In this document: positions 1-64,000 of the stretch, piece after piece
Position numbering within the stretch: position 1 is the first letter of the stretch
Layout of the letters: the number at the start of each line of letters is the position of its first letter
Assembly (NCBI GenBank): GCA_000165345.1
Contig: CM000429.1
Span: forward strand, 128,001 to 192,000
DNA: 64,000 nt
Direction of reading: 5' to 3'
Program-made: the position numbers and the translations under genes
Notes under the pieces: model-generated
What the model saw: the letters and a program-made list of their open reading frames with translations, nothing else
Database searches by the model: none
Told to the model about the DNA's origin: nothing

Positions 1-20108: not shown

Positions 20109-23100
20109 CTAGTTTTTTCTTCTCATTCTTCTTTGTTGTTTATTTGATGGGCTTGGACTCGAACCTTTCTTATCCGAGAGGACTATTTCGCTTTCATTTC
20201 TGCTGCTTTCATCCTCTGAAGATTTTGATTCAGAAAAAATTGTTTCCAAAGCTGAACTACCATAATATTCCCTTTCAAACTTTACTGCACTGTCAAACCA
20301 TTCTTTAATTTCAAAGTAAGCCTTCTTTAAAGATCTTCTCAAATCCTTATTTTTCTCTCTAAATATTAACTTCTTCAATAATTTCATCAACTTTGTTCTT
20401 TTTGTGAAAATACTTGACTCTATGTATTCATCAGAGTAAATTAATTTGCTTAGTTCTGGATACCTCAAGCTATCTAATAAACTCATCATCTCTAAATCAA
20501 ATCTGTAACTGCCCAAGTCATACTCAAAACCTGAAATTAATCTATTATAGAAATCAAGCTTCATATCATAATAATCCAGCTTTTTAAAACCATAAATTCC
20601 GATTGGTTGCTCATCTTCACCTAGTTTAAACTTTGGTAAGTAAGTATATCCAAATCTTGACAAGATACCTCTTTCCTCTAACTCTTTAAGTTTCAAAGAA
20701 GAACTTGGTTTAACTCCACGGAAGTGTGGATAGAAATACAACTTATCAAGTACCTCTCTAACATACATCAACTTTGTCTTTTCCTCGTGAATCTTGAGTA
20801 AAATTCTCATCTTAAGCTCATCATTCTCATTTTCATCAATAATCTCATCCTCTGGCAATGCTACTCTATTTAGTACAACAGATAAGGATTTGCGGTGTCT
20901 TGAGATTTCTCTAATCAAAAAGGACTCCAACTTTAACAACTCTAACATTCTCTCCTTTCTATCAGCTACTGCAATGTATAAATCTCTAACATAGTCCTCA
21001 ATAATTGTCAAAGCTTCCTCAAATACTAACTTTACTTTGCCCTTAAAGTCTGTAGAATACTTGGAAGCCTTCTTTGACTTATCTGAGTCCTTGTCGCTCT
21101 TCTTCTTACCACCCTTAATTTCTTCTTCATCATCTCCCTCATCAGAATCCACAAAATCGCCATTCTTTGGCTCCTCTATATAATACCTTGTTGAAGCATG
21201 GTTGGTATCAATCAACTTCTTAAAGTCGGAAGCTTTCCTATCTCCACTAAAAATACCAAATGTCTCACTATCCAAAGTCTTAGATATCTCTGGATTCTTT
21301 TCAAAGTCATCGAGTTCAATTCGGGTAATATCAACATTACCAACTGCATGTGCATTTTGTAAAAGATAATCATTCAATTTCTCTAACTTGTCCAATTCAT
21401 CCAATATCTGAACTCCTATTCTCTGTCTCTTATCTAAAGACTCTAAAACCTTGGAGGTAACCTCATCTTCCAAAGAGCTAATCTCAACGTTAATCAAGCT
21501 TGAATCTCTTATCAAATCATCACAAGCATCCTCTAATTCTCTAAAGTTATCATGGCATTCCTTTCCAATCCTTTGCAACTCTTGAACATTATTTTCATGC
21601 TCATTCTCAACCACATTTTTCAATTCATCTCTATTCTCAAAGAAAGAACCAAACTTCTTATTATCTGGCTCACTTACATACTTTGAAATGTCAATTCCTG
21701 TATCTGATCCTTTTAAAGCACTTGAAACTATATTCACATTCTCCAAAAGTGCTTTTGTTCTAAGAACTGACTTAGACTTATTCAATTCATCCAATAACTT
21801 CTTCTGGGATCTAATATATTCATTTCTTTTTTCTTCATACCTTTTCAATAATTGTGCACTGCGCGCCAAGTGAGCCGTGATTTTTCCCGCCACCTCCTTT
21901 TTCTCCAAATCATCCGAAGTTTCAATATGGTCTCTATATTGAGCAAGAGTGCCTTCGAATTTATCAAAGTTTGAAACCTTGTCATCAATTGCAGAGATGA
22001 ATCTATATGGAGATGGAGCTTGAGAGTCACTAAGTTTCCATCCTGTTGTTAAGAAGTTTTCTAATAGATTTTTGTGTGGATAACTTAACTTTCCAAGGTA
22101 TCCATTTAGGTAGAAACTGTCTTTATCAGAATAATCGATATTGAATGATAAATCAGTAGCTAAATGATGAATTTTAGCAACACCATCAAAGTTTTCAACT
22201 AATTTAAATCCTGTTGCAGAAACTGGGAGTATTTTTTCATTATTTTTCTCTTTTAAGTAGATAGTTTTGGGAATAAAGAAAAGAGAATTTCCAAATTTGT
22301 TGAATAAAAATTCCCTATAAACTTCAGTATTTGTTCCAACATCTCCTCCTTGTTCTCCAAGACGTTGTTTGAAGTACTTTTCTTCTTCTTTTACATCAGC
22401 ATCTGTATATAGGTTTTCAAATATAAGTGTATGTAATGATAGCATTTGTCCAACAGTCATATTATTAATATCTACCAATGTATAATCATCGATTCTGTCA
22501 ATTACTCTCTTTTGGGAAGAAGTGGAGTATTCTGATCTCTCGAAAAGTAACTGAGAGGGAGACTTAATGTTGTTATATTTGTTAACTCTGGTTAACTTAT
22601 GGAAAGTAGTTGATGATGAATCTTGGTTATTTTCTGACTCTTTTTCGTCAATATTTAAGCTTCCAGTTCCAATAGAATTATATCTATTACCATGATCACT
22701 TCCAGTAATTAATTCATCAAACTGTTCTCCAATATCACTACCATCAGATCTGGTGTTATATCTATCGCCTTTATAGATTAACCTACCATGATTGTCATAT
22801 ACATCTTCTCCTTTAACAATCTTTTCATATGCATTAGTCATGTTAATAATAGAAGACTTCGAAATAGTATCAGTCCAAGCTCTACCTTCAATTGGATCAT
22901 AAGGAGATGGTAAAGAATTATCGAAAGGATCAAAGTTATCAAGAATCAGATTATCGTTGAATAATCCATCATTGACAAAGTTTGTAGCATTTGCAAATCT
23001 GTCAATTGGAGTACCAGACTTATATTTCTCATATTCATCCTTAAGAGCATCTCTGAGGAAATAAGAAATCTCAATACTTTTGGAAATTGGGTCACTGCTA

Positions 23101-23927
23101 GCTTCTCCTGAGACAAAACCAAGCTTGTAAGCTTCTCTTTCTCTAAGTTTAATAGAGTATAAGAGGAATTCCTTTTCAGTCATAACTGGACCAAGTGGAT
23201 TCTTTTCAAGATATTTACGACGATACTCATTATATACCTTTCTAAGTTTGTCATTACTTTTTCCAAGCATTTCCCAAGCTTTGAGATAGGCAGCATCAAT
23301 TTCTTCTTTAGAAGCATTAATTGGAACACGTGGCATGTGTTTGAGAGCTTCTTCAGGATCAAAGTCAAATTTGTCCATATCATCAAATAATAAGTACTTT
23401 GGTAAGACTCCATCAGCTTTTTTAGTGGTTTCAACGCCAAATAGAGACTTCATTTCTGTATCAGTAGCATTGAGTTCTTTCTTGACGTAATCCATAAAGT
23501 GTTTCTTCATCTTTTTCACCTCACCTAGAGTTGGTACTTGTCCTGTAACATTAAATACATGTTCTCTGAAAGATTCTCTCATCATTCTTATGCGAGCTTC
23601 AGGAGGAAGTGGAGCTAAAGAATCCTTAGTTAAAGTACGTTCTGGTTCGTAAGCATATGGATATTCTTTATACTTAGAACCAAAAGCTCTATCCTTAGCA
23701 TCTCCCTTTTCATAATCTCTCAATCCCGGAATAGTTCTTCCATAATAACCTCCTCCAATTGCACCAATCTTAACAACTTTCTCGCTATCTGCTGGACCTT
23801 CCTTTCCCCAACGATTAGTTGCAATATGTTCCAATGGAACAGTCTCCATTGGAAAATAATAGTCGTAACTCATTGCCAGCTCAAAAAGCATTGGCAAGAT
23901 TACTGCCAACTTACGTTTTGATAACAT
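20109..23927 (-). CDS. Large (1272 aa) hypothetical secreted protein with an N-terminal signal peptide
   Basis: 3.8-kb uninterrupted ORF with an ATG at 23925-23927. MLSKRKLAVILPMLFELAMS reads as a signal peptide. The protein is mixed charge and contains an acidic/lysine patch (GDDEEEIKGGKKKSDKDSDKSKK). No known domain was recognised. Confidence 0.7.
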   Translation of the reverse strand: MLSKRKLAVILPMLFELAMSYDYYFPMETVPLEHIATNRWGKEGPADSEKVVKIGAIGGGYYGRTIPGLRDYEKGDAKDRAFGSKYKEYPYAYEPERTLTKDSLAPLPPEARIRMMRESFREHVFNVTGQVPTLGEVKKMKKHFMDYVKKELNATDTEMKSLFGVETTKKADGVLPKYLLFDDMDKFDFDPEEALKHMPRVPINASKEEIDAAYLKAWEMLGKSNDKLRKVYNEYRRKYLEKNPLGPVMTEKEFLLYSIKLREREAYKLGFVSGEASSDPISKSIEISYFLRDALKDEYEKYKSGTPIDRFANATNFVNDGLFNDNLILDNFDPFDNSLPSPYDPIEGRAWTDTISKSSIINMTNAYEKIVKGEDVYDNHGRLIYKGDRYNTRSDGSDIGEQFDELITGSDHGNRYNSIGTGSLNIDEKESENNQDSSSTTFHKLTRVNKYNNIKSPSQLLFERSEYSTSSQKRVIDRIDDYTLVDINNMTVGQMLSLHTLIFENLYTDADVKEEEKYFKQRLGEQGGDVGTNTEVYREFLFNKFGNSLFFIPKTIYLKEKNNEKILPVSATGFKLVENFDGVAKIHHLATDLSFNIDYSDKDSFYLNGYLGKLSYPHKNLLENFLTTGWKLSDSQAPSPYRFISAIDDKVSNFDKFEGTLAQYRDHIETSDDLEKKEVAGKITAHLARSAQLLKRYEEKRNEYIRSQKKLLDELNKSKSVLRTKALLENVNIVSSALKGSDTGIDISKYVSEPDNKKFGSFFENRDELKNVVENEHENNVQELQRIGKECHDNFRELEDACDDLIRDSSLINVEISSLEDEVTSKVLESLDKRQRIGVQILDELDKLEKLNDYLLQNAHAVGNVDITRIELDDFEKNPEISKTLDSETFGIFSGDRKASDFKKLIDTNHASTRYYIEEPKNGDFVDSDEGDDEEEIKGGKKKSDKDSDKSKKASKYSTDFKGKVKLVFEEALTIIEDYVRDLYIAVADRKERMLELLKLESFLIREISRHRKSLSVVLNRVALPEDEIIDENENDELKMRILLKIHEEKTKLMYVREVLDKLYFYPHFRGVKPSSSLKLKELEERGILSRFGYTYLPKFKLGEDEQPIGIYGFKKLDYYDMKLDFYNRLISGFEYDLGSYRFDLEMMSLLDSLRYPELSKLIYSDEYIESSIFTKRTKLMKLLKKLIFREKNKDLRRSLKKAYFEIKEWFDSAVKFEREYYGSSALETIFSESKSSEDESSRNESEIVLSDKKGSSPSPSNKQQRRMRRKN

Positions 23928-24424
23928 TTCTGTTTTCTATAAAGTTGGATGTAATTCTAAAAAAATGAATAAACCTGTTTGCTTATATTTCAAAAAAAAA
24001 AATTAACAAATCTAATAAATGCATGAATTTGAAATACAAAAATCAGCGAATTTACTTGCAAGCCTCTCAATTATAGTCAAATCCATTTAGATACCTCTAG
24101 ATACTCTCCTTTATATCCTTTTACCACTATCAATAGACTTGTTATGAATGTAAATATCCATTGATTTTAATTATCATGACGTATATTTTTACCGCCAATA
24201 AGTCTCAGTGACATATTAAAAGTGTATTGTCAAAATAATAGTGAATTTAGCCATTAAGTGTAAAATTGTGCCTTTAATTTAATAAGTGAAATAATAGAAA
24301 CTAATATAATAAATTGCTTTTAAAATTTGGTTTTAACCATGATATTCATTCTTACTTTCTTTTTCTCTCTTTATTTGAAAACTTTCCTTTCACTTGACAA
24401 TTTTTGATATTAATTGATTTGGTA

Positions 24425-24580
24425 CCGTGTTTCCCGCCAATATGTGGCGGTTTCTGCATGGCCAATGGATGGCTTTGCGATTTTGAATATTTTGGGCGGG
24501 GCATTGGAGTTAACAAAGTAAAATAAAAAAGGTAAAAAAACTGGGAGGTAAAAAGTTTGCATGTGCATGCGTACATTGGA
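24425..24580. promoter_or_regulatory. Promoter motif cluster upstream of the 1272-aa secreted-protein gene: TTTCCCGCCAATATGTGGCGG, TTTTGGGCGGGG, TGCATGTGCATGCGTACA
   Basis: It lies 500-650 nt upstream of the ATG at 23927 on the reverse strand. E2F-like sites sit at 24430-24438 and 24491-24501. GCATGC-type repeats sit at 24556-24575. Confidence 0.4.
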
Positions 24581-24852
24581 ATTGGAACAATAGTTATTAA
24601 ACATAAGATAGTAAAGAGGGTGGCTGTAGTTTAATACAAAATTACTTTTTATATAAATGCATGAATAGAAATAAGTAATAGAAAAGAGAGTCGAATAAAA
24701 CTTTATAAATGATTAACATAATTCAAAAATACATTAGTTATCGTTAAAATATATTTAAATTTGTAAGCTTGGGCTTGATAATAAGGCCCATTAATTATAA
24801 TAGTTTATAATAAGAATTACCATAAAATATACATTTATCATAAAAGGAAATC

Positions 24853-24933
24853 TGACAGGGACGGGATTCGAACCCGCGCAGTTACCTATAGGTGCCTAAA
24901 ACCTACCCCTTAGACCAACTCGGGCACCCTGCC
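24853..24933 (-). tRNA. tRNA-Leu (anticodon UAG), type II with a long variable arm, 81 nt, no encoded CCA
   Basis: The reverse complement reads GGCAGGGTGCCCGAGTTGGTCTAAGGGGTAGGTTTTAGGCACCTATAGGTAACTGCGCGGGTTCGAATCCCGTCCCTGTCA. The acceptor stem is GGCAGGG/CCCTGTC with one G-U pair. The D-loop AGTTGGTCTAAG is typical of Leu/Ser tRNAs. The anticodon stem TAGGT/ACCTA encloses loop TTTAGGC (U33, anticodon UAG, G37). A long variable arm and a GGTTCGAATCC T-arm complete it. Confidence 0.85.
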
Positions 24934-25237
24934 TAATAATTGTCGTGTTGAATAAGGTCAGAGATGAGATAAGATAGAAATTTAATTGTTTTTGTTGAGA
25001 AGATTTTGTGATGGTTAATTTTGAAATTTTAGATTTTAGGATGATATTATTCTCGAGTATTAATATAGTTTTTTTTAACAGTAAGTAGAGATGATAGTAA
25101 ATTTTATCTTTTAATTAGACAATTTGAATGGTACCATAATTTCTGAAAAGATTTTAGGATAATAGATAATGTAAGTTAGTCCCTTCGCCAGAACGCACCA
25201 CAACCCCTCCAGATAAGCAATAAATAATAGTATTATA

Positions 25238-28200
25238 TTACTCATTCTCCAAGATTTGAGATATAGAGATAGAGAGATCTGGTGTTAAGAATCTCCAATA
25301 ATTTGTTTTATAATCAAACAAGAAAAGATAGAGTGAATTACTGAGGGAAAGTCCATAAAGTTCATTTGCTGCAACTACTGCTAAGCAGTCAAAATCTTTA
25401 TGATTAATTTTCTTAGTCATAGATTTATCGAAGAACTTTTCCAATATTGAGGGGATCCTTTTGCAGAGATTTTCAGCCTTAGTTTCAATAGATCCTGGAT
25501 CATTTGATTTGGCAATTAAATCTTGACTAGTTTCAATAATGAAAGGTCTCTCCAATTGTTCTGGAATCATTCCATCTTTAATAACATCCTGAGTGAAGTG
25601 CTGTTTTAACCAAAAATTGGTAGTATTTAACTTTTTATCTTTTTTATAATGTTCTTGAGTTATTTCAGTGGGAAACAATTTAATTAGATAGCGCTTCAAG
25701 TTTGTAGTAATATCTTTAGTAGTCAAACCAATAGATTTTAAAGCTGTGAAACTACCTCCTCCCAACATTGCAGCTATTTTTTTAATAGCTTTCTCCATAT
25801 CTATATTATCAAATTCGGTTGTTCCTTGATGAAAATGTATAGAAGATTTAACTATTTCATTGATTTCATCAAAAGAGTTCTCAATTACTGCCTTATCAGC
25901 AAATTTGTATCTTAAAGCTGCATAACTTTGAATGAAATAAACAATTATCTTTGACAGATTTTTGTATTCTTCTTCAACATTTAAGTATTGATCTTGATTT
26001 CCTTTTATTTGATCACTTGAAGCTAAATCTTCTTTGGATGATTTTTTATCAAATCCAAAGAACTTTTTTGTGTTCGCAAATAATGTTGATAACTTATTTT
26101 CAAATATCTTTGAAAATTTCTTTTTGATTGGCTTTTCTTTATCTGAGAAACGTGTATCACCCTCTTCTGAGTGCTCTTTAGTTTCCTCTTCTGAAGGATC
26201 ATCATCTTCTTTTGGCAAATATTTACTTGAATTAGAAGGTTCAGTTTTTGAAGTCTCTCCTGTTGGTTCATAATGGAATTTATTCTCTTCTCGATAACTC
26301 GGTACAGAATAATTTTCTAAATCTTCATTTTCTGGAAGAGATGTTGTCTCATATTGAGATCCTAATCCATTATCAATTTTTTTAACACTTTTCTCACTAA
26401 TATCTTGAGAAATTTGATCATTTTTATTAATAATATCTTCATTCTCTTTTAGCTTAAAAGAATCCTCACTATTGAACGATTCATCTGCAAGTGGAATATC
26501 TTCAAATAAATTTACCATCACTGTAGTTTCCGGAGAAACATCTGCGCTTGGTTCTTTTTTTGGAGTTTGTTCAGATAAATCCATTTTTTCTTTTTCCTTA
26601 ACTTCTTCCTTTAAACTTGTTGAAGTTTCACTTTTTTCTGGTTCAACTTCATTATTCTTCTCTAAATTATTTAACTTTTCTTCTAACTTACTTTGTTCAG
26701 GAGAAGGAAGAGAAGGCTCTCCTCCAAGCTTCTTAGGCTCATTTAAATCCTCAAAAGACTTTTCAAATAGAGTATCTATTCCAAATCTTTCAGAAAATTC
26801 GCTATTTTCTTGCTCATCTTTAATAGGAGATCCAAAGTTAAGCAAGTTAAATGGAGAATCACTGCTTTTCTCAACATCATCCAAAGTAGATTCTGATGAA
26901 GAAATATCATTTTCCGAAGATTTGGCTTTGGATTCTTCGCTAGCATGAACTTCAGGTTCCTTTTTAAACGATTCCAATAATTCTTTTGCTTTGTTTAAAA
27001 TTCCGGATCGTTTTTCTTTTCCTTTATTATTTTTTTTCTTTTTACTCTTTCTTTTCTTATTTTTCCCCTTCTTTTTACCTATAATTGATTTCTCATCCAA
27101 TTCTGATTTTTTAGAAGAATCTCCTGCTTTTGAGTCTTCAGTTTCGCTTCCAATATTATACATTTCCGAAATTTCTTTGCTACTCTTACTGAGTTCCCCA
27201 TTACTTTGACTTTTTTCTCCCTTGAATATTCCCATTTCCTTTGCTCTTTCACGATTTCTAATGAGCTCATCTTCAAAAATAGGTTCAATTTCACTTTTTT
27301 CTGGACTAATTGTTCTCTTTTTTGATAAATGAATTAACTTGTTTGCTGTATCGTTAAGATTGCCGTCCCAATGTTGTCTCATGGCTTCTCTTATTTCCAC
27401 ATCAAATAAATCCTTTTTCAACAAGTAACCATTAGCAATGGTTTGCCCATTGAAGATTTCTCTTTCTATTTGATTAAATATCGTCCAAATATCATAAACT
27501 ATATGAATTTTTTCATCTTCAGTTGTAGAATCTGAGAACTGGCTTCCAAATCCGCTTCCCATAAATATATCCAAAATAACTTCTGGTAAACCTTCTGAAA
27601 TAGAAATTTCAGTTTTGAAAAACTCAATGACTGAAGGGTTATTACAATATTCTTCTAATATTGAAAATTTAATCCCAAGTCTCGCCAAATAATCATTTAC
27701 AAATATATTAAACCATTTGATTCTTAATTTAACAAACGTTTCAAGCTGAGAATTTGGATCTATTTCTATTGCTTGACTTTTCTCGCCTTTAATACTTTTC
27801 GATAAAATTTCTCCACTTTGGCTATTATCAATAGCTACCACACTATTCTCATACTGTTTTTTATTTGTCTTAGATACTGATCTTGAAATACTAGATTCTT
27901 CAAAAGTATCAGGAACTTCTAATGATGAGGAATTTATCGAAGAATTTGATAAATCATTTGAAGTAAATTCTTGCGACTTAGTATATTCTTTATCGTTATT
28001 CTTACTCATAATAGAATTATCTCCTTTTGAATCTCGTTGGAAATTTATAGATTCTCTATAATATTTCATCGTATCCAAAGCATTTTCAACTCCAAGCCCA
28101 TTCAAATAAGAGTAATATTTAGAGTCCAACTCAGAATCCATATTCTGCAAATAGTATCTTTCTAAACCATTAAAGAAAGCATTTAAAGACTCTAAGACTA

Positions 28201-29059
28201 ACATTTTTCTCATTTCCTCACTCATATTTGTAGTTGTAATTGATGTGAGAATACCACTAGCCAAGAAAACCCTCCAAATTGAGTTTGGAAGTACTTCAAT
28301 ATTTAATTCCTTTTCCCTTGATGGCCAGTTGGAATTGAAAAAATCAAAGTTTTCTGGACTATACATTGCCTCTTCATTAATATTTAATGGGAGTCCTTTT
28401 CTTGCCAAGTAATCCATGCTGAATTCCTTGAACATGAACATTCTCATCTTAATACCATCATTATTTTTAGATATATCCAAATCATCTAATAGTGATGAAT
28501 CCTCAAAATCTGATATTTCTTCATCATTTTTATTTATTAATTCTGTGTGCGCATGTGGATGACTATTCCCATGCAAAGGAAATACATACTCCGGTATAAT
28601 GGTTGGCTCATTAACCACATGCATGCCAATATTGTCAGTTTTCTGGCTGGCTTTGGCGCCATCGCTCGTTATTAAAAGGTCATTAAGCGCAGAAATAATT
28701 TGTTCATCTTTTTCTGCAACATCTTTTGCTTCATTAACAAGTTGGGAGAATTCTTCATAGTCTTTGGGAATTAAAATATTGTTGTCCCATATATCATTTT
28801 CTATTTCGAATAAATTTCTTGGGCTGTCACAGAACTCTGAATCCGATGGGATTATTAGCGGAATGAGCCTATGACCTTTATGGACCATTAGGATTCCCCT
28901 TCCAGGGATTTCCAAACCATCAAAAGGAGGATCAAAGCAAGAAATTAAATTTGAACCTTCCTCATAATTTCTACCTATTTCTTCTGAATAGCATATTTGG
29001 AACGTTGAATACAATAAAATTAAGCTAAATATTAAATTGAAACCTGATTTTTCAAACAT
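25238..29059 (-). CDS. Large (1273 aa) hypothetical secreted protein: signal peptide, His-rich stretch, long acidic Ser/Glu/Lys-rich low-complexity middle with a poly-Lys patch
   Basis: 3.8-kb uninterrupted ORF with an ATG at 29057-29059. MFEKSGFNLIFSLILLYSTFQICYS reads as a signal peptide. It contains HGNSHPHAHTE, KKKGKNKKRKSKKKKNNKGKEKRS and extended E/S/K-rich tracts. No known domain was recognised. Confidence 0.7.
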   Translation of the reverse strand: MFEKSGFNLIFSLILLYSTFQICYSEEIGRNYEEGSNLISCFDPPFDGLEIPGRGILMVHKGHRLIPLIIPSDSEFCDSPRNLFEIENDIWDNNILIPKDYEEFSQLVNEAKDVAEKDEQIISALNDLLITSDGAKASQKTDNIGMHVVNEPTIIPEYVFPLHGNSHPHAHTELINKNDEEISDFEDSSLLDDLDISKNNDGIKMRMFMFKEFSMDYLARKGLPLNINEEAMYSPENFDFFNSNWPSREKELNIEVLPNSIWRVFLASGILTSITTTNMSEEMRKMLVLESLNAFFNGLERYYLQNMDSELDSKYYSYLNGLGVENALDTMKYYRESINFQRDSKGDNSIMSKNNDKEYTKSQEFTSNDLSNSSINSSSLEVPDTFEESSISRSVSKTNKKQYENSVVAIDNSQSGEILSKSIKGEKSQAIEIDPNSQLETFVKLRIKWFNIFVNDYLARLGIKFSILEEYCNNPSVIEFFKTEISISEGLPEVILDIFMGSGFGSQFSDSTTEDEKIHIVYDIWTIFNQIEREIFNGQTIANGYLLKKDLFDVEIREAMRQHWDGNLNDTANKLIHLSKKRTISPEKSEIEPIFEDELIRNRERAKEMGIFKGEKSQSNGELSKSSKEISEMYNIGSETEDSKAGDSSKKSELDEKSIIGKKKGKNKKRKSKKKKNNKGKEKRSGILNKAKELLESFKKEPEVHASEESKAKSSENDISSSESTLDDVEKSSDSPFNLLNFGSPIKDEQENSEFSERFGIDTLFEKSFEDLNEPKKLGGEPSLPSPEQSKLEEKLNNLEKNNEVEPEKSETSTSLKEEVKEKEKMDLSEQTPKKEPSADVSPETTVMVNLFEDIPLADESFNSEDSFKLKENEDIINKNDQISQDISEKSVKKIDNGLGSQYETTSLPENEDLENYSVPSYREENKFHYEPTGETSKTEPSNSSKYLPKEDDDPSEEETKEHSEEGDTRFSDKEKPIKKKFSKIFENKLSTLFANTKKFFGFDKKSSKEDLASSDQIKGNQDQYLNVEEEYKNLSKIIVYFIQSYAALRYKFADKAVIENSFDEINEIVKSSIHFHQGTTEFDNIDMEKAIKKIAAMLGGGSFTALKSIGLTTKDITTNLKRYLIKLFPTEITQEHYKKDKKLNTTNFWLKQHFTQDVIKDGMIPEQLERPFIIETSQDLIAKSNDPGSIETKAENLCKRIPSILEKFFDKSMTKKINHKDFDCLAVVAANELYGLSLSNSLYLFLFDYKTNYWRFLTPDLSISISQILENE

Positions 29060-29603
29060 TGTTTTTCATTTCTTATAAATTCTTTTTAAATTAAAAGATA
29101 TTCTCAGAGTTTTCATATATATGGAAAGCTTTACTTGACAAAGAGAGTTTACGTTTGACCGATTCTTCCTGTTTGTTTTTTATTTTTTGGATTTCTGAGA
29201 TATTAATGTCAAAATAACTATACCGCCCTCCCTTGTGTGTTAGACATGCACACAAATAATTAAAAAAAAAAAAAATAAAGTAAATCACAGCTGACACCAA
29301 AATGTTTGTTCTTCTTTAAACTTAAACGTCGCATTCTAGCTTAATTTAAGATCACAATCTTTGCTGTAATGTACTTGAGTAGTCGGTAGGCTCAAATAAC
29401 CTTGGAGTGATTACTAAAGACAATTTACACACACACGAAAACTATAATTTAAGAATCTTAAACGAAAAAAAAAATCATCTAGAAAGATAACATAGATTTT
29501 ATCTGCCCAAAGTTTTATATTATTTTTAGAAAAGGATAAATTATGTTTTGATGTATTTTAATCGAAATTTTATATGAATGCCAACAATCCAATTCTTTGA
29601 CGC

Positions 29604-30620
29604 TTAGAAAATGAGCGTTGATAACAAAACAAAAATGACTGGTATGTAAAGACTGGTCGAGACCTTAAAAGCAAAAGATGAATCATTTTTTCCAGAATCA
29701 TTTCCTGCATCTTTCATAATAGTTTCGTTGTGTGGGACAATATCATCAATTTCTTTGGTTTTATCATCTTCTGTTTCCTTGACAGAACTTTTTGTCTTAT
29801 TTTCAATATTTTTCGTATCAGGTTCAGTTTCTTTGGAATTCATTATTTCAATGGGCTCTGAAGTTGTAGTTGTACTGCTACTTGAAGTTGGTTTTGTGAG
29901 TAAATCAATGAACTTTTGACAAATTGAAGAATCTGGCTGGACATCGCATGGGCAACCGGGGTTCTTGTTATTTTTGTAACAACTACAGATGAGAGCATCC
30001 TCATCAGTGATTTGTTGATCTGCTGAGCATGGACAACCTTCCGATTCGGGATCTGTCACACATTTGTCCTGAATTGAACTTTCCTCAATAGAAATTGGAG
30101 TTAATCTTCTACAAGACTTTAATGTTACACAATGCTCGGAAAGCTCAGAATCTCCACTACATAAGCCTTCTTCCCCTAATGGATTTAAGAAGGAAGTACA
30201 ATTTGCATATGGGGTTACGTAAGTTAGTGGTGAAACAATGCACATTCTATCATGTTCTTCGTCCAAGCTGCTTAATCCACTTAAACATTTACATTCATCA
30301 GAGTCAGGTTTTGAGCAGAAGCAAGGAGGACTAGAAAATCCACTTTGTTGTGAGTCATAGCATGAACAATCTGATGGCAAGAAGTCGTAAAATGTTGGAC
30401 GAGTTTCTAATAGAGGATCACAAGGACATCCTGGGATTTGGGGAATTAAAGCACATAATAAGATGAAATTTGGTACTTTTGTGACTTCAGTATTACTATC
30501 TGAGTCTGCAATCCCGTTATCATCCTTATTTTGATGGCCCTCTTCAGATTCGAGTATTACATCTTGAGCTGTTGCTCTAAAGATAAGTTCAAAAAGAAAT
30601 AGAATGGCAAGTAATTTCAT
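29604..30620 (-). CDS. Cysteine-rich secreted surface protein (338 aa): signal peptide, Cys-rich ectodomain with a thrice-repeated GCPCD/GCPCS motif, Thr/Ser-rich mucin-like stalk, C-terminal hydrophobic tail resembling a GPI-anchor signal
   Basis: ATG at 30618-30620 with signal peptide MKLLAILFLFELIFRATAQ. About 30 Cys residues are present, including PGCPCDP, EGCPCSA and PGCPCDV. A stalk (TSSSSTTTTSEP) is followed by a C-terminal ...SSFAFKVSTSLYIPVIFVLLSTLIF tail, a small-residue omega-like region plus hydrophobic stretch. Confidence 0.7.
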   Translation of the reverse strand: MKLLAILFLFELIFRATAQDVILESEEGHQNKDDNGIADSDSNTEVTKVPNFILLCALIPQIPGCPCDPLLETRPTFYDFLPSDCSCYDSQQSGFSSPPCFCSKPDSDECKCLSGLSSLDEEHDRMCIVSPLTYVTPYANCTSFLNPLGEEGLCSGDSELSEHCVTLKSCRRLTPISIEESSIQDKCVTDPESEGCPCSADQQITDEDALICSCYKNNKNPGCPCDVQPDSSICQKFIDLLTKPTSSSSTTTTSEPIEIMNSKETEPDTKNIENKTKSSVKETEDDKTKEIDDIVPHNETIMKDAGNDSGKNDSSFAFKVSTSLYIPVIFVLLSTLIF

Positions 30621-42600: not shown

Positions 42601-43980
42601 TTCATATATCTTGATTATAGATTCATTATTGTTTTCTTACCAATATCTTATTTCTTTAATAAATTCAGAATTAGAGCTATGTTTGCTAATAGGCAACTCA
42701 AACGTATCTTTCATTCAAGAACATCTCCAATTCTAACATCTGTTTCTTATACAGTTGATGGTTTATCAATTCTAAGATGTTCCAAAAATGGACTTAAAAA
42801 TTTTTCAAAAAATGTTCAATATCTTATTGATTATGAATGTGCTCCTTGGAGATGTTATTGTTTAATACAAAGATGGCTTGGAATTCATATTGATATACTT
42901 GGAGCTTGTGTAATTTCTTCTCTTGGTATTTTTTGTATTTCAGCTAAAGGATTTGTTTCTGTTGGTGCTATTGCCATTGCCTTCCAATGTTCTGTATCTT
43001 TTACTCAATTAGTATTATGGATGATTAGAAATATATCAGAAACTGAAAATAACTTCCTTTCTTATGATAGAATTTCTGAACTTATTGGTATTTTACCACA
43101 AGAAGCTAATATTAGTGATGATGATGATGATAATGATTTAAATAAATCTTGTAATATTAAAGAAATCAATGAAAATGTTCAAGATTCAGATTCTTTACTT
43201 ATTAATATTGATCATCCCAATAAACCACTTTCTTTAGATTGGCCAACTAATGGAAATATTCTCTTTAAGAATGTTGTATTAAGATATAATCCAGATGAAC
43301 CTGCTATTCTTAATAACCTTAGCTTTTCAATTCAAGGAGGAAAGAAAGTTGGAATATGTGGAAGAACTGGTTCTGGTAAATCAACTCTTTTATCAGCTAT
43401 TCTTAGATTATATAGTATCCAAGAAGGAAGTATTCTTATTGATAATGTTGATATTTCTCAAATAAGTCTTAAAAAACTTAGATCACTCATAACCATTATT
43501 CCTCAAGAACCAAACATTCTTACAGGAACTTTAAGATATAATTTAGATCCATTTAATGAATACACATCTGAAGAAATTGATCAAGCTTTAGTAAACTCAA
43601 ATTCAAAATCATTCGTGGATTCTCTTCCTGATGGAATTAATACTCAAATGACAAATATTTCTAATAATATTTCTTTAGGACAAAAACAATTGATTTGTCT
43701 TGCAAGAGCCATACTTAGAAAGAGTAAGATAATTCTTCTTGATGAAGCCACATCTTCAATGGATATTGCCACAGATAATATTATTCAGAATATTATCAAA
43801 ACACATTTCTCTAGTTGTACAATCCTTTCAATTGCTCACAGAATTCATACAATTATTGACTATGATCTCATTATTGTTTTAGATAAGGGAAAAATTGTTG
43901 AATATGATTCTCCTCAAAACCTCTTATCTAATACTTCGTCCGTTTTCTATTCAATTGCAAATGAAGTTAATAAGCTTTAG
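39685..43980 (+). CDS. Full-length ABC transporter, ABCC/MRP-like (TMD1-NBD1-TMD2-NBD2), 1431 aa
   Basis: NBD1 has Walker A GYVGSGKTT, signature LSGGQKQRVSLARA and Walker B ILILDDVFSALD. NBD2 has Walker A GRTGSGKST, signature LGQKQLICLARA and Walker B IILLDEATSSMD, with an H-loop SIAHR. Two roughly six-helix TMDs carry conserved ABCC coupling-helix regions. Single exon. Confidence 0.9.
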   Translation: MNDSELNENGIYSSKNFSKLNKQYIDIDTVNFENLGKYPKYHSFFKRGFLNTILFKWLSPIINSAEKGIIVNDSDINLADDDDDIQTEYIYFIRNWNEEFSKPEAVKSIQYSTFKVIFKTFYLRIINILLFKLIYDIIQMCRPWQIHGVLYWIGDPNGSKISGILKFLSIVICELISGSILQQYFRRSFSLSVMLKGVMNYSLTNKLIKLPKNVAIENISKCISLLSSESTYLLGTGNTLLAVPSMVLQNLLLLFSLYQFIGISAFIGYIIIVLSLFVNGLLINLTQSVRFKYISSLDKRISISTELVNSFKQIKCYAWEKYYIKNINEIRKEEIRHLGIWRFLNQFGLVLATLCVSLSPVISFGSFLYLNRKFPVDVIFTSLLIFESLQLTLVLLPTGISSLQKIINCYSRLSEVLLLKDIEPLQSILDKIEQENYAVKVNNVYFNYPTKNDILSSINFNIQKNQKVGIIGYVGSGKTTLIELILQELKPRLGTIQSNGSVFYCSQSSWIINGTVRSNIILDLPFDQAWYDIVINACSLVYDLKAMPNGDLTEIGENGINLSGGQKQRVSLARAVYQNTDILILDDVFSALDNVVSTSIFQKCIINLLKNKTVILATNKLDILSHLDQVIFINNTTLSYSGPPNQSFFSHPDFQDLLNSMYKVQNQINQIIDDVVTIEEIQDIEGILTESDISGQSCDIIPNTNNINNNKLSHPTIRISETITSIPKNEIELEKSNHGLSPSLPGSYNITSNSNPNLNQNIQTSPRISRRGSRVSLSALKDKYRRESQTLRNSLEQQMIETNKNDKSFKETAQLLDDHKSIKVKHVEFSKYIEYIRKFDPTILVISIIVIYSCTLSNIFSSAWITKWSSEFDKYGIAKGLIILTAISILQPILNLLFRAATIYLTTGVSQEIYNELLVKLSYSKLAFYESVPIGTILSRITSDIVVIDEMIPQNLTDFTYCFTRVTIYIGYFIYLDYRFIIVFLPISYFFNKFRIRAMFANRQLKRIFHSRTSPILTSVSYTVDGLSILRCSKNGLKNFSKNVQYLIDYECAPWRCYCLIQRWLGIHIDILGACVISSLGIFCISAKGFVSVGAIAIAFQCSVSFTQLVLWMIRNISETENNFLSYDRISELIGILPQEANISDDDDDNDLNKSCNIKEINENVQDSDSLLINIDHPNKPLSLDWPTNGNILFKNVVLRYNPDEPAILNNLSFSIQGGKKVGICGRTGSGKSTLLSAILRLYSIQEGSILIDNVDISQISLKKLRSLITIIPQEPNILTGTLRYNLDPFNEYTSEEIDQALVNSNSKSFVDSLPDGINTQMTNISNNISLGQKQLICLARAILRKSKIILLDEATSSMDIATDNIIQNIIKTHFSSCTILSIAHRIHTIIDYDLIIVLDKGKIVEYDSPQNLLSNTSSVFYSIANEVNKL

Positions 43981-44235
43981 TCCTCAAAACTGAGAGGATT
44001 TTTTATTTTTTTTTTTTTTAATGATTAGGAAGAAGAAATGAGTAATAAGTAATGATTCATGATCGAGGATTCAATATGAAAATGGAATCAAATTCCTAGA
44101 AAATGTTGGGATTTGAAAAACTTGAATTGACCAATTGAATATTTTTCTGTGGAACCGAATTACAAACTGTGTTGATTTTTCGTATTTTAGTTATTATTTG
44201 TATTTATTAAATTAGAATGTGTAATTCTTGTAAAA

Positions 44236-47200
44236 TCATTTTAAGTTAATAATTTTTGAGTCATAAAAATCACGAAAATACTGAATCTTTACCCCAAAGT
44301 CCATACTAAGGAGACAAATTTTCTCCAAACAATTGAGTCTTTTATTACAAGACAAAAGTTGATTATTATAATATGAATCAGCTTCTTTAAACTTTTCTTT
44401 AAGTAATTCATTATTTGACCTATATATATTCAACTCTTGGTCAATCAACTCTAATTTTTCTTGCAAATTCCGCCTCTCCAAACAAATAGTCTCTAATTCG
44501 GATTCATTTTCTGTATTCAAACGACTAATTTCTGTATACTCTTGTTTTAAATTCGATATAATCTCATCTTGATCAGTAATCTGTTGTTTTAATAAATCAA
44601 TTTCGTTATTTAATTCAATAGTTCTAGCAGATACAATCATTTCAACAAATTGTAACCAATCTAAAGGAATGCTGTTTTTGACAGCTAAATCCTTCAAAAA
44701 TGATGTTAATTTTTGATGAATATTCAATCCCAATCCTGAATTATCTCCAATTTCCATTAACTTACTTGAGACATACTCAGAAATGTCATCATGTTCTTGA
44801 TTTTCAGTATTTCCTTTTTGAATTTTCATCGTTTGAGATTCACTATACTCTTTTAAATATTGTCTTAAACCTTTCAACTGATCTGAAATCTCAGTAACTT
44901 TTTCTTCAACTTGATTATCATTAATATGTTCTTTCAATATATCAAAAAGACTGTTCCATAGTTCATCTGAAACCTGATAAATAAATCTAAAAGCATTAGA
45001 AACTTCCAATCCTGTGCTTAAAGTCTCAACAACTTTTTTAATGCCTTTTAATTTTTCTTTACTTTCAATGCTTACTGTAAAATTTCTAGGCTTATTTACT
45101 GCAGCATGTTTTTCAACTTTAATTAATGTTAACTGTGCTTTCAATTTTCCAATTTTCATTTGATAATCAGTTTTTTCATTTTGAAGAGCTTTTATATGTT
45201 TTTCTTGGTTTAATTTGATATTTTCTTCATATTTGGTCTTTTCTTCTTCCATAACAGCTAAAACAGTTTCTAACTTATTCTCCAATGCAACTTTATGAGC
45301 TTTTAATAGTTTATATTCTTCTCTCAAAATGTGTAAGCATGTAACTAACTTCCAAAACATTATTTCAATCTTAATTAGGGATGATGGGAAAGTTTGATCT
45401 TCATCTTTTTCTGCTTGTCCATAAATATTTGCATGATTAAGTGTTGTTATTTTTGAAATCATGCTAAGTTCCTTTTCGAAATCACCCTCCAAATCAAATT
45501 CTTGTGATTCCAATTTCTTAACCTGTTCAAAGAATTCATTTTGAGAAAAATCATTTTCCAAGGCTATTTCTATAAGTTTATTTGAACTTGTAATAAATGG
45601 AAGAAGATTAAATCCTTGGATTGAAATCCCTCCTTTTGAAGAATGATCACTGTATTTCTTTCTAAGTTCAGAATGAGATTTCAACTCAGAAATATCATCA
45701 TCATTTTCAATTGTATATTTGGCAAGCTTCTTCCAACGATTCATGACCACTAAAAATTCACTCATGATTGTCAAATCATTAATACCATCTTCTTTAAGAT
45801 AGTTAGATATATCCCAAAGATCTGAAACTTGAATAATTTCCTGAGAATCTATTTCAGTTTCTCCAAGAGGTTTATCTATACTTGCCATTAAATCCAAATT
45901 ACTTTCGTAATTTTCAGAAGAAACAATCAATTGCTGATTTTTTAGAGTATAAAGCTTTTTCTTAAGAAACTCAATACCTCTTTGTAATAACAACTTTTCA
46001 TGACTTAGATGTTGAACTTTTTCTTTAAGATGCTTTTTTTCATCATTACAAACAATTTTGCCATATACGCTCCCAAAAAGATCATTACTATTACAATAGC
46101 ATTGGTTTTCGTCTTTATACTGATGATCAAAATGATGATTGATTTTTTGATTTCCATCAGTATTTAAAATAATATCTTTAAGTTGATCAATTCGGTTACT
46201 TTTTAGCAAGGATTCACTAACAAGATCACAAACAATTTTCAAGCAATCATTGACGAGATGATTATTTTGGACTAAAACTTCAAACTCAAAATTGGAGCTT
46301 TTGCTTGCTTGATTTAATCCAACTTTATTAAGTCCTTTAGGGTATTCTTGATACTTATCCAAAATATGTTTAAGGTGCCCTAAGACTTCATCCATTCTCA
46401 TTCTTTCCATTTTATAGTTTAAATCAGATCTCTCGGACATAGTATTTTCACAAGAATCAGTAATCTTTTTCCACCAGTTTTCTGCTAATGTATATATTTT
46501 AACAAACTGGTCATTAATTTCTCTTAGCCTATCAAATTGAGGAGTAGACGATGAGACATCTACAACATACCTATATATCATGTACCTTAATCTCTTATTT
46601 TCTTTCTGGTAAGAAGAAATTTCATCATTAAGCGTTTTCTCGATTTCATCTCTTTTTTTATTTTCTTCATTAACAATTTCTTGTAGATATTTAAGTTGTT
46701 CAATTGTTTCACCTTTAATCTTTGTAGATAATTCCTCAAGAGAAAGATCACCGTTATGATAATCCTTGTATATTGAGCCAGACATTTGCAAATTTAAAGT
46801 TTGATTGTTTTGCATAGTTCTTAACATCATTTGAGAAGCTTTTTTCTCTTGAATAATTTTTTGTTTCCCTTCATTTTCTATTTCACGTATTTTTTCTTCA
46901 TAAGTTAGCTTTAATTGTTCTATTTTCTTTTCACAATCTTCTTCTATAGTTTTGATTCGATTCTCATAGTTTGCTCTTTCAATTGCTTGTTCTTCCTTAG
47001 TTCTTACCAATTGTCTCACACAGTATTCCAAAGAATGCCTTACTTTAGTAGTAAAATTCTCAATTTCATCAGGTAGGTTAATTTGATTAATTTCAGAGAA
47101 TTTATCATTTAAGCCTTCAAAAAAGTTATCAATACTTTGGACAAGTTTTACAGTTCTTTCATCCATATCCATAACTTCGTTGAATCTTTGAATTCGATCG

Positions 47201-47751
47201 TAATATACTCCTTCATCTCCTTTAAAATACCTTACTGCTTCAGTTGGAACTTCTGAGAGCTTATTTGGAGCTTTTGAATCATTTTCAAAGAGCCTAATTT
47301 GAGTCTTAGGAGATAGTTGAAGACTACCACCCACAATTAAAGTTTTTATTGACGAATCTCCCATTAGGAATTCTACAATGTGTTTAGACGGCGGAGGGAT
47401 AAATTCAAAGGAAGACTCATTCTTGAATGCGCAATGATAAAGAAAAAAGAAAATAATCACTGAGTTATATGCAGAACAAAGCTTATCATTCTTAATTCCT
47501 TCTTCATCAATCAATTTGGAATAGTCAATACTCAAAGTTCTAAAAATGGTTTCAATCTTTCTCCATGAATCAGATAAAGCATCAATCTCAGTCTTTGTAT
47601 TATTTAGGCTAGGCCAAACAATAAAACAAAACTTTAAAAGCACTGTTCCATCCGAAAAACTTTTCCAATTTAATTCCTCACCCAATAAACTGCTCCCCCA
47701 AGCTAATAATTCTTTTTTCCCAATTTGTATCAATTTTCTTCCTTCTGGCAT
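44236..47751 (-). CDS. Long coiled-coil protein (1171 aa) with an N-terminal CH/HOOK-like domain, a possible microtubule/dynein-adaptor-type protein
   Basis: ATG at 47749-47751. The N-terminal about 120 aa (KKELLAWGSSLLGEELNWKSFSDGTVLLKFCFIVWPS...) resembles calponin-homology/HOOK-type N-terminal domains. The remainder is heptad-rich (EEKIREIENEGKQKIIQEKK..., LQEKLELIDQELNIYRSNNELLKEKFKE). The domain assignment is tentative. Confidence 0.6.
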   Translation of the reverse strand: MPEGRKLIQIGKKELLAWGSSLLGEELNWKSFSDGTVLLKFCFIVWPSLNNTKTEIDALSDSWRKIETIFRTLSIDYSKLIDEEGIKNDKLCSAYNSVIIFFFLYHCAFKNESSFEFIPPPSKHIVEFLMGDSSIKTLIVGGSLQLSPKTQIRLFENDSKAPNKLSEVPTEAVRYFKGDEGVYYDRIQRFNEVMDMDERTVKLVQSIDNFFEGLNDKFSEINQINLPDEIENFTTKVRHSLEYCVRQLVRTKEEQAIERANYENRIKTIEEDCEKKIEQLKLTYEEKIREIENEGKQKIIQEKKASQMMLRTMQNNQTLNLQMSGSIYKDYHNGDLSLEELSTKIKGETIEQLKYLQEIVNEENKKRDEIEKTLNDEISSYQKENKRLRYMIYRYVVDVSSSTPQFDRLREINDQFVKIYTLAENWWKKITDSCENTMSERSDLNYKMERMRMDEVLGHLKHILDKYQEYPKGLNKVGLNQASKSSNFEFEVLVQNNHLVNDCLKIVCDLVSESLLKSNRIDQLKDIILNTDGNQKINHHFDHQYKDENQCYCNSNDLFGSVYGKIVCNDEKKHLKEKVQHLSHEKLLLQRGIEFLKKKLYTLKNQQLIVSSENYESNLDLMASIDKPLGETEIDSQEIIQVSDLWDISNYLKEDGINDLTIMSEFLVVMNRWKKLAKYTIENDDDISELKSHSELRKKYSDHSSKGGISIQGFNLLPFITSSNKLIEIALENDFSQNEFFEQVKKLESQEFDLEGDFEKELSMISKITTLNHANIYGQAEKDEDQTFPSSLIKIEIMFWKLVTCLHILREEYKLLKAHKVALENKLETVLAVMEEEKTKYEENIKLNQEKHIKALQNEKTDYQMKIGKLKAQLTLIKVEKHAAVNKPRNFTVSIESKEKLKGIKKVVETLSTGLEVSNAFRFIYQVSDELWNSLFDILKEHINDNQVEEKVTEISDQLKGLRQYLKEYSESQTMKIQKGNTENQEHDDISEYVSSKLMEIGDNSGLGLNIHQKLTSFLKDLAVKNSIPLDWLQFVEMIVSARTIELNNEIDLLKQQITDQDEIISNLKQEYTEISRLNTENESELETICLERRNLQEKLELIDQELNIYRSNNELLKEKFKEADSYYNNQLLSCNKRLNCLEKICLLSMDFGVKIQYFRDFYDSKIINLK

Positions 47752-47889
47752 GATCTATCGAACCCAATAAATTATAAAAATTCTTAAATCATTACTAGCT
47801 CTTTTAATTAATTAATTAATGCGTGTTTTTTTTGTAAATCTATTATCTAAGAAAATTCTTGCAATAATTAAAATAAAAATTATACACGT

Positions 47890-47985
47890 CATTAACAATT
47901 TGCATGTTCCCGCCTAAAAGCCATGTGGCCAATGCATGCAATACCGGTACTTAAAGTGATTTGCAAAGCTTGCAAATGAATACAT
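47890..47985. promoter_or_regulatory. Bidirectional promoter between divergent genes (47751 on the reverse strand, 48203 on the forward strand): GCATGTTCCCGCC (E2F-like), GGCCAAT (CCAAT box), TGCATGCA, and the near-palindrome ATTTGCAAAGCTTGCAAAT
   Basis: Motifs read directly at about 47892-47914, 47926-47940 and 47960-47980. Confidence 0.45.
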
Positions 47986-48202
47986 GTAAATAAGCATAAT
48001 TGTCTGCATGTATTTAGGATGTGCCTTTTTTGATGTTTTTTTTCCGGGAAAAATTTGTATACTTCCACTTTATATTAAAAAAAAATGTAAATTAATAGGT
48101 TTGGAACAAAATGAAAAATTATATAAAAAAAAGAATGAAATGAGAATGAGAAAGAAATTAGTAAGAATTGACTGATTCTAAGAAATTTACAGGATTAATG
48201 AG

Positions 48203-48838
48203 ATGTTTAGTTCCCATGAACTTGTAAATGTTCCAAATAAAAAAAAAAGAATAGAAGGTTTGTTAGGGGGTGAAACAACTTTAATTATTGTGGATTGGGA
48301 TGACACTCTGTTGCCAACAACATATCTTTCATGTAATAAGCAATTAGATTTAAAAAATACTAATTTTGGGAGAATAGTGGCAGATTTTTTAAAAAAAGCT
48401 ACAGAACTTGGACGAGTTGTAATAATAACAAATGCAGAACCAAGATGGGTTTATGAAACTTCAGAATTATATCTTCCAGAAATATTGTGTTTTTTGAGAG
48501 TAATTCCAATTTGCTCTGCCAGACAATTTGCACAAGCTGGCCCAAATGATTTAAAATATTGGAAATATAGAGCTTTTAATTGTGTAATACAACAATTTAG
48601 TAATAGTTTTCAAGGTATAGCAAATATAATCAGTATTGGAGATAGCCAATGGGATAGGGATGCAGTATTCAATGTATTTGAAAACAATAAAAACATAAAA
48701 ATCATACCAAAGGCAGTAAAATTTCTAGGATCACCAAGTTTTGAAGCGTTAGGGGAAGAAATATTAATATTAACATCAAAGTTAGAGGAAATAGTGATGA
48801 TTGATGGAGCGAATATATATGAAATGGAAAAGTGGTAG
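48203..48838 (+). CDS. Small HAD-superfamily-like hydrolase or phosphatase candidate (211 aa)
   Basis: ATG at 48203. LIIVDWDDTLLPT resembles HAD motif I (hhhhDxDxT). A downstream VVIITNAEP (motif II-like S/T) and IGDSQWDRD (motif IV-like DD) also fit. The assignment is tentative. Confidence 0.45.
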   Translation: MFSSHELVNVPNKKKRIEGLLGGETTLIIVDWDDTLLPTTYLSCNKQLDLKNTNFGRIVADFLKKATELGRVVIITNAEPRWVYETSELYLPEILCFLRVIPICSARQFAQAGPNDLKYWKYRAFNCVIQQFSNSFQGIANIISIGDSQWDRDAVFNVFENNKNIKIIPKAVKFLGSPSFEALGEEILILTSKLEEIVMIDGANIYEMEKW

Positions 48839-48960
48839 GGAAAAAATAAGTTAAACATTCAATAAAAACAATTCTATTAATAATTAATGGATTGAATTTA
48901 AAACAATGTTATGGATTATATTAAAAAAAAAGGTGTTTGCTGATGAGGAATTAAATATAA

Positions 48961-49998
48961 TTACATTTCAAACTTTTCATTGGAAATTGAACTAGGATTT
49001 TCTATGGATGAGCTATAAAATTCAAAGTATTTATCAAAATCTCCAGACTCATTTATTTGTTCATTCTTCCGTGCTCTAATTGGAATCTTAGTTAATTCTA
49101 TTTTATATATTCTTGGCCACCTCTTACCAGTAACAAAAAGAACTGGGCCATTTAAGTTGGAAATCTTCTTTTCTTGATAGCTTGGATGATATGCAATTCC
49201 ATTAAGTACATCGTTAAGAATATCAAAGTGTTCTAATAACGTGCTTTTGCTTGGATCATAAATTGATTTCAGATTTGCAATTGATATACATTCACCTGTT
49301 TCAGGACTAAATTCAACAATCATTTGCGATTGGAATATATTTCCCCAAATAGTTTTTGTTTCTGGAATATATTCCATTTCATTTACAAAATGCATGGGCT
49401 TTCCAAGACATCTCAACATTATTACCTTTTTAATTGTGACTTTATTATCTGAAGAATCAAAATCTGGAACATTAAGCTCAAAAAGTTGATCAGAACCAGA
49501 TGTAGCCCATATTCTTGATTCATTATCTGATGTGAGACCCCATCCTGTTAATGGTATTGAATAACGTTTCACTACTGAAAGATCAAGAGAATATCCAAAC
49601 ATTACTCTACTTGTCCAAGTTAACTGGTATATATGGCCATTCAAAGTTGCAATTCCTTCACCCCAGTTCCTCTTTGGTAAAATCTTGTGTTGAAGATTCT
49701 TCATACTTGGGAATTCAATCAGTTTAATAAAACTTCCTTCAATTAATCCTGCACTTTCTATAAGAATTGTCGAATTTAGAAACATTAAACCTTGGGTGAA
49801 TGGATTTTTGTTATATTTATAAGATGAATCATTTTCAGAAAAAATATGATTTTCTGGTATATGGTAGTGGGGGAATTCTTGTAATATTTTCACGCTGTAA
49901 ATATTTGGCAACTGAACTGAATGTAATGAATCCTGGGATAAAGAAAAGTTCCATTTAATTATTAAGCATGAGAATAAGAATAGTCCCAACAAAAACAT
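48961..49998 (-). CDS. Glutaminyl-peptide cyclotransferase (glutamine cyclotransferase), plant/bacterial beta-propeller type, with an N-terminal signal peptide
   Basis: Conserved QC blocks are present: NPFTQGL, ESAGLIEGS (ESTG-like), NWGEGIATLNGHIYQLTWTS (FGEGxT...QLTW), GWGLTSD, and SGSDQLFELNVPDF (SDGS..L..xDP). The ORF-track start at 50040 is a GTG. The first ATG is at 49996-49998, giving MFLLGLFLFSCLIIKW as a signal peptide. Confidence 0.7.
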   Translation of the reverse strand: MFLLGLFLFSCLIIKWNFSLSQDSLHSVQLPNIYSVKILQEFPHYHIPENHIFSENDSSYKYNKNPFTQGLMFLNSTILIESAGLIEGSFIKLIEFPSMKNLQHKILPKRNWGEGIATLNGHIYQLTWTSRVMFGYSLDLSVVKRYSIPLTGWGLTSDNESRIWATSGSDQLFELNVPDFDSSDNKVTIKKVIMLRCLGKPMHFVNEMEYIPETKTIWGNIFQSQMIVEFSPETGECISIANLKSIYDPSKSTLLEHFDILNDVLNGIAYHPSYQEKKISNLNGPVLFVTGKRWPRIYKIELTKIPIRARKNEQINESGDFDKYFEFYSSSIENPSSISNEKFEM

Positions 49999-50362
49999 AA
50001 TATTTTCAATATTAAAGCGTGTTATCTTTTCAATTTTCACCTCAAAAACTCTTCAAAAATTAAATTTTATAATAAAATGGAATATCATTAATTCGCATTA
50101 CGAGGTATTGCCGGGCAATCAAAATTTAAATATATATAACTGTAATTCTGTAATACATGTAAATACGTAAGCGATCAATTAAAAAAAAAAAAAAAAAGAA
50201 GTTAAAGAAAAAGTTAATTTAATAAGAATCTTAAAAAAGTTGATAAATATAATAATTTATAATACTGAAGTCAATTTGTCCAGTTTATTTCTCTTTATAA
50301 TTAATAAAAAAAAATGAGTTAATTTATTTGCCCATGAAGAATATTTAAATTTATTTAACAAC

Positions 50363-50968
50363 TTACTTTGCGAGAACTTGTATTGCAAAAGATATTGAAA
50401 TACAATGTTGGAGATATATTTGGTTTGTTGGATCAATATGATTCACTTTCAAAAAATGAGAGAATATGAGAGAATTATCATTTTCGTTTTCACTTTTGAT
50501 CATTGAATTAATTAATGCATTGATATCCAAAATATTAAGACATAATGTACATACATCCTAAGATCAAAAAAAGAATAACATTCGAGAGTATTAAATGTTA
50601 ATTTAACTCAATATAGCATTGAATTTTAAAACTTACCATTGGTTGCTTCAAAGTAATTTTCTTTGTTTCTGGATAATATTCAAAGTTTTCCCAATAAAAT
50701 AAAGAACTGCATTTGGAATCACATACATCACATTTCTTGAATTCAAACAATTAAAATAAATACCTCAAATTAAATTCTCATAAAAAAAACTTACCTTTTT
50801 CAATGAATCAGAACCAGCTTTTAAAGTACATTTTCCGTTCTTTGAAGTATCTATCTTTCCAATCTTTGGAACTGGTGCAAGCTTACAAGCATAAGCTACT
50901 AACCTTTCTTTTAGCATGGAAATTTGGGACTCAATACTTCCATTTGAATTCTCTAAAATATTTGACAT
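50363..50968 (-). CDS. Small (about 155 aa) CxxC...CxxC zinc-ribbon-like hypothetical protein, three exons: 50795..50968, 50637..50735, 50363..50557; introns 50736..50794 and 50558..50636, both with a GTAAGT donor
   Basis: Exon 1 is the track ORF 50765..50968 truncated at AAG|GTAAGT (donor at 50789-50794 on the reverse strand). Exon 2 reads KCDVCDSKCSSLFYWENFEYYPETKKITLKQPM and ends ATG|GTAAGT. Exon 3 reads DVCTLCLNILD...QVLAK then TAA. All junctions are phase 0 with no internal stops. The gene is not in the ORF track as a whole. Confidence 0.45.
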
Positions 50969-51674
50969 TGGCCTGTTATTTTAAAAGAAGCAGAATTTCA
51001 AAAACACAAACAAAGGACTTCAAATTCAAAGTTTGAGAGAAATTCTATTTTTAAAATATGTATATACTATTTTCTTTTATCTTATTTTTTCTGAATTGAC
51101 TATAAATCTAAATTTGGCTGAAAACATTTTGGCGGGAAAACTACTTACTCCAAAATAGTCAAGTGGGAAAAATTTCATGTAATCTAAAATAGTAAACAAT
51201 AACAAAAGTGTATTCTTTTTATGAATTGAAAGTTTAATATGAAGACTAATAATGAAGCATTTAAAGATTTTGATCTAGTTTAACTTATTAAATAAGTACT
51301 ATTGAATTATATTTATGTAAGACATTGCTAAACTCTCAAGAATCGTGAAATATTAATTAATGAGTATGCTCAAAGGAGAAAACTATAATTGGATATCATA
51401 TTGAAATACAGGTTTTTTTAAAAAAACTTAACTTTATTCAAGAAAGCTGAAATGATAGAATAACATTCCGTTTTTAGTCACTATATATAAACATAAGAGG
51501 AGAATGGCGGTAAAGTAAGGGAAGCAAATAGAATATAGTGTAAAGGGAAATGAACAAAAAAAAAGGCTGTGGCATGCAAATTGATCCAAAGAGCAAAAAT
51601 AATTGAGTCAACTAAATTAAAGAATTTATGTGTTCTAAAGGTGTTTTTACCATTCACGTCGGAACCTGATTAAA

Positions 51675-52682
51675 ATGACAGAAAATTCAGTCAAAATCGA
51701 GTCTCATTCAAAGAAAGAAACAATTTCTCATTTGAATGAATCGGCAAGTACAAGCAATCCCAGAAAGAAAAGCAGAAAAAACACAGGAAAGGACAACAAG
51801 GTTGATAATTTTGATTCTCCCGTATTCTCAGTTAGGTATAAGGATCCATCAATAGAGTTATCAGATGATAGATTAACAGCTGTGGGGTATAAAGGTTGGT
51901 CAACAGTTTTGTTAACACACGGTGCAAGTTCTGGAGTTTGGTATTTTGAAATTACAGTTTTAGAACCACGGGTTATTTCCAAGTTTTTAGGTCATTCTAA
52001 GTTTTTAAATTTGAAACAAGACCCCAGTATAAGGTAAATTTAATAAAATTATTAATTATATTTTCCTTCATTTTTAACTAACTTTACAATTAGGGTTGGA
52101 TGGAGTTGTAGATATAATAGATTGGATACTCCAGTTGGCACATCAACCTTTGGATATTCCTTCAATACAAAAACTTACTCCATTTTTTCCAATGCTAAAG
52201 CTCAAGAAATTCATGAATCGGAAAAAATTACTCAAATTAACCCTGGTGATGTGATTGGATGCTTAATCAAACTTAGTGGTGTACCTTATGAACTAGAGGA
52301 TCCCAGAAATTGTCCCCATTTGCATCCATATTTAGAGCTTGGACTTTTATGTAATCCAGAAGTACTCCCTAAAGTTATAAACGATCCTAGTAAGTTTTTC
52401 AATTACTTTGATTGCTATTCAACTTCTATTAAATTCCTTCAAATCTTTTTCATTTATTATTATTATTATTTTTAACATTATTCAGATTCCCTAATTGAGT
52501 TTTATATTAATGGGAAGAAGTTGAGTGCTAACTTTACAAATATTCCTTCAGGATTTTATCATCCTACTGTTTCATTATATATGGGATCCTCCGTAAAGAT
52601 CAACATAGGACCAAACTTTGCGTTCTTTCCTCACACTGAGTTGGAACCTGCTTTAAAGCTACTAAGACCTCAAATACCTTAG
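51675..52682 (+). CDS. ASH2/Bre2-like SPRY-domain protein (Set1/COMPASS subunit-like), about 283 aa, three exons: 51675..52033, 52094..52389, 52486..52682; introns 52034..52093 (GTAAAT...AATTAG) and 52390..52485 (GTAAGT...TATTCAG)
   Basis: SPRY/ASH2 blocks are present: LSDDRLTAVGYKGWSTVLLTHGASSGVWYFEITV (~[34 protein letters not shown]), a RVGWS...GTSTFGYSF block spanning the intron 1 junction, and GFYHPTVSLYMGSSVKINIGPNFAF (~[21 protein letters not shown]). The two track ORFs (51675..52037 and 52122..52475, the latter with a TTG pseudo-start) are fragments that read through donors. Confidence 0.75.
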
Positions 52683-53233
52683 TCAACATTTCAGGATGTA
52701 ACTCTTATTTCTATACTTAGCCATCCTACTTTTTACTCTTCTTATATCACTTTTTCCCTTTCATTTCCTCCCTCTCCCCTCTCTCTTTCTCTCATTCTTC
52801 ACTCTCATCTTTTTTTCCTAAGGTACTATCTTGATATTCCAGTTAATGTCAAAATAAAAATTTAGGGAAAGCCCGCCCAAACTTAATTACCAAGATTTTA
52901 ATTTCGCATGTTTTAAAAGTACAAGGTTGAATGTGGGGAGAAGAATTAAATACAGAGGGAAATTAGGAAAAAAAAGGAAAAGAACTTATATTTAAATAAA
53001 TATTTATTTATTTATTTAAATAGATCAAAAATTCAGAAAGTTAAAGTTTTATTCATAAGTTAAGAAATCCACAGGATAATATTATTAGAGGAAAAGAGAG
53101 TTTCAAAGAGAAATAAGAAGAGAAGCTCAAGTCTAAGGAAATAGGATTTTAATATAGATACTTGATTATAATATGGAAAAATTCTTAATACAGTAAGGTA
53201 GTGGAAGTTTTTGACAGAATCTGTGAAAAAAAA

Positions 53234-56200
53234 ATGAGTCAAAGAGCAAAGACTTCATTGATCAACTTTTTGTTGGAAGTGGTACCTTCAGCATTGGATT
53301 GTTCCAGACAACAATTAACGTCATTATTGACAGGAAAAGGTGATGAACAATTAAAAAGGTTTCTAAGAGAAACTGATGTTCACTGTTTAATTGTAGGTAA
53401 AGAAAAAGTTATGGAATCTAATGTAGGACGAGAAACCAATTCTGAAGGATTAAATTTAAATGATACTATTTCTGGAGAAAATAGATTGGATTATAATGAA
53501 GAAGTTGTACAACATCAAGTATTTATTGAAACATTTATGACTTCTAGATGTTTAAAAGCTTCATTAATGGTTTTTGTCAAAAATCCTGGGTTTCAAGTTT
53601 CAGAAGATGGAATTATTACAACAAGTGTTGATAGAGGAGCTGAAACATCTGAGTCTGCTGGAACTGATTCACCTGAAGATCATACAAAAACTACTGGAGT
53701 TGTATCCCATTCTAAATCTTTATCTTCTAGTTTACAGTGTATTCAATTAGGATTTGTTGGTTCACAACTTACTCCATACGAAGTTTTAAACCAGTACTTA
53801 CAATTTGCTTTTACTCCTTTATTAGATGCATTAGGTAATGCAAAAACTACTTCTGGAACAATTGGAGGTGAAATTGGAGATTCTGTAGATTCTACAGAAT
53901 CTGGATCTCATTTAGGTCTTGAGAACATTCAAAGAAAGGTTAATGAATTATGTTTGGCATTACAACAAGGTCAAGATGATAGTATGATCCCAATGGTCAA
54001 GTTAAATTTGGATCCAAAAGTTGCAGAATATGCTAAAGAATATAAAAATACTGGTAAGATTAATAATATGGATGAAATTATTGAAGATTCTACATTCTTA
54101 TCTTCACTTCAAGTTTCTATTACTCAATGGATTAGAGAAATTCAATCATTAGCAAGATTTCAAAGAGATATTGGATTAAGTGTTACATCTGAAGTCAAAT
54201 TTTGGTCATCTTATGAAAGAAGTCTTCAACAAATCTTAAAACAAGTTCAAAGTCCTGAAGTTGAATGGTCATTATCAGTATTACGCCAATCTAAGAAATT
54301 CTTAGCTGCAATTTCTTTAGAAGTTGATACTGGACTTAAACAATCCATTGAAAAAGTACAAAATATTAATACTTTAATACATGATATCCCAATTAATGAC
54401 TTACTTGTCGCAACTTCTATTGATGAAATTACTTCTGCTGTTACATTATTCTTCCAACAATTAAGAAAAATTAAAGGAGCAGCTTCTTATCCTATTTCAA
54501 GAACATTCCAACTTGTTGAAGTTTATTCTAATGATATGACTAAACAAATGTATAAAGTTCTTCAAAATAATCCAACCACATCTTTAATGCTACTCGAATT
54601 CCCTGTGTTTGAACATTTAGTTAATGGTTGTAATGAACTTGGACAAGTATGGGAAGATGAATGGAGAGAACTAAAGGATGTTATCAGAGATTTAATTAAA
54701 AAGAGAGGACTTTCAGAAAGAGCTCATCCAAAGATGGATTTTGCTCATGTTCCATTAATTCAACGTTTAAATGATATTGTCATATTTAGAAAACAACATC
54801 AAAAATTGAAAGATACTCTATTAGAACTTTTATCCATCCAAACTTCAGCATCTTCTAATGAACAAACTGATCAAAACCCTTTATCAGCTTTAGGTATTGA
54901 ACAAAACTCTGGAATTGATGCTTTACAATCTCTTGCAAAAAAAGATCTACAACAAGCTTATGCTTGTGTAGCTAATATTAACATACTTGATCTTTCAGCT
55001 ATTGGATTAGAAGCTTGGGAAGCTGGAAAACAAGCTTATAATAACAAAGTTGATGCTTCTGAGACATTATTGATTAAACAACTTAGAGAACAATTAAGTG
55101 GATGTGGTAATACTTTAGAAATGTTTAGAATACTTGGAAGATATAATCCTTTATTCTTTAGACCTAGAATCAGAAGTGCTGTGGAAGAATATCAAAGCAT
55201 TTTATTAGAAAAAGTTCAATCTGATTTTCAATTATTACAACTTAGATACCAAAATCCATACCAAAGAAGTGCAGCATCTCAATTTTCTTGTCTTAGAGAT
55301 ATTCCTAATATTGGAGGAATGTTAGTTTGGTCTCATCTACTTCAAGAAAGGATTCAAAGTATATATTTCAAGCTTGAAGATATTTTTGGTCCAAATTGGG
55401 AATTTGAAAGCCAAGGACATAAAGTTAAGACTGATGGTGATCATATTACTTCAAAAATACATCCAAATCAAATTGTTGATTTCTGGTTACAACAAAGAAA
55501 AGATGATAAATTGACTTATGATTTAAATAAACCAGTTTTAGGATTAATGAAAAGTGGTAATTTATCCACTACATCTTTTATATTGGCTTCAACTATTGAT
55601 TCTGGAATATTATCATTATTTAAAGATCTAAGAATTATTCAGTCTTATGCTTATAGAGTTCCATATAGTGTCAAAGTTTTGGCTGATGAACTTAAGTTAT
55701 TATATCCTTATATTTCTCATCTAAACTCACTTTGTATTAATTGGATGAGAATTGCAACTCAATTAGAAGTTGAACCAGGAAAAAGAATCTCTCCTTTATT
55801 AACTCCATTTCGTCAAGAAGTATATAATATAATACAAGAAGGAATTTCTTTAAGTTGGTCATCTGATAGACTTGAAGGATTTATAAGAAGATTTTATGAT
55901 TCTGTTGATACTTTAGAACAAAAATTTGAAGCTGTTATGACTTTAGATGAACAACTTTCAGTATTAGTTTCTCAAATTAGGAATATTCAAGTATCTAAGG
56001 GACTTGGAGAACTTGTTTCTCATTTAAGTAAAATTGGATCCAAATGTCAAGAATTTCAATCACTTTTATTGGCATATAGAATTGATTATTTATTTTATTG
56101 GGATCAAGTCATACAATCATTTCTACTTCCAAAACTTAAAGAATTTGTTCAATTATGGATTAACCAATTCATATCAATTGGAGGAGTTGATCATGAAGTA

Positions 56201-59200
56201 TTTTCCCAAGATCATCCAATTTTATCTCCAAATAATAGTAATAATAATAACAATAACAATAATGATAATCCAAATCATACAATTCTTGGCTCTTTATCCA
56301 GTACAATTATTACTTTACAACTTAAAAATCAAAAAATTACTTTAAATCCTTCACTTGAAGATGTTAAATCTTTATGGTTAAGACGATTCCATCAAGAAAT
56401 TACAAAAATTACAAATCTTCCAAGAGTTACCAATATCTCAAGTATTCCACAAACATCTCCTTTTTATAATGATATCTCCAAAGCTAAAGAAGAATTAGCA
56501 ACTTTAATTTCTGGAAAAAATGAACAAATTGATGAAAATCCTGTTAATTATGTAAATAGTGATGATATTGGATCAGTTAAACATATTCCACTTGATCATA
56601 CATACAGACATTTATTTCTATTTCTACCAAAATCTCTTTTAGAATGGAGTTATAAAAGTATTGATGATGTTTTTTCTTCTATTAAAGTTTCTATTGATTA
56701 TTGGACAAGATTTGAAGCTTTATGGTTTGTTGAATTAAGTAGTGTTACTGGAAAATTGAATAATCTATTACAATGGCAACAATTAGTGAAAGAAATGAGA
56801 AATTTAAGAACAACATTTAGTTCTAATGAAGATTTACGTTGGTTTTGTAGTAAAATTGCTTTGGATACATCTGCTATACAAGCAAAAATCATGAGTAAAT
56901 ATGATGGTTTAGCTAGAGAAATTCTTCATTTATATGCATCCAAATTAAATGAACAACTTTCATCTTATTGGACTTCAATTAGTACTATTAAACAAACATT
57001 GGATAAATTAGAACCATTCTTGGCTCAATGGTTGATTTGGATTGATAAGAATTCTTCAAGTATATCTACTTTAGTCTTAAAATCTGAAAATATTCCAACA
57101 AAAGGTTCTGTTATGACTAATTTACCTCCAGGAGGAGAAGCTTTACATTCTTCATTAATTGATTTAGTATCTAAAATGGTATCAGCACAAGATCAAGATC
57201 AGAAGATTGGATCTGATTTACCATTATTTTCTGATGGACAAAAATTTCTTGAAGTTCAAAGATTTACATTTCCTAATGATTGGATTTGGGTTGAACAATT
57301 TGAAGGTGAATATGATAAATCTCATCAAAGATTAGAACATTGTTTTGCTAATGTAATATTTCCAAGTAGAAGAAAAATTGAGAATTATCTTAAACTTTGT
57401 TTACAATTAATATTTATGTCTTATCAAGAACTATTATCAGAATGGACTCGATTAAGAGGAATAACATTTGTTAAGAATCCTTTCTTAATGTTAGATCAAA
57501 TTGGAGTAATTGAAAATAAAGTCAATGTTTTACGTCAAGATATTGAATCATTTAATATGATTTTTAAAGCTTTTAAATTTGATTCTTCTTGGATTGATAC
57601 TGAATTAAATAAAGTAACAAGTGAAACATTTGATACAATTCTACGTGATCTTAAAGACTTTAAAGAGATATGGAATCAATTAAATGTATTCTTTGTAATG
57701 ATTAGTGAATATAAAAGAATGTTATGGACAGAAGTTAATGTTAAAACACTTAAAACTAATTTAGAGAGTTTAATTTCGAATTTGAAATCAATACCAGTTA
57801 AATATAGACAATATGATGCATTTGAACAATTACAACATGATGTTGAAGGATATAATAAAAATATGGGTTATATTTCTAGGCTTAAAGCTGAGTATATGAA
57901 AGAAAGACATTGGAAATTATTATTGAGTAAAGTTATTTGGCATGAAAAGACGAGTAATTCAGGATTAGAATCATCATCTACTGAAGGAGGAGCAGGAATG
58001 GGAACTGGAGCAGAAGGAATTCAGTCCACAAATCAAGAAGAAAAATCCACAAGTAATATTGAAAATGATCAAAGCCAAAATATTCAAACTTTAACTAGTC
58101 TAACTAAAACAGGAATGAAAAATTTAAGATCTTCAAGATCGATGAAATTTTCATCCATGAGTAGTTCAAGTATTTTTTCTATGTCAATATTCTCAACTTT
58201 AACTTTAGGAGATGTTTGGTCAATTAATTTTGATGCATCTTCAGCTATTATGTCAGAAATATTAGCTAAAGCTCAAGGAGAACATGGATTAGAATCATAT
58301 ATTCAAGGTATGAAAGAACTTTGGAATGGATTTGAAATCGAATTTACTGGACTTCCTAATAATCCTAATACAAAAGTTATTAAGAATTGGGATATTATGT
58401 TAACAGCAATTGATGATCATTTAAGTGCTTTACAAAATATGTCACTTTCTCCATTCTATGAAATCTTTCAAGAAGAAAGTCAACTTTGGACAGAAAAATT
58501 AACAAAACTTAGATTTACTTTAGATCTTTGGATGGAAACACAAAGAAGATGGATATATTTACAAGGAATATTCTTAGCTAGTACTGATATTGCTAATCTA
58601 CTTCCTCAAGAATATAAAAGATTTCAAACTGTTGATGCTGAAGTACAAGGATTATTAAAGAAATCTCAATCAAGACCTAAAGTTATTGATCTTCTTACTT
58701 TTGAAGGTTTAACTAAATCATTAGAAAGAATTAGTGATTATTTGAATAAGATTCAAAAAGCACTTGGTGAGTATTTAGAGAAACAAAGAAGTATGTTCCC
58801 AAGATTTTACTTTATTGGTGATGAAGATTTATTAGAAATGATTGGTAATGGTAAAGATATTACTGTTGCTCAGAGACATTTTAATAAGATTTTTGCAGGA
58901 ATCACATTCTTAAAATTTCAAGATCTTATGGATGAAAATATTGATCAAAATATACAGGGAAAGAAAAATAATGGAAATAGAAATAATCAAAAAGATGAAC
59001 AAATTGAAAGTATGATTATTGGTATGGGATCTAAAGAAGGTGAAGTCATTCATTTTAAAGATCCTATTCCAATATTAAAAGATACCTCTTTAGTAGAATG
59101 GCTTGGTAAAGTTGTACAAGCTATGCAAATTACTTTAAATGATTTAATAGGAAAAGCAATAGAAGATATTATTTCAAATTTTGGAATGTCTTCATTTACT

Positions 59201-62200
59201 GAAGATGATCATATTCTTTCAGAAAAATTAAGATCTAATTTTGAAAAATATCCAACACAAGTACTTTTAGTAGCTTGGATGTCTTGGTGGACAAAATTAA
59301 CAGAAGAATCATTTTCATCAGGAACAAGTACAAAACAATTACAAGAATTTATACAAAGAATACTTTCTAGATTGAGTGATATTGTTGCAACTTTGGAAGA
59401 AAATACATGTCATAAAATTAAATATAATCAATTAATTGTAGAATTTGTACATGAAAGAGATGTTTTAAGTCATTTAATTGAACAAAATGTAACATCTAGT
59501 CAAAGTTTTCATTGGCTTCAATATATGAGAATGTATTGGATGAGTAAAGATTGTCAAAAAAATCTGAAAGATCTTGAAATGATTGGTGAATTTGATAATG
59601 ATATTATTGTAAGAACAGCAAATTCTGCTTTTATTTATGGTTATGAATATCTTGGTATTCCAGAAAAATTGGTTCAAACTCCTTTAACTGATAGAACTTA
59701 TTTAACTTTAACTCAAGCTTTACATATGAGACTTGGTGGAAATCCATTTGGTCCAGCTGGTACTGGTAAGACAGAAACTGTTAAAGCTTTAGGAAATCAA
59801 TTAGGAAGATTTGTTTTAGTTTTTAATTGTGATGAACAATTTGATTTTACTGCAATGGGAAGAATTTTTGTTGGTTTATGTCAAGTTGGAGCTTGGGGTT
59901 GTTTTGATGAATTTAATAGATTACAAGCAAGAATATTATCAGCAGTATCAGAACAGATTTTAACAATTCAAACAGCATTAATAAAGAATAGTAATACTGT
60001 AGAACTTTTAAATAAGACAATTCCAATGAGTCAAGATGTTGGTATATTTGTTACAATGAATCCAGGTTATGCTGGAAGATCAGAATTACCTGATAACTTA
60101 AAACATTTACTTAGAGAAATTGCTATGGTAGTACCAGATAGACAAAGAATTGCTGAAGTAACTCTTTTTGCTCAAGGTTTTCAATTTGGTGAAATGATTT
60201 CACGTCAAATTGTGACATTATTTGAACTTTGTCAATCTCAAATGACAAGTCAACCACATTATGATTTTGGTTTACGTTCAATGAAATCAGTACTACGTTC
60301 AGCTGGTAAGCTTAAAAAATCTGCAATATCTGAGAATAAAGAAGCATTGGATGATCCACAAAAACTGGTAATATTAGAGCAACAACTAATTATTAGATCA
60401 ATATCATCAACATTATTACCAAAATTAGTTTCAACTGATGTTCCTTTATTAACAACATTATTTCAAGGAGTTTTTCCTCAAGTTCCATTTGAATCTTTGA
60501 ATGATTCATTAATGGTAGAACAAGTCAAATTGATTTGTAAGAGAAATTCTTTAGAAGCAACATCTCAATGGTTGGATAAAACATTACAACTTTTTGAGAT
60601 TCAAAAATTAAATCATGGTATAATGTTAGTTGGATCAACAGGTACTGGTAAGACAACAGTAAGAAAGACTTTATTAGAAGCAATGGATACAGTTCAAGGA
60701 TCTAAAACAATAAGTTATGTAATAGATCCAAAAACTATTGATAAAGAAAGTTTATTTGGGAAATTGAATCCAGTAACGTTAGAATGGACTGATGGTGTAT
60801 TTACAGCTATATTAAGAAAAATCATTAATTCCTCTGATAATAATAATAATAATAATAATAATGATCAAACAGGATCAGGAGGAGTTGGTGGGATTAATAA
60901 GAAATATTGGATAATATTTGATGGTGATGTAGATCCTGAATGGGCAGAGAATTTGAATTCTGTATTGGATGATAATAAACTTTTAACTCTTCCAAATGGT
61001 GAAAGATTAGAACTTCCTCCTTGGGTTAGAGTAGTATTTGAAGTACATTCTTTAGCAACTGCTACATTAGCAACAGTTTCTAGATGTGGTATGATTTGGT
61101 TCAATGATGAGATTATTTCTGATGAAATGTATTTTACTTCATTTTTATTTAATAAGATCAAGATGGGAAATAATACAATTAATAATGTGAATACTGGTCC
61201 AAACTCTTCTAATACTGGAGGAGGAGGAGGGGGATCTTCAAAAATTTCAGAATCTGCTACTTCTGATCAACTTGGTGAAGGAAGTGATAATATAGGTAAT
61301 AATACAACTGGTATGGAAGAATTTGAATCAGCTGAAGGAACAGGAATTGAACAAAATTTAGAAACCTTATTAAGAAATAAAGCATATTCAATATGGCAAT
61401 CAATATTATTCAAAGATTCATTTGGTTCAAAATGTCTCTCATTTGCATCAAAAAGACCTCATACAATGGTTTTTACAAGAATTCGAGTCTTAGAAGCTGC
61501 ATTTTCATTACTCAATAGTTCTATTAAACTATTATTAGACTCTAATTCTACTATGGGAAATGGTAAATTACCACCAATGGATTCTTTAACAGAATTCTTC
61601 TCTCGTTGGCTTATTTGGTCTTTAATTTGGGGATTCTCCTCAAGTATGAACCTCTCTGATCGAATATCTTATACTAAAGAAGTTATCTCTATTGTTACAT
61701 TTACTGATCTTCCACCAATGGAAGATGAAAATATTTCTATTCTTGATTTCAAAGTTGTTATTCCAACAGGAGAATGGAGAAAATGGAGTTTAGAATGTAA
61801 AGAAACTGAAGATCTTCCTCTTAATAAAGTTCTTGATTCAAATGTTATTATTGAAACTGTCGATACCCTTCGTCATTTTCAAGTATTACATGCTTGGTTA
61901 CATGCTCATCTTCCTGCAATATTATGTGGACCTCCTGGTAGTGGAAAAACTATGACATTATCATCAGTATTAAGAAGTATGACAGATGTTGATATTGTTT
62001 CATTAAACTTTTCATCAGCTACAACTCCTGAAATATTATTAAAAACATTGGAACATTATTGTGAATTTATTAAAGCTCCAAGAGGATGGATATGTCGTCC
62101 AATGGTACCAAATAAATGGTTAGTAGTATTCTGTGATGAATGTAATTTACCAGAACCTGATAGATATGGTACTCAAAGAGTTATTATGTTTATAAGACAA

Positions 62201-64000: not shown

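Follow-up and report, generated by a model that had tools for sequence, protein, structure and literature searches.

What is the function of a protein whose sole annotation on Cryptosporidium parvum chromosome 1 is "signal peptide region containing protein"? The question arises at positions 29604 to 30620 of the window (the whole stretch of 64,000 nucleotides that was analysed), where the initial annotation had placed a 338-aa protein. The ORF listing bears out these coordinates, with an uninterrupted 338-aa ORF on the minus strand. Its product is an exact match to C. parvum EAK88503.1/QOY43563.1, and the computed molecular weight of 37,102 Da agrees with the CryptoDB header (cgd1_660, CM000429:157604-158620(-), 1017 nt, 338 aa, 37.1 kDa; PMC11039866 supplement). 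The ORF is cgd1_660 of C. parvum chromosome 1.

29604..30620, minus strand: cgd1_660, complete single-exon CDS, 338 aa plus stop (ORF listing, exact protein match, CryptoDB header and molecular weight).

The gene is single-copy and restricted to Cryptosporidium, and no paralogue was found in the window using tblastn. The local gene order, which runs from the dynamin gene cgd1_580 to cgd1_640, cgd1_650, cgd1_660 and cgd1_670 and on to an ABC transporter gene, is kept across the genus. Orthologues in related species were found throughout the genus, and 14 that span it, including those of C. andersoni and C. serpentis, which are both gastric, were aligned. A first search gave no match in C. muris or C. 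andersoni, but absence from gastric species is refuted by the syntenic orthologues in C. andersoni and C. serpentis. The same layout, namely a signal peptide, a Cys-rich head, an S/T stalk and a GPI-type signal, is seen in 15 of 15 sequences. The head is made up as follows.

29895..30479, minus strand: Cys-rich head, residues 48-242, 195 aa, 22 invariant Cys, pI 4.2 (alignment of 14 orthologues).
30285..30455, minus strand: 8-Cys module 1, C56 to C110 plus C112 (in-register alignment with module 2).
30063..30284, minus strand: central region, residues 113-186 (orthologue alignment).
29919..30062, minus strand: 8-Cys module 2, C187 to C234 (in-register alignment with module 1).

The head thus consists of a 6-Cys centre flanked by two 8-Cys 'GCPC' modules that are homologous to each other. 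The general spacing is C-x8-CxC-x13/17-CxC-x8/12-CxC-x7/8-C, with the pattern C-x8-GCPC-x17-CSCY-x12-CFC-x7-C in module 1 and C-x8-GCPC-x13-CSCY-x8-GCPC-x8-C in module 2, and the module alignment includes invariant P, G, D and S in addition to the eight Cys. The Smith-Waterman score for module 1 against module 2 is 71. Of 2000 full shuffles none reached this value, and of 2000 shuffles with the Cys fixed 16 did. The central region contains single cysteines (C127, C141, C154, C164 and C170) and an invariant sequon, N140-C-T142, and residues 113-147 are almost totally invariant across the genus.

The initial annotation had estimated about 30 cysteines, and the actual count is 22. It had also reported a thrice-repeated GCPCD; GCPC does occur three times, but only two copies are GCPCD, the third being GCPCS. 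The units PGCPCDP, EGCPCSA and PGCPCDV are all present. The 22 cysteines include seven CxC motifs, and neither CC nor CxxC occurs. When the head domain was shuffled (n=20,000), the probability of at least seven CxC was 0.003, that of having no CC and no CxxC was 0.004, and that of even one GCPC was 0.01. None of the 22 Cys and none of the three GCPC motifs varies among the 14 orthologues genus-wide.

The length of the head is also constant in the 14 aligned orthologues, with zero indels, and its identity to C. parvum is 85-97 % in the intestinal species and 69 % in the gastric species. Few sequences in its neighbourhood are as conserved as the head. Relative to C. andersoni, identity is 69 % for the head, 54 % for the ABC transporter, 42 % for cgd1_670 (compared by identity) and 29 % for cgd1_650. 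Relative to C. canis, dN is 0.033 for the head, 0.46 for the stalk and tail of the same protein and 0.33-0.38 for neighbouring genes, with dS saturated. Head dN values are 0.03-0.10 and omega is 0.013-0.08, again with saturated dS. As synonymous sites are saturated, the constraint is at the protein level, and it represents very strong purifying selection that is confined to the head.

The initial annotation could recall no family with this cysteine spacing, and the searches agree, as no significant Pfam, PDB or distant homologue was found. The complete protein, its two modules taken singly, the central region and the orthologue from C. andersoni were scanned against Pfam-A, and no family was significant. 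There was no match to the Pfam families EGF, hEGF or Laminin_EGF at E up to 1-10, and no significant Pfam match to 6-Cys (s48/45), CFEM, TSP1, PAN/Apple or other catalogued Cys-rich surface domains. The best Pfam match, Metallothio_Euk, involved only module 1, and at 13.4 bits (cut-off 22, E = 0.079) this resemblance to a metal-binding family is not significant. Searches of the PDB with the head sequence and with head and module profiles found nothing relevant up to E = 10. A HMMER search with the head against 1.84 billion representative proteins recovered, besides the cluster of its orthologues, nothing but a spurious match to P0014, a prokaryotic repeat protein that lacks Cys. The 8-Cys module profile brought up one candidate and no match in a word index of 5.8 billion proteins, a result that carries no weight either way. 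AlphaFold2 produced no usable model with either the full-length alignment (mean pLDDT 36.3) or the head-only alignment (mean pLDDT 36.1). Judged by the Pfam, PDB and HMMER searches, the head has no detectable relatives outside Cryptosporidium, and it defines a family of Cys-rich domains that Pfam, the PDB and AlphaFold2 do not cover.

The regions that flank the head are listed below.

30567..30620, minus strand: signal peptide, residues 1-18, presumed cleavage between ATA and QD (h-region, small -3/-1 residues, orthologues).
30480..30566, minus strand: acidic N-terminal segment, residues 19-47 (alignment of 14 orthologues).
29679..29894, minus strand: Ser/Thr mucin-like tract and variable Lys/Glu/Asp-rich linker, residues 243-314 (orthologue comparison).
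29607..29678, minus strand: GPI-attachment-signal-like C-terminus, residues 315-338 (rule-based check, 15 orthologues).

A signal peptide, a TSSSSTTTTS mucin-like stalk and a hydrophobic tail following small residues had all been proposed, and each is recognizable in cgd1_660. The N-terminal signal-peptide-like segment is MKLLAILFLFELIFRATA, followed by QD. On inspection it has the n/h/c layout, in which the h-region is hydrophobic (KD about 2) and positions -3/-1 hold small residues, and it is kept in all 15 sequences. Although the segment drifts in sequence, it is hydrophobic in all orthologues, and Gln19 and Asp20 just downstream are invariant. These two belong to the acidic segment, where Q19, D20, L23, S25, E27, G28, N31, D34, N35, G36 and D39 are invariant in the 14 orthologues; on our own reading this segment contains a DxDxDG-like loop that may resemble a calcium loop.

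The S/T tract (TSSSSTTTTS in C. parvum) is present in all 15 sequences, though its length varies: intestinal species have 5-15 residues, C. serpentis has 14 and C. andersoni 29. Residues 243-314 are just 25-50 % identical in distant species, omega for the stalk region is 0.64 relative to C. meleagridis, and the five differences between C. parvum and C. hominis all fall within residues 243-338. The linker holds a conserved short motif, VPHNxTIMKD (295-304). The sequon N298-x-T300 within it was considered as an invariant feature, and this was ruled out by N298D in C. hominis.

At the extreme C-terminus there is an omega candidate, S315, in an S-x-A arrangement (S315-F-A317), then a spacer, FKVSTS, and the terminal hydrophobic segment LYIPVIFVLLSTLIF, which is 15-16 aa long in C. 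parvum and is preceded by small residues. Our own rule-based script, applied to the 14 orthologues and C. hominis, found in 15 of 15 sequences a hydrophobic end of 12-17 aa (KD 1.9-3.1) with 0-3 residues beyond it, a spacer of 4-10 residues and at least one small-residue omega/omega+2 candidate. This GPI-type end is kept even though local identity is only 12-50 %. S315 is invariant in the 11 intestinal orthologues and A317 is kept in at least 90 % of the 14; the surrounding region has diverged. GPI attachment, O-glycosylation and disulfide formation in cgd1_660 are predictions from sequence, and in the accessible literature we found no experiments on its localisation, GPI (PI-PLC, ethanolamine-glycan), glycosylation or disulfides. 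A GPI biosynthesis pathway has been predicted in Cryptosporidium by genomic reconstruction (PMC9713705).

The stage at which the gene is transcribed has been documented. In sorted asexual stages the log2CPM for cgd1_660 is 4.4, and females reach 12.4 in vitro and 12.2 in vivo (logFC 8.0), so that the female-gamete transcript is about 255-fold above asexual stages (Tandel 2019, PMC6877471). In bulk samples the log2CPM is about 1.5 in sporozoites, about 3.3 at 24 h and about 10.3 at 48 h, and cgd1_660 is in the top-500 list of genes common to females only (PMC6877471). The pattern is like that of COWP1 (5.2 to 16.1, logFC 10.9) and COWP8 (1.4 to 14.8, logFC 13.5), but, on the other side, cgd1_660 is not in the Tandel et al. 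supplementary R-code file with the curated Fig. 4B oocyst-wall gene set (PMC6877471). The protein was seen in excysted oocysts by TMT-MS (PMC12548878), and three peptides (14 % coverage) were recovered from large vesicles derived from sporozoites (PMC11039866). Published data therefore indicate transcription essentially limited to female gametes, with COWP-like induction, and protein in oocyst and sporozoite preparations. We note that detection in vesicles is also compatible with a sporozoite-surface protein translated from maternal mRNA.

At present the annotation of cgd1_660 is that of a hypothetical protein, its overall architecture is a familiar one, and we infer its function. It is probably a GPI-anchored surface glycoprotein of the macrogamete and the zygote-to-oocyst transition that binds a conserved parasite partner, rather than a variable host-facing antigen. 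On entering the ER, the 22 cysteines would form 11 disulfides, the stalk would become O-glycosylated, and a GPI anchor attached at about S315 would replace the last 23 or so residues. A rigid acidic head would then be displayed on its stalk, either facing outwards from the macrogamete/zygote membrane or facing the lumen from the membranes of wall-forming bodies. There it might bind a conserved parasite-derived partner, at this point purely hypothetical, during development from zygote to oocyst, and could link the membrane to the nascent oocyst wall or tether sporozoites to the wall. The initial annotation had suggested an O-glycosylated, disulfide-knotted, GPI-anchored surface antigen or wall protein. 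The sequence layout accords with this, but 'surface antigen' fits poorly because the head is highly conserved (omega 0.013-0.08) and the mRNA is female-gamete specific, and 'wall protein', or more broadly oocyst-formation protein, fits better.

It is unlikely that cgd1_660 is instead a sporozoite-specific surface ligand, with maternal mRNA stored and then translated in sporogony to give a GPI protein for excystation, gliding or host attachment. Vesicles that excysted sporozoites shed and lysates of excysted oocysts both contain the protein (PMC11039866, PMC12548878), sporozoites contain almost no transcript, as expected for a message that is stored and then used (PMC6877471), and it has been proposed that in Cryptosporidium female transcripts for sporozoite proteins are inherited maternally, among them that of the GPI-anchored gp40/15 (bioRxiv 10.64898/2026.09.01.748511). 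However, near-invariance of the head across gastric and intestinal hosts and tissues is unusual for a host-facing ligand exposed to antibody, GP60, as a contrast, being described as highly variable and immunodominant (PMC11411101), and there is no expression in the asexual stages that produce merozoites, which invade the same cells (PMC6877471). The F-RBP motif CAMCAACAR is also not in the cgd1_660 CDS, though this argument is weak as just 27 of 57 targets carry the motif.

Gamete-recognition proteins commonly evolve fast, and a head omega of 0.013-0.08 is at variance with a female-gamete receptor for male recognition or fusion, an analogue of Plasmodium P47 or of GPI egg proteins, that has no post-fertilisation role. 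Such a receptor would account for the abundant, female-specific transcript (PMC6877471) and the predicted outer-leaflet display on a stalk, and conservation of the head implies a specific, co-evolving parasite partner. Nevertheless, the protein is still present in oocysts that are mature or excysted, past the time of need, no male partner is known, and we regard this explanation as quite improbable.

A further alternative concerns only the mode of anchoring. In a tail-less type I membrane protein the hydrophobic C-terminus would be kept as a transmembrane anchor, not replaced by GPI. The C. meleagridis orthologue is annotated 'integral membrane protein', Phobius and DeepLoc treat cgd1_660 as a membrane or TM protein (DeepLoc: membrane, 0.997; PMC11039866), and in some orthologues K, H or NK follows the hydrophobic stretch. 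We consider this very unlikely, as the stretch has a length of only 12-17 residues, frequently includes Pro or Gly and has just 0-3 residues after it, the conserved small-residue S-x-A and polar spacer upstream have the layout of a GPI signal, and the corresponding biosynthesis pathway is predicted in the genus (PMC9713705).

Finally, a metal-binding (metallothionein-like or Cu/Zn-sequestering) protein with the CxC motifs as thiolate ligands in place of disulfides, suggested by the seven CxC motifs, which are above chance, and by the sub-threshold Metallothio_Euk match of module 1, is extremely improbable, given that this match is due to Cys spacing alone, that a protein with a signal peptide folds in the oxidising secretory pathway, that an even number of Cys (22), a Cys content of only 11 % and the numerous aromatic and hydrophobic residues that are invariant are typical of a disulfide-stabilised fold rather than of a metallothionein, and that no metal-binding homologue was found among the 1.84 billion representative proteins.

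The preferred reading, a GPI-anchored glycoprotein of the female and zygote surface, has parallels in known systems. The P25/P28 proteins of Plasmodium (e.g. Pfs25) are small, secreted, transcribed in female gametes, GPI-anchored and displayed after fertilisation, with about 22 Cys (11 disulfides) in a head of four EGF-like domains, each having 6 Cys with a single CxC; their conservation is good, and they serve as transmission-blocking targets. The overall layout, Cys count and female-stage transcription of cgd1_660 are similar. However, the modules of cgd1_660 each contain 8 Cys with three CxC and are joined by a 6-Cys centre; the protein has an S/T stalk, no Pfam EGF match and no sequence or profile match to any solved chain in the PDB, and the likeness is one of analogy, not homology. 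COWP1-9 are likewise secreted, Cys-rich, expressed nearly only in female gametes with large induction, and present in oocysts. COWPs are large soluble proteins with tandem Cys-rich (type I) or His-rich (type II) repeats and no GPI signal, whereas cgd1_660 is a single-domain protein of 338 aa that is predicted to be membrane-anchored. Judged by the exhaustive HMMER search with the head, in which the cgd1_660 orthologue cluster was the only true match, the COWPs are not detectable relatives.

GP60 (gp40/15) shares with cgd1_660 a signal peptide, a Ser/Thr tract and a GPI-type C-terminus, and both occur in the same sporozoite vesicle preparations (PMC11039866). In Cys-rich domain, variability and stage expression the two are opposites: GP60 lacks a Cys-rich domain, is described as more polymorphic than any other gene in the genus, and is expressed highly in sporozoites, merozoites and male gametes and weakly in females (PMC11411101). 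Metallothioneins are similarly dense in CxC, and module 1 has the weak similarity to Metallothio_Euk described above, but cgd1_660 is secreted, not cytosolic, has a far lower Cys fraction and contains many conserved hydrophobic and aromatic residues.

Cryptosporidium transmission needs oocyst formation, which is reportedly also needed for sustained infection. To our knowledge, few female-stage surface molecules are known in this genus, and we know of none for the female side of fertilisation. As cgd1_660 is abundant and female-specific, predicted to be surface-displayed and genus-restricted, with a head almost invariant from gastric to intestinal species, it is a candidate for functional study. 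More speculatively, and doubtful at present, the head, with its duplicated 8-Cys module, could be an unclassified disulfide-rich fold that acts as an essential macrogamete/zygote receptor, either as the female-side fertilisation partner or as a membrane organiser of wall assembly. Were this true, the near-invariance of the head genus-wide would make the protein a target, like Pfs25, for blocking transmission in all of Cryptosporidium.

A conserved sequence is also found upstream of the gene.

30728..30801, minus strand: conserved non-coding block lying 108-181 nt upstream of the ATG (candidate element of the promoter or 5'UTR).

The core of this block, TTCGAGTAAT..ACAAGCGCCCGAG, occurs once in the window and is identical in six intestinal species despite saturated synonymous sites.

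The ORF at window positions 29604-30620 (minus strand) runs for 338 uninterrupted codons in DNA that is AT-rich (~30 % GC) and dense with long ORFs without introns. Its product (computed mass 37,102 Da) is an exact match to EAK88503.1 (C. parvum Iowa II) and QOY43563.1 (IOWA-ATCC), and the 90 % cluster also takes in C. hominis, C. tyzzeri and C. meleagridis. The gene is cgd1_660, already annotated but with an uncharacterised function, at ~163 kb on chromosome 1. This assignment is consistent with the gene order in the window, namely dynamin (cgd1_580), cgd1_590, ..., cgd1_640, cgd1_650 (annotated CpLSP family), cgd1_660, cgd1_670, ..., ABC transporter. No paralogue was found in the window.

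Regions of the cgd1_660 protein (encoded on the minus strand)
Residues 1-18: signal peptide, presumed cleavage between ATA and QD; Q19 and D20 invariant
Residues 19-47: acidic segment; core N-x-D-D-N-G-x-x-D invariant
Residues 48-242: acidic head (pI 4.2), holding all 22 Cys
Residues 243-252: S/T tract, TSSSSTTTTS
Residues 253-314: variable Lys/Glu/Asp-rich linker with a single conserved short motif, VPHNxTIMKD
Residues 315-338: C-terminal end; S-F-A, spacer FKVSTS, then LYIPVIFVLLSTLIF to the last residue

The feature is real, and its structural reading in the initial annotation was largely right: the signal peptide, the TSSSSTTTTS stalk and the hydrophobic tail after small residues are all in the translation. 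The counts needed correction, with 22 Cys in place of ~30. The reported triple GCPCD is a triple GCPC (PGCPCDP, EGCPCSA and PGCPCDV), followed by D in only two units and by S in the other.

The Cys pattern includes seven CxC, with neither CC nor CxxC. Shuffling the Cys-rich part 20,000 times gave P = 0.003 for at least seven CxC, P = 0.004 for the lack of both CC and CxxC and P = 0.01 for even one GCPC. The pattern is therefore real and beyond chance; each element is also kept in the orthologues. The head is internally duplicated, C56-C110 matching C187-C234 with 8 of 8 Cys in register and shared P, G, D, Y and S residues (consensus C-x3-P-x3-G-C-P-C-x13/17-C-S-C-Y-x8/12-C-x-C-x7/8-C). The module-versus-module Smith-Waterman score of 71 was reached by 0 of 2000 full shuffles and by 16 of 2000 with Cys positions fixed. 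Nowhere is the protein more invariant than in the 6-Cys centre between the modules. The Cys count being even, 11 disulfides would be possible, and the Cys of the head may well be disulfide-bonded.

After the signal peptide, residues 19-47 (window 30480-30566, minus strand) carry the invariant acidic motif QDVIL.S.EG..N..DNG..D. Speculatively, its N31-x-D-D-N-G-x-x-D core resembles calcium-binding loops of the DxDxDG type, and the invariant Gln19, as mature N-terminus, could be a candidate pyroglutamate.

The Cys spacing had been described as unlike EGF, TSP1 and oocyst-wall Cys-repeat types, and the searches agree. Pfam-A scans of the full-length protein, of each module, of the centre and of the C. 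andersoni orthologue found no significant match; the best, Metallothio_Euk on module 1, scored 13.4 bits (cut-off 22 bits). Apart from the orthologue cluster, an exhaustive phmmer search against 1.84 billion representative proteins gave a single match, a prokaryotic repeat protein that is free of Cys and spurious. PDB sequence and profile searches were empty to E = 10. Judged by sequence, cgd1_660 lies outside every catalogued domain family, its head captured by neither Pfam nor PDB. The low AlphaFold2 confidence (pLDDT 36 in two runs) is expected where an alignment has almost no variation.

Orthologues, which the initial annotation had proposed to look for, are present across the genus: in C. 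meleagridis, chipmunk genotype I, C. canis, C. felis, C. xiaoi, C. ryanae and four further assemblies. The first impression that the gene is missing from the gastric clade was wrong; the orthologue loci there (L007, 6671-7786, and L008, 6643-7689, both minus strand) had been missed by a word-indexed protein search. The order ABC, two small genes, cgd1_670, cgd1_660, cgd1_650, cgd1_640 is kept in every species examined. The head is exactly 195 aa long in 14 of 14 sequences, with 22 of 22 Cys invariant. Its identity to the C. parvum head is 85-97 % among intestinal species and 69 % among gastric ones; stalk and tail identity in the same orthologues falls to 12-50 %. Against C. andersoni, the 69 % of the head compares with 54 % for the ABC transporter, 42 % for cgd1_670 and 29 % for cgd1_650; against C. 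ryanae, the figures are 86 % (head), 57 % (cgd1_670) and 42 % (cgd1_650).

By the Nei-Gojobori method, dN was only 0.03-0.10 in the head, compared with 0.46-0.74 in the stalk/tail and 0.33-0.58 in the neighbours. With synonymous sites saturated (pS 0.7-0.9), omega against C. meleagridis was 0.084 (head) and 0.64 (stalk/tail), and against C. canis it was 0.013 (head). All five differences between C. parvum and C. hominis lie past residue 252. The constraint is therefore at the protein level and limited to the head, which is under very strong purifying selection.

For the proposed GPI-type C-terminus, a script of the textbook layout, not a trained predictor, was used (hydrophobic end 12 aa or longer, no more than 3 residues after it, spacer of 4-10 residues, omega in {S,N,D,G,A,C}, omega+2 in {G,A,S,T,C}), and 15 of 15 sequences pass. 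In a region otherwise diverged, S315 is invariant in 11 intestinal orthologues and A317 is kept in at least 90 % of all 14 sequences, as would be expected of a conserved omega site. A GPI pathway has been predicted for Cryptosporidium by genomic reconstruction (PMC9713705), and cgd1_660 is probably GPI-anchored; retention of the C-terminal segment as a tail-less transmembrane anchor is a minor and doubtful alternative. Some 15-20 residues ahead of the omega site, the linker holds a conserved short linear motif, DDIVPHNxTIMKD (window 29721-29750, minus strand, region of residues 291-300), whose NxT sequon is kept in 14 orthologues and altered by N298D in C. hominis.

Transcription of cgd1_660 is female-restricted. 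In sorted parasites, log2 CPM was 4.4 in asexual stages and 12.4 (in vitro) and 12.2 (in vivo) in females (logFC 8.0, ~255-fold), and in bulk samples ~1.5 in sporozoites, ~3.3 in 24 h culture and ~10.3 in 48 h culture (Tandel et al. 2019, PMC6877471). The gene is on the sheet of top-500 genes that in vitro and in vivo females have in common, and asexual stages do not share; COWP1 (5.2 to 16.1) and COWP8 (1.4 to 14.8) follow the same pattern at higher levels; cgd1_660 is absent from the supplementary R-code file holding the hand-curated oocyst-wall list (PMC6877471). The protein is carried into oocysts, having been quantified by TMT-MS in excysted oocysts (PMC12548878) and identified by three peptides in large vesicles that sporozoites shed (PMC11039866).

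As a whole, these data are probably best explained by a GPI-anchored macrogamete/zygote-to-oocyst glycoprotein that binds a conserved parasite partner. Its stalk would be O-glycosylated, it would be displayed at the surface of the macrogamete/zygote or on the membrane of wall-forming bodies, and the partner would be bound in oocyst formation, as a membrane-to-wall link or sporozoite tether. Extreme conservation and absence from merozoite-producing stages argue against a variable host-exposed antigen. A ligand specific to sporozoites and made from maternal mRNA, by a form of translation now proposed for Cryptosporidium, is unlikely; a fertilisation receptor is less probable still, and a metal-binding protein very unlikely. 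An essential role in oocyst formation or fertilisation, if borne out by localisation or knockout, would make cgd1_660 considerably more interesting.

Plasmodium P25/P28 are female-transcribed, GPI-anchored proteins with ~22 Cys, displayed after fertilisation. They are the closest functional analogue; their EGF architecture was looked for in cgd1_660 and not found. The COWPs share its expression pattern but differ in sequence and anchoring. GP60 resembles it in stalk and GPI but is the reverse of it in variability and stage. By analogy, the macrogamete/zygote glycoprotein would work like a stalked, GPI-anchored, Cys-rich, stage-specific surface protein, an overall architecture of known kind.

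Upstream of cgd1_660, a 74 nt non-coding block (window 30728-30801, minus strand; 108-181 nt from the ATG) occurs once in the window. Its core, TTCGAGTAAT..ACAAGCGCCCGAG..GGAAATGCAAATAATGCA, is unchanged or almost unchanged in six intestinal Cryptosporidium species, even though synonymous sites are saturated; in C. andersoni it is retained only in part. The block may be a female-specific promoter or 5'UTR element.

Other features of the window
48961-50040, minus strand: glutaminyl cyclase gene (Pfam Glu_cyclase_2)
53189-64000, plus strand: very long ORF, at least 3604 codons, running past the 3' end of the window
20109-23927, minus strand: cgd1_640, 1272 aa
25238-29059, minus strand: cgd1_650, 1273 aa
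24853-24933, minus strand: tRNA gene in the spacer between cgd1_640 and cgd1_650
5646-13229, minus strand: secreted protein of 2527 aa, probably cgd1_590

The long ORF leaving the window explains the empty ORF listing beyond 50 kb, and the tRNA (RF00005, 53 bits) is the sole Rfam match in the window. The adjacent cgd1_640 and cgd1_650 both begin with signal-peptide-like segments and lack any Pfam domain. Identity between the two is only 23 %, and both are fast-evolving, with 29-63 % identity from species to species; cgd1_640 has been reported as a small-granule protein co-purifying with DG8. The C-terminal part of the probable cgd1_590 is Pro/Ser/Lys-rich and locally GC-rich (43 %), with repeated 'EELGGEGDDIKG.DTS.SSLDLTKEKE' units and a Pro-rich tract, and the F-RBP motif CAMCAACAR occurs four times in a cluster at 5688-6178 on the coding strand.

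What the first reader, a model, noticed from the sequence alone, without database searches (positions are those of the whole stretch)
50363..50968. Unannotated three-exon gene encoding a small CxxC-x(about 36)-CxxC protein
Two GTAAGT donors on the reverse strand (50789-50794 and 50631-50636) and matching AG acceptors join three phase-0 exons into a stop-free 155-aa ORF. It has paired CxxC motifs (KCDVCDSKC ... DVCTLC) typical of zinc ribbons. It shares a roughly 700-nt bidirectional promoter region, with a TTTTGGCGGGAAAA site at 51127-51140, with the ASH2-like gene. Only the first exon appears in the ORF track.
Basis: inference. Interest (0 to 1): 0.5.

Follow-up and report, generated by a model that had tools for sequence, protein, structure and literature searches.

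The report
Small zinc-binding gene, already annotated

Summary
The window is Cryptosporidium parvum chromosome 1. The gene is real. Exons are more conserved than introns, substitutions favour third codon positions, dN/dS is 0.04-0.19, and synteny holds in the six Cryptosporidium loci examined. Exon 2 is intact even in C. andersoni, where annotators skipped it.

Three corrections apply.
- It is not unannotated. The 155-aa protein is QOY43555.1 (CPATCC_0038640).
It splices to a 22-nt fourth exon, giving 161 aa (…AKEINWTN), which is WRK30465.1 (cpbgf_100733). This [ED][IL]xW tail recurs across Cryptosporidium and in most Babesia homologues, so the four-exon model is preferred.
- The cysteine spacing is CxxC-x30-CxxC, not about 36.

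The four cysteines are invariant from Cryptosporidium to Babesia, so one structural zinc site is likely. No Pfam, PDB sequence or fold match identifies a known family.

Some annotations fuse this gene to the downstream glutamine cyclotransferase (515-517 aa). Their acceptor is absent in C. andersoni and C. ryanae, so the fusion is not conserved. The E2F-like promoter site is conserved.

This is an ordinary, already catalogued gene of unknown function.

The parts
50795..50968 (-). Exon 1 coding sequence. ATG at 50968-50966, 58 codons. It encodes the N-terminal helix and the invariant L-x-P-x-P motif.
   Evidence: It is 87.5-89% identical to C. ubiquitum and chipmunk genotype I. L30, P32 and P34 are invariant from Cryptosporidium to Babesia.
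50736..50794 (-). Intron 1, 59 nt, GTAAGT...AG, phase 0.
   Evidence: It contains an in-frame stop if retained, has 18.6% GC, and is 76-77% identical between species with gaps that are not multiples of three.
50637..50735 (-). Exon 2, 99 nt, 33 codons. It holds the first CxxC (C60, C63) and a beta-rich segment.
   Evidence: A 99-nt phase-0 counterpart is intact in C. andersoni (L004:3277-3375) although that species' annotation skips it.
50558..50636 (-). Intron 2, 79 nt, GTAAGT...polypyrimidine...TAG, phase 0.
   Evidence: It is 51-75% identical between species.
50367..50557 (-). Exon 3, 191 nt in the four-exon model. It holds the second CxxC (C94, C97), the HFLxVN motif and the C-terminal helices. 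If intron 3 is retained, the TAA at 50365-50363 ends a 155-aa product.
   Evidence: C94, C97, H125, F126 and N130 are invariant.
50293..50366 (-). Intron 3, 74 nt, phase 2. The acceptor AG is at 50294-50293.
   Evidence: The donor is present in all six species examined. It is used in the GenBank models WRK30465.1, CUV04015.1, TRY53216.1 and P0001.
50271..50292 (-). Exon 4 coding part, 22 nt. It completes the Lys codon, encodes EINWTN and ends at TGA (50273-50271).
   Evidence: One search gives the 161-aa translation, which equals WRK30465.1. Homologous tails are EIKWTN (chipmunk), EINWTY (C. ubiquitum), DLKWIIKNN (C. ryanae), EINWDI... (C. andersoni), EIPWEFVTG and EIEWACVDG (Babesia) and DVDW... 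(Logan P0023).
51127..51140 (+). E2F-like site TTTTGGCGGGAAAA, about 160 nt upstream of the ATG, in the intergenic region shared with the ASH2-like gene.
   Evidence: The core TTTCCCGCC is invariant in four species. TTGGCGGGAA with up to one mismatch occurs 10 times in the window against 1.15 expected. It sits at the same position in L002 and L003. E2F is the dominant motif of open chromatin in C. parvum (10.1101/2025.01.17.633476).
51094..51122 (-). Conserved block TTCAGCCAAATTTAGATTTATAGTCAATT, which is CCAAT-like, just downstream of the E2F-like site. It is a probable core-promoter or 5'UTR element.
   Evidence: It is nearly invariant in the four-species alignment, columns about 570-600. 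Its function is inferred only.
50051..50052 (-). Alternative AG acceptor used by the 515-517-aa fusion models with glutamine cyclotransferase. The resulting intron, 50366-50051, is 316 nt.
   Evidence: A homologous phase-compatible acceptor exists only in the C. parvum and C. hominis-like loci examined, and there is none in C. andersoni or C. ryanae.

Best explanation
This is a real four-exon protein-coding gene of Cryptosporidium parvum chromosome 1. It lies between the glutamine cyclotransferase gene (cpbgf_100730) and cgd1_740 (ASH2-like), and is catalogued as cpbgf_100733 / CPATCC_0038640. Three short GTAAGT introns of 59, 79 and 74 nt are removed to give a 161-aa soluble protein.

The predicted layout is an N-terminal helix followed by an invariant L-x-P-x-P. 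Next comes a small beta-rich module in which C60, C63, C94 and C97 (CxxC-x30-CxxC) most likely bind one structural zinc ion. A C-terminal helical bundle follows, carrying an invariant HFLxVN motif and ending in a conserved [ED][IL]xW tail encoded by exon 4.

Shown here: the gene structure, purifying selection, the conserved cysteines and motifs, and homologues in Cryptosporidium and Babesia. Inferred: zinc binding (about 0.75), and a role as a non-enzymatic zinc-stabilised adaptor that binds a protein or nucleic-acid partner in the cytosol or nucleus (about 0.5). The protein has no signal peptide, no catalytic motif and no organelle-linked distribution. Transcription probably starts from an E2F-site promoter shared divergently with the ASH2-like gene.
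For: - Exact identity to the GenBank proteins QOY43555.1 (155 aa) and WRK30465.1 (161 aa) of C. parvum.
- Orthologues of 151-161 aa sit in conserved synteny (dynein heavy chain, SPRY, this gene, glutamine cyclotransferase) in chipmunk genotype I, C. ubiquitum, a C. hominis-like assembly, C. andersoni and C. ryanae.
- Exons are more conserved than introns, and substitutions favour third codon positions. dN/dS is 0.04-0.19.
- Exon 2 is intact and exactly 99 nt in C. andersoni.
- The exon 4 tail is conserved in all Cryptosporidium loci examined and matches the C-termini of unspliced or differently structured homologues in Babesia and a Logan contig.
- An exhaustive HMM search of 1.84 billion representatives found only Cryptosporidium, Babesia and one unnamed relative. 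The four cysteines, LxPxP and HFLxVN are invariant among them.
- An AlphaFold2 model built from a 10-sequence alignment has mean pLDDT 69.7, and 82-88 across residues 61-100.
- Intron lengths and the GTAAGT donors fit C. parvum norms: 84% of introns start with GTAAGT and the median length is 61 nt (PMC2483917).
- The CpBGF annotation that carries the 161-aa model was manually curated with Iso-seq data (PMC12179316).
- The E2F-like site is conserved.
Against: - I could examine no transcript or peptide data directly. Junction use, especially 50366/50293, rests on comparative evidence and on other groups' curated models.
- The curated IOWA-ATCC annotation stops at the TAA (155 aa), so intron 3 retention may be frequent.
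- Zinc binding is inferred only from the invariant cysteines.
- The structural model is of moderate confidence, and its coordinates could not be inspected for cysteine geometry.
- No family, fold or literature evidence bears on function.
- The B. duncani homologue has LKF in place of the EIxW motif.
Confidence: 0.8

Rival explanations
1. The main product is the reader's three-exon, 155-aa protein. Intron 3 is normally retained or does not exist, translation stops at TAA 50365-50363, and the downstream 'exon 4' is only conserved 3'UTR.
For: The curated IOWA-ATCC model QOY43555.1, C. hominis PPS97203.1 and C. ubiquitum cubi_00070 all stop there. The sequence around exon 4 is also conserved beyond its stop codon between C. 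parvum and chipmunk genotype I.
Against: The spliced tail keeps frame, length class and the [ED][IL]xW motif in five Cryptosporidium lineages, despite nucleotide changes and different stop codons (TGA, TAA). The same motif ends the Babesia gibsoni and Babesia ovata proteins and is followed by a longer tail in the Logan protein P0023. The GTAAGT or GTAAGC donor is conserved in all species examined. The more recent Iso-seq-curated CpBGF model uses it.
Confidence: 0.13
2. The exons are the 5' part of the glutamine cyclotransferase gene. The donor at 50366 splices to the acceptor at 50051, giving a 517-aa type II membrane protein. It would have a cytosolic zinc domain, the cyclotransferase 'signal peptide' as an internal anchor, and a lumenal cyclase domain.
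For: Models of 515-517 aa exist for C. parvum (KAL5370311.1), C. hominis (OLQ18613.1, KAL3129773.1), C. meleagridis (POM81975.1) and Cryptosporidium sp. 43IA8. A phase-compatible acceptor exists in C. parvum. Polycistronic and read-through transcripts are reported in C. parvum. The gene pair is syntenic across the genus.
Against: - There is no phase-compatible acceptor in C. andersoni or C. ryanae, and none at the homologous position in C. ubiquitum or chipmunk genotype I.
- The fusion would discard the conserved exon 4 tail.
- The intron would be 316 nt against a median of 61 nt.
- Babesia and Logan homologues are stand-alone proteins and are not next to a cyclotransferase gene.
- A positionally conserved palindrome, ATTGCCCGGCAAT, lies 120 nt upstream of the cyclotransferase ATG. 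This suggests that gene has its own promoter.
- The authors who kept the long model for C. meleagridis say they had no RNA evidence, and they note that CpBGF splits it into two genes (PMC11655656).
Confidence: 0.05
3. This is a chance arrangement of ORF fragments and GTAAGT hexamers, or a decaying pseudogene.
For: The genome is AT-rich, and 23 GTAAGT hexamers are expected by chance in the window. There is no match to any known protein family.
Against: dN/dS is 0.04-0.19, exons are more conserved than introns, and exon gaps are multiples of three. Homologues with E-values from 1e-5 to 1e-91 occur in other Cryptosporidium species and in Babesia.
Confidence: 0.01

Closest known systems
cpbgf_100733 (WRK30465.1) / CPATCC_0038640 (QOY43555.1), hypothetical proteins of C. 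parvum, and their Cryptosporidium orthologues (CUV04015.1, TRY53216.1, cubi_00070, ELE39_000671, FG386_000397, cand_031380, CMU_035440)
   Same: The window's 161-aa and 155-aa products are identical to these two C. parvum entries, residue for residue. The orthologues share the same syntenic position.
   Different: Nothing differs in sequence. The public models disagree about the 3' end (155 aa, 161 aa or a 517-aa fusion). The gastric-species models omit exon 2.
Babesia conserved hypothetical proteins BOVATA_024260 (B. ovata), BgAZ_207870 (B. gibsoni) and the N-terminal 170 residues of BdWA1_003030 (B. duncani)
   Same: The order of elements is the same: helix, LxPxP, CxxC-x(about 30)-CxxC, HFLxVN, then the EIxW tail. 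Identity is 26-28%, and HMM E-values are 5e-5 to 8e-4 from a Cryptosporidium-only profile.
   Different: Their N-termini are longer. They are not next to a glutamine cyclotransferase gene. The B. duncani model is fused to the product of the next gene. They are also uncharacterised.
Generic Cys4 zinc ribbon / treble-clef small zinc fingers (FYVE-type of CARP2, PARP-type, C1, ribosomal eL24/eS26, TFIIH p44)
CZIB / DUF866 (PF05907), eukaryotic CXXC-motif zinc-binding protein of about 160 aa
   Same: Size is similar, and the CxxC-x30-CxxC spacing is similar (spacing recalled from memory).
   Different: There is no hmmscan hit even at E of 10 or less. DUF866 is all-beta (recalled from memory), whereas this protein is predicted to be about half helical.

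Membership tests
Orthologue group cpbgf_100733 / CPATCC_0038640 | Identical or near-identical sequence in the same species | tested here: met
   An exact-sequence look-up finds both the 155-aa and the 161-aa products as C. parvum GenBank entries.
Orthologue group cpbgf_100733 / CPATCC_0038640 | Conserved position between the SPRY/ASH2-like gene and the glutamine cyclotransferase gene | tested here: met
   The gene order is the same in L001-L005. cgd1_740 is the ASH-like gene.
Cys4 zinc ribbon (structural class) | Four zinc ligands in two CxxC knuckles, conserved across the family | tested here: met
   C60, C63, C94 and C97 are invariant in nine sequences from Cryptosporidium, Babesia and a Logan contig. 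The other cysteines vary.
Cys4 zinc ribbon (structural class) | Each knuckle sits at a beta-hairpin turn, forming a three-stranded sheet | tested here: inconclusive
   The AlphaFold2 model has strands at 69-73, 76-79, 84-87 and 91-93 between the knuckles, with pLDDT 82-88. The second CxxC leads into a helix, which is more treble-clef-like.
Cys4 zinc ribbon (structural class) | Binds one zinc ion | not testable with these tools
   This needs metal analysis of recombinant protein.
Any curated Pfam zinc-ribbon or zinc-finger family (including Zn_ribbon_5, zf-FCS, DUF866, zf-PARP, FYVE) | Score above the family's gathering threshold | tested here: not met
   The C. parvum protein matches no family at E of 10 or less. 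Among nine homologues there are only scattered single-member hits, and no family is shared by more than one.
Solved-structure relatives | Significant sequence or fold match to a PDB chain | tested here: not met
Glutamine cyclotransferase family protein (fused 515-517-aa models) | A conserved splice joining these exons in frame to the cyclotransferase ORF | tested here: not met
   Among the loci examined, a homologous phase-compatible acceptor exists only in the C. parvum and C. hominis-like loci. There is none in C. andersoni or C. ryanae.

The most novel reading that the evidence does not exclude
The protein may found a previously undescribed zinc-binding domain family, so far seen only in Cryptosporidium, piroplasms and one unnamed relative. 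Its fold would be unrelated to catalogued zinc fingers, and it would serve as a small subunit of a conserved parasite-specific complex. In the C. parvum / C. hominis / C. meleagridis clade, alternative use of the donor at 50366 might also occasionally graft it onto the membrane-anchored glutamine cyclotransferase.
Probability: 0.15. Interest if true: 0.4.

Novelty: already known. Interest (0 to 1): 0.2.

Why it matters
The value is mainly annotation quality. I infer this from its identifier cpbgf_100733, which falls between 100730 and 100740. Later curated annotations added it.

The comparative analysis here settles a real disagreement among public models (155 aa, 161 aa or a 517-aa fusion) in favour of the 161-aa four-exon form. 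It also shows that the C. muris, C. andersoni and C. serpentis models lack an intact exon that carries half of the zinc site. It defines a small family with invariant Cys4, LxPxP, HFLxVN and EIxW motifs, shared by Cryptosporidium and Babesia and absent from Pfam.

Nothing here changes current understanding of parasite biology unless a function is found.

Tried and rejected
- Pfam hmmscan of the protein and of nine homologues found no consistent family.
- PDB sequence searches with two profiles found nothing.
- The first AlphaFold2 run, on a 3-sequence alignment, was too poor to use at pLDDT 55.9. The second, on 10 sequences, reached pLDDT 69.7 and was used.
- A second word-indexed homologue search with the broad alignment added no new lineages.
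- Literature searches by locus tag found only one mention, the table of split versus fused genes. No functional study turned up (the latter was noise). Supplements of the polycistron paper are not held.
- I considered and rejected SSSCA1/p27, Mis18/Yippee, DUF866/CZIB, Rpr2, Trm112 and Yju2 as identities. These came from memory, and their cysteine spacing or secondary structure does not fit. For those with Pfam models, nothing matched.
- A fourth GTAAGT at 51148-51143, next to the E2F-like site, is not conserved (TTAAGC and GTAAGC in other species). I rejected it as a 5'UTR intron donor.

Full report
**Source and observation**

The window is 30% GC. The ORF just downstream of the finding is identical over 345 aa to the glutamine cyclotransferase of Cryptosporidium parvum Iowa II (EAK88499.1 / XP_627923.1). 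The window is therefore C. parvum chromosome 1.

- Exon 1 is 50968-50795 (174 nt), with GTAAGT at 50794-50789.
- Exon 2 is 50735-50637 (99 nt), with GTAAGT at 50636-50631.
- Exon 3 is 50557-50363 (195 nt including TAA).
- All junctions are phase 0 and both acceptors are AG. The introns are 59 and 79 nt, and the product is 155 aa.

TTTTGGCGGGAAAA is at 51127-51140. The start codon of the divergent SPRY/ASH2-like gene is at 51675, 706 nt away. That neighbour is cgd1_740, described as ASH-like in PMC9487757.

One detail is off. The cysteines are C60, C63, C94 and C97, so the spacing is CxxC-x30-CxxC rather than about 36.

**The gene is real**

A word-indexed search found full-length orthologues in Cryptosporidium sp. 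chipmunk genotype I (86% identity) and C. ubiquitum (80%). Their loci, together with those of a C. hominis-like assembly, C. andersoni and C. ryanae, show the same gene order: dynein heavy chain, SPRY gene, this gene, glutamine cyclotransferase.

In nucleotide alignments the exons are 87-91% identical to chipmunk genotype I and C. ubiquitum, while the introns are 51-78% identical. Exon gaps are multiples of three and intron gaps are not. Substitutions by codon position are 11/9/30 and 14/12/35. Nei-Gojobori dN/dS is 0.04, 0.18 and 0.19.

GTAAGT starts 84% of C. parvum introns, and the median intron length is 61 nt (PMC2483917). The introns here fit both figures.

It does not refute the gene. 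In C. andersoni, where the annotated protein skips exon 2, the DNA holds an intact 99-nt, phase-0 exon encoding CCSRCNKNFDSFYLWPELDIDPFNKQITIVNVQ, flanked by AG and GTAGGT.

**The 3' end needs correcting**

Splicing from there to the AG at 50294-50293 removes a 74-nt intron. It adds 22 nt (50292-50271), which complete a Lys codon and encode EINWTN before a TGA stop.

The homologous tail in other species is:
- EIKWTN in chipmunk genotype I.
- EINWTY (TAA stop) in C. ubiquitum.
- DLKWIIKNN in C. ryanae.
- EINWDI... in C. andersoni.

The distant homologues end in ...AEIPWEFVTG (Babesia gibsoni) and ...SEIEWACVDG (B. ovata), and the Logan protein P0023 carries ...RDVDWSV... before a longer tail. 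A motif kept at the protein level from Cryptosporidium to Babesia, in genes with different structures, cannot be mere 3'UTR conservation. The four-exon, 161-aa product is therefore preferred.

**The gene is already annotated**

An exact-sequence look-up shows the following:
- The 155-aa protein is QOY43555.1 (CPATCC_0038640, C. parvum IOWA-ATCC).
- The 161-aa protein is WRK30465.1 (cpbgf_100733, C. parvum BGF).
- C. hominis has 161-aa and 155-aa entries, and C. tyzzeri has a 161-aa entry.

The CpBGF annotation was manually curated with Iso-seq data, and it keeps the legacy gene numbers (PMC12179316). The number 100733, between 100730 and 100740, implies that the gene was added after the original annotation. 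That last point is my inference.

**Fusion models with glutamine cyclotransferase**

Several records fuse these exons to the downstream glutamine cyclotransferase, giving 515-517 aa in C. parvum, C. hominis, C. meleagridis and Cryptosporidium sp. 43IA8. The fusion joins the donor at 50366 to an acceptor at 50051, which makes a 316-nt intron.

PMC11655656 lists exactly this case: cmbei_100730 corresponds to cpbgf_100730 plus cpbgf_100733. Its authors state that no RNA evidence was available for the long C. meleagridis model.

I looked for a phase-compatible acceptor in the open frame upstream of the cyclotransferase ATG. One exists at the homologous position only in the C. parvum and C. hominis-like loci. 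C. andersoni and C. ryanae have none.

Four further points argue against the fusion:
- It would drop the conserved exon 4 tail.
- The Babesia and Logan homologues are stand-alone genes and are not next to a cyclotransferase gene.
- The cyclotransferase begins with a signal-peptide-like segment of its own.
- A palindrome, ATTGCCCGGCAAT, sits 120 nt upstream of the cyclotransferase ATG at the same distance in four species. This points to a separate promoter.

The fusion is most likely an annotation artefact or, at most, a minor clade-specific isoform.

**What the protein is**

Pfam gives no hit at E of 10 or less, either for the protein or consistently for nine homologues. PDB sequence profiles find nothing.

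An exhaustive HMMER search of 1.84 billion representatives, using a Cryptosporidium profile, returned only a few sequences. These were other Cryptosporidium species, Babesia ovata, B. gibsoni and B. duncani, one unnamed Logan contig, and one C2H2 zinc-finger protein that I read as a false positive.

In the nine-sequence alignment the invariant positions are L30, P32, P34, C60, C63, C94, C97, H125, F126 and N130. The other cysteines vary.

AlphaFold2 with a 10-sequence alignment gives mean pLDDT 69.7 and pTM 0.67. The model has a helix at 12-26, short strands between residues 47 and 93, and helices at 95-154. pLDDT is 82-88 across residues 61-100.

Fold searches are uninformative:
- Foldseek against PDB finds nothing at E of 0.001 or less.
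- BFVD has nothing significant.

The defensible reading is a small soluble protein with one structural Cys4 zinc site of generic zinc-ribbon or treble-clef character, flanked by helices. It belongs to a lineage-restricted family without a described function. It occurs both in Cryptosporidium, which lacks an apicoplast and a mitochondrial genome (from general knowledge), and in Babesia. With no signal peptide either, this argues for a cytosolic or nuclear adaptor role. That role is inference.

**Promoter**

The E2F-like core TTTCCCGCC is invariant in four species at about 155-160 nt upstream of the ATG. TTGGCGGGAA with up to one mismatch occurs 10 times in the window against 1.15 expected.

E2F motifs dominate open chromatin, and more than half of regulatory peaks are bidirectional in C. 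parvum sporozoites (10.1101/2025.01.17.633476). The site is therefore plausible as a shared promoter element. It says little about function, because it is the commonest promoter motif in this genome.

**Verdict**

It is wrong on 'unannotated', incomplete on exon count, and unproven on 'typical zinc ribbon'. Novelty: already known as a hypothetical protein. The useful residue is a set of annotation corrections and a motif definition for an uncharacterised family shared by Cryptosporidium and Babesia.

Noticed in passing
L004:3277-3375 (C. andersoni); proteins P0021, P0028, P0029: The annotated orthologues in the gastric species C. andersoni (cand_031380), C. muris (CMU_035440) and C. serpentis (ACR3K2_18010) all lack the exon 2 segment that carries the first CxxC. 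In C. andersoni DNA the 99-nt phase-0 exon is intact, so these public models are probably wrong.
   Followed up: partly
P0020 (C. canis KAJ1605811.1): The C. canis model follows exons 1-2 and then reads into intron 2 (…KKPLCTSSSVSRF…). It is named 'glutamine cyclotransferase', apparently by transfer from fused models.
   Followed up: no
window 50107-50119 (palindrome ATTGCCCGGCAAT): A palindromic element lies 120 nt upstream of the glutamine cyclotransferase ATG. It sits at the same distance in chipmunk genotype I, C. ubiquitum and the C. hominis-like locus, and C. ryanae has a near variant. It is probably a promoter element for the cyclotransferase gene. It is unique in the window.
   Followed up: partly
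window 49999-50052 (-), upstream of the cyclotransferase ATG at 49998: The 17-18 codons in frame upstream of the cyclotransferase ATG are open and similar at the amino-acid level in four species: VFEVKIEKITRFNIENI, VLELKVEKITRFNIENI, FEVKVEKIRHINFVNI and FKVKIVKIKRFNFENI. They include a GTG at 50040. This could be a conserved 5'UTR or a non-ATG N-terminal extension.
   Followed up: no
window 51569-51586: An invariant block TCAATTTGCATGCCACA, with a GCATGC core that is ApiAP2-like (from memory), lies about 90-105 nt upstream of the ASH2-like gene's ATG. A second conserved CCGCCAT element lies nearby.
   Followed up: no
L007:5001-7170 (B. ovata); P0024 (B. duncani BdWA1_003030, 556 aa): The B. 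duncani protein matches both the B. ovata small homologue (residues 21-169) and the next gene downstream (residues 235-549). It is either a fused annotation or a real fusion. The downstream 474-aa gene has no Pfam domain.
   Followed up: partly
window-wide, e.g. 19782-19791, 24431-24440, 51129-51138: The E2F-like decamer TTGGCGGGAA with up to one mismatch occurs 10 times in 64 kb against 1.15 expected from shuffles.
   Followed up: partly
window 51143-51148 (-): A fourth GTAAGT on the gene's strand lies directly upstream of the E2F-like site. It is not conserved in chipmunk genotype I or C. ubiquitum, so it is probably chance.
   Followed up: yes
L006 (Logan SRR22729506 contig, 9.8 kb): An intronless 197-aa homologue (P0023) lies on a gene-dense contig from an unidentified organism, next to DSBA-like and aldose-epimerase genes. 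The source organism was not determined.
   Followed up: no
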